Source: an uncultured Nitrospinaceae bacterium
Lineage (GTDB): Bacteria > UBA8248
DNA length: 57,688 nucleotides
NCBI GenBank assembly: GCA_964558115.1
Contig: CAZLCI010000004.1
Span: 1 to 57,688 of the forward strand
Reading direction: 5' to 3'
In this document: one piece after another, positions 1 through 57,688 of the stretch
How the letters are laid out: every line of letters begins with the position of its first letter
Position numbering within the stretch: the stretch's first letter is position 1
Translations under genes and position numbers: made by a program
The notes under the pieces: model-generated
What the model saw: only the letters and a program-made list of their open reading frames with translations
Database searches by the model: none
Told to the model about the DNA's origin: nothing

Positions 1-1
1 A

Positions 2-235
2 TATAGAATTTTAAAACCAAAAGGTAAATTAATTTTAAGAGAATTGGCCCTTAAAAATTCTTTGCCAGACGAAATAGAGCAGGATCCTAGTGCTTGGAAT
101 TCATCACTAGGTGGAGTTATAAGTAAATCTGACTGGCTTGAACTTCTTACTAATGTTGGTTTTACAGATATTCGAATTTCTGATGAAAAAGATTTTTCTC
201 CTGTAATTTCCTTGAAAATACAAGCCTACAAATAA
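2..235 (+). CDS. 3' part of a class I SAM-dependent methyltransferase, arsenite methyltransferase (ArsM)-like; truncated by window start
   Basis: Frame is open from base 2: YRILKPKGKLILRELAL...DPSAWNSSLGG...LLTNVGFTDIRI, matching the RxLKPGG and W..C..GA...L..aGF.dI pattern of ArsM-like C-termini. Confidence 0.65.
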   Translation, partial: YRILKPKGKLILRELALKNSLPDEIEQDPSAWNSSLGGVISKSDWLELLTNVGFTDIRISDEKDFSPVISLKIQAYK

Positions 236-270
236 CAAACGTCTTCCAAATTTATGTAAGTTTGAGTTTC

Positions 271-299
271 TTGATTGTGTTTCATCTATATGTTATAAA
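271..299 (+). promoter_or_regulatory. Putative sigma70 promoter of the first ABC operon
   Basis: TTGATT (271-276), 17-nt spacer, TATAAA (294-299) with extended -10 TG at 291-292; GGAGG RBS before ATG 370. Confidence 0.45.
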
Positions 300-369
300 T
301 TTAAGACATACACAATTTTTATATATTTTTGCTTCCTTACTTTTCGTAAGATGACATGGAGGAGGGGTT

Positions 370-1665
370 ATGAGTTGTAGACGATTCGCAGTTTTAACTG
401 TTGTAGCTTTTGCTTTAGTTGCATTTTCTTTTAGTAATGTTTCCGCAAAGCTAAAAGTAGTAGTTCGTACAGTTCCTGCTGTTGCTGCTCAAACATATCT
501 AAAATCAATACCTGCAAAATTCAAGAAAGCTACAGGTATTGATGTTAAGATTGAATTTGTAGCATCTAGAGCCCTTGGTAGAAAGTTGATTACGGCAGCA
601 GAAACAAAGTCAGGTGCTGACATGGTTATGGCACTCTACAATCGACCTGTTACTGTGAAAGAATCTCTAGAGCCATTAGACGATGTTCTAAAACCACTTG
701 AGAAAAAGTATGGTGGTTTCTCTAGTGTCTTCTATGATGCAGGATATGTTGACGGTAAGTGGTTAGCGGCTCCTTACATAGGAGTTTCTCAGATTCTAAA
801 TTATCGTAAAGACTTATTAAAGAAGATAGGAGAAAATCCCCCTGACACTTGGGAAGATGCTCTTAGAATAGGAAAAAAGCTGAAGAAAGCAAAATTGGCT
901 CCTTGGGCAGAAGCTTTGGGCAGTCATGTAATTGATCCAAGTACTACTGTACTTTGTATTCTTTGGGGTTATGGTAGTAAACAGGTTTCCACAGATGGAA
1001 AAAGAATTACTCTTGATTCACCTGAGACTAGAGCTGGTTTGAAATTTATTAAAAAAGCTTATAAAGAAGCTTGGCCAAAAGCAACTATCGGTTGGAAAAC
1101 TTTAGAAAATAACCAAGGTTTTCTTGGCGGTAAAATTGGGATGACTATCAATGCTGCAAGTATTTGGTGGAAGTCTAGTCAATGGAATGTAAATAGGAAA
1201 AAGAAGAAAAGTTGGAAACCAAAAAAGAAATGGAAATTTATTTATGAAAATATTGGATTCTCTCTAATTCCTCGTGGTCCAGCTGGAAGACACTGTACTT
1301 CTATTCCTATGACTTTAGTTCTTCTAAAGCATTCTAAACATAAAAAGGATGCAAAAGAGTTTATTAAATTTATGTTAAGACCTGAAATTCAAACAGAGTA
1401 TGCTGTAAAGTCCTGGATGTTTATACCTGTTTATAATGGATTGGCTGCAAAATTACCTGACAATGAATTTACTCGTGTGATGGCAAAGCAAGCAAAATTT
1501 GCCCATTTGCCTGGTTGGCCTGGACCACCAAGTAAAGCTGGTGCCCAGACTCATGCACGTTTTGTTCTTTTGTCGATGGCGCAGCGTTATGTTAAGGGTC
1601 AAAATATTGACGATTCGATTAAACAAGCAGTTAAAGAACTTAGGAAATTATATAAAGTTCAATAA
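370..1665 (+). CDS. ABC transporter solute-binding protein, CUT1 (sugar-type) family
   Basis: Signal peptide (VSA-K), YRKDLL..G..PP.TWED motif, first gene of SBP-permease-permease-ATPase operon. Confidence 0.9.
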   Translation: MSCRRFAVLTVVAFALVAFSFSNVSAKLKVVVRTVPAVAAQTYLKSIPAKFKKATGIDVKIEFVASRALGRKLITAAETKSGADMVMALYNRPVTVKESLEPLDDVLKPLEKKYGGFSSVFYDAGYVDGKWLAAPYIGVSQILNYRKDLLKKIGENPPDTWEDALRIGKKLKKAKLAPWAEALGSHVIDPSTTVLCILWGYGSKQVSTDGKRITLDSPETRAGLKFIKKAYKEAWPKATIGWKTLENNQGFLGGKIGMTINAASIWWKSSQWNVNRKKKKSWKPKKKWKFIYENIGFSLIPRGPAGRHCTSIPMTLVLLKHSKHKKDAKEFIKFMLRPEIQTEYAVKSWMFIPVYNGLAAKLPDNEFTRVMAKQAKFAHLPGWPGPPSKAGAQTHARFVLLSMAQRYVKGQNIDDSIKQAVKELRKLYKVQ

Positions 1666-1704
1666 TTATGCGCCTGCTTTAAATAAGGTATAGGAGTAGT
1701 TCTA

Positions 1705-2658
1705 ATGGCAGGCAGTTTAGATGACAAGAATTTGAACTTAGGCGGTAGAGTGGGGGAGCATTTTCCTCCACTCGGTCGTTTAGGTAAGTGGATGGAAAAG
1801 CCAGAAGTTCTTGGCTATATTCTTCTAGCTCCAGCAATTATTTTTCTTCTTGTTTTTCTCGGTTATCCATTTATACAAGCAATATGGTTGACTATGCTCG
1901 ACAAAGAGGTCGGAGTCGAAGGTACTTTCGTAGGTTTAAATAACTATATTGTTCTTTGGCAAGATTCAGTCTATAGATGGACAGTTGTAAACGCTTTGAT
2001 TTTTACTACTATTTCAGTTCTCGCGAAATTGATTCTCGGAATGCTTGGTGCGCTTGTAATGAATCAAGCGTTTTTCTTAAAGAATTTTTTTAGGGGTTTT
2101 GTTCTCCTTCCTTGGATTATCCCCTCAGTATTAAGTGCTCTCATTTGGTTATGGATGTTCGATGATCAATATGGGGTAATAGGTAGAACTTTAATGTCTT
2201 TAGGTCTTATCGATGATATGATCTTATGGCTTACTGATTGGGGAATGGCACTCACATCCATTATTATAGTGAATGTTTGGAGAGGTACTCCATTTTTTAT
2301 AGTTTCTTTATTGGCGGCTCTTCAGACAGTTCCTAAAGAACAATATGAAGCTGCAGAGATTGACGGTGCTGGGCTTTTTTCGCAATTTTTGCATGTTACT
2401 CTTCCAAATATTAAACATGTTCTTATCATTGTTACTCTCTTCGGTACGATTTGGACTATAAGTGATTTTAATATTATTTATGTTATTACGCATGGAGGTC
2501 CAGCTGATAGTACTCATGTTTTCTCTACACTTGCGCATCAGAGAGCATTTGATGCCGGACAAATGAGTGAAGGAATTGCAATTTCGTTTACCATGTTCCC
2601 GATTCTTTTTATTATTTTGTTTATTCGGTTTTATCGGATGAGAAAGGAAGAAGATTAA
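1705..2658 (+). CDS. ABC transporter permease (MalF/UgpA-like)
   Basis: Multiple TM helices, EAA loop YEAAEIDGA, T.GGP motif. Confidence 0.93.
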   Translation: MAGSLDDKNLNLGGRVGEHFPPLGRLGKWMEKPEVLGYILLAPAIIFLLVFLGYPFIQAIWLTMLDKEVGVEGTFVGLNNYIVLWQDSVYRWTVVNALIFTTISVLAKLILGMLGALVMNQAFFLKNFFRGFVLLPWIIPSVLSALIWLWMFDDQYGVIGRTLMSLGLIDDMILWLTDWGMALTSIIIVNVWRGTPFFIVSLLAALQTVPKEQYEAAEIDGAGLFSQFLHVTLPNIKHVLIIVTLFGTIWTISDFNIIYVITHGGPADSTHVFSTLAHQRAFDAGQMSEGIAISFTMFPILFIILFIRFYRMRKEED

Positions 2659-3558
2659 GTGTCTGATGTAAGTATGAAAAATGAGACTCAAAATAGTTCT
2701 AAAATTGAATTTACAATGCGTCAACGTAGATTTCTTCATAGAATCTTCTTTTTATACATCCCTTTGTTTTTCTTTATGGGTTTTGCTCTTTTCCCTTATC
2801 TTTGGTTGACTATTTCCTCTTTTACGAGCGAAGAGAAACTATATGATACAGATCAAAGTCCTTGGAGTTTTCATTCGTTTTCTCTAGAACACTATGTGGA
2901 TTTGCTTGAAGATACTGAATTTTTGAGTTGGGTTTGGAATAGTCTTTTTGTGGGGCTTGCATCGACAATTTTTTCAGTTTTTATTGGTGCTTTAGCAGGA
3001 TATGCTTTAGCTAGGCTTCGTTTTAGAGGTTCCTCTTATCTTGGTATGGGAATCATAGTAACTTATTTAGTTCCAGTATCGGTTTTATTTTTGCCTCTAG
3101 CATATGTTTTTTATAATTGGGGACTAGTTGATACGAGATTAGCCCTTATATTAGCGTATCCCACACATCTAATTCCTTTCTGTACATGGTTTATGTTGGG
3201 ATATTTTAAAAATATTCCTGCGGACTTAGAAGAAAGTGCAATGATAGATGGTTGTACAAGAATTCAGGCTTTTTATAAAATTGCTTTACCTCTTTCCTTA
3301 CCTGGAGTTTTGGCTGCATCAATTTTTGCTTTTACATTTTCTTGGAATGAATTTCTGTATGCTTTGACTTTTATAAGTACTGATGAATTAAAGACCATTC
3401 CTCAGGGAGTCCACGGTCAACTCGTATTGGGTGATGCATATTATTGGGGGAAGTTAATGGCTGCGACTTTCTTGGGGTCACTTCCTATTGCTATTATTTA
3501 CTCGTTTTTAAGTGAGTTCTTCGTTAAAGGACTTACGGAAGGCGCTTTAAAACAATAA
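2659..3558 (+). CDS. ABC transporter permease (MalG/UgpE-like)
   Basis: LEESAMIDG EAA loop, WNEFLYAL, C-terminal GLTEGALK; start is GTG 2659 or ATG 2674. Confidence 0.93.
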   Translation: MSDVSMKNETQNSSKIEFTMRQRRFLHRIFFLYIPLFFFMGFALFPYLWLTISSFTSEEKLYDTDQSPWSFHSFSLEHYVDLLEDTEFLSWVWNSLFVGLASTIFSVFIGALAGYALARLRFRGSSYLGMGIIVTYLVPVSVLFLPLAYVFYNWGLVDTRLALILAYPTHLIPFCTWFMLGYFKNIPADLEESAMIDGCTRIQAFYKIALPLSLPGVLAASIFAFTFSWNEFLYALTFISTDELKTIPQGVHGQLVLGDAYYWGKLMAATFLGSLPIAIIYSFLSEFFVKGLTEGALKQ

Positions 3559-3602
3559 GATCGATGTTTTTCAGACATCATTCTTAAAACAGGAGGTTTG
3601 TT

Positions 3603-4697
3603 TTGGGTGAGCTAAAATTACAAGATCTCACGAAGAAATTTGGCGAAGTCACCGCGGTAAAGGATGTGAATTTAGAGATTAAGGATCAGGAATTTCTGGT
3701 TCTTTTGGGTCCATCCGGTTGTGGTAAATCTACTACTTTAAGAATGATTGCTGGGTTAGAGGATGCTACTGGTGGAGACATTTTTCTTGATGGAAGAAGA
3801 TTAAATGATGTTTTGCCTCGAGATCGGAATATAGCGATGGTTTTTCAAAATTACGCATTATATCCTCATAAAACAGTTTACGATAATATGGCATTCGGCC
3901 TTCAACTAAGGCGAGTTCCTAAGGAAGAGATTGAAAGAAGGGTACTTGAAGCGGCAAGTATTTTAGGTATTGAAGAACTTTTAAAAAGAAGACCTAAACA
4001 GCTTTCAGGGGGACAAAGACAGCGAGTTGCGGTTGGAAGAGCTATTGTCAGGGATCCTGCTGTTTTTCTTTTCGATGAACCTCTATCAAATTTAGACGCT
4101 AAACTTAGAGTGCAGACCAGAGTGGAACTTTTAAAGTTGCATAAAAGATTACAAGTGACATCCGTCTATGTAACTCATGATCAAATTGAAGCAATGACAA
4201 TGGGAGATAGAATTGTTGTAATGCTTGATGCGACGATACAGCAGGTTGGAACACCTATGGAAATCTATCAAAAGCCTGCGAATCAATTTGTTGCTGGTTT
4301 TATAGGAAGTCCGGCAATGAATTTTAATGAAGTATCCATAAAGTCTATTGGAGATGATATCTTCCTTGAAGGGAAGGGATTCAATTTTCAGGCAAATGAA
4401 TTTCAAAAAAGTCTAATAAAATCTTACCAAAAAAGTGAAGGTGTTTTTGGTATAAGACCTGAAGATATAGCAATTGTAACTGAAGGTTATGAGATAGAAA
4501 ATTCTTTTGAAGGAATTGTCGAGCTTGTAGAACCAGTTGGTTCTGATATCTTTCTTGAACTAGATGTTGAAGGAAGCGCATTCACTGCACGAGTTCCCAC
4601 AAACATTAAAACGCAAGTCGGTGAGAAACTTCGTTTTACTCCTATTAGTGATGGAATGCATTTATTTGATATAGAATCGGGAATATCTGTATTTTAA
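3603..4697 (+). CDS. ABC transporter ATP-binding protein (MalK/UgpC-like)
   Basis: Walker A GPSGCGKS, LSGGQRQR signature, FLFDEPLSNLD, VTHDQ, C-terminal TOBE region; TTG start after GGAGG. Confidence 0.96.
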   Translation: MGELKLQDLTKKFGEVTAVKDVNLEIKDQEFLVLLGPSGCGKSTTLRMIAGLEDATGGDIFLDGRRLNDVLPRDRNIAMVFQNYALYPHKTVYDNMAFGLQLRRVPKEEIERRVLEAASILGIEELLKRRPKQLSGGQRQRVAVGRAIVRDPAVFLFDEPLSNLDAKLRVQTRVELLKLHKRLQVTSVYVTHDQIEAMTMGDRIVVMLDATIQQVGTPMEIYQKPANQFVAGFIGSPAMNFNEVSIKSIGDDIFLEGKGFNFQANEFQKSLIKSYQKSEGVFGIRPEDIAIVTEGYEIENSFEGIVELVEPVGSDIFLELDVEGSAFTARVPTNIKTQVGEKLRFTPISDGMHLFDIESGISVF

Positions 4698-4776
4698 TAT
4701 TTGATTCTATACCTAATCGTTAAAATTTCTGAAATAATTTTTTGAGAATTTCTTTTAAAATGGAGGACCTTGTCTA

Positions 4777-5910
4777 ATGTCTGAAAGAAAAGAACTAGGA
4801 TTAGCTGTTGTAGGTTGCGGGGTTGTAGGACGAATGAGAGCAACTTTGGCAAAAGATTTTCCTGGCATAGGTTGGATAGGTCTTACTGATATGAATCAGA
4901 AAGTAGGAGAGAATCTAAAGAAAGATATTCAAGCAGATTTTTTTACAACGGATCTAAAGGAATTATTAAATCGACCTGAAGTTGATGCTGTTATAGTTGC
5001 AACTTCAACATGGGCACACGTTGAACCCTCTATTATTGCTGCCGAACTTGGGCATTCATTAATGATAGAAAAACCTTTAGCGACGGACGCAAGGGAGTCG
5101 GCAAAAGTTCTGGAAACTATTGAAGCCTGTGGTGTAGATGCAGTGGTGGGATATACACAACGTTTCCGTAGACGTTTTCTTGCCGTAAAAGAAAGAGTTG
5201 ATAACGGTCAGATAGGAGATATCACAGCAGCAGTTACCCGTGCTTTTATGAATAGGATGGCACCAACAGGAGAAGTTCGTTTGACAAAGGATCGACGTTT
5301 TCTTACTCCAATGGTCGTTTCAGGAACTCACAGTTTAGATATGTGTATGTGGATAATGGGTCCCTCTGCTAAACCAGTTTCGATTTTTGCAAGGTCTACA
5401 GAAAAGATATTGAGTGATTTAGGAACAAAAGATGCTACTTTCGGTGTCTTTACAATGGATAATGGAGCAATTTGGAGTATGAATATTTGTTGGGCTTTGC
5501 CTAAAGCCTGGCCAGGAGCGGTGTATGGTTTAGAAATTGGCATTGTCGGGACAAAAGGTGTTGTAGATATAGAAGATACACATAGAGATGTTGTTATGGC
5601 GTCAGAATTTTCTCAAGGACCTGCCTATAGACCTGAAGATTTTGTTATGGAAGCAGAAAGAAATGTAGATTTTTTAACAAGTTTTCCTCCTGGAGATATA
5701 TATGAAGGTGAATTATGGGGACCAATGAGAGAAGAAACCAATTCATGGTTCCAGAGGATTTATTCTGGGAAAAATACTCCTCATGCAACAGCTTCGGAAG
5801 CGCATAGAAACTTGATGTTAACAATGGCAATGGATCTTTCTGCAAAACGTCAGAGTGAAATTGAGTTGCCCATAGAACCTGCAGAATTAATGTCTGGTCT
5901 TGAAGAATAA
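4777..5910 (+). CDS. Gfo/Idh/MocA family oxidoreductase
   Basis: N-terminal VVGCGVVG Rossmann motif, EKP motif, GTHSLD. Confidence 0.9.
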   Translation: MSERKELGLAVVGCGVVGRMRATLAKDFPGIGWIGLTDMNQKVGENLKKDIQADFFTTDLKELLNRPEVDAVIVATSTWAHVEPSIIAAELGHSLMIEKPLATDARESAKVLETIEACGVDAVVGYTQRFRRRFLAVKERVDNGQIGDITAAVTRAFMNRMAPTGEVRLTKDRRFLTPMVVSGTHSLDMCMWIMGPSAKPVSIFARSTEKILSDLGTKDATFGVFTMDNGAIWSMNICWALPKAWPGAVYGLEIGIVGTKGVVDIEDTHRDVVMASEFSQGPAYRPEDFVMEAERNVDFLTSFPPGDIYEGELWGPMREETNSWFQRIYSGKNTPHATASEAHRNLMLTMAMDLSAKRQSEIELPIEPAELMSGLEE

Positions 5911-5953
5911 TTTTTTAAAATATTCAAGATTAAGTATAAGGAATGGAATATTT

Positions 5954-7192
5954 ATGTTTAGTTCAATTAGAGGATTATTAAGCTTAGAAACTAATAAAAT
6001 TATTGACGATCTAAAGCACCCATTTACCTGCCCAGATTCTGGGGGTACTTTGAAGGGTTTATATGACTTGGATTGGATTCATAAAAGTATAGATCGCGAA
6101 GAGTTAAAGACAAGACCTTCAGGCATTTGGCGTTGGCACGAATTGCTTCCTGTTAGAGATCCTGAAAATGTAATTTCTCTTCATGAAGGTGATACTCCAC
6201 TTATTCATGCACAAGAATTAGGAAAAGAATTAGGTCTAGAACGGCTTTTTATACTCGATGAATCAAGGAATCCTACAGGTTCTTTTAAGGATAGAGGTGG
6301 CTCAGTCACTATAAGTAAGTGTAAAGAAGTTGGAATTGAACAAATTGTTCTTCCTTCTTCAGGTAACGCAGCTGCTTGTTTTAGTGCATATTGTGCGAGA
6401 GGAGGTTTAGATTTTATCGGTTTTGTAAGAGATGATAGTTCTCAGGCACACTGTGTTCAGGTAGAGGCTTATGGAGCATCTACTTTTGTCGTAAATGGGG
6501 ATCAGGGGGTTTGCGGAAGACTTGCAGAAGAAGTTTCTAGAGAATTGAAATGTTTGCATGCAACTTTGCCGAGAAATTTATATAGAGTTGAAGGCAAAAA
6601 AACTATTGCATATGAAATAGCAGAGAAATTTAATTGGGAAGTACCTGACCGGGTTATTTGCCCTACTGCTGGAGGTACTACTTGTATTGCACTTGAACAG
6701 GGGTTTAGTGAACTCATTCAACTAGGATGGATAGATCGAATTCCTGCGATAGATGTTGTACAGTCTGATGGGTGTGCGCCTATAGTCGAATCTTTACACT
6801 CAGGAAAAAAAGTGAAACCATGGGGAAAAGTAGATACAATGTCTGCTGGTTTAACTAGTCCAAGTCCTGCATGCGGAGACAAAGTTGTAGAAATAGTTAA
6901 AAAAACTGGTGGAGAGGGAGTTGAAGTTACTGATCAAATGAATTTAGAGATGGAATTCCTTCTAGCTAAAAAAGAAGGTATTTTTTTGCAACCTGCTTCC
7001 GCAGCATCTATAGCTAGCCTAACCAATCAAGGAAATAGAAAAATTAAACCTCAAAAAAGTGAGACTATCGTTTGTATAGGAACAGGCACAGGAAAGAATG
7101 CTATAGAGGTAGCAACAGGTCACTTAGGGAAAACCAGAAGAATTGAGCCTGACATTAAAGAATTTTTGAAGATTTATAGAGGAAATGAATGA
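5954..7192 (+). CDS. Threonine synthase-like PLP-dependent enzyme (fold type II)
   Basis: EGDTPL, NPTGSFKDRG (PLP Lys), SSGNAA, EGKKTIAYE; ATG 5954 preferred over the overlapping TTG 5900. Confidence 0.85.
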   Translation: MFSSIRGLLSLETNKIIDDLKHPFTCPDSGGTLKGLYDLDWIHKSIDREELKTRPSGIWRWHELLPVRDPENVISLHEGDTPLIHAQELGKELGLERLFILDESRNPTGSFKDRGGSVTISKCKEVGIEQIVLPSSGNAAACFSAYCARGGLDFIGFVRDDSSQAHCVQVEAYGASTFVVNGDQGVCGRLAEEVSRELKCLHATLPRNLYRVEGKKTIAYEIAEKFNWEVPDRVICPTAGGTTCIALEQGFSELIQLGWIDRIPAIDVVQSDGCAPIVESLHSGKKVKPWGKVDTMSAGLTSPSPACGDKVVEIVKKTGGEGVEVTDQMNLEMEFLLAKKEGIFLQPASAASIASLTNQGNRKIKPQKSETIVCIGTGTGKNAIEVATGHLGKTRRIEPDIKEFLKIYRGNE

Positions 7193-7323
7193 TTTCTTGA
7201 TTTTTGAATTCACAAAATAAATCTTTTTTCATCAATTTTTTATGCTAGGTTGTTATTAAATTCACTTTAATAATTTTTTTCTTCAATTTTTGTTTTTTAG
7301 TTAAACAAAAGGGAGGTTATTTT

Positions 7324-8388
7324 ATGTATCTCAAGAAGTCTTTAGGAGCGCTTTTAGTTTTCTGTTTTTTTGTCGTTTTATTTAGTTCGACTGCATATTC
7401 AGCTGATATGAGAGCAGCCAAAAAAGAAGGTAAAGTTGTTTGGTACTCTTCTATTACTCTGAAAATATCTCAAAGAATTTGTAATAACTTTAACAAAAAG
7501 AACTTAGGAATTAAGTGTGTTTTACATAGATCAGGTTCTAGTAAACTCTATAAACGTTATAGAAAAGAAGCGAGAGGTAAGATCTATAGGGCGGACGTAT
7601 TCCATACTTCTAACATCGGTCAGTTTTTGATTATGCACGAAAAATTAAAGTATATTCGTCCTTATAAAGTAAAAGGTGGAGACAAGCTTTTATCTAACTT
7701 CAGAACTGATGATGGAAGATGGTATATCCTACGTTCAAGTGTAATGGTACCTGTGTACAATACAAAATTAGTTAAAGCTTCAGATGCGCCTACAAGTTGG
7801 TTGGATTATCATGATCCAAAATGGAAAAATAAGTTGGTTGTTTCCGATCCGAACTACGGTGGATTTGCTACTGCAACAATGATCGTTTTAGAGAATTTGT
7901 TTGGTGGAGATTATTTTGTAAAGCTTAAAGCTAACAATCCACGTCGATATGGCTCGGCTGCAGGAACACTTGGTTTGGTTGCACGTGGTGAAGTACTAAT
8001 TACACATGGTGCAGTTGCGTATTCTGCATTTAACAAAATTTTAAAGGGTGAACCTTTAGCGATGGCAATTCCGAAAGAAGGAGTTCCATTTGTACGTTCT
8101 CCAAATTCTGTTCTAGCTAAAGCTCCTCATCCAAATGCAGCAGAAGTTTATGCAGATTATCTATTTTCAAAAGAAGCACAGCAGATTCTTGCTAATATGG
8201 GTCTGTACGTAGGTCATACTGGAATCACTTACCCTAAAGAGCAAACACCTCTTAATAAGTTCAAGTTAGTTGAGGTTCCTGCTCAGGAACTTAAGAAGAA
8301 ATCTAAACCTTCTAGAAAGAGATTTAAGAAAATCTTTAGTGGTATCAAACTTGAGGGTAAAAAGAAGAAGAAAAAGAAAAAGAAATAA
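7324..8388 (+). CDS. ABC transporter solute-binding protein (Fe3+/thiamine/polyamine-type family) with C-terminal poly-Lys
   Basis: Signal peptide, AAKKEGKVVWYS, YNTKLV...P.SW.D..DPKWK, APHPNAA; ends in nine Lys. Confidence 0.9.
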   Translation: MYLKKSLGALLVFCFFVVLFSSTAYSADMRAAKKEGKVVWYSSITLKISQRICNNFNKKNLGIKCVLHRSGSSKLYKRYRKEARGKIYRADVFHTSNIGQFLIMHEKLKYIRPYKVKGGDKLLSNFRTDDGRWYILRSSVMVPVYNTKLVKASDAPTSWLDYHDPKWKNKLVVSDPNYGGFATATMIVLENLFGGDYFVKLKANNPRRYGSAAGTLGLVARGEVLITHGAVAYSAFNKILKGEPLAMAIPKEGVPFVRSPNSVLAKAPHPNAAEVYADYLFSKEAQQILANMGLYVGHTGITYPKEQTPLNKFKLVEVPAQELKKKSKPSRKRFKKIFSGIKLEGKKKKKKKKK

Positions 8389-8414
8389 TACGTTTGTAAC
8401 TGTTTATGTTTAAG

Positions 8415-8452
8415 TAATCTGTGAAGATAATTTTCTTTATCTTCACAGATTA
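8415..8452 (+). terminator. 16-bp inverted repeat between SBP and permease (partial terminator or mRNA-stabilising hairpin)
   Basis: TAATCTGTGAAGATAA-ttttct-TTATCTTCACAGATTA followed by a T-rich tract. Confidence 0.75.
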
Positions 8453-8493
8453 GTATTTTTGTTTTTCATTGAAGTATAAAAGGTAGATTTGTC

Positions 8494-10206
8494 TTGTCAT
8501 CTGATGAAACTTCTAAAAAATTCGATCCATCTTTTTTAGTTTGGGCTACTGTTGCTGTAGCTCTGCTAATCTTGATAGTTAATCCTGTATATTATCTTGT
8601 TCAGGAGAGTTTTCTTATTTCTGAAGAAGAAGGTGGCGGTTGGACTCTGCAGAATTTTGTTATTGCTTTCACATCCGAAGAACATTTAATTCCTATTTAC
8701 TGGACACTTATAGTATCAATCCTTGTAGGAACTCTGAGTTTGGTAGTTGGAGCAATACTGGCTTGGTGTGTTAGTAGGACGGATATACCTTGTCCTGGAA
8801 TGATTCGCAATTCAGTTCTTATTTCTTTTGTTACTCCTCCTTTTTTAGGTGCGATTGCATGGATTTTCCTGGCAGGTCCAAGGATGGGTTGGTTAAATAT
8901 TATCTATAGAGGAATTTTCGGCTTAGGTCCAGATTCTTATTTATTTGATATTTTTACTATATCGGGATTAGTTTTTTCGATGACTTTGTTTAATTTTCCA
9001 CTTGTTTTTATTGTTGTCTTAGCAGGACTAAATAATATTTCTTCAGATGTTGAGGACGCTGCCAATATAGCAGGTGGTGGAACATTCAGTACTATGTTGA
9101 ATATTACATTGCCACTTGCTTTGCCTGCTCTTTGTGCAGGTTTTATTCTCGCTCTTCTGGAGGCTATGATTTTATTCGGAATTCCGAATGTTTTAGCTAT
9201 TCCTGCTGGAATAGAAGTAATGACGACTCAATTACGTTCTTTTATGGTAGCTGAGGATGATATGCTGGGTATTGCTTCAGCCTATTCTTTGCCAATGCTA
9301 GCTACTGCTTTTTTCCTTGTTTATATAAGACGTTATATTCTAGGAAGAAGGGGATATGCAACAATTGGAGGTAAGGGCGGACAGAGAAGGCCTCAGGTTC
9401 TTGGTTTTTGGAGAATTCCAGTGTTTATGCTTTGTTTATTGCCAATAATTTGTTCGGTCGTTTTGCCAAGTTTTATGCTTATTTCTACTTCGTTTCTTAA
9501 TACAATAGGTTACGGATTACAAATCTCTAATCTTACATTTGATAATTATCGATTTATTTTTAGTAATGATGCATTTATCATCTCTTTAAAGAACACAATT
9601 ATACTGGCCATTTTAGCTTCCACACTATGTACGCTGATTGCTGCTGTTTCAGCCTATATTACGCAAAGACAACTTGTTAAGGGTCACAAATACATTAGTT
9701 TTCTAGCAACCGCACCGATAGGAATTCCAGGTATCGTACTTGCGATTGGGTTATTTTCTGCATATACAAAAGAACCTTTTTTATTATATGGGACACTTTG
9801 GATTATGATGTTAGCATATGTGACTAAATATATGCCTTTGGCTTTTCAAACTAGTAATGCTGGTCTTATGAATATTCACTTTGAATTAGAGGAAAGTTGT
9901 CGAATACTAGGAGCTAGTAGATTTCGCGTATTCAAAGATATAACAATTCCCCTTTTTAAAGTTAGTCTAATTGCATCTTGGATACTTGTTTTTATGCCTT
10001 GTCTAAGAGAATTGAGTGCATCCATAATGTTATGGACTACAGATACGAAAGTAATTTCAGTTGTTATAATGGATTTTTATGAAGAAGCACTTTTGGGTCA
10101 AATTTCTGCGATAGCTGTTGTTTTGCTTTCTCTTACCCTAATTGCAGTTTTCTCAGGATTTAGATTTGTGGGTCGAGATTTTATGCAGGCTCGTGAAAAA
10201 AATTAA
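8494..10206 (+). CDS. ABC transporter permease, fused two-domain FbpB/ThiP type
   Basis: About 12 TM segments with two EAA loops (EDAANIAGG, EESCRILGA). Confidence 0.92.
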   Translation: MSSDETSKKFDPSFLVWATVAVALLILIVNPVYYLVQESFLISEEEGGGWTLQNFVIAFTSEEHLIPIYWTLIVSILVGTLSLVVGAILAWCVSRTDIPCPGMIRNSVLISFVTPPFLGAIAWIFLAGPRMGWLNIIYRGIFGLGPDSYLFDIFTISGLVFSMTLFNFPLVFIVVLAGLNNISSDVEDAANIAGGGTFSTMLNITLPLALPALCAGFILALLEAMILFGIPNVLAIPAGIEVMTTQLRSFMVAEDDMLGIASAYSLPMLATAFFLVYIRRYILGRRGYATIGGKGGQRRPQVLGFWRIPVFMLCLLPIICSVVLPSFMLISTSFLNTIGYGLQISNLTFDNYRFIFSNDAFIISLKNTIILAILASTLCTLIAAVSAYITQRQLVKGHKYISFLATAPIGIPGIVLAIGLFSAYTKEPFLLYGTLWIMMLAYVTKYMPLAFQTSNAGLMNIHFELEESCRILGASRFRVFKDITIPLFKVSLIASWILVFMPCLRELSASIMLWTTDTKVISVVIMDFYEEALLGQISAIAVVLLSLTLIAVFSGFRFVGRDFMQAREKN

Positions 10207-10218
10207 AGGAGTTTCCTC

Positions 10219-11289
10219 TTGGCTACTTTAGAATTAAGTAAATTATTAAAGGTATTTGGAACTGATGTAAGAGCGGTGGATGAGATTGATTTACATATTG
10301 AACATGGAGAATTAATTTCATTACTTGGACCATCTGGTTGCGGAAAGACTACGACTCTTCGTCTTATCGCAGGATTTTTAGATCCAAATTCTGGAGAAGT
10401 TATTGTTGATAATAAAGTAGTTTCAGATGGAAATAAGATTTTGCCTCCTGAAAAGAGAAATATGAGTATGATTTTTCAGAGTTATGCAATTTGGCCACAT
10501 AAAACTGTTTTTCAGAATGTGTCGTATGGTTTGAAATTTAGAAACCTTACAAATCATGAATCTGAAAAAAGAGCAAAAAAGATGTTGTCAGTAGTTAGAA
10601 TGGAACATTTAGCAGATAGATATCCTGGCGAATTATCGGGTGGACAACAGCAAAGAGTAGCTCTTGCGCGTGCAATTGTAGTAGAACCGGCAATCTTACT
10701 TTTAGATGAACCTTTATCAAATCTAGATGCAAATTTACGTGAAGAGATGAGATTTGAGATTCGTAGATTACATGATGAGTTTCATATAACGAGTGTATAT
10801 GTAACACATGATCAGTCTGAAGCTATGGTAACAAGTGATAGAATTTGTGTTATGAATGATGGAAAAATAGAACAGGTAGGAAAACCGCAAGAAATCTATG
10901 ATGAACCAAAAACACGATTTGTGGCTGAATTTGTTGGTGTAACCAATAGTTTAGAAGGAAAAGTTATCTCAAGTTCAGTCTTTGATACTGGTTCGATTAA
11001 ATTGAAAATGAAAGAAAATCAGAGCGCTGTTCCAGGAAATCAGGGATTCGTTTCGATTAGACCTCATAGAATTGGAATTTCATCAGTAAAGACAGACAAA
11101 AACTCAGAAAATATGTTTACTGGGCGTGTTAAGAGGAGCTTTTATTTTGGTAGTACAGTTGATTATCTTATAGAAGTTGAAGGTATGGATAATCTTTTAA
11201 GAGTAATTGTTGACCCAGTAAATTCATTTCAATTAGATAGTGAAGTAACTTTAGAAATAGATGCTGAATCTGTAGTTTTTGTAGAGTAA
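10219..11289 (+). CDS. ABC transporter ATP-binding protein (FbpC/PotA-like)
   Basis: GPSGCGKT, LSGGQQQR, LLDEPLSNLD, VTHDQ. Confidence 0.95.
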   Translation: MATLELSKLLKVFGTDVRAVDEIDLHIEHGELISLLGPSGCGKTTTLRLIAGFLDPNSGEVIVDNKVVSDGNKILPPEKRNMSMIFQSYAIWPHKTVFQNVSYGLKFRNLTNHESEKRAKKMLSVVRMEHLADRYPGELSGGQQQRVALARAIVVEPAILLLDEPLSNLDANLREEMRFEIRRLHDEFHITSVYVTHDQSEAMVTSDRICVMNDGKIEQVGKPQEIYDEPKTRFVAEFVGVTNSLEGKVISSSVFDTGSIKLKMKENQSAVPGNQGFVSIRPHRIGISSVKTDKNSENMFTGRVKRSFYFGSTVDYLIEVEGMDNLLRVIVDPVNSFQLDSEVTLEIDAESVVFVE

Positions 11290-11373
11290 AATTAGTAATA
11301 CTTCAAATTGTAAAGTTTTTTTGATTGTTTTCTTTTTATAGTCTTTTTTCCCAAAAATCTGTTCGAGGTAATC

Positions 11374-12480
11374 TTGTCTTTAAATAAGGGAATTCCTTTT
11401 ACTGAAATCATAAAAGGTTTACCTTCAACGGCACCTTTTGTTGGTCCTGAATCACTAGAGAGAAGATTGGGTAAAAACTTCAATCTTCGGTTGGGTGCCA
11501 ATGAAAGTAATTTTGGGATGTCTCCAAAAGCATTTGAGGCTATTCAAAAGGGAATTCATGAAGCGTCATGGTATGGAGATCCAGAAAATTATGAACTACG
11601 ATGTTGTCTTGCAGAAATTCACAATATAACTCCTGAAGAAATTTGTGTCGCCGGCGGAATAGACGATTTGCTAGGACTGGTTGTAAGAATGACTGTTTCT
11701 AAAGGGACTCCCGTAGTTACTTCTTTAGGCGGGTATCCTACATTCAACTATCATGTCATTGGATTTTCTGGAAGATTGTCTTTTGTTCCCTATATTGATG
11801 ATCATGAGAATATAGATGGGCTTTTAAAAAGGGCTATAGAAAGTAATGCTCCACTTATTTTCTTTGCAAATCCAGATAATCCTATGGGGACGTGGCATGA
11901 TGCAGGAGTAGTTCAAAATTTTATAGACTCAATACCATTAGGAAAACTATTGATACTTGATGAGGCATATTTCGAATTTTTACCAAAAGATTCTATCCCT
12001 CGAATTGATACAAAAAATGATAGGTTGATTAGAATGCGTACTTTTTCAAAAGCGCATGGTATGGCTGGTTTTCGGATAGGATACGCAATTGCGAATAGGG
12101 AAATTATAAATGCATTAAATAAAATACGTTTACACTTTGCAGTAAGTCGGATTGCTCAAATTGCAGCTTTGTCATCTTTAATGGATGATAAACATGTTAC
12201 AGATGTTGTAAATCAGGTTAATCAAGGAAAAGAAGAATATTATATGTTGGCAGATAAACTAAATTTGGATTATATCGAATCAGGAACAAATTTTGTTTCT
12301 TTTGATCTTGGAACAGAAAATAGAACTAAGGCGATTTTAAATACACTCGCAGAGGAAGGTGTATTTGTTAGAATGCCGAGTGTTCCAATTCTATCTCGAT
12401 GTATTAGGGTAACAGTTGGTACTTCAAGTGAAAGAAAGATTTTCTCAGAAAAATTCAAGAGTGTTATGAAAAAACACTAA
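11374..12480 (+). CDS. PLP-dependent aminotransferase class I/II, HisC-like
   Basis: LGANE, NPDNPMG, LDEAY, RTFSKAHGMAGFRIGY. Confidence 0.9.
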   Translation: MSLNKGIPFTEIIKGLPSTAPFVGPESLERRLGKNFNLRLGANESNFGMSPKAFEAIQKGIHEASWYGDPENYELRCCLAEIHNITPEEICVAGGIDDLLGLVVRMTVSKGTPVVTSLGGYPTFNYHVIGFSGRLSFVPYIDDHENIDGLLKRAIESNAPLIFFANPDNPMGTWHDAGVVQNFIDSIPLGKLLILDEAYFEFLPKDSIPRIDTKNDRLIRMRTFSKAHGMAGFRIGYAIANREIINALNKIRLHFAVSRIAQIAALSSLMDDKHVTDVVNQVNQGKEEYYMLADKLNLDYIESGTNFVSFDLGTENRTKAILNTLAEEGVFVRMPSVPILSRCIRVTVGTSSERKIFSEKFKSVMKKH

Positions 12481-12490
12481 TAAACCTATA

Positions 12491-13258
12491 TTAGTAAGAA
12501 ACTAATCCGCTTCTTATCTTAGGCATTGTTGTTGGAAGATCCAGAACTGGAAGCCCATGTGAAGGTGCGACATTAGAGACATTTAACTCTTTAAGTAATT
12601 CTTCTAATCTATCTACGTAAATGTTCATATCTGCCAATTTCGTCCAAAATAGTGCGCGTTCTGCGAAAACAGCAGAAACTTCTCCTAAATCAAGAGATTC
12701 TGCTTCTTCAGCAGTTTTTCCGCAATGGGCATCATCATGGTAATGACTATAGGCAAAACCATCACCAGGAAAAAGAGTTCTAGTAAGAGTATCGAATCCC
12801 CAAAGAGATGTTCTCAAATCTCTAATTACAGGTTCTGCAGCAAAGAACTTTCTGTTCCCTAAGTCTAAAGATTCTCCAACTTCGAAATCTTTTAATCTAT
12901 GAGAGTGTTCTGGAAAACAAAGATGATAATCACTTACATCACAGTGAACAGTTACTTCAGGGAAGTCATCTAGAATTCGGCCCATTCCACCAGAATGCGG
13001 AACTTCTTGATGAGTTAGAAATAAATATTTAAGAGTGGATTTTTGTTCTTCCAAGACGCTCTTAACCTGTTTCCGAATGGTAGGATAATCACCTTGATGA
13101 CCGGTTTCAACAAGCATTGAACCTTCAGTACCAACAATTACGAAAGAAGCATTATAAGTATGATAGGTTTTTCCATTATGAAATTGTTCGTGACAAATTC
13201 CAAGCCAAAAAATTCCATCAGCGATTTCTCGAGGAAGAGGATTATGGTGTATAGCCAT
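12491..13258 (-). CDS. Metallo-beta-lactamase-fold protein, FprA/ODP-like
   Basis: YNASFVI, LVETG, THQEVPHSGG, LFPGDGF, APSHG. Confidence 0.75.
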   Translation of the reverse strand: MAIHHNPLPREIADGIFWLGICHEQFHNGKTYHTYNASFVIVGTEGSMLVETGHQGDYPTIRKQVKSVLEEQKSTLKYLFLTHQEVPHSGGMGRILDDFPEVTVHCDVSDYHLCFPEHSHRLKDFEVGESLDLGNRKFFAAEPVIRDLRTSLWGFDTLTRTLFPGDGFAYSHYHDDAHCGKTAEEAESLDLGEVSAVFAERALFWTKLADMNIYVDRLEELLKELNVSNVAPSHGLPVLDLPTTMPKIRSGLVSY

Positions 13259-13260
13259 TT

Positions 13261-14151
13261 TTACCTTTCTAGATTTCTAGGAACATAACTAGCTTTAACA
13301 ACAGAGGAATCTAAGTTCCTCAAAACTTCATCAAGTATATTGAATTGTTTTTCTACCTGCTCCTTCCCAGTTAGTATAGTGCCATAACCAGGTGCAATAG
13401 AATGTATGTCAAATTTATTAAATACTTCAGATATACCTTCTCTTAGAGGCCCTGTATCTACTCCCTCTAACCACCAATATCGAGTATTTAAAAGAAAAGA
13501 TCGAACAAAAGATGTAGTTGTTAGTTCGTCCTTGTTAGAAATCCAGGGGCCGTCAGGATATTCCTGTGAAATATGACTGAACATGTCAGAAGAAAATAAA
13601 GTTTTTGTTGCATGATCAAAAATCCACATTGTAGAAATAAGTCTAATAGGTGCAACAAGACCATGGATAAGTCTTTCCGGATTATCACCTATATTAATTT
13701 TCAATTCATTCCCAAGTTTAGATGTTTTGAATTTCTTGTCTTTTTCTTGTTTAGGAATAAAATCTTCTAATTCAAAATCAAACCAGAAGTCAATATTAGG
13801 TCTATTTGAAAAGGCCTCTACCACATTAAATCGATTAGCAAGAGCAACTATATTTCCGACAGACATAAATTCATTTTGTCGGAGTGGATAAAGGGATAAT
13901 GGAGTATCTTTTGAAATAATTGAAGAGATTTGTTCTGACAAAAAATCTAATTGGCCGTTAAAACCTGTGTCTAATAAGACAGCTGCATTTTCCTCGCAGA
14001 GTAGGTAACAATTCATGGAGGAAAAGCCTCTTGTGCTTTTAGGATATGCACTAACTCTTCCATCTAATTCTAAAATATTATGGAGTGCAAAAGCTTTTCC
14101 ATCTCCTAAATCCGTAATAGAATTTTCCATAGTAGATATTTTATTTTCCAA
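13261..14151 (-). CDS. MBL-fold FprA/ODP-like paralogue with degenerate metal site
   Basis: MNCYLL, LLDTG, LFSSDMF, IAPGYG; the HxxxxH motif is replaced by LRQNEFMS. Confidence 0.65.
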   Translation of the reverse strand: MENKISTMENSITDLGDGKAFALHNILELDGRVSAYPKSTRGFSSMNCYLLCEENAAVLLDTGFNGQLDFLSEQISSIISKDTPLSLYPLRQNEFMSVGNIVALANRFNVVEAFSNRPNIDFWFDFELEDFIPKQEKDKKFKTSKLGNELKINIGDNPERLIHGLVAPIRLISTMWIFDHATKTLFSSDMFSHISQEYPDGPWISNKDELTTTSFVRSFLLNTRYWWLEGVDTGPLREGISEVFNKFDIHSIAPGYGTILTGKEQVEKQFNILDEVLRNLDSSVVKASYVPRNLER

Positions 14152-14261
14152 AAATTACACCTTTTTATAATCAGACTTAAGTTCGCACACTCTATTCACA
14201 CTAGAGAATTATATTGTATTTGTATGTACTTAAACACCATGAATTATTTTTTAATTTCATT

Positions 14262-15416
14262 TTACTTAGACAACGGAATCCATGAATTTGTAACACCACT
14301 TTTGAGACAGGCTTCTGAAAGTTCTATATCTCTAATCCCTGCAGAAAAGTCAGAAATGAAAGGTGCATCGGTTAGTACGTGTTCAATAAATCCTTCCCAA
14401 CCAAAACGATAAGGATTTTTATAAGTAGCAATTTCTGGAACCTCTTCCCAGTCTTGTGGAAAATTTGTTTTCAATTCTAAAGTTGTTTTATCTCCACCTA
14501 AGTTGAAGCCAGTTATTCTTGGAGTTGAAGAAGCTCTTTGAGTCCAGCAATTTCTAAGAGTAGAAAACCCCGATCCCTCCGTACCATCAATTTGTAGAGT
14601 GAAAAGATCTTCAACTCTTACTCTTGTGGCCCAACTACTAAGTATGGTTCCAAATGCTCCCGAGTCTAGTTCTAAAATAGTAGCACTGGAATCTTCTACA
14701 TCAACTTTATAACTACTCTCTTCTTCATCCACTCTATCTAGTTGTGCGGTCCAATTTGCAGATACAACTCTTTTGATCGGTCCAAGAAGTCCCTCTATAA
14801 CGTATCTCCAATGAGGGTACATATCAAAGAGCAATCCTCCTCCACCTGATTTTTTATAATTCCAACTTGGCCTTTGAGATTTTTGTGAAGTGCCGTCAAA
14901 GACCCACCATCCGAAAGTAAGATTGAAATTTACTATTCTTCCAAAAAAATTTTCTTTTATTAAATGATTCATTTTACGGAGTCCAGGAACAAAAAGTTTG
15001 TCTTCGACCACACCATGTTTGATATTTTTTGAAGATGCATTTTGTAAAAGAATTTTTCCATCTTCCACTGACGGAGCAAGAGGTTTCTCAGTATATATGT
15101 GTTTTCCTGCGTCTATAGCATTTTTAAGAAGGTTAAGCCTCAGGTGTGTAGACGCTGCATCAAAGAAAATAGGGTAGTTTTGATCTGCAAGTGCAGAATT
15201 TACGTCTGTAGTCCAATTTTGAATTTTGAATTTGTTGGCAATTTCAGAGAGTTTCTTTTCATTTCTTCCGAGCAATAATAATTCAGGAGTTACGATTTCT
15301 CCATTTACAAGAAGATCTTTATTTTCCCTAATGGGAATTAGAGAATTTTCTAAGTGTTGTGTAGAACAGATTCGACCAGTTGCACCATTTAAAATTATTC
15401 CTATAGTTTTAACCAT
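14262..15416 (-). CDS. Gfo/Idh/MocA family oxidoreductase
   Basis: GKHIYTEKP, RPSWNY...GGG...DMYPHW. Confidence 0.9.
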   Translation of the reverse strand: MVKTIGIILNGATGRICSTQHLENSLIPIRENKDLLVNGEIVTPELLLLGRNEKKLSEIANKFKIQNWTTDVNSALADQNYPIFFDAASTHLRLNLLKNAIDAGKHIYTEKPLAPSVEDGKILLQNASSKNIKHGVVEDKLFVPGLRKMNHLIKENFFGRIVNFNLTFGWWVFDGTSQKSQRPSWNYKKSGGGGLLFDMYPHWRYVIEGLLGPIKRVVSANWTAQLDRVDEEESSYKVDVEDSSATILELDSGAFGTILSSWATRVRVEDLFTLQIDGTEGSGFSTLRNCWTQRASSTPRITGFNLGGDKTTLELKTNFPQDWEEVPEIATYKNPYRFGWEGFIEHVLTDAPFISDFSAGIRDIELSEACLKSGVTNSWIPLSK

Positions 15417-15438
15417 TTTGACCTTTCATAAAAATTTA

Positions 15439-15819
15439 TTAAAAAGGATCATCTTGTGGAGGAGAACTAGGAGTTTCATCGCCTTCAGCAACTCCTTTTA
15501 AACTCCATGTAGTATCTTTTACGTAGACTGCTTCGACTTCTTCGATAATCTTTGTAGAATGTACTGTATTAGAGGGCACATGGATTACTTCTCCAGGACC
15601 AACTTCAAATTTTTTACCTCCTAAAATTAAGTTTTGTCTACCTCTTAAAATGTAAATGAACTGTTCGCATGGATGGAAGTGTGGTTTTGCTTCACTACCT
15701 GTAGGCCAGATTCGGTGACAAAAATACATTTTATCACCTTTTATCGTTTCACCGAATCCAGATGAAAGTTTAGGGTTTTGATGTGTGCTTTTTAGTTCTT
15801 CAAATTTATACACAGACAT
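15439..15819 (-). CDS. Cupin domain protein
   Basis: PHFHPCEQ and GEVIHVPSNTVH cupin motifs. Confidence 0.9.
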   Translation of the reverse strand: MSVYKFEELKSTHQNPKLSSGFGETIKGDKMYFCHRIWPTGSEAKPHFHPCEQFIYILRGRQNLILGGKKFEVGPGEVIHVPSNTVHSTKIIEEVEAVYVKDTTWSLKGVAEGDETPSSPPQDDPF

Positions 15820-15916
15820 TTTTTATATTCCTTTTTTGAATTGATTGTAAAATATCATTTAAAGTAATAACGATGAAGTCTATTAGTTTATTCTGTGAAT
15901 TAAAAATTTTTCTTAT

Positions 15917-16786
15917 TTATAAAGTAGTAATAAAAATTCCTCCCAAAACTATTAAAATCGTTGCCATTACAATTTGCTTGGTAATCTTTTCAAGTTTTCC
16001 TAGGAAAATATAACTAAAAATTAGAAGCCATATGGGAGCAGTTCTACTTAGAGGAATTGCTATAGATACAGGAGAAATCATTATTGCATTAATCAAAAGA
16101 GAAGAACTGCAGAAATTGAAAATACCACTTAATAATATCCAAAGAACATCTGCTCTACTCTTTACCGAAACTTTTTGTTTTAAAATAGGACTACTTAAAA
16201 GAAGAAAAATATTACCTACAAGAAATCCAATTCCTAAACCAGCCATTGGTATTTTTTGTTCATTTAAAGCAAGTTTTGCAAAAACTGGAGCAAGTGCATA
16301 TGCTATGGAAGCAAGTATTGGAAATATCACACCCTTTTGAAACCAATCAGAAATTCTTTTTTTGGAATTAAATTTCACACTGAGGATTATGACACCAAAA
16401 ACTATGGAAATTGTTCCTAAAATATCCCAAAATGTGGGATTTTCTCCTAAAATAAAAATCGCAATAAATGTAACCCAAAAAGGAGTGATAGCAGAAATAG
16501 TAACGGAAGGATTTAGGCCAACTTTGTTAATTCCAATAAGTCGTGTTATACGTCCGAATCCAGGACCTGTCATGCCCATTGCTACAAACCAAAGAATCGT
16601 TTTTAACGATAATTGATTGAATGAACCTTGATAAAAGCAAACTATAAGACCGCCAGTTGAAACAACAGTATTGACAATTAATGCAGCCAAAAGAGGAGAA
16701 GCAGTTCTCATCCCTTGCCTTATACTTATATGTGCAAAAGCTGCAATAATTGCAGAACTTGCTGCCATAAGTTCGCCGATTCCCAT
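15917..16786 (-). CDS. DMT/EamA family transporter
   Basis: About 10 TM segments in two repeats, FILGE motif. Confidence 0.85.
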   Translation of the reverse strand: MGIGELMAASSAIIAAFAHISIRQGMRTASPLLAALIVNTVVSTGGLIVCFYQGSFNQLSLKTILWFVAMGMTGPGFGRITRLIGINKVGLNPSVTISAITPFWVTFIAIFILGENPTFWDILGTISIVFGVIILSVKFNSKKRISDWFQKGVIFPILASIAYALAPVFAKLALNEQKIPMAGLGIGFLVGNIFLLLSSPILKQKVSVKSRADVLWILLSGIFNFCSSSLLINAIMISPVSIAIPLSRTAPIWLLIFSYIFLGKLEKITKQIVMATILIVLGGIFITTL

Positions 16787-16850
16787 TAACTAAGTAACTT
16801 CAAGGTATATTTCTCCAATTACCATTCTAAATTACAGTTTGTCCTGTAAT

Positions 16851-18524
16851 TTAGAATGGTGGGGTAGGCTGAAATGATGTCAAAACGTCAACAATTGTAG
16901 GCACATTCGAATCCAAAGCTTTTTTTAGGGAAGGTTTCAATTCGTCTGGTTTTTCAACTCGAAATCCAATACCACCACAAGCATTTGCAATTTCTGCAAA
17001 GTTCGGACTTTGAAAATCACAACCATATGCGGTTCCATAAAGATTGTTTTGTTGTCCAATCATTTGGGAGAAAGCTCCATCATTAAAGATAACAAAAACA
17101 GCGTTAGCACCGTACTCGCATGCAGTAACAAAATCACCAATAGTCATTAAGAAAGCTCCATCTCCTGCAATACCAACGACTTGTCTATCAGGGTGTTCTA
17201 GCTTTGCTACGAAGGCAGTTGGTAAACAAAATGACATCGCATTCCATACTCCAGACTGCATATAAGATTCTGTGTGATTTAGTGGAAAGTAATATCTTCC
17301 CCACATTTGACTATTTCCAACGTCGGTGACGACAATTGCGTCCTTTTTAATAGAATCAACTATTGTCTCTACAATGAATCCTGTGTGTAAAGGAATATTA
17401 TTACGAACTCCTTCAAGATGATTTGTTACTGATTTTTTGAAATCCTCTTTAATTTCAGCTATTTTAGATTTTATATTTTCATTTGTACTTCTATTTTCTT
17501 TTTTCAGTCTTTCAAGTAAAGCAGATAGAAAGAGTTTTGGATCTGCAACAATTTCGTCTTTTTTGGAATAATTTTCATCCTCTTCATTATCAAAGCCAAC
17601 TAAGATATTTTCTTTTTGGGCGTACTTTTTTAAAAAAACAGTTTCCGCAGTGGACGCTCTTAACCCAATTGAAAAAATAAGATCTGTTTCTTCAATTACA
17701 TATCTAAATCTAGGGTCAGTTCTATTATCAATAAAATGTCCTGCAGAAAAAGGGTGATCGTCAGGAATAATACCCATAGAATCTTGAGGATAAACTATAG
17801 GTGCGGAGAGAATTTTTGAAATTTCCTCTAATTCTTTAGTCGCTCTTTTTCTGATCACTCCTTTTCCAGCAGCAATCATTGGGAATTTTGCATTTAAAAG
17901 ACGATTTGCGATTTGTTCTATATCTTCATTAGAAGGTTCGATAACTTCTACAGGCTTTTGTTTATAAGTAGGAAAGGAAATTGGTTTCTCTTGAAGAATA
18001 TGTGGAGAGTAATCAGAAAGTCTAGGGAATTCAATGTGTACTGGTCCTGGTCTCCCACTTTTACTAATTTGAAAAGCTTTTGCCATGATTTCCGGAATAT
18101 CTTCTAACTTTTCGACACGTACACTCCATTTAGTTACATTTTCACACATTTCAACGGTGAATTCTGAATTATCTACTCCATGAAAAGCTTCTCTTGATGC
18201 ATTTAGAGGAACAGCTCCTGTTATATGAATTACTGGAGAGGCAGCACCATAAGCTTGTGCAAGACCTGCAATAGAATTGCAGACTCCAGGACCTGCAGTA
18301 AGTAAGCATACTCCGGGTTCCCCTGTGAGTCTGCCATATGCGTCTGCCATAAGGGTGACGTTAGGTTCCATTTTACAGGTAATCACTTCGATAGAAGGGG
18401 TTTCACGTAGACCATCATAAAAATTAAGAACATGCGAACCAGGCAAACAAAAAATTTTTTTTACATTTTCTTGAACTAAAGCGTGAACAACCGCTTGACC
18501 GGCATGCATTTTTTTTTCTTCCAT
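16851..18524 (-). CDS. Thiamine diphosphate-dependent enzyme (acetolactate synthase-like family), substrate unknown
   Basis: E..MADAYGR, T.GPG..N, GRPGPVHIE, ThDP motif GDGAF...FND. Confidence 0.9.
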   Translation of the reverse strand: MEEKKMHAGQAVVHALVQENVKKIFCLPGSHVLNFYDGLRETPSIEVITCKMEPNVTLMADAYGRLTGEPGVCLLTAGPGVCNSIAGLAQAYGAASPVIHITGAVPLNASREAFHGVDNSEFTVEMCENVTKWSVRVEKLEDIPEIMAKAFQISKSGRPGPVHIEFPRLSDYSPHILQEKPISFPTYKQKPVEVIEPSNEDIEQIANRLLNAKFPMIAAGKGVIRKRATKELEEISKILSAPIVYPQDSMGIIPDDHPFSAGHFIDNRTDPRFRYVIEETDLIFSIGLRASTAETVFLKKYAQKENILVGFDNEEDENYSKKDEIVADPKLFLSALLERLKKENRSTNENIKSKIAEIKEDFKKSVTNHLEGVRNNIPLHTGFIVETIVDSIKKDAIVVTDVGNSQMWGRYYFPLNHTESYMQSGVWNAMSFCLPTAFVAKLEHPDRQVVGIAGDGAFLMTIGDFVTACEYGANAVFVIFNDGAFSQMIGQQNNLYGTAYGCDFQSPNFAEIANACGGIGFRVEKPDELKPSLKKALDSNVPTIVDVLTSFQPTPPF

Positions 18525-18734
18525 TACTTTCCTTTCGATGAATTTTGCCTTTTATAAATAATCGAACACCTTCAACGCAATTCAAAAGATATTTATATTT
18601 TGAAAAGTGGTAAGTGTTATATATATTACTTGTAAGCACTTTATAAAACTACCTACTATAAAGGAATTTTTTCTTTCATTATAAGTTTAGGTTAAAGGCA
18701 TATCTATGATCTTTAAAAAATAATAGGTGAAAAA

Positions 18735-19655
18735 ATGAAAATACTTCGTTTTGGCAAAGATAGGATTGGAATTATCAAGAATGAAAATTTTGTTGTTGAT
18801 GTTAGTGAAATAATTAAAGATCGTGAAATTAAAGGAGAACAAACTGTTATCGAAGAAGTCATTTCTAATTATGACAATTTGAAGGAAGAAATTGAGAATC
18901 TTGTAAATAAAAATGAAGGGAAACCACTTGATCAAATAGATATTCTTGCCCCAGTTCCCAGGCCGAGTAAATGTATTGGTGCGTTTCTAAATTATCTGGA
19001 TTTAGGAAGAACTGTTGAGATGCTTCCATTGGAATTTTTTTATAAAGACAATACTTTGCTCGGGCCAGGCGGAACTATAAAATTAGTTGATATTCCTGAG
19101 GTAACTGAATTTCAACCTGAAGCTGAATTAGCATTTATTGTGAAAAAAAATGCTAAAGATATAAATGTTGAAGATGCGATGGATTATGTTTTTGGATATG
19201 TTCCGTTTTTTGATATTTCAGTGCGTGGAATTACACGTTACACTCGTTTCTTGACAAAAGGTCAAGCCACCCATGGACCTTGTGGTCCTTGGATTGCTAC
19301 TAAAGATGAGATTCCTAATCCGCATAAACTGAACGTGAAATCCTGGGTTAATGGTCAAATTGCTCAAGATTATAGTACAGAGCATATGGCACATAAGATT
19401 CCAGATTTAGTAGCATGGGCGAGCCGTTTTGTTGAATTGAGAACCGGTGATGTGATTGCTACAGGAACATATCATGAAGGCAGGAAGCCAATAGTTGATG
19501 GAGATTTTTTGGAAATTGAAATTGAAGGTATTGGCAAAACTGGATTTCATGCGCAAGGCTTTAAATCAAAAATTGATTCTTCGAATTCTGAACCTAGTGC
19601 TAGTCCTGCACCTGCGCCGGGAGTTAAAGATTCTTCAAAAATAACAAAGATTTGA
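18735..19655 (+). CDS. Fumarylacetoacetate hydrolase family protein
   Basis: EAELAFI, FDISVR, K...T.GP.GP.I, GDVIATGT. Confidence 0.9.
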   Translation: MKILRFGKDRIGIIKNENFVVDVSEIIKDREIKGEQTVIEEVISNYDNLKEEIENLVNKNEGKPLDQIDILAPVPRPSKCIGAFLNYLDLGRTVEMLPLEFFYKDNTLLGPGGTIKLVDIPEVTEFQPEAELAFIVKKNAKDINVEDAMDYVFGYVPFFDISVRGITRYTRFLTKGQATHGPCGPWIATKDEIPNPHKLNVKSWVNGQIAQDYSTEHMAHKIPDLVAWASRFVELRTGDVIATGTYHEGRKPIVDGDFLEIEIEGIGKTGFHAQGFKSKIDSSNSEPSASPAPAPGVKDSSKITKI

Positions 19656-19693
19656 CAAACTGAAATTTCTATATAAAACGAGGACCCGATCTG

Positions 19694-21298
19694 TTGGATA
19701 AAAAAAATATTTACCTTAGTTTTGATGTTGCTATTGTGGGAGCTGGTTTTTCCGGGTTGTCTCTACTTTATCATTTAAGAAAAAAAGGTTTTACTGCCAG
19801 GGTGGTAGATATCGCCAAAGATGTTGGTGGTACTTGGTATTGGAACCGGTATCCAGGGGCAAGATGTGATACCGAAAGTATGCAGTATTCCTATAGTTTT
19901 TCAGACGAACTTCAACAAGAATGGAACTGGTCTGAGAGATATGCAACCCAAGCAGAAATCTTGGAGTATATTAATCATGTAACTTCACGTTTTGATTTAC
20001 GAAAAGATATTTCTTTTGGTACTAGAGTTACAAGAGCATCTTTTAGGGAAGAATTGAGCCAATGGTTTATAGAAACGGATAGAGATCTGCAAATCAAGTC
20101 AAATTTTCTAGTGATGGCAACAGGATGTCTCTCTTCCCCTTTTTATCCCAAAATAAAAGGTCTTGAAAATTTCAAGGGTTCTATATGCCATACAGGACGT
20201 TGGCCGCACAGTAATGTTGAATTTAAAGGAAAGAAGGTCGGCGTTATAGGTACAGGTTCTTCGGCAATCCAATCCATCCCAGTCATATCAAAAAATGCGG
20301 AGCATATTTATGTTTTTCAGAGGACTGCAAATTTTGCAATACCTGCTCATAATGGACCTATTCCTCAGGAGAAAGTAAATCATGTGAAAAGTATCTATCC
20401 TGAGATTAGAAAAAAAGCAAAAGAGTTGTACGCTGGTTTTTACCAAACCTATAATGACAAATCTGCTTTAGAGGTATCTGAGGAAGAGAGAAATGAAGAA
20501 TATGAAAGACGTTGGCAGCATGGAGGACTGCCTTTTTTTGGTGCATTCACTGATTTGACTTTTGATGAAAATGCGAATGAAACTGCTGCAGAGTTTGTTC
20601 GATCTAAGATTAGGGAAATAGTAAAAGATCCTATTAAAGCTAAGAAATTATCACCTCAAACTGTTATTGGTTGTAAAAGGTTATGTGTAGATACGGATTA
20701 CTATGCAACTTTTAATCGTGAGAATGTCTCTTTAATTGATATTAAAGAGAGTCCAATTGAAAAGATTACTGAAAGAGGGGTTATAGTTTCCGATCAATTG
20801 TATGAAATTGATTTGCTTGTTTTGGCCACAGGCTTTGATGCAATGACGGGATCAATTCTAAAGATAGATATTCGTGGGAGAGGTGAAAGGTCTATACAAG
20901 AGAAGTGGAGTGAAGGTCCTAAAACATTTCTTGGTCTAATGACTGAAGGGTTTCCTAATTTTTTTATGATTACTGGACCTCAAAGTCCATCTGTTTTAAC
21001 AAATATGTTAACTAGCATAGAGCAACATATTGATTGGATATGTGATTGCCTTATCTTCTTAAGAGAACAAAAAATAAAAAAGATTGAACCCAAAAAAGAA
21101 ATCGAAGATAACTGGGTTCAACATTGTAATACATTGGCTTCGGAAACACTTCGTTATAAATGTACTTCTTGGTATCTCGGCGTGAATATTCCTGGAAAAC
21201 CTAGAATTTTTATGCCTTATGTGGGTGGATTTCCTATGTATAAAGAAAAATGTGATGGTGAAGCCCTAAATGGGTATCATAGTTTTAAATTATCATAG
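19694..21298 (+). CDS. Type I Baeyer-Villiger monooxygenase (CHMO/PAMO-like)
   Basis: GAGFSG, GGTWYWNRYPG, FKGSICHTGRW fingerprint, GTGSSA, ATGFD, SWYLGVNIPGK. Confidence 0.95.
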   Translation: MDKKNIYLSFDVAIVGAGFSGLSLLYHLRKKGFTARVVDIAKDVGGTWYWNRYPGARCDTESMQYSYSFSDELQQEWNWSERYATQAEILEYINHVTSRFDLRKDISFGTRVTRASFREELSQWFIETDRDLQIKSNFLVMATGCLSSPFYPKIKGLENFKGSICHTGRWPHSNVEFKGKKVGVIGTGSSAIQSIPVISKNAEHIYVFQRTANFAIPAHNGPIPQEKVNHVKSIYPEIRKKAKELYAGFYQTYNDKSALEVSEEERNEEYERRWQHGGLPFFGAFTDLTFDENANETAAEFVRSKIREIVKDPIKAKKLSPQTVIGCKRLCVDTDYYATFNRENVSLIDIKESPIEKITERGVIVSDQLYEIDLLVLATGFDAMTGSILKIDIRGRGERSIQEKWSEGPKTFLGLMTEGFPNFFMITGPQSPSVLTNMLTSIEQHIDWICDCLIFLREQKIKKIEPKKEIEDNWVQHCNTLASETLRYKCTSWYLGVNIPGKPRIFMPYVGGFPMYKEKCDGEALNGYHSFKLS

Positions 21299-21346
21299 GA
21301 TTTATTTTATTCGGGTTTTTAAAATATATTATCTTGGAGTTAAATC

Positions 21347-22480
21347 TTGAATTCGAAGACAGGTTGGTATACATATTTCCCTTCAGATCTAAGATGGTCA
21401 CGTTCAATTTGCTGGATGATTTCTTGTGCTAGATGGGGAGGTTCGGAAATTGGAGAAGTAGACCAAGTGTGTCGTCGGTTATCACAAAATATTGGGAACG
21501 ATACTCATTGGTTACGTGAATGGTCAAGAATGGGAGAAAAAATTTTTATTCTTGCAAAAAGTGAGGAAAAGAAAGGTCATTCTCTTACTGCAGCCTCACA
21601 CTATCTTAGAGCCTGTTACTATTTCCAAATGGGAGAAAGATTAGTTTCTCCTAAAACTGAAAAGTCTATGTCAATTTATAAGAAATCTATAGATTCCTTT
21701 AAAAATTATTACAAATTAGTTGACCGTCCTATAATACAAAAAGTAGAAGTACCATATAAAAGAAAAAAATTACCTGCATATTTTGTGCAAGCAGAAAATA
21801 CGAAGAAAACAAAATGCCCTACAGTAGTTTTTTTTGATGGCAGGGATGTAACGAAAGAGATCCAATTTATCTGTGGTGTAAAAGATATGGTACGGAGAGG
21901 GATGAATTGTCTAATACTCGATGGCCCTGGAACTGGAGAATCAGTTCGTTTCAGAAAGCTTTATTTGCGTCATAATTATGAATTAGCCGGAAGTGCAGCT
22001 TTTGACTATCTTGAAACAAGAAAAGATGTCAATACAAAAAAAGTTGGTGTTCTTGGAATAAGTCTTGGAGGATTTTATGCTTCTAGAGTTGCGAGTTTTG
22101 AGCATCGATATAAAGCTTGTGTCGCTTGGGGTGCGAATTGGGAGTATCAAAAAACTTGGAAAATAAGAGGAGTTCCTGCTCACTCTTATATGGAAATTAT
22201 GAATGTGAAAACTGAAGAAGAAATGCAAACAGAATTTGAGAAATTTTCATTAAAAGGGGTTGTCGATAAGATGAAGTGCTCTTTTCTTCTTACTCATGGA
22301 GCTAATGATAATATGGTTCCGATGAGAGAGGCTCTGGCTCATTTTAGGGCTGTCGGGTCTAGAGATAAAACATTTCGTGTTTTTTCTAAAAAGGAAGGTG
22401 GTGCAGAGCACTGTCAACTAGATAATATGACATTAGGTACTAGCTATATTTTTGATTGGTTACAAACTAAGTTGAAATAA
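21347..22480 (+). CDS. Alpha/beta hydrolase, 2,6-dihydroxypseudooxynicotine hydrolase/FrsA-like
   Basis: DGPGTGE, GISLGG nucleophile elbow, HG.ND, GGAEHCQ. Confidence 0.85.
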   Translation: MNSKTGWYTYFPSDLRWSRSICWMISCARWGGSEIGEVDQVCRRLSQNIGNDTHWLREWSRMGEKIFILAKSEEKKGHSLTAASHYLRACYYFQMGERLVSPKTEKSMSIYKKSIDSFKNYYKLVDRPIIQKVEVPYKRKKLPAYFVQAENTKKTKCPTVVFFDGRDVTKEIQFICGVKDMVRRGMNCLILDGPGTGESVRFRKLYLRHNYELAGSAAFDYLETRKDVNTKKVGVLGISLGGFYASRVASFEHRYKACVAWGANWEYQKTWKIRGVPAHSYMEIMNVKTEEEMQTEFEKFSLKGVVDKMKCSFLLTHGANDNMVPMREALAHFRAVGSRDKTFRVFSKKEGGAEHCQLDNMTLGTSYIFDWLQTKLK

Positions 22481-22499
22481 TTTCATAAGGGAGATAACA

Positions 22500-23057
22500 A
22501 TGGAAAAGCCTATCGATGGGTTCGAAACGTCTAGTGAAATTGGAAAACGTGTTATTGATCAACCAGAACTTCCCTCACAAGGTTTAGCTACAGATTCTGA
22601 AGTTTTTACTGAAGTTGTTGAAGGTCAGATTCAACTAAAAAAAGGGACCGTTAGACATTTTGAGGTTTTTTGTGATGAACAAGAAAGAATAGGTGGGACT
22701 GATAAATATCCATCTCCAATGTCCTATATGGCAATGGGAACTGGTTTCTGACTTCTAACCCAAGTTGCGCGGTACGCGCATATGATGAAAATTGATATTG
22801 AGAAGGCAAGTGTGAAGGTTAGGTTTCGTAAATTGTTAGGAGGTTCTGTATTAAAGGGTACAGTTTTTAATAAGTGGCAAGGAGTAGATACGCATTTAAT
22901 AGTAGAATCAAAAGCTCCAAAAGATAAAATTGCACACCTAATTCGAAATGCAAAAAATGGTTGCTTTGCAGAAGGGCTAATAGTGCAGTCCGTACCATTG
23001 ACAAGCACTATTGAGTTAAATGGGGAAAAACTAGATTTGGAAGGAATAACAGATTAG
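22500..23057 (+). CDS. OsmC/Ohr-like selenoprotein, 185 aa, Sec84 at TGA 22749-22751
   Basis: ORFs 22500..22751 and 22782..23057 are in frame and joined by stop-free LLTQVARYAH; GGTD.YPSP.SY....GF-U-L.TQ..RYA puts TGA at the OsmC catalytic Cys; second Cys in AKNGCFAE; SECIS-like hairpin follows. Confidence 0.88.
22766..22780 (+). promoter_or_regulatory. Putative bacterial SECIS hairpin of the OsmC-like gene
   Basis: TGCGC-GGTAC-GCGCA: GC-rich stem in an AT-rich region; loop begins GGU with 19 nt between UGA and loop. Confidence 0.75.
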
Positions 23058-23116
23058 TTTTGAAGATGGTTAACTTTGTTTTTTGATTTCTTAATTTTGC
23101 ATACTTGGGATTCATT

Positions 23117-23941
23117 ATGATAAAGACTCCGCATTTGATTTATGGGACCGCTTGGAAGGAAGAGGCTACGGAAGAACTTGTCTTATCTGCAATTAAAACA
23201 GGATATCGTAATTTTGATACTGCAAATCAGAGAAGACATTATGTTGAAATTGCTGTTGGCGATGCCCTTTCGGAGGCATATAAAAATGGTATGGAGAGAG
23301 AAGAATTTTTTTTGCAAACCAAATATACTTTTCCTGCGGGTCAGGACGAGAGACTGCCCTATGATTTAAATGCGGACTATGATGTTCAGGTTCGACAATC
23401 ATTCGAGAGTTCTCTAGAACACTTACAAACAACTTTTGTTGACTCTTATCTTTTACATGGTCCGTCTCAGCGTTTTGGTCTTGACGAATCCGATTTGATG
23501 GTTTGGGCTGAGATGGAATCTATTTTTAAAGACGGATTAACCAGAAGTTTAGGGGTAAGTAATGTAAATATTGAACAACTAAAACTTTTATACGAAGAGT
23601 CTAAAATAAAACCGACATTCGTACAAAATCGTTGTTTTGCACAAATGGGTTGGGACTGGGAAGTGAGAAAATTTTGCAGAGAAAACGAGATTTTGTATCA
23701 AGGATTCTCATTACTTACAGCTAACCATTTCGTTTTAACAACTCTAAAAGAAATTTCGGAAAGGATAAATAAAACTCCTGCTCAAATAATTTTTCGATTT
23801 GCAATTTATATTGGGATTGTTCCTCTCACGGGTACGACAAATATGTTGCATATGGAAGAAGATATTTCTCTAGATTTTGAACTTGAAAATTCTGAAATCG
23901 ATTTCATAGAAAAAGTTGGAATTGAATTTCGGCAAAGATAA
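23117..23941 (+). CDS. Aldo/keto reductase
   Basis: YGTAWK, G.R.FDTA..Y, LQTK, DSYLLH, LGVSN; ATG 23117 preferred. Confidence 0.9.
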   Translation: MIKTPHLIYGTAWKEEATEELVLSAIKTGYRNFDTANQRRHYVEIAVGDALSEAYKNGMEREEFFLQTKYTFPAGQDERLPYDLNADYDVQVRQSFESSLEHLQTTFVDSYLLHGPSQRFGLDESDLMVWAEMESIFKDGLTRSLGVSNVNIEQLKLLYEESKIKPTFVQNRCFAQMGWDWEVRKFCRENEILYQGFSLLTANHFVLTTLKEISERINKTPAQIIFRFAIYIGIVPLTGTTNMLHMEEDISLDFELENSEIDFIEKVGIEFRQR

Positions 23942-23958
23942 AATCTTGTTAATTAACA

Positions 23959-24831
23959 TTACCATTTTAGGTTTACTAACAATGCTCCTCCAACGGTCAT
24001 TAGACATCCTGTAGGTATCTTCCAAGTGAGTTTTTCAAATTTTCTTACTAGAAAAAATGCCATGGTTACTGTGAAAATAGGTGAAGTTTGGATTATAGGA
24101 AGCATACGATATACTTCTCCAAGTTTCATTGCTTTCGTATAACAAAAAAACCCACATGCCATTAATAGACCAGCGAGTAAAAAAGGTCGAAAGCTTTTTT
24201 TGATATTGACTTCCGAAAAACTTTTGGTAGTGAGAATAGTGTAGATCCCTACAATTGATAGACCAATAATCGTACCAATTGTAGTTCCAACGGTAGTGTC
24301 TGGGAATGATTGCAGACCCTTTCTCCAAAATACTGCAGCAAATGATGATACAATTGCTGCGGCGATTGGCCAAAGAATTTGAATTTTTTTGTATCCTCCG
24401 TCAGTTTTCTCAAAAGTGATAAGAGTAATCCCAGAGAAAACAAATGCGATGCCAACTAAATTTTTCCAGGTTGGTTCCTCTGACAAAATTAAAATTCCTA
24501 GAAGAGTTCCAAGAATTGGAGAACTTCCTTTGATTGGAGCAGCGCGAGCGACACCTATTTTAGAAATTCCAGTGAGATAGAATATAAAGAAGAGACCCGG
24601 ATTACATACACCTGCAAAAATTATCCATAGATAATGTATTCCAAGATTAGGAAATGTAGATTGAGAGAAAATAATAAATACAATCAAAATAAATAAAGTA
24701 CTTGCTAAAACAATAGTAGAACCTATAAATGCATTTGTGTGCTGAAGACCGGAGCGAATTGCCATATCACAAAGCGCATAAGAAAAAGACGCAGAAAGAG
24801 CAAATAAAAATGCTAAGTCAATAATTAACAA
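23959..24831 (-). CDS. DMT/EamA family transporter
   Basis: About 10 TM segments, GVARAAPI...LSEE repeat pattern. Confidence 0.85.
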   Translation of the reverse strand: MLIIDLAFLFALSASFSYALCDMAIRSGLQHTNAFIGSTIVLASTLFILIVFIIFSQSTFPNLGIHYLWIIFAGVCNPGLFFIFYLTGISKIGVARAAPIKGSSPILGTLLGILILSEEPTWKNLVGIAFVFSGITLITFEKTDGGYKKIQILWPIAAAIVSSFAAVFWRKGLQSFPDTTVGTTIGTIIGLSIVGIYTILTTKSFSEVNIKKSFRPFLLAGLLMACGFFCYTKAMKLGEVYRMLPIIQTSPIFTVTMAFFLVRKFEKLTWKIPTGCLMTVGGALLVNLKW

Positions 24832-24891
24832 TTTGTCTGACCTTTCTTAAGAATTTTTGTAGTTTATGAAAAGAGATCAAAGTAAGGTTTT

Positions 24892-25254
24892 CTATAATAA
24901 AATATCTTCTTCGTTTAGAAGAATAAGATATGGCTCTCCATATTGTCCTTTTTCTGAAATAGCCCAATTTGATTGATCTGTTTTAAGTTTGAAACGAACC
25001 CCCCAGTCTCCGCCATAAATGAGGTGAGAACTTCCTTGTCCAGAATCTGAAACAGGCGTATAGAGAGCGGAACAAGGAGAGCCATTTTCTTTACTAGACC
25101 ATCCTGTAATCTGATATATTCCATCTGGATAATCAGGCAACTCCAAACGGATATAGTTTATTAGAACAGGTTCCTTTTTTATCTCATAAAGGTGTCCGGG
25201 CATATAAGTACAATTTTGATTTTCTTCAACTTCTAAGTATAAATTTTGTGTCAA
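24892..25254 (-). CDS. Hypothetical protein (acidic, 120 aa)
   Basis: Fills the gap between co-oriented genes, TTG start after AGGA, protein-like composition (SDSGQG, GGDWGVR, GEPYL). Confidence 0.7.
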   Translation of the reverse strand: MTQNLYLEVEENQNCTYMPGHLYEIKKEPVLINYIRLELPDYPDGIYQITGWSSKENGSPCSALYTPVSDSGQGSSHLIYGGDWGVRFKLKTDQSNWAISEKGQYGEPYLILLNEEDILL

Positions 25255-25287
25255 TTTTTTATCCTGATTTAACGTTTTTTTTGGGAT

Positions 25288-26073
25288 TTATATAGACCAA
25301 CTTCTGCCTCCATCTACAGGAATTAATGATCCATTAATATAAGAAGCTGATTCACTCGCTAGAAATAGTGCGAGTTGTGCTGCTTCTTTTGGATCTCCAA
25401 ATCTGCCTGTTGGATTCTGTGATGCTCTTAAATTAGCGGCTTCTTTTTCTGAAATAGAATGAAGGTCTGCATATGTTTTGAGGCCTCTTCTAACCATTGG
25501 CGTATCAAATTGACCAAGTAAAATTGCATTTACACGTATTCCATTTGATGCGACAAGTCTTGCTAGCGCTTTCGTCGCACTTAAGATTCCACCACCTGCT
25601 GTTGCTGCCATCACATTTTCAGGAATTGGTTCCTTGTAAATGACTGCGCCCATAAAAATTACATTTCCTGTTTTTCTTTTTGTCATTTTACTGAGTACTT
25701 TTTGAGTTAGATAAAGTGGTGATGTGATTCGATTTTTTAAAATTTCTTCCCAGAGTTTGGGTTCGGTTTTGAAAAAATCTCCAGGATAACTTTTCCCTGC
25801 ATTATTAATTAATATATCTATTGGACCTAAAGTTTTCTCTGTTTTTTCTATGATCTTATCCATATCTTCTAAGTAGGATAGGTCTGCACTTATAGATTCA
25901 ATTTCACCACCATCTTCTTCGAGGATTTTTTTTGCTTTTTCTATTTTTTCTATATTACGTCCTGTTATCATTATTTTTGCGGACTCTTTTGAGAAAAGTC
26001 GTGCAGTTTCTAGTCCAATTCCACTAGTTCCTCCAGTTATAATTACTACTTTCCCATCTAAATTGTATGACAT
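25288..26073 (-). CDS. Short-chain dehydrogenase/reductase, atypical active site
   Basis: TGGTSGIG, INNAG, GIRVNAI, VDGG; no YxxxK. Confidence 0.88.
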   Translation of the reverse strand: MSYNLDGKVVIITGGTSGIGLETARLFSKESAKIMITGRNIEKIEKAKKILEEDGGEIESISADLSYLEDMDKIIEKTEKTLGPIDILINNAGKSYPGDFFKTEPKLWEEILKNRITSPLYLTQKVLSKMTKRKTGNVIFMGAVIYKEPIPENVMAATAGGGILSATKALARLVASNGIRVNAILLGQFDTPMVRRGLKTYADLHSISEKEAANLRASQNPTGRFGDPKEAAQLALFLASESASYINGSLIPVDGGRSWSI

Positions 26074-26258
26074 TATCTAACCTTTCTACTTTAAAAGTTT
26101 CATTTCTACGAAAAAAAATGATTTGAATTCTCAATTTGAATTTAATTTAGTAAACTCTTCCTCGCTTCCATTTAAAGTTCTAGCATATCAGATACCTTGC
26201 TTCATATACGTTTGATTTTTTTTGTCAGAAGTCTGTTTTTAAAAAGGTAAAGCGAAAA

Positions 26259-27431
26259 ATGGAAAAAAGTAAGTCAATGCAAAATGCACCATGGACAGCG
26301 ATGTCTCTTTTATTCCTAGCACATTTTGTTGTGGATAGTCAGGTAAGTTTTCTTGCTCCTCTTCTTCCATATCTTAGAGAAAAGTTTGAAATCAGTCTTG
26401 CTACTGCTGGTATTTTAATTAGTCTTCAAGCTTTTTGTGTTACGGCAAGTCAACCTTTGACTGCACTTATAACGGATAGGTTTCCTCATTTGCCCTGGCT
26501 TGCTATTGGTCTGATAGGTAGTTCTTTTTTTATAACTGCGATGGGATGGCTCCCCTTATATTCGGCTGTTGTTATTTCGATTCCTTTAGGAGGTTTCTTA
26601 GCAGGTCTTGCTCATCCTGATATGGGTTCTAGAGCAGGTTCTTTAAGTGAAGATCATCGAACTTTAGCAGTTAGTGTATATGTCTCTGGAGGAAGACTAG
26701 GATTTTCAATAGGTCCTATTATAGCGTTATTTATAGTCGATTCATTAGGGATGGAGTTTCTTTGGATTTATGTTTTGATAAATATCATTCTAGTTTATGG
26801 GATTATGAAAGGATTACCAAAGCCATCTGCTATTACTAATAGAGATAGTACTATTCTTATGGGATTGAGGAAGGCACTTTTTTCTGCCGGCCTTCCTCTT
26901 GTGATACTTTTGGGTGTGACTATTTCTAGAAGTATAGTAACAGTGAATTTGCAAGGTTTACTCCCTACTCTTTATGTTGAAAGAGGGATTGGTCTCTGGC
27001 AAGGGGGAATAGCTAATTCAGTTCTGTTGTTTTTTGGAATGTTTGGAGTAATCCTAGGAGGTGTTTTAGCTGATTTGCTGGGGAAAAAGAAACTCATAAT
27101 TACCGGAATGTTAACTGCACTTATTGGTTTAGTAGGCTTCTTAATGTCATCACCTATAGTCGCTTTAGTTTTTCTTTCAATTCTTGGGTTAGGAATGTAT
27201 ATGCCGATGGGTGTGAGTATGGCATACGCACAAGAATTCCTACCCGAGCACAGAGGGTTTGCAAGTTCTCTAACATTAGGCGTTTCATGGGGTTTTGCAA
27301 GTTTTTCTGTTATCCCCATTACGAATATTGCAGAAAGTATAGGTCTTATGAATGCATTTTGGTTCTTGCCACTTGCACTGGTTCTTGCACTGTTTCTTGC
27401 ATTCTGCCTTCCAAAAGAGTCAATTAATTAA
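26259..27431 (+). CDS. MFS transporter (Fsr-like)
   Basis: 12 TM segments, HFVVD..., SQPL..L.TDR, AHP, GG.LAD..GKK. Confidence 0.88.
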   Translation: MEKSKSMQNAPWTAMSLLFLAHFVVDSQVSFLAPLLPYLREKFEISLATAGILISLQAFCVTASQPLTALITDRFPHLPWLAIGLIGSSFFITAMGWLPLYSAVVISIPLGGFLAGLAHPDMGSRAGSLSEDHRTLAVSVYVSGGRLGFSIGPIIALFIVDSLGMEFLWIYVLINIILVYGIMKGLPKPSAITNRDSTILMGLRKALFSAGLPLVILLGVTISRSIVTVNLQGLLPTLYVERGIGLWQGGIANSVLLFFGMFGVILGGVLADLLGKKKLIITGMLTALIGLVGFLMSSPIVALVFLSILGLGMYMPMGVSMAYAQEFLPEHRGFASSLTLGVSWGFASFSVIPITNIAESIGLMNAFWFLPLALVLALFLAFCLPKESIN

Positions 27432-27433
27432 TT

Positions 27434-28309
27434 TTATAATGCATACCTTTTTAGAAATTTACGTAGGGTCTCTTCGTATTTTTTTAAATCTGCAACCATA
27501 GGGAAGTGACCGCTTTTCTTCAGTGTTTTTATAATTGTACCCTTAGGAAGTAATGCTTTTAGTTTTCTTACCTCTTGTGGAGTATTCCTTTTGGTCTTGC
27601 CGCCTCTTAATATTAGAACTGGACATTTCACTAGAGGAGCAATTGGAAAAGGGTCATAGTCACTCTTTATAGATGCTTGAAAAGTCCTTAGTTTGAAAAA
27701 CCAGTTTTTATCAAAAGGCATTCTACATGGACCATTTAAATCATTATAAAGCAGAAGATTCTTTACAAATTGTAATGATTCTTTTTTTGGCCATTCACCG
27801 TTCTCTGATCTTGAAAAGTATTCAACAGCACTTTTTAAATTTTTGAATGAGTTTGGTTGTGCGAAGTTTTCTTTAAGACCTTTAGCTCTTATTTCTAAGG
27901 GTCTTGAAGGAACGTCAACTAATACTATACAACGAATTCTTTTTGGAATTAGTGATGCAAGATGAAGAACATGTGCGGCTCCAAAAGAGTGTCCAAACAA
28001 GCTGAACTGATCTAATTTAAGCTTGTTAGCTAAATTAAGAGCGTCCTTTGCAAAGGATTTTGAAGAAAATGGATGTCTTGGTGAACCAGCGTCACTTAAC
28101 CCATATCCCCTTTGATCTGGACAAATAAAGTGCCACTCTTTCAGTTTTTCTGCTGTGGAATTCCACATTCCAGACTGCATTCTAGAACCATGCAAGGCTA
28201 GTATAGGAAATTTTTTTAATTTTTGTTTTGGTTTCCACTCATTTATGTACATAAGAAAATTTGAAATTAAGTGGTAGGACTCTTTCCATCTTTGATTTTG
28301 ACTATTCAT
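27434..28309 (-). CDS. Alpha/beta fold hydrolase
   Basis: LHG, DQRGYGLS, GHSFG, SGHF. Confidence 0.9.
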   Translation of the reverse strand: MNSQNQRWKESYHLISNFLMYINEWKPKQKLKKFPILALHGSRMQSGMWNSTAEKLKEWHFICPDQRGYGLSDAGSPRHPFSSKSFAKDALNLANKLKLDQFSLFGHSFGAAHVLHLASLIPKRIRCIVLVDVPSRPLEIRAKGLKENFAQPNSFKNLKSAVEYFSRSENGEWPKKESLQFVKNLLLYNDLNGPCRMPFDKNWFFKLRTFQASIKSDYDPFPIAPLVKCPVLILRGGKTKRNTPQEVRKLKALLPKGTIIKTLKKSGHFPMVADLKKYEETLRKFLKRYAL

Positions 28310-28436
28310 ATAAACTCCATTTTTTTAATTTCGAAGATTTTTTATTTTTTACATGATATCTTGTATAAAACTTTTTTTACACAATTAAAAAATAAATCTA
28401 ATTTTTGGTTACTCAATTTTTGAAAAGGGAGAAAAA

Positions 28437-29018
28437 ATGGGGAGAATAAGCGCTTTAAACGATAAAGCAAAAGGAGGTCATGAAGATAGTTTCGAGGTTT
28501 CTCGAAAACGTTGGGGCAGTGTTCCTAATTTTTACAGGACTCTCGCACATTCCCCTAAAGCTCTTCATCATATTATGGAACTCTCTTATGAACTTAGAAA
28601 GAGGTGGAGAGAAGACCCTGAAAGACTCAGACTCATGCAACTTGCAATTGTGAAACCTTCAATGATGAATCAATGCTTAATATGAACAACACATAATCAG
28701 GAGCTTGGTCAAGTTGCCGGATTAGAAGAAAAACATTTCAACGAACTTATGGGAAATTGGAGTGATAGTGAATTATATGATGATCGAGAAAAAGCGGTTA
28801 TTCGATGGGCTGAGTCCTTGACGGAGAATACTGCTCGAGATGACGACAATGCATTTTTGGAATTGAAAAAATATTTTAATGAACAAGATATTGTAGAACT
28901 TACTTTATTTACCTGTTTGTTTAATGCCTGGAATCGTTTGCAAGATGGATTTCAAAATGATTTGGAACCACCTGAAGGTCGTATTGAATGGACTCCAGAT
29001 TGGCAAGAATCTTCTTAA
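28437..29018 (+). CDS. AhpD/carboxymuconolactone decarboxylase-like selenoprotein, 193 aa, CxxU (Sec83 at TGA 28683-28685)
   Basis: ORFs 28437..28685 and 28749..29018 are in frame and joined by stop-free TTHNQELGQVAGLEEKHFNEL; S..NQCLI-U-..H corresponds to AhpD CxxC..H; C-terminal half has REKA....AE.LT and IVELT.....N..NR; SECIS-like hairpin follows. Confidence 0.9.
28694..28724 (+). promoter_or_regulatory. Putative bacterial SECIS hairpin of the AhpD-like gene
   Basis: TAATC-a-GG-AGCTT-[GGTC]-AAGTT-g-CC-g-GATTA; GGUC loop with 21 nt between UGA and loop. Confidence 0.75.
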
Positions 29019-29040
29019 AATATTATTACAGGAGACTTAT

Positions 29041-30396
29041 ATGACCTTTAAAAAGTATCGTCCTCTTGAAAATTCATTACTTACTTTTCATAATTATATT
29101 CCTAACTTCCTCAAAGGAACTGATAATCCTCGAGAGTATCTTGAAAGATGTCTCGCTCAAATTGATCTATTGGAGTCTAAAGTTAAAGCTTTTGTCGTTA
29201 TGAATATAGAATCCGCCAGAAAAATTGCAGATGCATCTACTAAGAGATATCAAGCTGGGAAGCCCCTCTCGGTTGTAGACGGTATGCCATTTGGAGTTAA
29301 AGATCTATACGAAACAATAGATATGAAAACACAGATGAATAGTCGGGTTTATAAGGATTGGCAAGGTATTAGAGACAGTGCCCATGCTTTTTCGCTAAGA
29401 CAGGGCGGTGCTATTATTCTTGGAAAAACTTCAACCACAGAATTTGGTATGGCAACACCACCTCCAACAAGAAATCCTTATAATTACGATAAAACTGCTG
29501 GTGGCTCTTCAAGCGGAAGTTCGGCGGCTGTGGGAGCAGCCATGATTCCTGCTGCTTCTGGAAGTCAGGTTAGAGGTTCTATAGTTAGACCGGCTGGATA
29601 TTGTGCAAATTTTGCTTTAAAACCAACTTTTGGCGCTATTAATAGGGGAGGTGGGCACTCATTGGCTCCTAGCCAAAGCGTTCTTGGTGTACATGCTGGT
29701 TCGCTTGAAGACTGTTGGTCTACAGCTTTTTATATATCTTCCCATGCAGGAGGAGACGCGGGTTGTCCCGGCTTATTTGGAAATCCAACGATTGCAGAAT
29801 CAAAAAATCCGGGTGCGATTATTCGACTTGATTCCATTGGATGGGATTCGACAACCGATTCAACAAAAGAGGCCTTTGAAACTTTTTTGGAGAAATTGAA
29901 TCTTAGAGGTATTAAAATTATTTCGAGGAAGGATGATGATAGGATAGAAAAATTTGAAGAGGCATTGCGAGAGATTCCAGATTTTCTGTTCCGTATGCTT
30001 GGTTATGAATCTCGTTGGCCTTTAAAAGATTATCAATTATCTCATCCTGAATCACTTAGTCAAAAAATGATTGATTCGTTAGAGTTAGGCTTGTCTGTTT
30101 CTGTTGATGACTATAGATCGATCCTTAAGCAACGCCAAAAACTTCGAGATTTGCAAATTTCTTTAAAAGAAATTGCAGGTTCATTTTTACTTCTATGTTC
30201 CTGCGATCCTCCTCCTGATTATCCATATATAGGAGATCCTGTGTATGGTGATGTTTCATCTACTCTTGGAACTCCAGCGTTTTCGCTTCCGTTCATTGAA
30301 GTTGATGGTTTGCCAGTAGGTATTCAGTACATGGGATATCCTGGAGAGGACTATCAATTAGCGTGCAATTCTAAGTGGATGAAGGAAAATTTATAA
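29041..30396 (+). CDS. Amidase signature family protein
   Basis: G.PFGVKD, GKT.TTEF, GGSSSGSSAAV, SQVRGSIVRPA; ATG 29041 after AGGAG. Confidence 0.92.
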   Translation: MTFKKYRPLENSLLTFHNYIPNFLKGTDNPREYLERCLAQIDLLESKVKAFVVMNIESARKIADASTKRYQAGKPLSVVDGMPFGVKDLYETIDMKTQMNSRVYKDWQGIRDSAHAFSLRQGGAIILGKTSTTEFGMATPPPTRNPYNYDKTAGGSSSGSSAAVGAAMIPAASGSQVRGSIVRPAGYCANFALKPTFGAINRGGGHSLAPSQSVLGVHAGSLEDCWSTAFYISSHAGGDAGCPGLFGNPTIAESKNPGAIIRLDSIGWDSTTDSTKEAFETFLEKLNLRGIKIISRKDDDRIEKFEEALREIPDFLFRMLGYESRWPLKDYQLSHPESLSQKMIDSLELGLSVSVDDYRSILKQRQKLRDLQISLKEIAGSFLLLCSCDPPPDYPYIGDPVYGDVSSTLGTPAFSLPFIEVDGLPVGIQYMGYPGEDYQLACNSKWMKENL

Positions 30397-30402
30397 TTAT
30401 TT

Positions 30403-30777
30403 TTAGTGAATTCTTTTTATTTTAGAAGGCGCACTGATTGGGTTTTTTTGTTCATATTTTATCCTTGGATTTTCTGGCAAAATAAAGATAGAGGATAAAA
30501 TCATAATCATTCCAATAACAACCGTTATAACTCCGGGCCCAAACATTTTTTTATTTGGTTTGTTATTTTTTTTCACTTCTAAAGAAGCTTTGTAAGAAAT
30601 ATAAATACCACATAAAATTAAGAAACTGCCCAATATGAAAGTGGATATTTTAAGAACTCCTGGTTCCTGTGCAAAATAGAGGAACATATATACTTCTTCT
30701 TCATGATGAGCAGAGGAAGTGGAGAAAGACAACAGAATGTAAGATGTAAATGCGAGAAAAGACAAAAAAGATTTCAA
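30403..30777 (-). CDS. Hypothetical membrane protein
   Basis: Signal-like N-terminus (SSA-HHEEE) and two further hydrophobic helices. Confidence 0.65.
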   Translation of the reverse strand: MKSFLSFLAFTSYILLSFSTSSAHHEEEVYMFLYFAQEPGVLKISTFILGSFLILCGIYISYKASLEVKKNNKPNKKMFGPGVITVVIGMIMILSSIFILPENPRIKYEQKNPISAPSKIKRIH

Positions 30778-30836
30778 GATAGTCCCAACCTTTTTTAAGT
30801 TCTACTTCTGTCGTTTAAAAAATTAAAACAAAGTGA

Positions 30837-31883
30837 TTATTTTAGTTTCTCTAACATTTCAAAGAATTTTTGTAATTCTTGAAATTCTTTCATCAAAGGT
30901 GCTAACTCTGAAGGCGTTAAGCTTTTATAGTCTTTTATGAGTTTAATCAGATTTCGTGCATATAGTATTTGTTCTTTTGGTTTGATATCATAGGTTGCCT
31001 CAGACTTGTCTAGAGAACGATTTCCATTAAAATCGTAATTTAAGAATACAAGTTCAGTCGCTAGGGGCAAAAATATTTGTAAAATTCCATCTATTGAAGG
31101 GATTATAGATTTTGGAATACCTTCTTTTCCCAGTAATTTTTTTTCTGATATTTCAAGCAATAACCATTTTGTGGAAAGACGATATGCTCTGGTAAGTTCT
31201 GCCTTTGATAGCTTGCCGTCTTTTGAAATATCAGCGATCGCCCAAAAACTATCGTAACATTTTGATGCCCAATTTTTACTTCCCCAACTTCCTTTCTCAG
31301 ATTTCAAAATTAAGGCTTCACAATCGTTAGATGCTTTGAGTATTTTTTGTCCGTAAATTTTTGCATCTTTTAATGCGAGTTTATTAAATGTATCAAGAAA
31401 GTTTTGAATTCTGTTTTTCTGTGTATTTTGAACTTTGATATTTTTTCTTTCTAGATTTCTTCTAGCAGAATCAATTGCAAGAGTTTCTTGTCTTTTTGTT
31501 GATTCTGCATCTTGATATTTTTTAAACCATTTTGAAGATTCTAAAGGATTTTTATCTACACCAATTCCTTTTGCATACATAAAGGATAAATTTTTGTAGG
31601 CTTTTTTATTTCCAGCATTAGCTGCAAATTTAAACCAAATCAGGGCTTTTTTAGGATTTTTAGAAGTGCCCTTTCCTTTTAGATATAGTTCTCCGAGTGC
31701 ATTTTGTGCTTTTGGATCGCCTTTGGAAGCACCTTCAAGAAATTTATTAAATGCTGATTTAAAATTTCCACGAGATATTTCTCTTTGCCCTTCGGTGTAA
31801 CTTGCTTCGACCAAATTAGTGAACGTGAAAAGTGAAAAAAATAAAAAAGATGGAAGAAAAATTCTAAATAAAATAGTATTCAT
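30837..31883 (-). CDS. Exported Sel1-like repeat protein with EF-hand-like loops
   Basis: Signal peptide, AQNALGELYLKGKG..KNP.KA..WF and NLSFMYAKGIGV repeats; DISKDGKLSKAE and DFNGNRSLDKSE loops. Confidence 0.8.
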   Translation of the reverse strand: MNTILFRIFLPSFLFFSLFTFTNLVEASYTEGQREISRGNFKSAFNKFLEGASKGDPKAQNALGELYLKGKGTSKNPKKALIWFKFAANAGNKKAYKNLSFMYAKGIGVDKNPLESSKWFKKYQDAESTKRQETLAIDSARRNLERKNIKVQNTQKNRIQNFLDTFNKLALKDAKIYGQKILKASNDCEALILKSEKGSWGSKNWASKCYDSFWAIADISKDGKLSKAELTRAYRLSTKWLLLEISEKKLLGKEGIPKSIIPSIDGILQIFLPLATELVFLNYDFNGNRSLDKSEATYDIKPKEQILYARNLIKLIKDYKSLTPSELAPLMKEFQELQKFFEMLEKLK

Positions 31884-31905
31884 TTTTCCCTCAAATAAAG
31901 TAACT

Positions 31906-33099
31906 CTAACTAGTGAGAAGTCCAGTTATATTGGAACTCATCTTAATTCTGAAAATATGATTATTTCCTGCGCCATGAAGAAAAGATATAACATCTCTTA
32001 AATATTTTTCGACAGGACACTCTTTCATGTAACCCATCCCTCCATGAACTTCTATTGCAAGTTTGCATACTTCGTAGGATGCTTCAGAACAGAAAACTTT
32101 TGCTAGCCATGCAAACTTTGGATCATATACTTCAGCATGATCTACATTCCAGGAAGCTCGCCAGAGAACAGAACGTGCAGATTCGATTCGTGTATACATT
32201 TCTCCAATCATTTGCGCTACCGCTTGATGTTGAGCTATAGGTTTACCGCCTTGTATTCTCTCTTGAGAAAATTTCACAGCTTCTTCGAAAGCAGCTCTTC
32301 CTGTTCCAAGAACTGTTGCCCCGTAACCGCCTCTTCCTCTTGCAATTCTCGAACCTCTAAGAGATTCTGCTCCGTTTTCTTCTCCTAGAAGATTTTCTTC
32401 GGGTACTTCGGCATTATTAAAAACGAGTGTCCCATTACTAAGGAGGCGTCTTCCCATTTTATCGTGGATTCTTCCGATTTCTAAACCTGGAGTATCGTGG
32501 GGTACTAAAAAAGCAGTAATTCCTTTGAGTCCGCCTTTCGATTTGTCTGTTCTGGCATAAGTGACATATAGCTTTGCAGTTCCTCCGTTACTTATATATT
32601 GTTTAGTTCCGTTTAATTCATAGGTATTCCCTTTTTTTACAGCCGACATTTGTACTCCTGAACCAGGTTCTGGATAAGGAAGAACATGATCGGTACCAGC
32701 ATTAGGCTCCGTAATACAGGTTGCCAAAAGAAATCTATGATCATTAATAAGTTTTGGAATAAACCTTTGCTTTTGTTCATCGTTAGTCCAATTTTCAATA
32801 ATGGGACTAAATTTCCATGTTTGATCAAAAGTAGCAGCGACGCCCAAATCTCCTGCGCCTAATTCTTCGCCAACTATTGATAGTGTTAGCATATCAGCTC
32901 CGCCACCGCCATTTTCTTCAGACAAAGCAAGTGTTCTTAGCCCAATTTTTGATCCTTCTTCTACTACGTCCAAAGGAATACACTCGGATGGATCTTGTTT
33001 TTGATCAAATTCTTGAGCGATAGGACGAACTTTTTGAGTTGCAAATTCACGTGCTAACGACTGCAGAGCTTTTTGTTCTTCGGTTAATTTGAAATCCAT
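31906..33099 (-). CDS. Acyl-CoA dehydrogenase family protein lacking the canonical catalytic Glu
   Basis: TEP.AG.D, LNGTKQYISNG, R.QGGKPI..HQ, HGGMGYM.E.PVEKYLRD; ends HGAGN rather than YEGT. Confidence 0.9.
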   Translation of the reverse strand: MDFKLTEEQKALQSLAREFATQKVRPIAQEFDQKQDPSECIPLDVVEEGSKIGLRTLALSEENGGGGADMLTLSIVGEELGAGDLGVAATFDQTWKFSPIIENWTNDEQKQRFIPKLINDHRFLLATCITEPNAGTDHVLPYPEPGSGVQMSAVKKGNTYELNGTKQYISNGGTAKLYVTYARTDKSKGGLKGITAFLVPHDTPGLEIGRIHDKMGRRLLSNGTLVFNNAEVPEENLLGEENGAESLRGSRIARGRGGYGATVLGTGRAAFEEAVKFSQERIQGGKPIAQHQAVAQMIGEMYTRIESARSVLWRASWNVDHAEVYDPKFAWLAKVFCSEASYEVCKLAIEVHGGMGYMKECPVEKYLRDVISFLHGAGNNHIFRIKMSSNITGLLTS

Positions 33100-33127
33100 T
33101 CACTTACTCCTTGGGTCTCTTGTTTTT

Positions 33128-34093
33128 TTATATTTTATCTAAGATGCCTGTTGATTCTAAATCCTTACGAAAAGCATCTTTTTCTTCTTTTGTTAGAGAA
33201 ACCACAGGTGGACGAGGATCTCCTGATGGCATACCAAGTTGATTTGTCCATTCCTTCATATATGCGGTAGTTTTTCCATCTGGACCAGTTGTGAAATATT
33301 TTTTTCTTACTTTTCTTATTGGTTCTAGAGAGTAGTTTGTTTGCCATGCGTTTTCCAGATCGCCATTCATTGCAGAATCATAATATTCTCTTATGGGTGT
33401 GTAGCCCTTCACCTGATATAGAAAAGGAGTTGGGGAAGACATATGAACTTGCATGTCTAAATGTTGAAGGCTTACGAGGAAATTTTCTTCATCTGGGTCA
33501 CAAACAACAATTTTATCTCCTACTCTTCTCCTGACTTCATTTTGGTGAGCCATGCTAGGAACTGCATTTTTTACGCAGCAGATATTGTCTATTTCACATA
33601 GCCTTTCGATTAATTCAGGACTTAAAGTCGTACCAGATTTCGGTTGGTTAAATAAAGAAATTCCGATATCGACTTGGTCACATAATGTTTTGAAATATAG
33701 AAGTATCTCTTCATCTTCATATGCACCATAAACAGGGTTGATTAAAATAGCATAATCTGCTCCAACTTCTTCAGCGTGTTTAGTAAGTTCGACTGCTTCA
33801 TTGATATTTATATGTGCAGTGTGAGGAATGACTTGAGCACTTCCTCTACTTTCTTCACAAACTATGTGTTGAATACGTTTTCTTTCATCTGAAGTCAGAG
33901 ACCAATATTCTCCCATAAGACCATTACAAAAAAATCCGTCAATTTTAAGATTATCAATGCAATGTCTGACGTTTTTTCTTAATCCGTTTTCATCAACCTG
34001 TCCCGATTCGTCGAAAGGAGTTGTGAGTGCGGCCCATACACCTTTCATATTTTCTTTACAGTATGCTTTTGCTTCTGTTTTTGTATAATCCAT
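33128..34093 (-). CDS. DHDPS/NAL-family class I aldolase-like protein
   Basis: A..TPF...G.VD, NG..GE..SLT..ER, Schiff-base Lys in CVKNA; ATG 34093 after AAGGAG. Confidence 0.88.
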   Translation of the reverse strand: MDYTKTEAKAYCKENMKGVWAALTTPFDESGQVDENGLRKNVRHCIDNLKIDGFFCNGLMGEYWSLTSDERKRIQHIVCEESRGSAQVIPHTAHININEAVELTKHAEEVGADYAILINPVYGAYEDEEILLYFKTLCDQVDIGISLFNQPKSGTTLSPELIERLCEIDNICCVKNAVPSMAHQNEVRRRVGDKIVVCDPDEENFLVSLQHLDMQVHMSSPTPFLYQVKGYTPIREYYDSAMNGDLENAWQTNYSLEPIRKVRKKYFTTGPDGKTTAYMKEWTNQLGMPSGDPRPPVVSLTKEEKDAFRKDLESTGILDKI

Positions 34094-34271
34094 AGAAGAA
34101 ACTCCTTTGAGTAAATAAAAAAGGATTAAATAATTTACATTATCTATTTTTTCATAATAAATTACACTAATTCTAAGCTTCCTTAAAGCAAGGCAATTTA
34201 AATAATGTAATAGATAGTAATGAAGTAACATGTTTTGTTTTACAATCTATATAGATTCTAGGAGAAATTTT

Positions 34272-35030
34272 ATGTCGTTAAAAAAGAAAAGAATTTTAAT
34301 AACTGGAGCATCTGTAGGAATTGGTAGTGCAATAGCAAAACGCTTTGCTAAAGAAGGTGCAAATCTTTACCTTGTTGGTGGGAAAAATGAAAAAGCTCTA
34401 AATGAGACGATTGAAATTTGCAAAAAATTCAATGTCCAAGTATTGGGGGAGTGTTCTGATATTTCTGACCTTTCTTTAATTTCTTCATTGATGTCAAAAG
34501 CAATGAATTTCCTAGGGGGAATAGATATCTTGGTTAATTGTGCTGGATTAAGATGTAACAAACCAGCACACCAGGTAACAATCGAAGATGTAGAAACTAT
34601 ATTTAAAATCAATGTTATGAGTGCTTTTGCTTTAAGTAGTATAGCGGTTGATTATATGTTAGAAGAGAAAATTCAGGGTCAGATTTTAAATATAGGTTCT
34701 ACTTCTGGAGAGGCTGGAGTTGCTTACAACTCTCTCTATTGTGCTACGAAAGGTGCTATGCATCTTATGACGAAAGCTATGGCAGTTGAACTTGGATCAA
34801 AAGGAATTCGGGTTAATGTCCTAGCACCCGGGACAATCCTAAGTGAGGGTGTAGGGGGAAGGTTAGATAATGATCCGGAGAAGGCAAAACGTCTAATGAG
34901 TACTATTCCTTCAGGACGTTTTGGTAATCCGGATGAAGTGGCATCCTGTGCCGCATTTATGGTATCTGATGAGGCTGATTACATGAATGGCGCAGTTATT
35001 TTGCTTGATGGAGGAAGATTGAGTTGGTAG
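34272..35030 (+). CDS. Short-chain dehydrogenase/reductase
   Basis: TGASVGIG, NCAG, YCATK, GIRVN.LAPG; ATG 34272 after AGGAG. Confidence 0.92.
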   Translation: MSLKKKRILITGASVGIGSAIAKRFAKEGANLYLVGGKNEKALNETIEICKKFNVQVLGECSDISDLSLISSLMSKAMNFLGGIDILVNCAGLRCNKPAHQVTIEDVETIFKINVMSAFALSSIAVDYMLEEKIQGQILNIGSTSGEAGVAYNSLYCATKGAMHLMTKAMAVELGSKGIRVNVLAPGTILSEGVGGRLDNDPEKAKRLMSTIPSGRFGNPDEVASCAAFMVSDEADYMNGAVILLDGGRLSW

Positions 35031-35066
35031 TTTTTGAGAACTCAAAACGTTTTAGGAGTGGTCCTT

Positions 35067-35519
35067 ATGCAAATTTGGGTTGATGCAGATGCCTGTCCCA
35101 AATCCGTTAAAGAACTTATTTTTCGAGCAACCGAGAGACTAAGTGTAAATGCTGTTTTTGTTGCTAATAGTCCAATATATATCCCTCCTTCTAATTTTTT
35201 AGAAATCATTAATGTACCGAAAGATCCTGATGCTGCAGACAAATATATTATTCAGAATACAAAGAAAGAAGATCTTGTGATTACAGCCGATATCCCAATG
35301 GCTTCTGAGGTTTTAAAGAAGAAATCTTATGTAATAAGTCCGAGAGGCGAAGAGTTTACAGAAGAGAATATAGGAGAAAAAATTTCAACAAGAAATTTGA
35401 TGAGTGAATTAAGGACTTCGGGAATGGTTGGGGGAGGACCACCTCCTCTAAAAGGGAAAGATTTACAAAAATTTTCATCTGTTTTTGATAGAATTGTAAC
35501 TAAACTATTACAAACATAA
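35067..35519 (+). CDS. YaiI/YqxD family protein
   Basis: MQIWVDADACP, DAAD, VITADIPMA, GGPPP. Confidence 0.93.
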   Translation: MQIWVDADACPKSVKELIFRATERLSVNAVFVANSPIYIPPSNFLEIINVPKDPDAADKYIIQNTKKEDLVITADIPMASEVLKKKSYVISPRGEEFTEENIGEKISTRNLMSELRTSGMVGGGPPPLKGKDLQKFSSVFDRIVTKLLQT

Positions 35520-35556
35520 TTTTTTTAACTCATTACGTTCTGTAAGGAAGTATGAA

Positions 35557-36162
35557 ATGCAAAATAGCAATAAATTTTTTATTCTTTTTATTTTATTGTT
35601 GGTAATTTTTAGTGTGTTTTATCTTTTTAGTTCTAATAAAAAAAAAATAAGAGCAGAAAAAGAAAAGATTTCGTTACAAATGTTATTGAAAAAGTCTAAG
35701 ATAAAACTTACTCAAAATCAAAAAAAGGAAATTAAATGCCTTGCTACTAATGTGTACTTTGAGGCAAGGAATCAGAACCTTAAAGCTAAGGTAGCTGTAG
35801 CTCTTACAACTTTAAATAGAATGAGATTACCTGAGTTCCCATCTACAATTTGCAAAGTTGTTAAGGAGGGGCCTGTATATCCTTATAAAAAAAGTCTTCC
35901 TCGGAGGCATAAATGCCAATTTTCTTGGTATTGTGATGGAAAATCTGATCAAATTCAGTTAGCTAATCCAAAAGAGAAGAAAGCTTGGGGGAATTGTTTT
36001 GAAATTTCGAGAAATCTTTTTTTAAATAGATCTGAATTCTTAGATTTCACAAACGGCGCTACTCATTATCATGCAGATTATGTTATTCCTAAATGGGCTT
36101 CAGATGAACATATTTTATTTCTTGAGAAATTTGGTACTCATCTATTTTATAAGTATAAATGA
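35557..36162 (+). CDS. Cell wall hydrolase, SleB/Hydrolase_2 family, N-terminal membrane anchor
   Basis: CLATNVYFEAR, VA...LNR...FP.TIC.VV, CQFSWYCDG, GATHYHA..V.P.W, G.H.FY. Confidence 0.92.
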   Translation: MQNSNKFFILFILLLVIFSVFYLFSSNKKKIRAEKEKISLQMLLKKSKIKLTQNQKKEIKCLATNVYFEARNQNLKAKVAVALTTLNRMRLPEFPSTICKVVKEGPVYPYKKSLPRRHKCQFSWYCDGKSDQIQLANPKEKKAWGNCFEISRNLFLNRSEFLDFTNGATHYHADYVIPKWASDEHILFLEKFGTHLFYKYK

Positions 36163-36257
36163 GTGAAGAACTGTCTTTAGGGGTGTTATTTTTTATTTTT
36201 CCTTTATAATTGTTTTCAATTTTTTTATTTTCAAATTTAGTTTAGTTGGAGATTTAG

Positions 36258-37370
36258 ATGGTTTTAGATGTGGAAGCCGGAGATATACTTCCTGCTAAGG
36301 AAGCTATTGAAATAATGGATCAAGTTGATCTCGGCCCAACTATAGATGTTCCACCTATTCCAGAAGAAGCTTTTTCTGAAAATATACCGGAAGATGAAAA
36401 AGAGTTTTACAGGAATGAAATAAAGAGGCTGAAAGAAGAAAGAAATGCCCTGATTCTTTCGCATAATTATGTTCCTTCGGATATTCAGGAATTATCTGAT
36501 GTAGTAGGAGATTCTTTATTTTTGGCCCAACAAGGGGCAGATTCGGATGCTGATTATCTAATAGAAGCTACAGTATTATTTATGAATCAAATGTTAGCTG
36601 CTTTAAAGAAGTCTCATCAAACAGTACTAGCTCCTGATTTGGGTGCGCTTTGTTCTCTTGCTGCACATGCAGATGTATCTAAAATAAAAAAATGGAAGGA
36701 ACAGCACACAAATGGTGTAGTTATTAGCTATGTAAATACTTATTTAGAAGTAAAAGCCGAAAGTGATTTTTGTTGTGCTTCTGCTAATGCCGGTAAAGTA
36801 ACCTTGCATGTTCTTAAGAATACAAATTCTGAGCAGCCAATTTTATTTTTACCTGATGTTTTTTTGGGATTCTATGCAGCAAAACTTCTAGAAAGTGAAG
36901 GACATTCTCTTGATCGTTTGCATTTGATGATGGGTGCTTGCCATGTTCATGAACGTATACGTCCTCATCATGTTATGGAACAGCAAAAGGCACATCCAGA
37001 AGCAATTACTGTTGTTCATCCCGAATGTGGCTGTACAAGTGCGTGTATGCGACAAGTAAATGAGGGTGTTGTACCTGAAGACCTTCTTCAGTTTCGTTCT
37101 ACTCAGGGTATGATCAAGCTTGTTTCTGAGGTACCGCAAGATGAAGTAATTGTTGCTACCGAAGTTGGCAATTTACATCCTATGTCTAAAGCGGTTCCTG
37201 ACAAGACATTAATTCCTGCAAGTAAGGAAGCCCTCTGCTCTTATATGAAACAGAATACCCTTAAAAATTTGTATGAATGTCTTCGAGATTTGAAGTACGA
37301 AATAAATGTAGATGCAGAATTAGCAAAACGTGCCAGAATTCCTATAGAACGTATGTTAGAGATCGTCTAA
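36258..37370 (+). CDS. nadA: Quinolinate synthase
   Basis: ILSHNY, GDS, ACSLA, YVNT, GACHVH, VHPEC, CSYMK, IERML. Confidence 0.95.
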   Translation: MVLDVEAGDILPAKEAIEIMDQVDLGPTIDVPPIPEEAFSENIPEDEKEFYRNEIKRLKEERNALILSHNYVPSDIQELSDVVGDSLFLAQQGADSDADYLIEATVLFMNQMLAALKKSHQTVLAPDLGALCSLAAHADVSKIKKWKEQHTNGVVISYVNTYLEVKAESDFCCASANAGKVTLHVLKNTNSEQPILFLPDVFLGFYAAKLLESEGHSLDRLHLMMGACHVHERIRPHHVMEQQKAHPEAITVVHPECGCTSACMRQVNEGVVPEDLLQFRSTQGMIKLVSEVPQDEVIVATEVGNLHPMSKAVPDKTLIPASKEALCSYMKQNTLKNLYECLRDLKYEINVDAELAKRARIPIERMLEIV

Positions 37371-38275
37371 TTGATCAAAAACAGGGTGAAAAAATAGATA
37401 TTCGTTCAAAGATTCGTGATTGGCTTTTAGAAGACTTTGGACAGGCCCAATTGCATTTTGATGTAAGCAAAGAGCCTTTCTGTGAGGCCGAACTTCGATC
37501 TAAATCCGAAGCTGTAATTTCTGGTTCAATTTTTATTCAAAACATTTTTGATATCACCCAAGAATTGTTAGGTTTTGGTGTGTCTGAGAAACCAGTTGTT
37601 AAATGGTTAAAGCAAGAAGGGGACACAGTGAATAATGGTGATTTGATTGCTCAAATTTTTGCTTGTAGCCAGACAATTTTAAAAGCAGAACGTACAGTTT
37701 TAAATTTACTATCTCATATGTCAGAAATTTCTACGTATACAAAAAAAGTACTTTGTTCGGCACTTGATTTTCCTGAAACATTTAAGGGAATTCTTGATAC
37801 GAGGAAGAATAGGCCTGGCTTACGTTATTTTGAAAAGTATGCGGTCAGAATAGGTGGCGGAATGAATCATCGTTTGGGTTTTTTTGACGGTGACATAATA
37901 AAGGATAATGATATAGTCGCTGCTGGTTCTATTGAGGCGGCTATAGATCAGAAGTTTGATTTTCGTTATATGACTGATATTCAGATAGAAGTTCAAACTT
38001 TCGAACAACTAGATCAAGTTTTGGAAGATGGGCGTGTGCATATGCTTCTTCTCGATAATATGGATTTGGATAATCTTAAAGATGCTGTTCAACGAATTCG
38101 TCGGGTAGGTTATGCGTCTATGACAAAAAAACCTTATATTCTTGAAGCGTCAGGAATTGGAAATTTGAATTTTTTAGAAGTTGCTTTAACTGGAGTCGAT
38201 TTTATATCGACAAGTAGTCTAGTTCGATCAGCTCCTCCTCTTGATTTTAATCTAAAAATAGTCAAATTAGCATAA
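37370..38275 (+). CDS. nadC: Nicotinate-nucleotide pyrophosphorylase (quinolinate phosphoribosyltransferase); start uncertain
   Basis: AERTVLNLL, DTRK..PGLR..EKYAV..GGG.NHR.G, IKDN, IEV, LLDN, EASG; follows nadA. No in-frame ATG/GTG/TTG near the nadA stop (ATT 37370 or ATA 37394 possible; ATG 37277 overlaps nadA by 94 nt). Confidence 0.9.
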   Translation: MDQKQGEKIDIRSKIRDWLLEDFGQAQLHFDVSKEPFCEAELRSKSEAVISGSIFIQNIFDITQELLGFGVSEKPVVKWLKQEGDTVNNGDLIAQIFACSQTILKAERTVLNLLSHMSEISTYTKKVLCSALDFPETFKGILDTRKNRPGLRYFEKYAVRIGGGMNHRLGFFDGDIIKDNDIVAAGSIEAAIDQKFDFRYMTDIQIEVQTFEQLDQVLEDGRVHMLLLDNMDLDNLKDAVQRIRRVGYASMTKKPYILEASGIGNLNFLEVALTGVDFISTSSLVRSAPPLDFNLKIVKLA

Positions 38276-38473
38276 ATAAAATTGAATTTTATCGAAGAAT
38301 CAATTTTTCTTTCATGGTAAGGTTTTGAATATCTGATTAGTTATAATATCAATACCAATTATTTAATTTTGTGTTCATTAATTGAAAAAAATAGGTTCTA
38401 TGTCTAATATCGATGTATAAAAAAATTTGTCAGAATTTTATTAAATTTTGTTAATACAAACAGGAGAGTCGTG

Positions 38474-39682
38474 ATGGGTGATTGGGGATTGATGGGAGTA
38501 GATTGGGAACAGCGGATTGATTACGATCGTTTGCGTAAGGAGCGTTTACAAAAAGCAAAAGACGCACTTGCCTCTTCAGAAGCAGACGTTTTGTTTGTTT
38601 TTCGAACAGAAGATTGTAGATATTTAACAGGATTTCGGTCTCATTTACATCCTACTGCATCTTTAGGAATGGCTGCATGTGTACTTGCAAAAGGCGGTGA
38701 TCCATATCTATTTAGTATGGATAATGACCATGCGCACTTAAGAATGCAATGGCTTGATGAAGAACAAATCCAGCCTCGTGCAAATCTTCGAGATATTTCA
38801 GCTGTTAAAGAATGGGCAGAGAGAGTAAAGGGATTAATTGGAGATAATCTCGATGGAAAAACAATTGGTGTTGATTTATGGTCACCTGCCATTGAAGAGA
38901 GACTCCGTGAAGCTTTTCCAAAATCAAAATTTATAGATGGTTACGAAGTCTTGATGAAAGCTAAGATAACTAAAACCGTAGACGAGATATCTTGTCTTAA
39001 AGCAGCTACTTTTATAACAGAAGCGGCTTTTGAAGACGGTATCGATTATTTAAGACCTGGGGTGCGCGAATGCGAAGTTCTCGCAGTTATGTGGCACAGA
39101 ATGACAGCTTTGGGTAGTGAATGGACTCAATGTGCAAATATTATTTGTTCAGGCCCTTATACAGCTCCTTATAGAAGACTTACTTCCGACCGTATTATCA
39201 GGAAAGGAGATATGGTGATAATGGATGTGGGAGGATGTTTCAATGGTTATTGGGGAGATTTTACAAGAACATGGGTGTGTGGAGATATAATGCCAACAGA
39301 GGAACAAATAGATTTACATATGAAATGTTACAATGCAGTTTGGGATTCATGTGCTGCATCAAAACTTGGAAATACCACTTTAGATGTATATCAGGCAGCA
39401 GAACCTTATGTTCTAGACAGTCTTGGACATGGTTCAGGTACAAATCCTTGGGAACTTCCTTACTTTAGTCCCGCTGCGTATGAGGATCCTATGCCACTTG
39501 AAGTAGGAATGACTTATAATTTAGAGCCATATGCCGGAAAACCTGGTATTGGTGGATTTAGATTAGAAAATAATTTGGTTGTTACAGAAGGAGAACCTGA
39601 TGTATATACTCCTTACCCATATGATGAAAGATTAGTTACGGATGTACATCCACTTGATACTACTACTGGAAGGACTAGATAA
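38474..39682 (+). CDS. M24 family (Xaa-Pro peptidase/creatinase-like) metallohydrolase
   Basis: MDVGG..GYWGDFTRT, GHG.G, LEP, RLEN metal ligands. Confidence 0.9.
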   Translation: MGDWGLMGVDWEQRIDYDRLRKERLQKAKDALASSEADVLFVFRTEDCRYLTGFRSHLHPTASLGMAACVLAKGGDPYLFSMDNDHAHLRMQWLDEEQIQPRANLRDISAVKEWAERVKGLIGDNLDGKTIGVDLWSPAIEERLREAFPKSKFIDGYEVLMKAKITKTVDEISCLKAATFITEAAFEDGIDYLRPGVRECEVLAVMWHRMTALGSEWTQCANIICSGPYTAPYRRLTSDRIIRKGDMVIMDVGGCFNGYWGDFTRTWVCGDIMPTEEQIDLHMKCYNAVWDSCAASKLGNTTLDVYQAAEPYVLDSLGHGSGTNPWELPYFSPAAYEDPMPLEVGMTYNLEPYAGKPGIGGFRLENNLVVTEGEPDVYTPYPYDERLVTDVHPLDTTTGRTR

Positions 39683-39695
39683 GAAAAGGACAAAA

Positions 39696-40544
39696 ATGGA
39701 GAGTTCAATTTTTTCAGAAATAGTTTCCACTGAGTGGTTGAATGAAAACTTGACTGATCAAAACCTTAAAGTAGTTCAGGTTTCATTTGGAAATGACGAT
39801 TCAGAGTTTGAAAAGGAACATATCCAAGGTTCCGTTTGGTGGTATTGGAAATCAGTTCTTTGGCATGAAACTGATAGGTCTTTTCCTTCACCAGAAGATT
39901 TGGCTATACGTTTAGGCACTTTTGGAATTGATTCAGAGACCACAGTCGTCCTATATGGGGATCCTGTACAATTTGGAACCTATGCGTATTGGGTTCTCAG
40001 AATGTGTGGTCATCAGAAAGTTTGTATTCTTGATGGTGGACTAAAAAAATGGAAAGCTGAAGGTAGACCACTTACGGATATCCAATCGCAATATGAGGAG
40101 AAAATGAACTCTTCTTTTGATGAGTTGAGTTCGTTTTCTGTTGGCAGAGAAAATGTTTTGGAGAATTTAGCATCTTCGGATCGTTTGTTGTTAGATGTCA
40201 GATCTTTCGAAGAATATAATGGTGAGCGTGTCATGCCACCTCCTGGGTTTGATCATGGTGCTGAGAGAACCGGGAGAATACCTGGAGCAACTCATCTTTT
40301 TTATGGTCAATTGATAAATGAGGATGGTACTTTCAAAGAGAATCAAGAATTACGTAGCGTCGTAGAACCGATTTGTGGTTCTTCTGATAATGATAAAGAG
40401 ATAGTTATTTATTGTAGACTCAGTCATAGAGCTACATTAGTATGGTTTGCGATGGTGTTTATTTTAGGATATACAAATGTGCAGGTTTATGATGGTTCAT
40501 GGACTGAATGGGGCAGTATAGTTGGATTTCCTATAGAAAAATAA
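39696..40544 (+). CDS. Tandem-domain sulfurtransferase (rhodanese/SseA-like)
   Basis: HIQGS, LDGG..KW, DVRS..EY.G, GRIPGA, YCRLSHRA, YDGSWTEW. Confidence 0.93.
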   Translation: MESSIFSEIVSTEWLNENLTDQNLKVVQVSFGNDDSEFEKEHIQGSVWWYWKSVLWHETDRSFPSPEDLAIRLGTFGIDSETTVVLYGDPVQFGTYAYWVLRMCGHQKVCILDGGLKKWKAEGRPLTDIQSQYEEKMNSSFDELSSFSVGRENVLENLASSDRLLLDVRSFEEYNGERVMPPPGFDHGAERTGRIPGATHLFYGQLINEDGTFKENQELRSVVEPICGSSDNDKEIVIYCRLSHRATLVWFAMVFILGYTNVQVYDGSWTEWGSIVGFPIEK

Positions 40545-40563
40545 ACTTAAAAAAGAAATTCTT

Positions 40564-41535
40564 TTAGTTAATTTGATTTTTTGGTTTTCTTCTTAAAAGT
40601 ACTCTTCTCACTTCTTCAGCAGCCTTTTGACGAAGTTCGTTTTGTGCATTTGTACTGTACCATGCACTATGTGGAGTAATAATACAATTATCTAGTGTAA
40701 GTAGTTTATTCGTTTTCTTAGGCGGTTCTTCTGTAAGTACATCAAGCGAAGCGGCACGAATATTCCGTTTTTTAAGAGAATTATACAAATCAGTTTCATT
40801 AATTAACTCACCTCTTGCAACATTTATTATGACTGCATCTTTTTTCATCAAAGAAAGTGTTTTTTTTTGGATAATCTCTTTCGTCTTTTTTGTATAGGGA
40901 GCATGAAGGGATAAGTAATCTGCTTTCTTTAGTAATTGTTGTAAAGTCACTTTTTGCGCCTTTAATTTTTTGAAAACTGAATCATCTGTAAATGGATCGA
41001 AAGCAATCAAGTTCATTCCAAAAGCAGAGGCTTTTTTTGCAAGAGCAGCTCCAATTCTTCCAATACCGAGAATACCTAAGATAGATTCTTTCAAAGGATA
41101 TATTGGTCTAATATTTGAAATACCCCAGTTTCCAGATAAAACTTCATCCTTAGCTATTTGAAGTTTTCTTGCATAATATAAAATAAAAGACATTGCATGA
41201 TCTGACACTTCGTCTACACAATAATCGGGAACATAAGTGACAATGATTCCCATCTTCTTTGCTGTTATTTTATCAATATTGTCAGTTCCTACACCGGCTC
41301 TAGAAATGATTCTACATTTTTTTAAAGATTTTATAACTTTTTCTGTCAGATCACATATAGAACCTACTATGATAGCGTCAGCACCATCACATAATTTGAT
41401 AAGTTCGGATTCAGTTTTTCCTATTCCTTCGTTTATTTTGCAGCCTATTGGACTTAAAATATCATTTTCTATAGTTAATGCACCAAATCTAGCTCCAACT
41501 ACGGCAACTTTATGTTTATAATTGTTTTTTTTCAA
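40564..41535 (-). CDS. D-2-hydroxyacid dehydrogenase (CtBP/SerA-like)
   Basis: GVGTDNID, VPDYC..EVSDH, GIGRIG, IN.ARG, DV...EP, TPHSAWYS. Confidence 0.92.
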   Translation of the reverse strand: MKKNNYKHKVAVVGARFGALTIENDILSPIGCKINEGIGKTESELIKLCDGADAIIVGSICDLTEKVIKSLKKCRIISRAGVGTDNIDKITAKKMGIIVTYVPDYCVDEVSDHAMSFILYYARKLQIAKDEVLSGNWGISNIRPIYPLKESILGILGIGRIGAALAKKASAFGMNLIAFDPFTDDSVFKKLKAQKVTLQQLLKKADYLSLHAPYTKKTKEIIQKKTLSLMKKDAVIINVARGELINETDLYNSLKKRNIRAASLDVLTEEPPKKTNKLLTLDNCIITPHSAWYSTNAQNELRQKAAEEVRRVLLRRKPKNQIN

Positions 41536-41597
41536 AGTGATTTCCTCAAATTGGCTTAATATAGTTCCAGGTTAAGATGTAATCCTAGTAAATATAT

Positions 41598-41635
41598 AAA
41601 AAAAACCGTGATTCAAATGGAATCACGGTTTTTTT
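41598..41635 (-). terminator. Intrinsic terminator downstream of the ferredoxin gene (symmetric, potentially bidirectional)
   Basis: A-tract-CCGTGATTC-aaatg-GAATCACGG-T-tract. Confidence 0.88.
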
Positions 41636-41648
41636 ATAATTCAGATAC

Positions 41649-41960
41649 TTATCTCAATTTATTGTCTGTTCTTTTCGGTGGGTCATTAGCTGCTCTGGGC
41701 TCTACAGGGTCATTACTACTAAAGTCAGGAGCAAGATCAGCATTTATTTGTGTCCATTCTGGATCATCATCTTCTGTCTCTAAAATGGCATCAATTGGAC
41801 ACTCTGGAAGACATACACCACAATCGATACATTCTTCCGGGTCTATAATCATGAAAGCTTGATCTTGATAATCTCCAGGATGAATGCAATCTACAGGGCA
41901 TACATCTACACAGGTTGCATAGCGTTCCCCAAGGCATTTTTCGCCGATAACAAAAGTCAT
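41649..41960 (-). CDS. Dicluster (7Fe-type, FdxA-like) ferredoxin
   Basis: C-x7-CxxxCPxxC followed by CIDCGVCLPECP; acidic C-terminal tail. Confidence 0.92.
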   Translation of the reverse strand: MTFVIGEKCLGERYATCVDVCPVDCIHPGDYQDQAFMIIDPEECIDCGVCLPECPIDAILETEDDDPEWTQINADLAPDFSSNDPVEPRAANDPPKRTDNKLR

Positions 41961-42093
41961 GTATCATCTCCTTGAAAATCAATGGCGGTAAGCTTAAAAA
42001 AACCAAAAACTAATGTGGTTGATGCTAACAGAGCGTTGAATATGAAATCAAGGGCATAATTTATTTTTTTGTTTTTTACATTTATTTATTTTA

Positions 42094-42981
42094 TTAATAA
42101 AGATCTACTAGCCTAGAAGGATTTTCTTGTACCATTAAACGTATTTCTTTACTCTTTAAGCCTATTCTAAGCATAGATGCGATAAACATACGTAACATTT
42201 CAGGTGGTGGTGGATTCCAGTCTAACTGAGCATCTGTTGTCATGAGACATCTATGAGGACCAATTTTTTTCGCGGTTTTTGCGATTAATTTTGGGTCAAG
42301 ACCTTGCCACATAGGGAATGCAGATATCCAGGTAAATTCAATGAAATAACCTAAGTTTGAAACTTCTAATAGTTGTTCATCAGTTGCCCCGATAATCGAA
42401 AGAATTGGATGTGTGAAAATAAATTTTCTTAATCCAATTTTATTCGCTCGTTTTGCTAATGCGACTCCTTCATCAGCAGATAAATGTCCTGTAGCTATAG
42501 CGACATTTGCATCTCTTGCAATTTCTAGAACACCATTAACGTCTTCTGTTATTTCTCCGTCTTTATCGAAAATGTTTAAATTATTTTTTGGAGGAGATTG
42601 TTTATATGCGGCCTGAATTTGTTTGCTATAAGCACCTTTTTTAATGTCATTTTTTGAAGTATAAGTTGGCATCCAGATAATTTTAGCTCCAAGTCTTGTT
42701 GCACTCTCTGCTGCAAATGGTGAGATTCCACCTACATTTGAATTTAGAACTATGGAGCCGATCGCATTAAAATCTTTGTAAACTTGGTTAATCAAATTTG
42801 CTTGTGCCATAGTAGGCCATAGATGGCTTTTCATAACAAACCCTCTCATGCCAGCTTTTAATGCAAGTTCTGCCCATTCATGATCTCTAACTCTACCCGG
42901 TTCTTCTAAAAAAACTTGTGGGAAAATATGAGCGTGAAGATCAATTGAACCCTCTAGTAATTCATCTGCTTCAGTTCTCAT
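42094..42981 (-). CDS. Amidohydrolase-fold TIM-barrel protein (DUF6282-like)
   Basis: IDLHAH, MKSH, LN..VGG, WMPT, TGHL, THP, TTD. Confidence 0.8.
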   Translation of the reverse strand: MRTEADELLEGSIDLHAHIFPQVFLEEPGRVRDHEWAELALKAGMRGFVMKSHLWPTMAQANLINQVYKDFNAIGSIVLNSNVGGISPFAAESATRLGAKIIWMPTYTSKNDIKKGAYSKQIQAAYKQSPPKNNLNIFDKDGEITEDVNGVLEIARDANVAIATGHLSADEGVALAKRANKIGLRKFIFTHPILSIIGATDEQLLEVSNLGYFIEFTWISAFPMWQGLDPKLIAKTAKKIGPHRCLMTTDAQLDWNPPPPEMLRMFIASMLRIGLKSKEIRLMVQENPSRLVDLY

Positions 42982-43097
42982 TTGTATTCCTCTTTTAAAA
43001 ATATATTTCGTATAATAATGCTCTATGGTGTTTTTTTGAGCAAGTATATAAAATTAAAGGCCCATTTTAAACTTTATAAATTTCAGAGGTATTTTTT

Positions 43098-44222
43098 TTG
43101 AGTGATCTATTAGGGACTCCTGTTCGTGATTTGCAGACACCAGTTTTGTTGATTGATCTAGACGTCATGGAAGAAAATCTAAATAAAATGTCTTTAAATT
43201 TTCAAAATAGTTCGATGAATTTTCGTCCTCACTCGAAAACACATAAAAGTCCGCTGATTGCTAAAAAGCAAATAGAAATGGGAGCAATAGGAATTTGTTG
43301 TCAAAAAGTAAGTGAAGCAGAAGTTATGCAACAGGGTGGTATAGAGAACATTCTTTTAAGTAGTGAAATTGTATCCCCTGTAAAACTGGAACGAGTTTCT
43401 TCCTTATCAAATAACTGCGATCTAATGATAGTTGTTGATCACATTCAAGGAGCAGAATTACTTTCTAATGTAATGCAAAAAAATGAAACCGATATTGGAG
43501 TGCTTGTTGATATTGATGTTGGGCAAGGTCGTTGTGGGGTTAGAACAGTTGATGAAGCAGTTTCTCTGGCAAAAAAAATTGATGAATTACCTTCAATAAA
43601 TTTGTGTGGCTTCCAAGCTTATAACGGAAAAGCTCAACATATTGAAGGATTTTATGAAAGAGAGAAGGAATATAGAAATTCAATCACTTTGATGGAAGAG
43701 AGTGTTTATGAATTTAAAAAAAATGGATTAAATATGGATGTTAGAACTGGAGGAGGAACGGGAACTTGGAATTGGGACTTAGATTCTAAAGTTTTAAATG
43801 AAGTTCAAGCAGGTAGTTATTTATTTATGGATTCACATTACGGGAGTATTGGAGGTAGACAGGGAAAAATTTACGAAGATTTTCAAGCCAGTTTATTCGT
43901 GCTATCGACAATCATTAGTTTTCCTGAAGATAAAAAATTTGTTGTTGATGCAGGACATAAAAGTCTTTCTTCTGATAGTGGTTTTGCTTCTTGTTATGAC
44001 TTTAAAGAGGCTATCTATATTTCAGCTAGCGATGAACATGGAATAATTGCAGTTGATTCTTTAAATCCACTTCCAAAGTTAGGGGATTCTTTACTTTTTC
44101 AGCCAAGTCATTGTGATACTACAATAAATCTCTTTAATTATTTTTATGGTATTAGGGGAGGTATGGAAAAAGGTCTTTTAGAAGTTGTATGGCAAATATC
44201 TGCTAGAGGAATGGTTCAATAA
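43098..44222 (+). CDS. DSD1/D-threonine aldolase-like PLP enzyme (fold type III)
   Basis: TP.LLIDL, RPHSKTHK, GRCGV, GGGTGT, EVQAGSY.FMD, DAG.K, SDEHG, PSHCDTT.N. Confidence 0.9.
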   Translation: MSDLLGTPVRDLQTPVLLIDLDVMEENLNKMSLNFQNSSMNFRPHSKTHKSPLIAKKQIEMGAIGICCQKVSEAEVMQQGGIENILLSSEIVSPVKLERVSSLSNNCDLMIVVDHIQGAELLSNVMQKNETDIGVLVDIDVGQGRCGVRTVDEAVSLAKKIDELPSINLCGFQAYNGKAQHIEGFYEREKEYRNSITLMEESVYEFKKNGLNMDVRTGGGTGTWNWDLDSKVLNEVQAGSYLFMDSHYGSIGGRQGKIYEDFQASLFVLSTIISFPEDKKFVVDAGHKSLSSDSGFASCYDFKEAIYISASDEHGIIAVDSLNPLPKLGDSLLFQPSHCDTTINLFNYFYGIRGGMEKGLLEVVWQISARGMVQ

Positions 44223-44230
44223 AATTTCTT

Positions 44231-44653
44231 TTATGGTAATAAACCTATGCCAGCAAATCCTGTTATCAATGCAAAAAAAATTCCAATAAATGCACAAAAC
44301 CTGTGAATTTCCCTGAATTTCTCATTTTGTCTTTTTCGAATTGATCTACCTAAGAATGCTGTTAAATATAAAAAAGATAAAGTAATAGTTGCCAGAAAAC
44401 TGTGTAGAGAATTGTATATAGGTTTTTTTAAAACGAATTTCATCTCTATTAAACCAAGAAGGTATCCAATAGTGAATAGTATAATAAAAATTTTCGCTAA
44501 GCGGATATGTCTTTTAAGAAGAACAGATCTTGAGTCGGTTGATTCTGCAAGTCTGCTTTTTCTTAATTTAAGTCCAAGTTTTAGTACGTAGAAACCCAAT
44601 AATAGTGTTGTAATTTGTATTATCGGGTGGAAATAAACAGTTATCGATATCAT
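44231..44653 (-). CDS. Four-helix membrane protein (DUF4079/cytochrome b561-like)
   Basis: Four hydrophobic helices each with a His at or near it (FHP, RH, LHS, IHR). Confidence 0.65.
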   Translation of the reverse strand: MISITVYFHPIIQITTLLLGFYVLKLGLKLRKSRLAESTDSRSVLLKRHIRLAKIFIILFTIGYLLGLIEMKFVLKKPIYNSLHSFLATITLSFLYLTAFLGRSIRKRQNEKFREIHRFCAFIGIFFALITGFAGIGLLP

Positions 44654-44749
44654 TTATTTAGATTCCTAAATATATTTTCAAGCATTCTAGGGTATGTTAT
44701 AAAAAACTTAAATAGCAAATTTATCTCTTATTCTTAAGGAGGAAATATT

Positions 44750-45544
44750 GTGCACCTAGAAGATATTCAGAGTTTAGCTAAAAGTTGTTCTATTTTTGAT
44801 CTAGGTGTGGAAATGTTTCCAGGAATGCCTCACGTTCCGCTACATGCTCCGTATTCTTGTTCTCTAATTCGCGAACATGGAGATGCAATGTTTGAAGACG
44901 GTGCTTGTGCTTCTGTCGATGTCTTCTTTTGTAGTGGACACACAGGTACGCATATTGATGCAATATGTCATATCTCTAAAGACATGCATCTTTATAATGG
45001 TGTTGATGCAACCAAAGTACAAAGCAAAATCAATGGTTTTTCACAATATGGAATAGAAACAGTTGCCCCTATTTGTAGGAGGGGAGTTTTAATTGATGTG
45101 GCAAGACATTTTGACAAAGAAATATTGGAACCAGGAAGAGCGATTGGAAGAGGTGATCTTTTCAAAGCATGTGCTTCTCAGGGAATTGAGATAAAATCAG
45201 GCGATGTCGTTCTTATAAGAACAGGACATATGCAAATCTGGCCTAATAAAGAATTTTATACTCAGAGAGGAGGAGTCCCAGGTATTAATCTTGAGGCAGC
45301 AAAATGGCTTAGTGATCAAGGGATTGCGATGGTAGGTTCTGATAATTTTGGCGTAGAGGTTATGCCGAATCCTTCTATTCCTGTGCACTGTCATATGCTA
45401 GTAGAGCATGGGATACATCTGATTGAGATTTTAATGCTTGAAGAATTATCGAAAACAAGAACATATGAATTTTTGTTCGTTTGTTTGCCTCTAAAATTAA
45501 GAGGTGGAACAGGCTCTCCAGTTCGACCTGTTGCAATTGTTTAA
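44750..45544 (+). CDS. Cyclase/kynurenine formamidase family metal-dependent hydrolase
   Basis: HTGTHIDA, GD.VLIRTG, GSD..GVE, HLIE, GGTGSPVRPVA. Confidence 0.92.
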   Translation: MHLEDIQSLAKSCSIFDLGVEMFPGMPHVPLHAPYSCSLIREHGDAMFEDGACASVDVFFCSGHTGTHIDAICHISKDMHLYNGVDATKVQSKINGFSQYGIETVAPICRRGVLIDVARHFDKEILEPGRAIGRGDLFKACASQGIEIKSGDVVLIRTGHMQIWPNKEFYTQRGGVPGINLEAAKWLSDQGIAMVGSDNFGVEVMPNPSIPVHCHMLVEHGIHLIEILMLEELSKTRTYEFLFVCLPLKLRGGTGSPVRPVAIV

Positions 45545-45548
45545 ATGT

Positions 45549-46397
45549 TTAGGATAAAACATTTTCTTTTGAAGAAAGCATCGAATTTAAAAATTCTTTT
45601 GTTACTTTAATAAATTCGTCTGGGTCATCAATATATACATGATGGTGTGCACCTTTTATTATTTTGATTTGTACATTTTTCAAGTTTTGTTTTGCCCATT
45701 CAATATCTTCTGATGTGATTCTGTCAGAGAGTTCTCCAATAACTAGTAATCCAGGTACATTTAAGTTTAGCCAACCTTTTACTAAGTCCGAGCCGCCTCG
45801 TTTGGAGTGAAAAGAACGATCTGCTTTTAATAGCCAAGTGCCATCTTTCAACTGACGAACACTATGTTTCGCAATATGTTCTAAGTGTTCTTTCTTGGCT
45901 TTGCCAGAAGCAGGAATCATTCTGAATTTTTCTATGAATAATTCGAGTGAGGCCCAAGGACGGCTCGGCCTACTCCCGAAAGCATTCATTTCTTTAAGAA
46001 TTCTTTCGTTAATGTGGAATGGTGAATCAACAACGATCATAGAAGTAATATTTGGAGATTTTGAAGCGGTTAGCCGCAAAGAAATTCCACCGCCCATTGA
46101 ATGAGCTAGGAGAAAAGGTTTCTTGTTTGTTTCTTTGTAGGCCCAATCTATCCAAAATTCCAAATCTTTTGCAAAATCATCATAGGAGTAGTCTTCTGCC
46201 CAGTCACTGTCACCATGTCCTCGAAGATCCATTGCTACCGGTCTGAAATTGTCCATATAATGGGGTGCAACGAAATCCCACCATTTTGCATGAGCGGCTG
46301 CTCCATGAACTAATAAAAGAACAGGTTTTTTATCGCCGCCATGATCTATTCCGTGTAGTTTTATCCCATCTCTTTCTAAAAAGAATTCTTCTGTCAT
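45549..46397 (-). CDS. Alpha/beta fold hydrolase
   Basis: VHG, DLRGHGDS, AHSMGG, GAHHH. Confidence 0.9.
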   Translation of the reverse strand: MTEEFFLERDGIKLHGIDHGGDKKPVLLLVHGAAAHAKWWDFVAPHYMDNFRPVAMDLRGHGDSDWAEDYSYDDFAKDLEFWIDWAYKETNKKPFLLAHSMGGGISLRLTASKSPNITSMIVVDSPFHINERILKEMNAFGSRPSRPWASLELFIEKFRMIPASGKAKKEHLEHIAKHSVRQLKDGTWLLKADRSFHSKRGGSDLVKGWLNLNVPGLLVIGELSDRITSEDIEWAKQNLKNVQIKIIKGAHHHVYIDDPDEFIKVTKEFLNSMLSSKENVLS

Positions 46398-46480
46398 TAC
46401 AATAATCTCTCCAAGTCTGTTTTTGAAAATACAGTTAATTTAAAATGGAATTTTATTCCTAAAGTAGTTATTTCTTTTGC

Positions 46481-46840
46481 TTATGTGTCTTGATTATCTT
46501 CTGATTCCCTTATTTTTTCTATGTAATTTTTGTATTCGTCCAATGTTGTTTTGTCAAATAAATCGGGTCCTCTGTGATATGCTGAACGTGAGATAAGGTG
46601 TGCTGCCACAGGAGCGGTTATGAAAAGGAAGAATATTGCTAAGAGGGCTTGAGTAGTAACTTCTAATGTTTGAAAAGATAAGATAGTGGAAAGAAGTATA
46701 CCTCCTAAACCCAAGGTAGTTGCTTTTGTTGCTGCATGCATTCTGGAATATACGTCTGGAAGACGAATCAAACCTACGCTTGCAACTAACATAAAAAATG
46801 CACCGATAAACATAACTGTTACTGTCAGAATTTCAATCAA
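46481..46840 (-). CDS. mrpG: Mrp Na+/H+ antiporter subunit G
   Basis: GLIRLPDVYSRMHAATK, TAPVAAH. Confidence 0.93.
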   Translation of the reverse strand: MIEILTVTVMFIGAFFMLVASVGLIRLPDVYSRMHAATKATTLGLGGILLSTILSFQTLEVTTQALLAIFFLFITAPVAAHLISRSAYHRGPDLFDKTTLDEYKNYIEKIRESEDNQDT

Positions 46841-47102
46841 TTATTTTCCCCCGGTCGTGAAATTTAGCATATAGAGTTGTTCCAACAAAGCTTAAAATCG
46901 TAAGGGTGAGAACAACAATCACAAATATTTTATTTCCAGAGTAAATTGCGTAAAGAGCAATAATTCCTTTTCCGTTTGTCACTATAGTATCAGCCGCAAT
47001 AACTTTATCTGCGGTTGTTGGACCTTTGAAAAATCGATATAGAGCTATAAAGACAGATATCACTAACATAATGATTGAAATCTGAATCGTTACTTCGATC
47101 AT
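46833..47102 (-). CDS. mrpF: Mrp Na+/H+ antiporter subunit F
   Basis: R..KGPT.ADKVIAAD, three TM segments. Confidence 0.92.
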   Translation of the reverse strand: MIEVTIQISIIMLVISVFIALYRFFKGPTTADKVIAADTIVTNGKGIIALYAIYSGNKIFVIVVLTLTILSFVGTTLYAKFHDRGKIID

Positions 47103-47605
47103 TCGAATGCTCCTAGAATAGGGTCTTCAAGTCTTTTTTGGATTCTAATTTTCATTTCTTTTAGATCTTTTGAATCAAGAGTGTGTACATAAATTATTTC
47201 AGATTCGTCTGAAACATCTATGCTAAGTGTCCCAGGAGTTAAAGTGATAGAGTTAGCTAGTGAAGTTATCCCTAGAGGTGATTTGCAACGAGTTTTGAAT
47301 GCAAAAATTCCAGGTTGTATAGATAGATTCGGTCTTATGACAATTAGCATAACTTGTAAATTGGCTATTATTAATTCCCACAAAAAACTTAAAACGAATC
47401 TTAATGTGTAAACCAAACGTAAGATGTTTTTTTCTTTTTTCTCATTTCTCCTTATCAATTTTTTCTTGTGTTCATAACTCTTCCACAAAAAAAGTATGAT
47501 AAGAATTGCAATAATAATACCTGTAAAAAAGTCACTCAAGTTTCCTGTGCCCCGCATTAAAATCCAAATAGCGGCTATCGATATTGTTAAAGTTGCTATA
47601 GGCAA
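47099..47605 (-). CDS. mrpE: Mrp Na+/H+ antiporter subunit E
   Basis: LANSITLTPGT, YVH. Confidence 0.93.
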   Translation of the reverse strand: MPIATLTISIAAIWILMRGTGNLSDFFTGIIIAILIILFLWKSYEHKKKLIRRNEKKEKNILRLVYTLRFVLSFLWELIIANLQVMLIVIRPNLSIQPGIFAFKTRCKSPLGITSLANSITLTPGTLSIDVSDESEIIYVHTLDSKDLKEMKIRIQKRLEDPILGAFE

Positions 47606-47615
47606 AGTTTCTCTC

Positions 47616-49091
47616 CTAAGTAAGTGACTTCATGGCATTAATATAAAGTTGCGGATTTGAAATTTGTTCGGAAACCATACTAGCCCAATCGTAAAGCCAA
47701 GTTGCACCGAACCCAAAAACGACCGCGAACAAAGTAAGAATAGTAACGCATACATACATTGTCGGAGGGGCTTTTTTAAGGTTATTTTTTCCTTCTCCCC
47801 ATGCCATTCTTTGATAAGTTTTAAAATTATAAAAAAGAGAAATAATACCTAAAATTAAAGCTAAGGAAGTTATTAAAGTAAATCCAGAAGAAAAGCCTGC
47901 TTGAAAAATAAGTATTTTTGCAAAAAAACCGTTTAAGGGTGGAATGCCTGCTAAAGACAGAAAACTAACAAGCATTAAAATACTAAGAAAGGGAGTCTTC
48001 TTCATTAATCCGCCCATTTCATCTAAGTCCTCTGTTCCTGTGATTTTATAGTTAATACCCGCTGCTAGTAAAACTGAGCTTTTAAGGTAAGAGTGCACAA
48101 CTATGAAAAAAATAGTTGCTGTTAATGCAGGAGGCGAGAGAAATGCAATACCTAGACTGATAAATCCAAGCTGATTGATCGTACTGTATGCAAGAATACG
48201 TTTTAAGTTTTTTTGGGGAAGAGTCCCGAAGGCACCGATAAAGATAGTGAGAATCGCAAAAAACAAAAGAACATGTTGGAAGTAAAAAAATTGTTTTATG
48301 AAGATTAAAGTTTGACATCGAATAATGGCATAAATACCTACCTTTACTAGGACTCCTGCAAGAATAGCACTAACTGGTGTATGTGCAGTAGAATGAGCAG
48401 ATGGGAGCCAAAGATGCATTGGGAAGATAGCTCCTTTAACACTAAAGACTAGTACAAAAATTAAAGCAGTAATTATAATCATTGGATTATAATCTAGTGT
48501 CGATAGTTTTATTGATAAGTCAGCCATATTTACTGTCCCAACTTGTGCATATATAAAAGAAATTCCTGCCAAGAAAAAAGCAGATGCTACTAAATTGATA
48601 CACGTGAACTTGAAAGACATTTCTAATTGTTCAAGGGAGTGGTAACAGGCTAATAAAGCGTATGTTGAAATAAGTAATACTTCAAAGAAAACGAATAGAT
48701 TAAACAGGTCTCCAGTAAGAAAACATCCCTGAATACCCATAAGAAGAAAATGGATAAGTGGTTGAAAAATTTTCAAATTGTTTTCTTTAGTAAAATAACT
48801 TTTAGAATATAAAACGCAGATACCAATAATTGAAGACGAGATACAAAGCATAGTAGATGAGAGTTTGTCAGCTATGAGGATAATGCCATAAGGAAATGGC
48901 CACAGACCCATTTGATGGGTATAGATGTTTCCTTTTATTATGTCAAAAAATAAGATAGCTGATAGCGTAAAATTTATGAATAATGACGCAAAGCTGATTT
49001 TCTCCTGTATTTTCAATTTGCCGACAAACAAATAGGTTACAATGCCTGTGATTAGCGGTAATACAACGAAAATGGGAAGTAAATTATTCAT
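47616..49091 (-). CDS. mrpD: Mrp Na+/H+ antiporter subunit D
   Basis: GDLFNLFVFFE, FP.H.WLP, KVGIY, GIPPL.GF.K. Confidence 0.95.
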   Translation of the reverse strand: MNNLLPIFVVLPLITGIVTYLFVGKLKIQEKISFASLFINFTLSAILFFDIIKGNIYTHQMGLWPFPYGIILIADKLSSTMLCISSSIIGICVLYSKSYFTKENNLKIFQPLIHFLLMGIQGCFLTGDLFNLFVFFEVLLISTYALLACYHSLEQLEMSFKFTCINLVASAFFLAGISFIYAQVGTVNMADLSIKLSTLDYNPMIIITALIFVLVFSVKGAIFPMHLWLPSAHSTAHTPVSAILAGVLVKVGIYAIIRCQTLIFIKQFFYFQHVLLFFAILTIFIGAFGTLPQKNLKRILAYSTINQLGFISLGIAFLSPPALTATIFFIVVHSYLKSSVLLAAGINYKITGTEDLDEMGGLMKKTPFLSILMLVSFLSLAGIPPLNGFFAKILIFQAGFSSGFTLITSLALILGIISLFYNFKTYQRMAWGEGKNNLKKAPPTMYVCVTILTLFAVVFGFGATWLYDWASMVSEQISNPQLYINAMKSLT

Positions 49092-49438
49092 CCCTTAAGC
49101 CTTCTGTATTTATCTATGTTGTCTGTTTTAAAATTTCTCTGCATATTTAGTGCAACGGTCAATAAAAAAGCAATAACCGCGAGACTAATAACTATTGCGG
49201 TTAAAACCATTGCTTGAGGGAGTGGATCAACGTACATCTGGGGCTGTACTGAAATTTTTTCTACAGGGATAATTGGTGGTTTTCCATCTTGGACCCAACC
49301 AGATGCCATGATCATTAAATTAGTCGCATGTGATAACATCGCAAAACCTAGTACTAATTTAATTAATCTTCTCTGTATAATTAAGTACACACTAACTGTG
49401 ACCAGAATACCTATAGTTAGGGGAAGTATTAGAAACAT
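49088..49438 (-). CDS. mrpC: Mrp Na+/H+ antiporter subunit C
   Basis: DPLPQAMVLTAIVI. Confidence 0.95.
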   Translation of the reverse strand: MFLILPLTIGILVTVSVYLIIQRRLIKLVLGFAMLSHATNLMIMASGWVQDGKPPIIPVEKISVQPQMYVDPLPQAMVLTAIVISLAVIAFLLTVALNMQRNFKTDNIDKYRRLKG

Positions 49439-49451
49439 TTTCCTTCTTCTT

Positions 49452-49868
49452 TTATGATTTTTCGGAGCAAAAATTTGTAAAAATAAACATCAAAACACCA
49501 ACTACCACTAAATAGACACCGACATCAAAAATAAAAGCAGTAAAAATCTTTATTTCACCTATCAATAATAAGTCTATCTTGTAGATTGAACTTTTTAGAA
49601 AGCCATTGGAGAAGTAACCATAGAGACCTGTCAGTGATGATATAAGTAGACCTACCATAAATACATTATCCCATTTCCAGTTAAATCTTTTTAATGCTTC
49701 TTTAGTCCCAAATGCGACCCATTGCAGCACAATACCTATTGAGGTCATTATTCCAGCGATAAATCCACCACCAGGTTGATCATGACCGTAAAGAAGAATA
49801 TAGAGTGAAAAAATCATCGTCAGATGAAGTACTATAGGTGCTGTTGTTTGAAGAATTAGTGATCGCAA
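49452..49868 (-). CDS. mrpB: Mrp Na+/H+ antiporter subunit B
   Basis: GHDQPGGGFIAG, FDVGVYLVV. Confidence 0.95.
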   Translation of the reverse strand: MRSLILQTTAPIVLHLTMIFSLYILLYGHDQPGGGFIAGIMTSIGIVLQWVAFGTKEALKRFNWKWDNVFMVGLLISSLTGLYGYFSNGFLKSSIYKIDLLLIGEIKIFTAFIFDVGVYLVVVGVLMFIFTNFCSEKS

Positions 49869-52189
49869 TTAAATTTCCTCATGATTTGAATGATTGCAGA
49901 GATTGCAATTCCTGCAATAACTAGAACCGTTATTTCACCTAATGTGTCGTATCCCCGATAGTCTACTATGATTGCGTTTACTACATTTTTAAAACCTGCT
50001 AAAGGTTTGCTGGTTTCTAAAAAATAAGTAGAGATGGTACTGAATTCTTTAGAAGTCATACTTAAGAACATGCCAACACATACGGTTAAGCCAATAGAAA
50101 TCGAGATTCCCCAATCTCTAATTTTTTTCGAAGTCGTGTTTTTTTCCGGAGAAGAGTCTGGCATGTGATAAAAGACAAGGAGGAAAAGTGCTACTGAAGC
50201 GGTTTCAATCATAATCATAGTAAGTGCAAGATCAGGAGCTTTTAGGATCAGAAAAAGTCCCGCGATAGCATATCCGGTTATTCCTAAGGTTAAAATTGCA
50301 GGTATTCTTTTGCTGATTAATGCAGTTCCAACGGCACTAATAGATATAAGTAAACATAAGGCTAGGGAAAAATTCATCTCGATAGTATGAGAAGAAATTA
50401 TAATTTTTTTCCAATCTAAATTGAGACAAACATATAAAATAGTAAGAATAGGAACAATCCACATCCATTGAAGATATTTCCTCAAATTACCGCTTTGTAT
50501 TAAAAGAAGATATTTCCATGTTCCTTTTTCTACATGATTAATGAAAGCATTATAGATTCGATCAGGACCAAAAATATGAATTTTTTTACTTAATTGATTT
50601 AGTAATAAATTGATTTTGTCGAATCTGAGATAACAAAGAATTCCGAGACTAAGCGCGGTGGTAGACATAAGTAATTCTAAATTAAATCCATGCCATAGTT
50701 TGAGATGTATTTGGTTTGTGATTCCTTTTCCCAATGTTGACATTATAGCTAGATGGAATGTTTTGTTTTCAAATAAATTTGGATAAATGCCAAAAATAAG
50801 AACAAATAAAGTTAAAATAGTAGGAGCGATTAGAAAACCAAAACTTGGGTCATGTGGCTTTTTCGGAGGTTTTACATCTTTCTTTTTCCAGAAAACTTCG
50901 CCTACAAGTCGCAGGTGATAAAGAACCGTGATTATTCCTCCAACTAAAATTAGTACAGGGAGTCCAAGAGAAGAAAAATTGTCGGTGCCAAATTTCAAGC
51001 TTACTGTGTAAAGCATCTCTTTAGATATAAATCCGCCGGTTGGAGGTGTCCCCATTAAACTGAGTGCGCATACAAGAAGAAGAATATGACAAATTGGCAT
51101 TGTTGCTTTAAGATTACTCAATTTCCTCACATCCCTTGTTCCACATTCATGGTCAATGATACCTATAACCATAAACATTCCTGCTTTTGCTGCTGCATGA
51201 TTATAGAGATGCAAAGTACTTCCTGTAATGCTCTCTATTCCACCTAATCCAATAAAAGTAGTTAACATTCCTAATTGACTTATCGTACCATAAGCCAAAA
51301 TGCCTTTAAGATCGTAAGAGCGGAGAGATAATAAACCTCCCGAAATCATAGTCATTATTCCTAAAGATGGCACTAAGTAATCCCAAAGAAATTCACCAGA
51401 CAAAATAGGATAAAATCTAGAAAGCAAAAAAATACCCGCTTTGACCATTGTCGCAGAATGTAAAAAAGCACTGATTGGAGTAGGTGCTTCCATCGCATTA
51501 GGTAACCAAATATGAAAAGGCCACTGAGCACTTTTGGTTACGGCACCTAGTATGATTAATAAAGTAGCAAAAGAACCGACCTGTAAAGAATTTCTATTTG
51601 AAATGAGGTTTGATATTTCCCATTCTCCGGTTGAATTTCCGAGTAGCAAGAAACCACCTAACATCAAAATTCCACCGCTTCCAGTAATTAGAATTGCTTT
51701 TGTAGCACCATAATTAGATTCAGATTTTTTAAACCAGAAACCAATAAGAAAAAATGAAGTTATACTTGTAAGTTCCCAGAAAACGAATAAAGAGATTAAA
51801 TGATTTGAGAAAACTACTCCTATCATTGAACCCATAAACGCAATAAGAAGTGAATAATATCGAGACTGGTCTTCTTGCTTTGACAGATACCAATTTGAGT
51901 ATAGGATTACTAGGAAAGACATGACAATAATTAGAAAAGCCCAAAAAATACTTAGTCCATCTACCATGAAACTTATATTTATATCTGCTTCTGGTACCCA
52001 AGGGATCTCATATTTAAGAATTTTGTATCCTGCGATTAGCCAGTCTTGGTAAATATAAAAGAGATTCAATAAGCTTACTAAAGGAACTGTAATTGCGTAC
52101 CAAAAAGTAGCATTCTTATTTGGTTTCCCGAGAAAAGGAATAAGAATAGCAACAAAGAAAGGAAAGAAAATTAAGATAAACGTTTTCAA
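49856..52189 (-). CDS. mrpA: Mrp Na+/H+ antiporter subunit A (group 1, separate from MrpB)
   Basis: FWELT, KSAQWPFHIWLPNAMEAPTP.SA.LHSATMVKAG, APDLALT, NVVNAIIVDYRGYDTLGE. Confidence 0.96.
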   Translation of the reverse strand: MKTFILIFFPFFVAILIPFLGKPNKNATFWYAITVPLVSLLNLFYIYQDWLIAGYKILKYEIPWVPEADINISFMVDGLSIFWAFLIIVMSFLVILYSNWYLSKQEDQSRYYSLLIAFMGSMIGVVFSNHLISLFVFWELTSITSFFLIGFWFKKSESNYGATKAILITGSGGILMLGGFLLLGNSTGEWEISNLISNRNSLQVGSFATLLIILGAVTKSAQWPFHIWLPNAMEAPTPISAFLHSATMVKAGIFLLSRFYPILSGEFLWDYLVPSLGIMTMISGGLLSLRSYDLKGILAYGTISQLGMLTTFIGLGGIESITGSTLHLYNHAAAKAGMFMVIGIIDHECGTRDVRKLSNLKATMPICHILLLVCALSLMGTPPTGGFISKEMLYTVSLKFGTDNFSSLGLPVLILVGGIITVLYHLRLVGEVFWKKKDVKPPKKPHDPSFGFLIAPTILTLFVLIFGIYPNLFENKTFHLAIMSTLGKGITNQIHLKLWHGFNLELLMSTTALSLGILCYLRFDKINLLLNQLSKKIHIFGPDRIYNAFINHVEKGTWKYLLLIQSGNLRKYLQWMWIVPILTILYVCLNLDWKKIIISSHTIEMNFSLALCLLISISAVGTALISKRIPAILTLGITGYAIAGLFLILKAPDLALTMIMIETASVALFLLVFYHMPDSSPEKNTTSKKIRDWGISISIGLTVCVGMFLSMTSKEFSTISTYFLETSKPLAGFKNVVNAIIVDYRGYDTLGEITVLVIAGIAISAIIQIMRKFNCDH

Positions 52190-52327
52190 TTTAATGCCCG
52201 TGGATGAGCGGAAAACTATAAGGCGGGAAACAATTTATATTGACATAAAATATGATTTTGCATCAAGCTGTATTTAAAAAAAACACATTTATTTTTTCTT
52301 TTAAGTTTCTAGTTGGGAGAATTATTT

Positions 52328-53104
52328 TTGTCTAGTGAAATCACATATCGTATTTTTTCGCTCTGTCAGGGTTGGCGTGAATGTGACGCTTCATTTCTAT
52401 TATATCTTTCAGATATAGGTAGAAAAGCAAAATTGCCTTACTTTTTTTGGTTGTTAGTTCCAAACAATGGTAAATCATCTCCTGTTTTGGTAGACACTGG
52501 TTTTATGGAAGGTCATTATAAGAACAGATATTTAGATTATAATGATTATAAAAAGCCAGTAGAACTTCTAAAAAATTTTAATATCAGACCAAGCGATATA
52601 AAGAATGTGATTATTTCTCATCTACACTGGGACCACTTTTCGGCGAATCGTATTTATGCATCTGCTACTTTTCATATCCAAAAAAAAGAGATTGATTTTT
52701 GGAGAGGCAATTTTTCTGATTACCATTTTTTAAACCATTTTTTAGCAGATTTGAAAGATTTAGAATCGTTAGAGGAAAATAAGCAAATTGAAATTGTAAA
52801 TGGAGACTTAGATATTTTTGATGGCATTTCAGTACATCATGTTGGTGGACATTCGCCTGGTTTGCAAATTATAAGAGTGAGAACTTTAAAAGGGTGGGCG
52901 GTACTAGCGGTAGATTCTGCCTATGTTTTTCGTAGTTTTGAATCTATGATTCCTCCTGGGATTCATGTACACGTAGACGAAGCTTTAGCCGCACTAGACA
53001 AGGTAAAAGATTTGGCAGATAGCCCAAAACTGATTTTCCCCGGCCATGATTCAGAGACATTATCTATACCTGAATTTGCTAGTGGAGTTAGACAATTAGT
53101 TTAG
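52328..53104 (+). CDS. MBL-fold hydrolase, N-acyl homoserine lactonase-like
   Basis: LVDTG, SHLHWDH, GHSPG.Q, D, PGHD; TTG 52328 follows GGGAGA (track start 52313). Confidence 0.87.
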   Translation: MSSEITYRIFSLCQGWRECDASFLLYLSDIGRKAKLPYFFWLLVPNNGKSSPVLVDTGFMEGHYKNRYLDYNDYKKPVELLKNFNIRPSDIKNVIISHLHWDHFSANRIYASATFHIQKKEIDFWRGNFSDYHFLNHFLADLKDLESLEENKQIEIVNGDLDIFDGISVHHVGGHSPGLQIIRVRTLKGWAVLAVDSAYVFRSFESMIPPGIHVHVDEALAALDKVKDLADSPKLIFPGHDSETLSIPEFASGVRQLV

Positions 53105-53155
53105 ATTTATATTTTTTAAAAATATTTAATTTTGTAATGTTTTTTTGAGGTTTAT

Positions 53156-53587
53156 ATGAAAAAAATGATTGAACATGTAGCTTTGAGAGTTACCGATTTA
53201 AATCGGTCTATTGTTTTTTATCGAGATATTATGGGTTTTTCTCCAGTTGGTAGAAGAAAAATTTCCAATGGTGAGATCGAGCAAATTGTATTTAGAGTAG
53301 GCGAAGATGTTTTAGTTTTATTTTTTTCTGAAAATTTTATATCTGAAAACCTTTCTTCTAAAAGTGGAGTTGATCACGTAGCTTTTTCACTTGAGGAAAA
53401 TGAATATTTTCGGTTGATTGAAAGATTAAAAGATAATGATATCAAAGTACATAGGGGAGAGGAAAGAAACTTAGGTGCTTTTGGTATTGGGTATGCAACC
53501 TATTTTTATGATCCTGATAATATAGAAATTGAAATTAAAAGGTATGAGAATCCACCAGAGCAACCTTCTATGGAATGGTACGATTGA
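53156..53587 (+). CDS. VOC/glyoxalase family protein
   Basis: EHVAL.V.DL..S..FY...G, DHVAF, YFYDPD...IE. Confidence 0.92.
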   Translation: MKKMIEHVALRVTDLNRSIVFYRDIMGFSPVGRRKISNGEIEQIVFRVGEDVLVLFFSENFISENLSSKSGVDHVAFSLEENEYFRLIERLKDNDIKVHRGEERNLGAFGIGYATYFYDPDNIEIEIKRYENPPEQPSMEWYD

Positions 53588-53603
53588 AACTCAGTGAGTT
53601 TTT

Positions 53604-53987
53604 TTATTTCTGTCTAAAATCAAGAGAGGCAGAATTAATACAATAACGAAGACCTGTAGGTTTAGGTCCATCCGGAAAAACATGTCCCAGGTGTGCATTA
53701 CAAGAAGCACATCTAGTTTCTATTCTTGTCATTCCATGTGAATTATCTTCAATTTCTTTTACATTTTTTGATTCGATAGACTCCCAAAAACTAGGCCAAC
53801 CAGTTCCGGAATCAAATTTGGTTTTCGAATGAAAAAGTTCTATGCCACAACAAATACAAACATAGGTTCCGTCATCATGTGAATCCCAATATTTTCCGGA
53901 GAAAGGCGGTTCTGTTCCACATTGCTGTGTTACTCTATATTGTTCAGGAGTAAGTTTATCTTCTAAATTTTCCTTGGAATCTTCCAT
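53604..53987 (-). CDS. msrB: Peptide-methionine (R)-S-oxide reductase
   Basis: GTEPPF, two CxxC, GTGWPSF, HLGHVF.DGP, RYCINS; ATG 53987 after AGGA. Confidence 0.97.
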
Positions 53988-54009
53988 TGTATATTTCCTT
54001 TCATTACTT

Positions 54010-55272
54010 TTATGTACAAATTTTGAGTGCAAGATTTAGAAAAACTCTACTCGCAATTTCAAGGTCATCTTCATGAATATGTTCTCCTGCATCGTGCATA
54101 TACTGTCCTTTTTTTTCCACTTCTGGATGTACTCTAAAACCAGGACCATAGCATATACAGGGTATCCCATAATGATTAAAGTGAGTAGCATCTGCTCCGG
54201 GTCTTCTAGCAATAAAATCTGGAAAAGATTTTGTGATTTCATTATGCGAACTGTTTAAATTTTGGACAATTTCTTCTTCTGGCGCTACATATGTAGCGGG
54301 ATCAGTAACGTAGAAGTCTAATGATGCTTCATCTTCTCCCGTTTTTTTTGAAAGTTTACTAAGTACCTTTCTAATTTCACGGCGAATATCTTCTATTTTT
54401 TGTCCAGGAAGAATACGTATATCAAGATAAAGACTTGCTTCTACAGGATTTCTCGATAATCTCCATGGCCATCCTCCGCGGATGGAAGAGATATTTACAC
54501 TAGGTTTTTCCCCCATAAATTCTCTAGATTTGACAAATTTCGGAATCCATTTCTCTATTGCGGCTTGAACTTTGTGAATAGATCTGATTGCATTCTTAAT
54601 TCCTGGCCTATGAGCCATCGCACTATGACTAACTGTCCCAAATGTGGAAATTTTTGCCCAAATAACACCTAAATTTGCATTTGAAATGCGAAGACCTGTT
54701 GGTTCTGCTAATATTGCATAATCTGCAGTTACACCGTGAAGAACAAGATGTCTAGAGCCAGTACCATAGCCTGCCATCTCCTCACCGCGAAATTCTTCAA
54801 TGGCTGCTTTTTCTATTTCTCCAACAACTCCCGCAAAAATAAGGTCCCCCTTTAAGAGTATCTTTTCTTTTTGTATTGCTTCAAATGCAACTAAAGCGGA
54901 TGCTAACCCCCCTTTCATATTGTTTGCACCTAATCCCCAAATCCAGCCATTCTTATAGACTCCTTTGGGTTTAAAGCCTTCTCCAACTAGGTATTCTTCG
55001 TTCCCATCATATGAAGTATCCATATGGCCAGTGAACATAAGATTAGAGCCGGTTCCATTTCCCGAAATAGTGCCTATTGCATTAGGTCTATCCAGACTTA
55101 CTTCTTGTAAAGTAGTCCTTGCTCCGGAACTTTTCATTCTGTTAACAAGGTACTGAGCTAAAGCTTTTTCCCCCGAAGTTGGACTAGGGATATCTACTAA
55201 ATCTATTAGGGTATCTCTCAATATTTTCTTCTTGATATGTTTCGCACATTTTTTAAAAAGGGAACTTTCCAT
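54010..55272 (-). CDS. M20 family metallohydrolase (ArgE/DapE-like)
   Basis: GHMDT, G.GA.NMKGG, GEIE, AEPT, DA..F...GIP...YGPG, H...EH. Confidence 0.88.
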
Positions 55273-55383
55273 ATAAAAATCCTCAGTGTCTTTTTTTGAT
55301 AAGACTTATAGATTAACATGAGAATCTTACATCCGGAAATGTTTAAATCTAGTTTAAAATTCTAAATCAGAAGAGGTCTCAAT

Positions 55384-56775
55384 CTGAAAAATTCTTCACC
55401 AACTATTTCGAAAAAATACGATTATACAATTGGTCCTATCGGAAAAGGTATTAAACGTCTCGTAGTTCCGATGTTTTTCGAGAGATTAGTAAGAAGTTTT
55501 GATGGTGTATTTGAGATTTTCTGGATTGGGATACTTGGGCCAAAAGCTCTTGCAGCATATTCTTTAGGGTATTTATTTATTCTTTTTCTAAGATCTTTCG
55601 GTATGGGTATTCGAATTGCAGGACAATCCCTTGTTGCTCATGCAGTTGGTTCAAAAGATTTTGAAAAAGCCTCTGTTGTTTCTGCTCAGATGATAATCTT
55701 GTTATTCGCATACTCTGTGACTCTTTCATTGTTCGGTTTTTTCCTAACCCCTTTTATTATTTCAATTATGAATCTTGATACAGAGGTGACCGGTTTTGCA
55801 CTCGATTATATGAAATCAGGTTTTATTTCTTTGATTGCGATAGAAGCTATGTTTGTTTTTGGCAGTGTTTTTAGAGGTACTGGTGAGCCAGGTATTTTAG
55901 TTGTTTCTATGATAGCAGGAACGATTGTTTCTGTAATAGCAATGCCACTGTTCATGTTTGGTTTTGGTTCTTTTGAAGGAATAGGTATTGCAGGGAGTTT
56001 TTTTGGATTAGGTCTCGGAAGATTGATCGGATTCCTAATTATGCTTTTCTATTTACTTAAAGGATGGTCTCAAGTTTTTTTGAAACTTAGATTTTTTCGT
56101 CCAAATCTCGGAATAATCTCTTCGATCCTTTCAATTGCCTGGCCTGCAACAGTACAAAATCTTTTAGAAAGAGGTTCATATCTTTTGCTTCTTAGAATAC
56201 TAACTCCTTTCGGAGCAGACGCTCTGGCTGCTTGGGGAGTGGGTAACAGAGTTACGATGATTGCCCGTTTGCCTTGTTTTGGTCTTCAGGGATCTACGAG
56301 AACTCTGGTGGGGCAAAATCTTGGAGCATCTAAGCCAAATCGCGCGGTAAGAACAGTACAATATACTTTAACAATTCTTGTTGGGATAATGGGTTTTCTT
56401 TCGATAGCTCAATTTTTATTTTCTAGAGATATCTCTATTTTTTTTGGTCTAGTTGGCAGTTCGACTTCGGTTGCTTCTTTTGCGCTTCGTGTTTTTTCCT
56501 TTGGACTGATTATGGAATCAATAAGAAGAGTTATGGCTGGAGCATTTCAGGGAGCAGGAAATTCGAAACCTCCAATGCTGACTCAAATTATTATAAGCTG
56601 GATTCTTATGCTTCCTGCTGCATTTTATCTTTCTAACTCAACCGGATTGCGCGAGGAAGGAGTATGGTTTGCTATGCTTCTTGCGCAATGCACGGGTGGG
56701 TGTATTTTATTTTTATGGTTTTTTTCGTGGATGAAAATCAAAACTTCAGTAAATCTAGGAAGTAAAAATGTTTAA
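55384..56775 (+). CDS. MATE family efflux transporter; probable CTG start
   Basis: 12 TM segments, D...G.LG..ALAA, GQNLGA; open in-frame extension DYTIGPIGKGIKRLVVPM upstream of ATG 55471, with AGAGG 7 nt before CTG 55384. Confidence 0.88.
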   Translation: MKNSSPTISKKYDYTIGPIGKGIKRLVVPMFFERLVRSFDGVFEIFWIGILGPKALAAYSLGYLFILFLRSFGMGIRIAGQSLVAHAVGSKDFEKASVVSAQMIILLFAYSVTLSLFGFFLTPFIISIMNLDTEVTGFALDYMKSGFISLIAIEAMFVFGSVFRGTGEPGILVVSMIAGTIVSVIAMPLFMFGFGSFEGIGIAGSFFGLGLGRLIGFLIMLFYLLKGWSQVFLKLRFFRPNLGIISSILSIAWPATVQNLLERGSYLLLLRILTPFGADALAAWGVGNRVTMIARLPCFGLQGSTRTLVGQNLGASKPNRAVRTVQYTLTILVGIMGFLSIAQFLFSRDISIFFGLVGSSTSVASFALRVFSFGLIMESIRRVMAGAFQGAGNSKPPMLTQIIISWILMLPAAFYLSNSTGLREEGVWFAMLLAQCTGGCILFLWFFSWMKIKTSVNLGSKNV

Positions 56776-56957
56776 AAAAATTGGTCATATAGGTTGAACT
56801 CAGATTATATCGAAAAAGTGAGACAGATGGGATGTTAATCAGAATTTGATTCATATCTCAAAATAGAAGGGGTAAAGAAGAATGTTTTAATTAAATTTGC
56901 ACATGATTTTTGAACTTTATCTTTAGAAGATGTAATTTCCATTATTGCAGGTAAGAT

Positions 56958-57686
56958 TTAAATTTTCACACTTTTTTTCGATAGTTCTAATAGAGCAAAT
57001 GCTGTCACTTCCGCTCCTTTAACCATATCACCAAAGTGAGTGAATTCTTCCGGTGTATGTGACAATCCTTTAACTGAAGGGATAAAAATCATCCCCATAG
57101 GGCATAATTTTGCCATCCTGCATGCATCATGTACTCCACCGCTTGAGAGTTTGAGAGATGTGAATCCAGCTTTTTTAGAAGCTCTTGTCAGAATAGACTG
57201 AATTTTTTTTGCAGTTGGACAGACTGGAAGTTTCAATACGTGTTTCATAATACCAGTAACGTTTCTTTTCTGCTTTATTTCGAGTAGTTTTTTTCTCATT
57301 CTTTCTAGAATTCTTTTAAGAATTGCATCATTTTTTCCTCTAAGATCGAATGAAATTTCTGTTTCTCCAGGAACAATTGATATCCATCCCGGCCTTGTGT
57401 TAATTTCACCAAATGTAATAGTCAGTCTCTGACTCTCAGGAGCATTTTTTACCATGGACTCCATTTCAAGCATAAACTCTGCTGCGGCCATAGAAGAATC
57501 TCTTCGGTAAGGCATTGGTTGCCCTCCTGAATGAGCAGAAACTCCTTTAAATATAATTTGCCCTCTTATGTAACCTACAACGAGATCCACTACTCCAATA
57601 GAAACTTTATTTTTTTCTAGAACAGGTCCTTGTTCTATATGAAGTTCTAGAAAAGATTTTATAGATTTTTTTTGTAAAATAGAGGT
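56958..57686 (-). CDS. 3' part of an M20 Zn-dependent amidohydrolase (allantoate amidohydrolase/N-carbamoyl-L-amino acid hydrolase-like); truncated by window end
   Basis: Frame is open to the window edge with FLELHIEQGPVLE; G..AHSG..PM..R.D, SGGVHDA, IFIPS..G.SH.PEE. Confidence 0.92.
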   Translation of the reverse strand, partial: TSILQKKSIKSFLELHIEQGPVLEKNKVSIGVVDLVVGYIRGQIIFKGVSAHSGGQPMPYRRDSSMAAAEFMLEMESMVKNAPESQRLTITFGEINTRPGWISIVPGETEISFDLRGKNDAILKRILERMRKKLLEIKQKRNVTGIMKHVLKLPVCPTAKKIQSILTRASKKAGFTSLKLSSGGVHDACRMAKLCPMGMIFIPSVKGLSHTPEEFTHFGDMVKGAEVTAFALLELSKKSVKI

Positions 57687-57688
57687 TC

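Follow-up and report, generated by a model that had tools for sequence, protein, structure and literature searches.

In Escherichia coli, the UGA codon of fdhF is recoded by the SECIS/SelB system, and the hairpin that is required lies within the open reading frame directly after the UGA. Selenoproteins with small redox folds have been catalogued in bacteria; the survey by Zhang, Fomenko and Gladyshev (2005, PMC1088965) lists AhpD-like (CXXU) and OsmC-like (UXXT) proteins as selenoprotein families and points to a conserved G in the SECIS loop. The top-ten table (Table 2) of BSepDB (2026, PMC13326102) includes three MAGs labelled Nitrospinota, Nitrospinaceae or Nitrospinae (GTDB UBA8248) with 48–54 selenoprotein genes.

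Here, we analysed a stretch of 57,688 nucleotides (referred to as the window) from an uncultured Nitrospinaceae bacterium together with the remainder of its genome assembly, which consists of 141 contigs with an estimated contamination of 3.4%. A sequence-only reading had claimed that the window contains two UGA-recoding sites followed by loops starting with GGU, and both sites are confirmed. As judged from sequence evidence, both TGAs almost certainly encode Sec, each in a small thiol/selenol redox protein, and would be decoded by standard bacterial recoding.

Results

The first gene encodes an OsmC-like protein and occupies positions 22500..23057 of the forward strand. It comprises two ORFs, 22500-22751 and 22782-23057, that share one frame and are linked by the TGA at 22749..22751 (forward strand; site 1), which is in frame with both halves. 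The read-through translation has 185 codons with U84 at the TGA, resulting in the motif UxxT. It matched the NCBIfam model NF041052 (OsmC-related (seleno)protein) over residues 37-175, including the Sec position, with 173.8 bits at a cut-off of 95, and was also matched by Pfam OsmC. The two cysteines of the solved homologue 3cje_A align with U84 and with C154, the second conserved Cys of the protein. Homologues were obtained from 31 of 41 genomes and the TGA was present in 124 of the 127 matches listed; the three rows without it are pieces of 78–91 residues.

The second gene encodes an AhpD-like protein at positions 28437..29018 of the forward strand. Again, two ORFs (28437-28685 and 28749-29018) lie in one frame and are linked by a TGA at 28683..28685 (forward strand; site 2) that is in frame with both halves. 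Read-through yields 193 codons and a C80-x-x-U83 motif, with which the CxxC of the solved AhpD-like proteins 2gmy_A (E 4.6e-15) and 7xw1_A aligns. The UGAs of both genes are thus located at positions of conserved Cys, as had been stated earlier. The AhpD-like protein scored 60.2 bits with TIGR01926 and did not reach the cut-off of 81.8. It remained under every NCBIfam cut-off, by a wide margin for the other AhpD (seleno)protein models, and Pfam, including CMD, gave no match at E up to 0.01. By these matches and alignments, the site 2 protein is a member of the AhpD-like superfamily that represents a divergent branch and not TIGR01926 itself. Its homologues, found in 29 of 41 genomes, carry one in-frame TGA in all of the approximately 150 matches listed, a count that leaves 11 further rows aside.

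Each UGA is followed by a hairpin within the coding sequence. At site 1, the hairpin (22766..22780, forward strand) has a G+C-rich stem of 6 bp with the loop GUA or, alternatively, of 5 bp with the loop GGUAC. The hairpin of site 2 (28694..28724, forward strand) is a long interrupted helix with a bulged G; its core helix spans 28700-28718 with the loop GGUC at 28707-28710, while the lower helix is specific to close relatives. The loops start 19 nt (GGUAC) and 21 nt (GGUC) after the UGA, exactly as described in the sequence-only reading. Among homologous sites, 90.1% of the cells at paired positions were paired at site 1 (28 sites) and 89.8% at site 2 (29 sites). The pair 20-30 of site 1 occurs as CG in 24 sequences and as AU in three, and is unpaired in none. 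At site 2, 15 sequences have UA and 13 have CG at the pair 24-29, and the pair 20-33 is AU in 16, GC in nine, and CG in two; sliding the columns by 1–3 positions decreased pairing to 28–53%. Compensation at site 2 couples a synonymous change in the third position of a Leu codon to a second-position change from Gln to Arg. Thus, a stem-loop with a G-starting loop that is conserved and compensated among TGA-containing homologues follows the UGA at both sites. Since the relatives are not independent, shuffle controls overstate significance.

We also applied a strict hairpin rule, requiring at least 5 bp, at least two G-C pairs and a loop of 3–5 nt with an initial G, located 15–26 nt past the codon. 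The rule was passed by 19 of 28 validated Sec-TGAs and by none of 256 TGA stops (ORFs of at least 200 aa), while control codons passed in 134 of 5794 cases for Cys and in 88 of 5346 for Trp (1.6–2.3%). Site 1 passes the rule. Site 2 fails it, having 5 bp with a single G-C pair, yet its hairpin is supported by covariation. The folding energies of the single sequences were ordinary (z of -0.77 for site 1 and -0.70 for site 2), with 41 and 49 of 200 shuffles, respectively, folding equally well. A search of Rfam gave zero matches at the gathering score and zero at E up to 1.

The machinery for Sec synthesis and insertion, predicted to reside elsewhere in the genome, was located there. In profile searches, selA (569 bits) and selB (407 bits) were identified at full length on contig C23, and selD, which itself harbours an in-frame TGA, scored 335 bits; all three are over the curated cut-offs. 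A tRNA-Sec with the anticodon tca is encoded on contig C32. These genes are spread over contigs C23, C2 and C32, all outside the contig of the window, and within the 57,688 nt neither a sel gene nor a tRNA was found, in line with the earlier statement that sel genes are lacking there.

The presence of this machinery, including a full-length SelB, bears on an explanation by which UGA is read through without Sec, by near-cognate Trp or Cys insertion, and the hairpins are by-products of conserved peptides. The hairpins do encode conserved peptides (ARYA at site 1, LGQ/RA at site 2), so that their conservation is partly a matter of the protein; moreover, the single-sequence folds are non-significant and Sec at both sites is deduced from sequence. 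However, the compensatory changes link synonymous with non-synonymous positions, and the site 1 hairpin is made up of the rare codons GCG, CGG and TAC, a string with an expected frequency of 6.5e-5 for A-R-Y-A. In addition, the hairpin rule separates Sec sites from Cys and Trp codons and from stops, and both families are documented as selenoproteins (NF041052; PMC1088965). We therefore consider read-through without Sec very improbable.

Nonsense mutations or assembly errors, leaving pseudogenes or, in each case, two small ORFs independent of each other, would agree with the public gene calls, in which all four halves appear as separate hypothetical proteins of 82–91 aa. This fragmentation by gene calling had been anticipated. 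The idea of decayed or erroneous genes is hardly tenable, as the identical TGA codon is retained in the 124 of 127 matches at site 1 and in all matches listed at site 2, from more than 25 genomes, as one domain model crosses each TGA, as in-frame coding signal flanks both TGAs, and as a conserved, covarying hairpin lies downstream of each.

We scanned the entire 2.1 Mb genome for further Sec codons. A simple codon-usage score on both sides of TGA gave 1049 "good" sites and did not discriminate; because of this, a dicodon score was adopted for the flanks of the TGA, for which frame 0 had to be the best of six. By this score, the genes of the window have in-frame coding signal on both sides. In at least 31 genes, the match to a curated domain model runs across an in-frame TGA, corresponding to about one selenoprotein gene per 68 kb, and the genome is selenoprotein-rich, as had been suggested. 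The scan was conservative; it covered 85 candidates, of which 57 were not accepted, with NCBIfam results for the candidate proteins up to number 70 and, for the remainder, Pfam results on 24 chosen candidates. The 31 genes comprise nine of the AhpD/CMD family, six of the OsmC superfamily, five DsbA-like genes, and others. Small thiol/selenol oxidoreductases belonging to expanded families of paralogues make up most of the selenoproteins.

Many candidates were rejected as adjacent genes in the same frame, among them nicotinamidase/thrB, trpB/trpA, asd/MTAP, dnaB/alr, cdsA/dxr, and mfd/PPIase. Others proved to be short C-terminal extensions, or N-terminal extensions before the real start (for example mqnA-like, hisB, TauE, EF-G). 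Three candidates, C21 (9-bp hairpin), C49 (UxxC) and C14, display a SECIS-like hairpin or motif and gave no family match. The product of C21 resembles an antisense frame.

Many genes of this genome have an in-frame TGA, as would be expected if TGA were translated as Trp or Gly (tables 4 or 25), but such a variant code can be dismissed with near certainty in favour of site-specific recoding, the earlier view: among 881 long ORFs, 160 end in TGA (532 in TAA, 189 in TAG), TGG occurs 4230 times in frame, most read-through candidates are same-frame adjacent genes (for example thrB, trpB/trpA, asd/MTAP, dnaB/alr), the TGAs concerned align with Cys and not with Trp or Gly, and tRNA-Sec is the sole tRNA of the genome with the anticodon tca. 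Within the window, two of the TGAs named earlier as true stops indeed terminate ORFs, that at 7190-7192 closing ORF 5900-7192 and that at 19653-19655 closing ORF 18735-19655.

Selenoproteins of possibly new families had been expected elsewhere in the genome, and the scan produced one candidate. The predicted product of the gene (G000 C50:13277-14101) is a 'CoA-transferase' alpha subunit of the GctA/IpdA/AibA type, and its putative Sec (U111) lies in the motif T-E-H-A-U. Its match to Pfam PF01144 (Family I CoA-transferase) spans U111 and is over the cut-off at 73.9 bits, and a beta-like gene follows the alpha-subunit gene in a relative of the same genus. The TGA is found in 19 of 19 orthologue loci, representing this genome and 18 relatives at no less than 61% identity, and downstream of it lies a 9-bp hairpin with the loop GGC. 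Among the aligned full-length homologues, 95 of 110 have Cys at the Sec position. Two deposited IpdA sequences are distinguished by a single residue, Glu in one and Ala in the other; U111 aligns with this residue, presumably the catalytic Glu105, which is mutated from Glu to Ala in a solved IpdAB structure. The closest solved relatives include GctAB, 5mzw and 6co6, the latter two presumably a decarboxylase and a hydrolase. In the sources covered, the family was not found listed as a selenoprotein; the supplementary lists of BSepDB and of reviews may include it. We only tentatively propose an unlisted selenoprotein family in this lineage, putatively a GctA/IpdA/AibA-type alpha subunit with Sec at a conserved Cys. 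If this is true, a new branch of the CoA-transferase fold, whose members are probably not transferases, would use Sec or Cys as its catalytic residue.

Within the same family, TGA-containing homologues of both window genes occur in all of the 24 other genomes searched, with 2–11 copies of the OsmC-like and 1–14 copies of the AhpD-like gene per genome. Selenoprotein wealth is typical for this marine lineage. The neighbours of the two genes in the window encode a peptidase/esterase, an aldo-keto reductase, EamA and MFS transporters, an SDR protein, an alpha/beta hydrolase, and an amidase. The arrangement recurs in three genomes of the same genus only; the other orthologue loci examined all lack it. 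As gene order is kept only inside the genus, the proposal that Sec enzymes are located in catabolic clusters is weak and was not borne out.

Discussion

The two sites would be decoded as follows. SelB carrying Sec-tRNA(Sec) would bind the intragenic hairpin, the loop of which lies about 20 nt past the UGA, and Sec would be inserted at the UGA in place of termination. The predicted redox centres are UxxT in the OsmC-like and CxxU in the AhpD-like protein. Both proteins are probably peroxide- or disulfide-reducing enzymes in which Sec replaces the reactive Cys. For SelB binding, Sec insertion itself and the peroxidase-type chemistry, we infer from the E. coli system and from what is known of the OsmC and AhpD families.

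In public protein sets, the two genes of the window and about 30 further genes of this genome appear as truncated "hypothetical" halves. As a consequence, the redox and peroxide-defence capacity of this lineage, which is marine and widespread, is under-reported. The findings suggest that oxidant defence in this small genome depends heavily on selenium. They leave the knowledge of Sec decoding unchanged, and a new kind of selenoenzyme could come only from the CoA-transferase-like Sec/Cys family, if this is unlisted.

The window elements share with E. coli fdhF the hairpin position and a G-initial loop about 20 nt after the UGA, and SelB is of full length. We take the four-base loop of site 2 to be the same as that of the E. 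coli element, presumably along with a bulged base. In contrast to fdhF, the stems are family-specific, and that of site 1 is G+C-rich, very short and capped by a loop of 3–5 nt.

The OsmC-like gene displays no essential difference from NF041052 or from the 'OsmC-like protein, UXXT' of the 2005 survey (PMC1088965): the U-x-x-T motif, Sec on the first conserved Cys and the retained second Cys are shared, as is the G in the loop of an in-gene hairpin with the families of that survey. Five copies of the NF041052 family occur in this genome along with one more distant OsmC-fold Sec protein, compared to the 2–11 copies in relatives. The AhpD-like gene has the C-x-x-U of known AhpD-like selenoproteins (COG2128/TIGR01926, CXXU; Zhang et al. 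2005; PMC13188914, PMC9312934), which are likewise marine and multi-copy, and its hairpin carries the loop GGUC; unlike TIGR01926 proper, its product scores below the cut-off and was not matched by Pfam CMD at E up to 0.01.

The three MAGs in the top-ten table of BSepDB and the closest named relatives share their taxonomic labels, and one of the three is itself among the named relatives of the OsmC-like gene. Compared to the 48–54 genes listed for them in that table, this genome, at 2.1 Mb, is smaller and has 31 genes by a conservative scan. With both families known since 2005 and MAGs with these labels already in the top ten, the finding of two selenoprotein genes in the window is right but not new.

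Two in-frame TGA codons lie at conserved cysteine positions

The ORF listing contains two pairs of ORFs, each in one frame and separated by a single TGA: 22500-22751 and 22782-23057 (site 1, TGA 22749-22751, OsmC-like gene 22500-23057, plus strand), and 28437-28685 and 28749-29018 (site 2, TGA 28683-28685, AhpD-like gene 28437-29018, plus strand). Read-through with TGA as selenocysteine (Sec, U) yields products of 185 residues with U84 within G-F-U-L-L-T and of 193 residues with U83 within C-L-I-U. The site 1 protein matched the NCBIfam model NF041052, "OsmC-related (seleno)protein", with 173.8 bits (cut-off 95) as well as Pfam OsmC, the latter match crossing the TGA, and U84 and C154 fell on both conserved cysteines of the solved OsmC-like protein 3cje_A. 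For the site 2 protein, no Pfam match was obtained at E up to 0.01, and all scores stayed under the NCBIfam cut-offs (best TIGR01926, 60.2 bits vs 81.8). Solved AhpD-like proteins matched it (2gmy_A, E 4.6e-15), and their CxxC aligned with C80 and U83. Thus, both TGAs occupy positions of conserved cysteines, as a reading of the sequence alone had proposed.

The hairpin geometry given in that sequence-only reading was recovered at the same coordinates. At site 1 (22766-22780), GGUAC begins after 19 nt past the TGA, with a G+C-rich closing stem; at site 2 (28694-28724), GGUC begins after 21 nt, inside a longer helix that contains a G bulge. Single-sequence folding gave no significance at either site (z of -0.77 and -0.70, respectively), and Rfam returned no match. 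The site 1 hairpin is encoded by GCG, CGG and TAC, which account for 10.7%, 2.4% and 23.7% of the genome's Ala, Arg and Tyr codons; given the peptide, this choice of codons would be expected at a frequency of 6.5e-5.

TGA is recoded at specific sites

The genome (2.11 Mb in 141 contigs, of which the window is C4; 96% complete, 3.4% estimated contamination, 34.9% G+C) encodes the Sec machinery: selA (569 bits) and selB (407 bits, full length) on contig C23, selD (335 bits, with one in-frame TGA of its own) on C2, and a single-copy tRNA-Sec with anticodon tca on C32. A variant genetic code, in which TGA would be a general sense codon, is excluded. Among ORFs of at least 300 aa, TGA is the stop in 160 of 881 and TGG occurs in frame 4230 times; the tRNA scan of the genome reported no second tRNA with anticodon tca; and the TGAs at 7190-7192 and 19653-19655 each end an ORF, as the sequence-only reading had stated. 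Recoding of TGA in this genome is therefore site-specific.

Both hairpins are conserved and covary among relatives

Homologues were searched in 41 genomes, this one and 40 relatives. The OsmC-like query matched in 31 genomes, among them all 24 others that share this genome's family (2-11 copies per genome), and among the matches listed 124 of 127 by our count contained one in-frame TGA; the three without it were pieces of 78-91 residues. The AhpD-like query matched in 29 genomes, again including all 24 others of the family (1-14 copies each), with one TGA in every one of the matches listed (about 150; 11 more exist). In the larger same-family genomes G016, G004 and G008, TGA-containing copies number up to 11 for the OsmC-like and 14 for the AhpD-like gene, and some of them stand in tandem (e.g. 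loci L088 and L090). These copy numbers point to repeated duplication of Sec genes along with their hairpins.

Hairpin alignments covered 60-63 nt from the TGA onward. The OsmC-like set comprised 28 sites from 26 of 30 fetched loci, two of which held two tandem copies each, and left out four distant loci without a motif match. The AhpD-like set comprised 29 sites from 29 of 30 loci, one locus lacking a motif match and one spurious extra regex match being dropped. At site 2, 89.8% of cells were paired, compared to 28-53% with the 3' partner slid by 1-3 columns. Pair 24-29 was U-A in 15 and C-G in 13 sequences and never unpaired, and pair 20-33 was A-U in 16, G-C in 9 and C-G in 2. In the switch at 24-29, a Leu codon changes synonymously at its third position together with a second-position change from Gln to Arg, which is compensation at the RNA level. 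At site 1, 90.1% of cells were paired, and pair 20-30 was C-G in 24, A-U in 3 and never unpaired. Shuffle counts for this pairing overstate significance because the relatives are not independent; despite this kinship, the slid controls and the direction of the changes support a real RNA structure. Conservation and covariation, on which the sequence-only reading had staked its claim, were thus found at both sites (about 90% paired).

The genome contains at least 31 selenoprotein genes

The scan began with all 2676 in-frame TGAs flanked by 8 or more codons on either side; the 85 candidates retained were those for which frame 0 had the highest dicodon coding score both before and after the TGA. 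Their read-through products were compared to NCBIfam, and 24 of them also to Pfam. A curated model crossed the TGA in 28: five OsmC_like_Se, one other OsmC-fold, nine AhpD/CMD-like (CxxU), two UGSC, two glutaredoxin-like (one fused to DinB), two peroxiredoxin-like, two DsbA/thioredoxin-like, and one each of SelD, GrdA, GrdB, SelW-like and CoA_trans. The remaining 57 were not accepted, mostly being neighbouring genes in one frame or short extensions.

A strict hairpin rule (a stem of 5 bp or more that includes two or more G-C pairs, and a loop of 3-5 nt with G as its first base, 15-26 nt past the codon) was satisfied by 19 of the 28 validated Sec-TGAs, 1 of the 57 rejected candidates, none of 256 TGA codons that end ORFs of 200 aa or more, 134 of 5794 Cys codons and 88 of 5346 Trp codons. 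Applied to the other 2591 TGAs, it gave 25 matches; in three of these a DSBA domain spans the TGA, which adds three proteins to the count. The total of 31 genes with a domain model across the TGA, about one per 68 kb, is a lower bound since the scan would miss genes that score weakly or have Sec near one end, and it bears out the prediction of a selenoprotein-rich genome.

Several genes and candidates from the scan deserve description. GrdA (C18:28717-29169, plus strand, 207.6 bits) and a GrdB-family protein (C18:30504-31820, plus strand, 436 bits), with one in-frame TGA each, are the selenoproteins A and B of glycine/sarcosine/betaine reductase, a notable pair in a small marine genome with Nitrospinota-labelled relatives. 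An AhpD-like CxxU gene (C11:30277-30966, minus strand) directly follows, in the same frame, a 762-codon XdhA-like molybdenum hydroxylase subunit gene that ends at a true TGA stop; this tight coupling may be functional. In four DSBA-domain genes (C51:9048-9680, plus strand; C72:7842-8525, C88:2486-3148 and C58:3299-3943, minus strand) Sec lies 13-18 residues from the N-terminus, in UxxC in two and in UxxA in two, the latter motif therefore lacking the resolving Cys. The product of C37:639-1391 (minus strand; 250 residues) fuses a glutaredoxin-like UxxC domain to a DinB-family domain. A 95-codon predicted membrane protein (C51:12268-12555, plus strand; loci L219-L223) has a Cys-Sec pair (L-C-U-W-P), an 8-bp SECIS-like hairpin and no Pfam match; its TGA is kept in the three same-genus genomes and two weak, more distant matches. 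Candidate C21p17357 (140 codons, contig C21) has an in-frame TGA and, as close as 15 nt behind it, a 9-bp hairpin with a GGC loop; it matched no family, and its product resembles an antisense frame.

Gene order is limited to the genus

On either side of the OsmC-like gene are genes for a peptidase S9/esterase-like protein and an aldo-keto reductase; the AhpD-like gene is bordered by an amidase gene and a divergent alpha/beta hydrolase gene. The stretch between these two neighbourhoods contains EamA, SDR and MFS genes. Gene order around both was kept only in the three same-genus genomes and in none of 21 other OsmC-orthologue and 14 other AhpD-orthologue loci (about 1.5 kb of flank each). The proposed placement of Sec enzymes in catabolic clusters is thus not established; with this exception, the observation is confirmed and its interpretation supported. 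The longest amidase ORF (28924-30396, plus strand) overlaps the last 95 nt of the AhpD-like gene. Since residue 71 is the first that Pfam amidase matches, translation probably begins further downstream, and the amidase and AhpD-like genes may share a transcript.

A CoA-transferase-like gene with selenocysteine

The CoA_trans (PF01144) gene, C50:13277-14101 (plus strand), encodes a GctA/IpdA/AibA-like, alpha-subunit-like protein of 274 residues with U111 in T-E-H-A-U. The hairpin behind its TGA (9 bp, loop GGC) is stronger than any other in the set, and the TGA is kept in all 19 orthologue loci, those of this genome and 18 relatives (L192-L209; 61-92% identity). The 54 more distant matches (31-49% identity) have no stop, one same-genus genome (91% complete) showed only the paralogue, and the paralogue in our genome carries Cys at the site. 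Among public homologues, 110 of 115 align at the site, with Cys in 95 (E-E-H-A-C), His in 12, Asn in 2 and Gln in 1; four public matches (150-167 aa, 57-64% identity) have lengths fitting truncated C-terminal halves of Sec forms. In a same-genus relative, a CoA_trans beta-like and an RraA-like gene follow the orthologue. Among solved proteins, those nearest to it are GctA (1poi), 5mzw_A and three IpdA entries (6con, 6co6 and 6coj). U111 aligns exactly with the one position at which 6co6_A (Glu) and 6coj_A (Ala) visibly differ, which we take to be Glu105, the catalytic residue of IpdAB, a ring-cleaving hydrolase. The product matched no NCBIfam selenoprotein model. The review tables of PMC13188914 and PMC9312934 contain no CoA-transferase entry. 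This Sec/Cys family may be new as a selenoprotein family, and it is the only possibly new element of this analysis.

Relation to known selenoproteins

As predicted, standard annotation fragments both window genes: all four ORF halves occur letter for letter in public protein collections as separate proteins of 82-91 aa, called "hypothetical protein" where named. Among named records, the OsmC-like gene has its closest matches (95-96% identity) in MAGs that bear the label Nitrospinota or Nitrospinaceae. Three MAGs with such labels (GTDB UBA8248; 48-54 genes) stand in the BSepDB top ten by selenoprotein genes, as tabulated in PMC13326102 (Table 2), and one of the three is also among the named OsmC-like matches (70% identity). 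The selenoprotein-rich character of such MAGs is thus already in print, as a table entry only; a literature search on Nitrospin*/UBA8248 selenoproteins or selenocysteine yielded no other relevant paper. Sites 1 and 2 are thus new members of known families in a tabulated selenoprotein-rich lineage, which makes the finding one of modest interest. AhpD-like and OsmC-like proteins appear in the selenoprotein lists of recent reviews (tables of PMC13188914 and PMC9312934). Passages of the Sargasso Sea study (PMC1088965) describe both as selenoprotein families, AhpD-like with CXXU and OsmC-like with UXXT, and note conserved guanosines in the SECIS loop. With the selenoproteins described in those passages, the OsmC-like protein found here shares UXXT and the AhpD-like protein CXXU.

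Follow-up and report, generated by a model that had tools for sequence, protein, structure and literature searches.

A UxxT OsmC-like selenoprotein gene with an in-frame UGA and a candidate SECIS hairpin in a marine Nitrospinota-labelled genome

Positions 22500–23057 on the forward strand of the window, the whole stretch of 57,688 nucleotides that was analysed, hold one gene for an OsmC-like selenoprotein and not two small open reading frames (ORFs). Taken as a whole, the locus is very probably explained best by a single 185-residue OsmC-like protein of the UxxT type, whose UGA would be decoded as selenocysteine (Sec) by way of a SECIS-type hairpin and whose chemistry would be of the selenol/thiol redox kind. 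The U-L-L-T segment of the protein matches the published UxxT motif, so this kind of selenoprotein is already known, and the protein is a regular member of a curated family. For annotation, two "hypothetical" ORFs become one selenoprotein. The new points are modest, namely the expansion of Sec-containing paralogues in this lineage, the apparent absence of the catalytic Arg/Glu of Ohr/OsmC enzymes, and a second selenoprotein gene in the window.

The gene and its family

Gene calling with translation table 11 divides the frame into two same-frame ORFs, 22500–22751 (83 amino acids) and 22782–23057 (91 amino acids). Reading through 22500–23057, in which the TGA at 22749–22751 is the sole in-frame TGA, gives 185 residues with Sec at position 84 (U84). 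The features of the gene are as follows.

22500..23057, forward strand: OsmC-like selenoprotein gene, complete, 185 codons by read-through translation, TAG stop at 23055–23057 included
22487..22494, forward strand: Shine-Dalgarno-like AAGGGAGA upstream of the ATG at 22500, read from the sequence
22749..22751, forward strand: in-frame TGA, U84, opening the UxxT motif (U-L-L-T), from the sequence, its translation and the homologue codons
22766..22780, forward strand: putative SECIS-type hairpin with a 6-bp stem (22766–22771/22775–22780) and a GUA loop (22772–22774), from covariation and frozen synonymous sites
22962..22964, forward strand: codon of Cys155, the putative second redox residue (G-C-F-A-E), conserved in 38/38 sequences of alignment A3 and aligned with the second Cys of 3cje

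About 7 nt upstream of the start codon at 22500 lies a GGGAG run. The internal ATG at 22782 stands 30 nt past the TGA, and direct reading reveals no purine-rich run upstream of it, the hairpin itself occupying those bases. A sequence-only reading of the window had joined the two ORFs into one 185-residue protein, citing a strong ribosome-binding site at 22500 with none at 22782 and quoting the codons around the TGA. The quoted string matches the window exactly, with ATG GGA ACT GGT TTC before the TGA at 22749–22751, and CTT CTA ACC CAA GTT followed by GCG CGG TAC GCG CAT between it and the internal ATG. The claim about ribosome-binding sites agrees with the GGGAG run ahead of 22500 and the lack of anything comparable ahead of 22782, and the joining itself is confirmed by an OsmC domain and an NCBIfam model that both cross the TGA. 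That the gene is "hidden" was overstated: only naive ORF callers miss it, since the family figures in papers of 2005, 2008, 2022 and 2026 and has a curated NCBIfam model.

The NCBIfam model NF041052, "OsmC-related (seleno)protein" (curated cut-off 95), recognises the read-through protein with 173.8 bits, residues 37–175 being aligned on model positions 6–144 of 144, and a six-frame search of the genome with the same model gives 165.4 bits for the 22500–23057 locus. Pfam OsmC (PF02566) covers residues 66–168, spanning the TGA, and scores 48 bits (cut-off 27.5). An AlphaFold model (AlphaFold2, 38-sequence alignment) forms a single OsmC domain with a mean pLDDT of 93.6. Its best Foldseek matches in the PDB are the OsmC-like entries 2opl and 3cje, with many OsmC/Ohr structures ranking next; 55 PDB matches have E ≤0.001, and among the matches listed at that level all are OsmC/Ohr/OsmC-like or untitled structural-genomics entries. 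With G-F-U-L-L-T-Q at residue 84 the protein carries the UxxT motif, and it is very probably a Sec-decoded member of the OsmC-like (UxxT) family NF041052, in keeping with the OsmC-like identity first proposed for it from the letters alone.

An OsmC-like selenoprotein with the motif UxxT was reported in 2005 from three Sargasso Sea sequences by Zhang, Fomenko and Gladyshev (PMC1088965), the family counted five Sec against 161 Cys forms in the GOS marine metagenome (PMC2398784, 2008), and OsmC-like UxxT selenoproteins have entries in two reviews (PMC9312934; PMC13188914). The present protein is alike in HMM family, UxxT motif, marine metagenomic setting and a SECIS just 3' of the UGA, and it shows no essential difference from the 2005 family and NF041052, of which it is a member. 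Its nearest family loci are found in metagenome-assembled genomes (MAGs) labelled Nitrospinota or Nitrospinaceae, and remoter members in genomes labelled as "Betaproteobacteria" groundwater MAGs, Tectomicrobia and SAR202/Dehalococcoidia.

The codon at position 84 was followed through the homologues. When the read-through protein was compared by tblastn with 85 loci, taken from the source genome, from relatives and from contigs of public genomes, TGA stood at the codon aligned to residue 84 in 90 of the 91 alignments covering that residue. The sole exception, a TGC, belongs to a paralogue of 25% identity that forms a second gene on L058. All 79 distinct full-length family genes have TGA at codon 84. 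A survey of 61 genomes with NF041052 gave 150 matches listed, each with exactly one TGA, and 164 further matches. Cys takes the place of Sec in the homologues P0002–P0005 (57–59% identity; G-F-C-L-L-T-Q), and PDB entries 3cje and 1vla have a Cys aligned with U84. The residue matching U84 is W in P0007, and in P0006 and P0008 the place is taken by S-R; the P0007 sequence also diverges downstream of that position, so these non-Cys residues may well be gene-calling or frame artefacts. The expected pairing of TGA with Cys at residue 84 was therefore recovered (TGA in 90/91 alignments, Cys in P0002–P0005), whereas the sequence-only reading's other expectation, that homologues would show no non-Cys residue here, holds for P0002–P0005, 3cje and 1vla and has apparent exceptions, perhaps artefacts, in P0007 (W) and in P0006 and P0008 (S-R). 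Its selenoprotein call agrees with the family HMM, the conserved TGA and the Cys forms, from which we infer that selenium is incorporated at UGA84 of the protein.

Redox residues and candidate chemistry

In the AlphaFold model Sec84 lies mid-way along the long first helix (73–95), and Cys155 sits at the kink between helices 141–154 and 156–162. Alignment A3 comprises 38 sequences (34 Sec forms and four Cys forms), in all of which the U84 position and C155 are invariant; the two are 71 residues apart and are aligned with both Cys of 3cje. The family also has invariant charged residues at D59, E60, R91, K97, K152 and E158 in A3. A Sec84/Cys redox pair, with Sec at the first OsmC Cys, had been suggested from the letters alone; it fits the alignments with 3cje and 1vla and the invariance of C155, and the second Cys is residue 155. 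The Sec84 site is what we take to be the peroxidatic Cys position, going by the assignment of the peroxidatic Cys in E. coli OsmC; a literature search for the numbering of the catalytic Cys of OsmC found nothing.

The closest solved relative is 3cje (Jann_2040 of Jannaschia sp. CCS1, an OsmC-like protein from structural genomics), which is matched at E 1.1e-5 by the protein alone and at 3.2e-14 with the family profile. Its counterpart of the UxxT motif is CxxT (G-C-V-M-T-Q), its second Cys stands in G-C-F, and it likewise appears to be without the OsmC Arg/Glu (P-P-P-L-A-L). It differs in having Cys where the selenoprotein has Sec, and in a shorter N-terminal region.

The Ohr/OsmC thiol peroxidases, such as Xylella fastidiosa Ohr and Thermotoga maritima OsmC (1vla), share the fold and the pair of helices on which the redox residues sit. 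Their hallmark is two redox Cys separated by about 60 residues, and in their cycle the peroxidatic Cys attacks the hydroperoxide and forms a disulfide with the resolving Cys, which lipoyl groups then re-reduce (PMC5384416). The selenoprotein differs from them in that Sec takes the place of the peroxidatic Cys, a conserved N-terminal segment of about 50 residues is added, and the Arg and Glu on which peroxidase activity depends in both characterised subfamilies are absent. P-R-P-L-E of Thermotoga OsmC 1vla, whose Arg and Glu we take to be the catalytic pair from their location in PMC5384416, aligns with P-S-P-M-S of the selenoprotein. Across the 38 sequences of A3 there is no invariant Arg in the β3–α1 loop (59–72), and residues 73–83 contain no invariant Glu, there being none among the 34 Sec forms while the four Cys forms have Asp75. 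The catalytic Arg/Glu of the proven Ohr/OsmC peroxidases thus seem to be missing from the family, and by these comparisons the protein belongs to the superfamily and to NF041052 and would fall outside the two proven peroxidase subfamilies. The earlier analogy with OsmC/Ohr peroxidases consequently stands for the redox residues, which occupy both Cys positions, and breaks down at the Arg/Glu.

The most likely chemistry of the protein is a selenol/thiol redox cycle, argued by analogy. A hydroperoxide or other electrophilic oxidant would oxidise Sec84, the oxidised residue would form a selenenyl-sulfide with Cys155, and a dithiol donor would re-reduce this bond. Both a peroxide as substrate and the identity of the reductant are suppositions drawn from the superfamily. 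Since the family is without the Arg/Glu of the proven Ohr/OsmC peroxidases, peroxidase activity is deduced from analogy, and the chances that the activity is that of a hydroperoxide peroxidase are about even. Literature searches found no assay of any member of this Arg/Glu-less OsmC subfamily.

Neighbourhood and paralogues

The gene stands in a same-strand series with short gaps, in the order FAA-hydrolase, BVMO-type monooxygenase, alpha/beta hydrolase, selenoprotein gene and aldo/keto reductase. Its nearest neighbours, listed as context, are these.

19694..21298, forward strand: flavin monooxygenase, BVMO-like (FMO-like, Pyr_redox_3), upstream
21347..22480, forward strand: alpha/beta hydrolase (Peptidase_S9, FrsA-like), upstream, ending 19 nt before the selenoprotein start
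23105..23941, forward strand: aldo/keto reductase, downstream

Scans of 18400–24200 gave 16 promoters against a shuffled expectation of 19.0, and four terminators against 3.4, counts that carry no weight for or against an operon. The cluster is syntenic in the loci of the three closest genomes (94–96% identity), being complete in L039, without the hydrolase in L038, and split at a contig end in L084 and L092. Among 44 loci at 65–76% identity, some with short flanks, none matches the BVMO or the aldo/keto reductase; the cluster's other genes give just three weak matches (24–28%), to the hydrolase in L042 and L057 and to an EamA-type transporter in L056. A survey of 451 flanking ORFs around the 79 family genes revealed no family-wide neighbour, the largest flanking clusters adjoining 14–15 of the 79 genes, each inside one clade; the commonest were a TctC-type receptor, MBL-fold, FAD_binding_2, glyoxalase and 2-hydroxyacid dehydrogenase.

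The 2.1-Mb source genome holds five Sec paralogues, and the four others all have TGA and lie in unrelated neighbourhoods. One adjoins enolase-superfamily and acyl-CoA synthetase genes; another, a CoA-transferase, acyl-CoA dehydrogenases and an FAD flavoprotein; a third, pyruvate kinase and cupins; and a fourth, MBL-fold and glyoxalase genes. In 36 other genomes of the source's taxonomic family, NF041052 gives 4–17 matches per genome. The literature that we searched contains no statement of this expansion of Sec paralogues that we could find, and supplementary tables may list copy numbers. "Nitrospinota"-labelled genomes of the GTDB phylum UBA8248 have been counted among the bacteria richest in selenoprotein genes, with 48–54 (PMC13326102, 2026), a remark on very large selenoproteomes to which the present genome, as a relative, can be added. 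One UBA8248 genome of that study is, by its isolate label, the source of loci L056 and L088; the main text of the paper contains no occurrence of "OsmC". With so many copies here, the family would be a sensible choice for the first biochemical study of this branch.

These neighbourhoods bear on what the protein does. A possible reading, which we hold tentatively, is that of a genuine selenoprotein that is not a peroxidase, a member of a third, Arg/Glu-less branch of Ohr/OsmC proteins acting as a selenol/thiol oxidoreductase on another substrate, with paralogues that may serve clusters of their own. The missing catalytic Arg/Glu (PMC5384416) and the family-specific invariant set D59, E60, R91, K97, K152 and E158 speak for it, as do the five paralogues in a 2.1-Mb genome, the 4–17 matches per genome in 36 family genomes, and the placement of each own paralogue among different metabolic genes. 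The Ohr-like TvOsmC, moreover, was without peroxidase activity in its authors' hands (PMC5384416). Against it, the redox residues occupy the peroxidatic and resolving Cys positions of OsmC/Ohr, and the commonest flanking cluster adjoins only 15 of the 79 genes, which argues against a single dedicated partner and not against cluster-specific ones. Sec is typical of peroxide-reducing enzymes, a further point on the side of a peroxidase. So is UxxT, which is also the motif of glutathione peroxidases (PMC1088965).

For the selenol/thiol redox protein proposed here, a role alongside the BVMO, hydrolase and aldo/keto reductase may be supposed from the neighbourhood. The sequence-only reading had it "serving" the BVMO-hydrolase cluster; synteny in L038, L039 and L084 (at least 94% identity) favours this and the result at 65–76% identity (0/44 loci) goes against it. 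With synteny confined to the genus, such service is possible and rests on genus-level synteny. It is unlikely, on this evidence, that the family copies are cluster-dedicated selenol/thiol redox partners, which at this locus would act, by quenching or reduction, on some reactive product or by-product that a BVMO–esterase–aldo/keto reductase pathway releases; if they were, they would form a new functional class in the superfamily's uncharacterised third branch.

The hairpin, the Sec machinery and the decoding of UGA84

The hairpin that had been noticed after the UGA, TGCGC-GGTAC-GCGCA, is present at 22766–22780. Its letters, T GCGCG / GTA / CGCGC A, begin 14 nt past the TGA and fall within codons 90–94 (A-R-Y-A-H), with the loop 20 nt past the UGA; it can alternatively be folded with a 5-bp stem closing a GGUAC loop. 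In E. coli fdhF, too, the SECIS is a hairpin inside the coding sequence, set close behind the UGA at a constant spacing (11 nt), and bacterial SECIS elements need a G/U in the apical loop. The hairpin described here shares this position and an invariant apical-loop G and U (alignment A2, columns 23–25), and it differs from fdhF in a stem of just 5–6 bp and a spacing of 14 instead of 11 nt. The stems of classic bacterial SECIS elements are longer than 5–6 bp. A bulged U occurs only in one clade, as GUG-U-CGCG variants. In A2 the loop bases G-G-U comprise an invariant G23 and T25 and a near-invariant G24, which fits the apical-loop requirement.

Folding of the single sequence at 22740–22810 (71 nt) gave z = −0.21, and 78 of 200 shuffles folded at least as well, so that RNA folding, which the sequence-only reading had offered as a check, delivered no thermodynamic signal. 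The energy of the lone fold being at chance level, the significance of the hairpin derives from what homologues show, namely its conservation, its covariation and the freezing of synonymous sites, and from codon choice. An Rfam scan of 22600–22900 with E up to 10 returned four matches, all with E >1 and far under their gathering scores, from a database that may hold no bacterial SECIS model.

Covariation was analysed in A2, a set of 67 distinct 48-nt segments beginning at the TGA. Standard pairs fill 90.8% of the 402 cells of the six stem pairs. The four inner pairs are kept in 66 of the 67 sequences, and the two outer ones are unpaired in 20 and 14. Compensatory changes occur in three of the six pairs: CG to AU in five sequences and CG to GC in two at columns 20/30, GC to AU at columns 19/31, and UA to GC at columns 18/32. 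The covariation score and the count of doubly changed cells were reached by none of 500 column shuffles, and the pair-count and pair-type measures by 80 and 64 of 500. Sliding the partner column by one reduces pairing to about 10%, while a shift of two columns leaves about 72% paired, owing to the alternation of G and C along the stem. The paralogue C98 encodes A-R-F-A-K with quite different codons and still forms a 6–7-bp hairpin, its register shifted by one base.

The strongest control for the hairpin is the freezing of synonymous sites, assessed at residues conserved in at least 90% of the 79 genes. Synonymous entropy is 0.10–0.52 bits at codons 87–93 compared with 1.3–1.9 at conserved Ala/Arg/Thr/Gly codons elsewhere, as these codons illustrate.

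R91: CGG in 78/79, entropy 0.10 bits (comparison R17, 1.47)
Y92: TAC in 77/78, entropy 0.10 bits (comparison Y76, 1.0)
A93: GCG in 72/79, entropy 0.48 bits (comparison A78, A103 and A151, 1.48–1.61)
T87: ACC in 72/79, entropy 0.52 bits (comparison other conserved Thr, 1.30–1.43)

The source genome uses GCG for 10.7% of Ala, CGG for 2.4% of Arg and TAC for 23.7% of Tyr, so that at its 35% GC the run GCG-CGG-TAC-GCG has an expected probability of 6.5e-5; this run, or its G-U variant with TAT, is present in four of the five paralogues. The nucleotide conservation overlaps the conserved peptide ARYAH and protein constraint therefore contributes to it, but such constraint cannot explain the frozen third positions. 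Covariation (0/500 shuffles) and the frozen codons together bear out the description of the hairpin as SECIS-like and support the assignment of 22766–22780 as a SECIS-type element.

The machinery for decoding is present in the source genome (2.11 Mb, 96% complete, 141 contigs, 35% GC). selA (569 bits) and selB (407 bits) share one contig and, like selD (335 bits), exceed their curated cut-offs, and selD has an in-frame TGA of its own in G-G-U-G-S-K. A tRNA-Sec is recognised by ARAGORN (tRNA-SeC, anticodon tca) and by Rfam RF01852 (76.6 bits). All four components that the sequence-only reading had named as a check are thus found, the selD in a Sec-containing form, and a marine Nitrospinota-labelled genome has the means to decode Sec. 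In the proposed mechanism, SelA would make Sec-tRNA(Sec) with selenophosphate supplied by SelD, and SelB with Sec-tRNA(Sec) would bind the hairpin 14 nt 3' of UGA84 during translation, so that Sec would be inserted and termination would not occur.

That the TGA is a true stop, leaving two small genes or a truncated pseudogene with a downstream frame open by chance, is very improbable. The splitting of the frame under table 11, the ATG 30 nt past the TGA and the ordinary fold energy of the hairpin could be read in this way; against them stand a single Pfam domain and a single NCBIfam model crossing the TGA, the prediction of one OsmC domain at pLDDT 93.6, the lack of a ribosome-binding site ahead of 22782, and the retention of TGA in 79/79 family genes, from genomes of 35% GC to high-GC ones and under several labelled phyla. 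Just as improbable is an altered code, or general read-through, that would place one of the standard amino acids Trp, Gly or Cys at the TGA. The W of P0007 at the aligned position would suit it, but TGA terminates 160 of the 881 ORFs of at least 300 amino acids in the source genome, a complete dedicated Sec system is present, and a filter for ORFs interrupted by one internal TGA let through just one further frame of the 57.7-kb window, which encodes a selenoprotein-type CxxU protein.

Reading U84 as Sec also presupposes that the three bases are correct. Contigs of four public runs show no alternative base at 22749–22751, in answer to the concern that TGT or TGC might underlie the TGA. Those bridging the TGA come from two DNA runs (X2 record 5, over 22510–23200; X6 records 13 and 14), and a contig from a metatranscriptome library (X17 record 2, over 22623–22920) crosses it with 0 differences. 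The latter is compatible with transcription across both halves and is not proof of it, because such libraries can contain DNA. A sequencing or assembly error is the least probable explanation of all, since the fragmented state of the assembly (141 contigs) is outweighed by the agreement of independent runs and by the same TGA in four own paralogues and in relatives (90/91 alignments; all matches listed).

Separately from the OsmC-like gene, the same window contains a second selenoprotein gene, of the CxxU type.

Paralogues and tandem copies of the OsmC-like selenoprotein

The source genome (G000) encodes four further Sec-containing paralogues of the family to which the 185-residue OsmC-like protein belongs, with 46–55% identity and a single TGA in each gene.

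OsmC-like Sec paralogues in the source genome
G000 contig C25, 4368–4943, + strand, OsmC-like Sec paralogue with one TGA
G000 contig C2, 39791–40333, - strand, OsmC-like Sec paralogue with one TGA
G000 contig C7, 44790–45329, - strand, OsmC-like Sec paralogue with one TGA
G000 contig C98, 2139–2687, - strand, OsmC-like Sec paralogue with one TGA

The neighbourhoods of these four genes are unlike one another, and the surrounding gene sets comprise an enolase-superfamily protein with an acyl-CoA synthetase; a CoA-transferase, acyl-CoA dehydrogenases and an FAD flavoprotein; pyruvate kinase with cupins; and an ammonium transporter with P-II and an MBL-fold protein with a glyoxalase. Public-run contigs carrying other paralogues matched the window only over 44–50 nt, in the block of UGA plus hairpin at 22743–22792, and their unmatched upstream ends proved to be the sequences of the C2 and C7 paralogues. 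This block is therefore far more conserved in nucleotides than the remainder of the OsmC-like gene. Among relatives labelled Tectomicrobia and 'Nitrospinae', five loci (L018, L019, L085, L086 and L088) contain two genes of the family in tandem, about 30–60 nt apart, and each copy possesses a separate TGA and hairpin.

Variation in the hairpin stem and at residue 75

In the alignment of 48-nt segments starting at the TGA, the rows of one clade (L061–L082) share the stem GUG-U-CGCG ... CGCG-CAC, and in its fold a U bulges out beneath the four inner pairs. The SECIS of E. coli fdhF also has a bulged U, of which this stem is reminiscent. In the protein alignment, the Glu that is presumed to be part of the catalytic Arg/Glu pair in Thermotoga maritima OsmC (1vla) has its counterpart at residue 75 in the window protein. 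This position is Asp in all four Cys-containing homologues (P0002–P0005), which form one close clade, whereas the 34 Sec forms all carry S, T, C, A, N, G or P. Sec may thus render the activating acid dispensable, although four Cys forms of one clade against 34 Sec forms are too small a sample to say.

selD and a likely second selenoprotein gene in the window

Two genes outside the OsmC-like family also contain in-frame TGA codons.

Further genes with an in-frame TGA
Window, 28437–29018, + strand, AhpD/CMD-like protein of 193 residues, likely a selenoprotein, TGA at 28683–28685 (C-L-I-U)
G000 contig C2, 33365–34327 (5261–6427 of locus L099), - strand, selD, itself a selenoprotein gene, TGA in G-G-U-G-S-K

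The product of 28437–29018 showed no Pfam match at E <= 1e-4, scored 60 bits against TIGR01926 ('peroxidase-related enzyme'), under the model cut-off, and weakly matched two '(seleno)protein' NCBIfam models. This likely second selenoprotein gene of the window has a CxxU motif, and 11 nt 3' of its UGA begins a hairpin whose apical loop reads GGUC. Immediately downstream of selD, on the same strand, lies a 156-residue ORF, which we take to be MsrA-like from its G-C-F-W-G motif.

Follow-up and report, generated by a model that had tools for sequence, protein, structure and literature searches.

Positions 28437-29018 (+) of the window, the 57,688-nucleotide stretch of DNA from an uncultured Nitrospinaceae bacterium that was analysed, constitute a single conserved gene for an AhpD-like selenoprotein rather than two small genes, with a probability of about 0.88. 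The evidence consists of a single frame, homology and a modelled fold that extend across its internal UGA, conservation of that UGA and of a stem-loop behind it, and the presence of the selenocysteine (Sec) machinery in the genome. Incorporation of selenium into the 193-aa protein is predicted, as are its chemistry and its substrate.

Translation shows the frame from ATG 28437 to TAA 29016-29018 to be open save for TGA at 28683-28685, giving 193 aa followed by the TAA, with a single in-frame UGA. The codons AAT CAA TGC TTA ATA TGA ACA ACA CAT (28668-28694) read NQCLI-U-TTH, and both this frame and the read-through length of 193 aa are as the first-pass annotation, which was made from the DNA letters, had described them. 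The redox motif C80-L-I-U83-T-T-H86 is encoded by 28674-28694, as placed by translation and by the corresponding columns of orthologs and homologs, and the assignment of UGA 28683-28685 to Sec (U83) is based on ortholog conservation and on contigs of four sequencing runs. Direct reading of the DNA places a Shine-Dalgarno-like GGGAG at 28427-28431, 5 nt upstream of ATG 28437; this start is also supported by the orthologs, which align from residue 1. The earlier statement that a strong ribosome-binding site occurs only at 28437 stands in so far as GGGAG is found there and no Shine-Dalgarno-like sequence precedes ATG 28749, the start of the second ORF, but AAAGGAGGT followed by ATG at 28471-28482, inside the selenoprotein gene and out of frame, means that the site at 28437 is not literally the sole strong one. 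Two other read-through candidates that emerged from a motif scan, at 16338 (+) and 6720 (-), have no family matches and were judged to be due to chance.

ORF calling with translation table 11 renders the frame as exactly an 82-aa ORF (from 28437) and an 89-aa ORF (from ATG 28749), and the orthologs appear in public collections solely in pieces, an N-terminal one of 82 aa and C-terminal ones of 85-109 aa; the cluster of the 82-aa piece has 15 members, some of them on contigs of about 2.9-3.1 Mb. These observations favour a TGA that is a true stop, whether in a split or decaying gene or between two independent ORFs, but such a stop is very improbable in view of what the orthologs have kept. Of 42 genomes from the family, 33, representing seven of nine genera, contain a single-copy ortholog, isolated by E<=1e-60, with 56-97% identity over the full length, and nine same-family genomes that are 67-98% complete gave no ortholog with this query. 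Exactly one TGA occurs in each of the 33 orthologs, and it is the same codon down to 56% identity. The motif N-[Q/D]-C-x-x-U-T-x-H-N was found at all 12 ortholog loci that were read, with TGA at the same motif position, and the stretch from the TGA to ATG 28749 is conserved in frame among these 12 orthologs. Within-genus comparisons by the Nei-Gojobori method (six pairs, each divided into two halves) gave dN/dS of 0.014-0.078 in all 12 cases, without a difference between the N-terminal and C-terminal halves; such strong purifying selection on either side of the TGA would not be maintained by a pseudogene. Furthermore, the joined protein matches a family and is modelled as one compact domain (pLDDT 93.7), whereas the halves match nothing. 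Beyond the ortholog group, a search of 41 related genomes produced 255 matches in 32 of them, and every match among the 150 listed of these 255, relatives outside the family included, contains exactly one TGA. Among the genomes searched here, the ortholog group is single-copy and restricted to the Nitrospinaceae-type family.

The conserved gene with its internal UGA is also represented in environmental DNA. The stretch 28300-30400 was found in at least 20 runs from seven studies, all of them marine or seawater metagenomes, one of which may be the run from which the window itself was assembled. Contigs from two independent DNA runs (X2, X7) and two RNA-library runs (X19, X20), which come from three studies, all carry the TGA unaltered. 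DNA contigs of X2 cover 28300-29057 with zero differences, and those of X7 represent two strain variants over 28523-28856, one of which has 32 differences. RNA-library contigs, which are no proof of transcription, retain the TGA over 28609-29032 in X19 and over 28644-28811 in X20, whose coverage of the stretch is small (a share of 0.07, with a single contig here).

On the evidence of sequence profiles and a structural model, the product of 28437-29018 is a member of the AhpD-like helical superfamily (alkylhydroperoxidase D / carboxymuconolactone decarboxylase). Against NCBIfam, the joined protein gives a single continuous match to TIGR01926 (peroxidase-related enzyme) that runs across U83 (E 2.1e-16) and aligns residues 8-169 to positions 8-168 of the 178-position profile; its score of 60.2 bits lies below the curated cut-off of 81.8, but the E value still indicates homology. 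Matches to NF053654 (YciW-related (seleno)protein, E 5.9e-11) and NF041238 (alkylhydroperoxidase-related (seleno)protein, E 1.5e-5) are below their curated cut-offs as well, as are all four NCBIfam matches of the joined protein. Pfam CMD (PF02627) has no match at E<=0.1 in the whole protein or in either half, and neither half alone matches any Pfam family. GCR1_C, the only Pfam match in the scan of the joined protein and the halves, is sub-threshold (E 0.055) and was discarded. The forecast that one continuous AhpD/CMD domain would be hit, with U opposite C, came true for TIGR01926 and for alignments to proteins of known structure, but the TIGR01926 score is sub-cut-off and Pfam CMD is unmatched.

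The best sequence match in the PDB is Atu0492 (2gmy_A, E 4.6e-15), followed by PA0269/AhpD of P. aeruginosa (7xw1, 2ijc, 2o4d; E about 1.5e-11), and then by 2pfx, the debrominase Bmp8 (6ohi, 6ohj; E 4.1e-5), 2oyo and 2prr. U83 is aligned to the second Cys of CxxC in these PDB sequences (2gmy, 2ijc/7xw1 and others), which belong to genuine Cys proteins. An AlphaFold2 (AF2) model, for which U was replaced by C and 39 full-length homologs were aligned as input, is all-helical and forms a single compact domain with the pLDDT given above and a pTM of 0.89. Searched against the PDB with Foldseek, this model matches 32 chains at E<=0.001, all of them AhpD-like or CMD-family proteins, with a probability of 1.00 and TMq of 0.61-0.78 for 2gmy, 3c1l, 6k40, 2prr, 2pfx, 6ohi and 6e8l; the highest TMq (0.78) is that of 6k40, an alkyl hydroperoxide reductase of Deinococcus, Bmp8 reaches 0.76, and AhpD of S. 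pneumoniae is also matched. The full-length homologs were obtained by an exhaustive phmmer search, in which the nearest library proteins are 41-42% identical; a word-indexed search returned a single match, a 109-aa C-terminal fragment. Among the 39 homologs, C occupies the C80 column in 33 (S in five), H the H86 column in 35 and C the U83 column in 37; some of these last 37 residues may be annotated Sec, as sequences in the library show U as C.

Decoding of UGA as Sec requires consideration of the genome as a whole, an assembly of 141 contigs that totals 2.11 Mb, with a completeness of 96% and a GC content of 34.9%. Small AT-rich genomes occur in some lineages that recode TGA, and the size and composition of this one are compatible with UGA being read through as Trp, Cys or Gly, by a changed code or by near-cognate suppression. 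Nevertheless, TGA ends 182 of 1012 long ORFs (stop-to-stop, at least 300 codons), so it serves here as an ordinary stop and a changed genetic code fails to explain the read-through. The genome also possesses complete Sec machinery: profile searches identified selA (569.1 bits), selB (406.8 bits; adjoining selA on contig C23) and selD (334.8 bits; with one in-frame TGA of its own), Rfam identified tRNA-Sec (76.6 bits), which ARAGORN reports as tRNA-SeC with anticodon TCA, and all four are over curated cut-offs. High-GC relatives keep the same TGA, the position of U83 is that of a redox Cys of CxxC in the homologs, and a conserved stem-loop lies at SECIS distance from the codon, all of which argue against insertion of Trp, Cys or Gly and leave it about as improbable as a true stop. 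Sec is the preferred reading of U83. Three outcomes had been set beforehand as contrary to the selenoprotein reading, namely halves that match unrelated families, reads that do not support the TGA and a genome that lacks Sec machinery. What was found is that neither half matches anything alone and the joined protein does, that the TGA is unchanged in contigs of four runs and in all 33 orthologs, and that selA, selB, selD and tRNA-Sec are all present; the reading is supported on every count.

The stem-loop is a putative SECIS element. Its core at 28702-28715 (+) consists of a 5-bp stem (28702-28706 with 28711-28715) and a GGUC loop (28707-28710), and the stem starts 19 nt downstream of the first UGA base. 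A conserved stem of 5 bp is small for a SECIS. RNAfold extends the core into a hairpin with a lower stem at 28694-28724 (-8.6 kcal/mol), pairing 28694-28698 with 28720-28724 and 28700-28706 with 28711-28718 around the same loop. The bacterial SECIS, as defined in the bSECISearch literature, is a stem-loop shortly 3' of the UGA with a G in its apical loop, and the stem-loop at 28702-28715 has both that position and that apical-loop G. In E. coli, the loop of the fdhF SECIS is GGUC. The stem-loop found here resembles that of fdhF in its position close behind the UGA and in its GGUC apical loop, but it differs in that only 5 bp are conserved across genera and in that Rfam models do not match it: between 28300 and 29200, seven matches were obtained at E<=10, all of them to snoRNA or sRNA models and far below gathering scores, and none to a SECIS family.

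Conservation of the core was assessed in an alignment of 48 nt from the UGA in 12 orthologs, in which GGUC occupies columns 25-28 and the stem pairs columns 20-24 with 29-33. The 5-bp stem pairs in all 12 sequences and the GGUC loop is invariant. Compensatory changes affect two stem pairs (A-U to G-C in four sequences, U-A to C-G in two), the stem of the window has one G-C to G-U change, and in the divergent strain of run X7 a T>C substitution at 28714 converts this G-U pair to G-C. The stem shares bases with the conserved codons L-G-Q/R-A, and protein constraint accordingly accounts for some of its conservation; one of the changes in the compensatory pairs, from GCT to GCC, affects a third position and is synonymous, and its counterpart is a change from GAG to GGG. 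For the full hairpin of 12 pairs, 80.3% of the cells are paired versus 21-43% when the partners are slid, and lower-stem pairs 14-40, 15-39, 16-38 and 18-36 are broken in four to seven of the 11 distinct sequences, so only the apical part is conserved beyond the genus. The hairpin with a GGUC loop at 28694-28724 that the first-pass annotation described folds as it said, but the lower stem is poorly kept outside the genus. The folding energy of the hairpin does not stand out from that of shuffled sequences (z -0.75, with 46 of 200 shuffles folding equally well) and is therefore uninformative, as is that of the OsmC hairpin (z -0.77), and the question of whether the signal exceeds chance is settled by conservation, that is by the TGA, dN/dS and the compensatory substitutions. 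The suggested check for a SECIS accordingly came out in favour of one, with a stem and loop present in 12 of 12 orthologs and compensated at two pairs, although the energy alone is not significant and Rfam is unmatched. Of seven paralogs in the same genome that were compared (the paralog on contig C18 not being included), five have a stem of different sequence with a GGUC or GGAC cap at the same offset, and two fold otherwise.

A mechanism may be proposed in which SelB and Sec-tRNA(Sec), recruited by the stem-loop, would decode UGA 28683-28685 as Sec. C80 and U83, located at the start of helix 81-93 in the AF2 model, would then form a CxxU redox pair, in which U83, with the CxxC of AhpD-like proteins as a model, would be the nucleophile that attacks an oxidised substrate and C80 would resolve the intermediate to give a selenenylsulfide. 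The selenenylsulfide might be re-reduced by a thiol system of the thioredoxin, glutaredoxin or lipoamide type. H86 is one helical turn from the redox centre at U83. The proton relay of AhpD has been described as Glu ... Cys-x-(Tyr/His)-Cys-x3-His (PMC3141380), and it is only partly present here: Gln68 is opposite Glu36 of PA0269, Ile82 is opposite Tyr50 and Asn87 is opposite His55, His86 being at +3 (not +4) from the second redox residue and Asn87 at +4. The 39 homologs have E (21) or Q (10) at position 68. The residue before Sec, at the position of Ile82, is aliphatic (I/L/V) in the orthologs and Y in 36 of the 39 homologs. The complete relay of AhpD proper was not found, nor was genetic linkage to ahpC or a peroxiredoxin. 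With its relay only partly present, the protein is assigned to the AhpD-like superfamily and, within it, to the CxxU selenoproteins, but not to AhpD proper.

The neighbourhood offers no fixed partner for this redox protein. An amidase-signature gene (Pfam Amidase, 2e-52) at 29041-30396 (+) begins 22 nt after the stop that ends at 29018, exactly as noted before, and the 22-nt gap suggests that the two genes may be co-transcribed. No terminator-like site was found between 28525 and 29392, which includes this gap, and a promoter scan gave no usable signal, with seven promoter-like sites versus 6.8 expected. The RNA-library contig of X19 (record 1, 28609-29032) stops short of 29041, and RNA-library contigs leave parts of the stretch uncovered. 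An alpha/beta hydrolase gene (-), the selenoprotein gene and the amidase gene are arranged together at four of the 12 ortholog loci, all in genus g1; at the eight loci of other genera, the amidase and the alpha/beta hydrolase are not beside the ortholog, five have a divergently oriented PIG-L family deacetylase gene upstream, and the gene downstream encodes a 2-hydroxyacid dehydrogenase or SDR. As the neighbours differ between genera, none is a conserved partner that would point to a substrate. The first-pass annotation had also noticed that the window contains no ahpC partner, and this is the case: the peroxiredoxin family PF00578 has eight matches in the genome, four of them with an in-frame TGA, and none on C4, the contig of the window. 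The same genome has nine TIGR01926-like loci, eight with a TGA and one (on contig C50) in a CxxC form.

The most favoured substrate assignment, by a modest margin over even odds, is a hydroperoxide or a peroxiredoxin-linked antioxidant function; another thiol- or selenol-dependent reduction is appreciably less probable, and the rest is unassigned. Should it be a selenoprotein of the latter kind, it might act as a stand-alone small-molecule thiol/selenol reductase, for example a reductive dehalogenase like Bmp8 or an enzyme for a step tied to the neighbouring amide- or ester-hydrolysing enzymes, and not on peroxide or in conjunction with AhpC. Such a role is possible but rather unlikely. It draws on the matches to Bmp8 (6ohi, 6ohj) in sequence and fold reported above, on the replacement of the relay Glu and Tyr, on the lack of a peroxiredoxin neighbour and on the kinds of enzymes found nearby (an alpha/beta hydrolase and an amidase in g1, PIG-L and a 2-hydroxyacid dehydrogenase or SDR elsewhere). 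However, the best matches are deposited as antioxidant-defence or peroxidase-related proteins, the hydrolases and dehydrogenases change from genus to genus, and any of the eight peroxiredoxin-family genes elsewhere in the genome could provide a partner in trans for the favoured antioxidant function.

Atu0492 (2gmy) and PA0269 (2o4d/2ijc/7xw1), the best PDB matches, share the helical fold and a CxxC that aligns to CxxU, but they have Cys in place of Sec, are 145-153 residues long and have no counterpart of the first ~40 residues of the 193-aa protein; their relay positions are occupied by Glu (His in 2gmy), Tyr (Phe in 2gmy) and a His at +4 (PMC3141380). AhpD of M. tuberculosis (1knc/1gu9) has a CxxC-type redox centre in a helical CMD-type core and serves as the template for the chemistry of the nucleophile and the resolving residue, but it is a weak Foldseek match (E about 1-1.6, TMq 0.33-0.47), its motif is in the C-terminal part (PMC3141380), and the gene of the 193-aa protein has no adjacent ahpC. 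The closest resemblance is to the AhpD-like CxxU family (COG2128/TIGR01926), with which the protein shares the CxxU motif with Sec at the second Cys position, a size near 190 aa, TIGR01926 homology and occurrence in marine bacteria, and from which it differs in the sub-cut-off score, the aliphatic residue before Sec and membership of an ortholog group of its own. The first-pass annotation was correct that CxxU AhpD-like selenoproteins are a known marine family: 27 such sequences (COG2128) were reported from the Sargasso Sea (PMC1088965), and the Global Ocean Sampling (GOS) data contain 299 sequences of 'AhpD-like 1' (COG2128, CxxU), the fourth most numerous family (PMC2398784). A table in a 2026 review lists 'AhpD-like protein, TIGR01926, CxxU' (PMC13188914). 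The protein is an added member of a class that has been in print since 2005, and as such will not surprise a specialist. A literature search on Nitrospina, Nitrospinae or Nitrospinaceae together with selenoproteins or selenium returned only BSepDB, one of the existing catalogues of bacterial selenoproteins, as relevant; its entries and the supplements of selenoproteome papers, which lay outside the search, may list orthologs. Three genomes labelled Nitrospinota or Nitrospinaceae, with 48-54 selenoprotein genes, are among the ten richest in BSepDB (PMC13326102).

The orthologs are in public collections only as the pieces mentioned above, so the 193-aa protein is invisible to ordinary functional profiling; the organisms concerned are nitrite oxidisers of the ocean, in which the gene has been missed by gene callers. 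Each genome of the family has 4-18 AhpD-like matches and 2-8 OsmC-like UxxT matches, and the genome of the window has Sec-peroxiredoxin candidates too. It is tentatively proposed, at well below even odds, that the gene belongs to a large and mostly unannotated set of Sec-dependent peroxidase-type proteins of marine Nitrospinaceae, that this set could stand in for the absent catalase and superoxide dismutase as the lineage's chief defence against oxidative stress, and that the ortholog group is functionally distinct within it, relying on the low pKa of Sec instead of a relay Tyr. In the paper on the Nitrospina gracilis genome, superoxide dismutase and catalase are reported to be absent and protection from reactive oxygen species (ROS) is called puzzling; its main text nowhere contains the string 'seleno' (PMC3578206). 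A multi-copy set of Sec-based AhpD-like, OsmC-like and peroxiredoxin proteins would bear on this ROS puzzle of N. gracilis and would tie nitrite oxidation to the supply of selenium.

Over positions 28523-28856, which cover the UGA codon of the AhpD-like selenoprotein gene, the metagenomic DNA run X7 contains two strain variants, both of which retain the TGA. One variant differs from the window at 32 positions, and 20 of the 21 differences listed fall at intervals that are multiples of three, the pattern expected of third-codon positions; through one of its changes, T>C at 28714, the putative SECIS stem regains a G-C pair. The gene also contains, in a different frame, a perfect AAAGGAGGT with an ATG after it (28471-28482), and the ATG opens an out-of-frame 57-aa ORF on the forward strand (28480-28653). 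Because this internal AAAGGAGGT coincides with the conserved codons K-G-G-H of the selenoprotein, it is probably a by-product of coding. In public collections, the gene calls of orthologs end at the TGA: one cluster consists of 15 different 82-aa N-terminal products (P0018, P0156-P0169), some from contigs of ~2.9-3.1 Mb, and C-terminal fragments of 85-109 aa are recorded separately (P0002, P0005, P0007), all of these products being without a protein name.

Immediately upstream of the AhpD-like gene and divergent from it, five of the eight loci in other genera have a gene for a PIG-L/LmbE-family deacetylase (PF02585; L028 2506-3213, L029 2136-2900, L030 598-1305, L031 2457-3224, L032 344-1051). 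In the window's genus an alpha/beta hydrolase occupies this position instead, and the three PIG-L genes there are on other contigs. The PIG-L/LmbE family includes deacetylases and conjugate amidases of the mycothiol and bacillithiol pathways. A connection to a low-molecular-weight thiol is a matter of speculation.

The window contains a second hidden selenoprotein gene, OsmC-like, on the forward strand (22500-23057, TGA 22749-22751), with the motif G-F-U-L-L-T (UxxT). Its read-through frame comprises 193 codons from 22476, and the start codon is likely ATG 22500. The read-through protein matches Pfam OsmC (1.9e-12, 47.9 bits, cut-off 27.5) over residues 74-176, with U inside the domain, and a G+C-rich hairpin begins 17 nt after the UGA. 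Of 26 related genomes, 22 have homologs (E<=1e-10), with one TGA in nearly all of the matches listed, and the window's own genome has five copies. UxxT selenoproteins of OsmC-like type have been catalogued before (PMC1088965).

The AhpD-like family is also multi-copy in this genome, with further loci at C18:3553-4074, C82:326-907, C77:5944-6486, C25:3729-4262, C91:92-637, C91:1677-2192, C11:30301-30819 and C50:12622-13101. In eight loci, the window's gene included, the CxxU position is occupied by an in-frame TGA, and the C50 locus (C-E-F-C) is the only CxxC form; in related members of the family, AhpD-like matches number 4-18 per genome. The selD gene (C2:33365-34327) carries one in-frame TGA, and SelD is therefore predicted to be a Sec-containing selenophosphate synthetase. 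In-frame TGA codons are also present in four of the eight peroxiredoxin-family (PF00578) matches (C11:15802-16158, C12:32820-33203, C12:33354-33722, C5:49257-49667). Together, the TGA codons of SelD and these four matches suggest a selenoproteome that is large for a 2.1-Mb genome.
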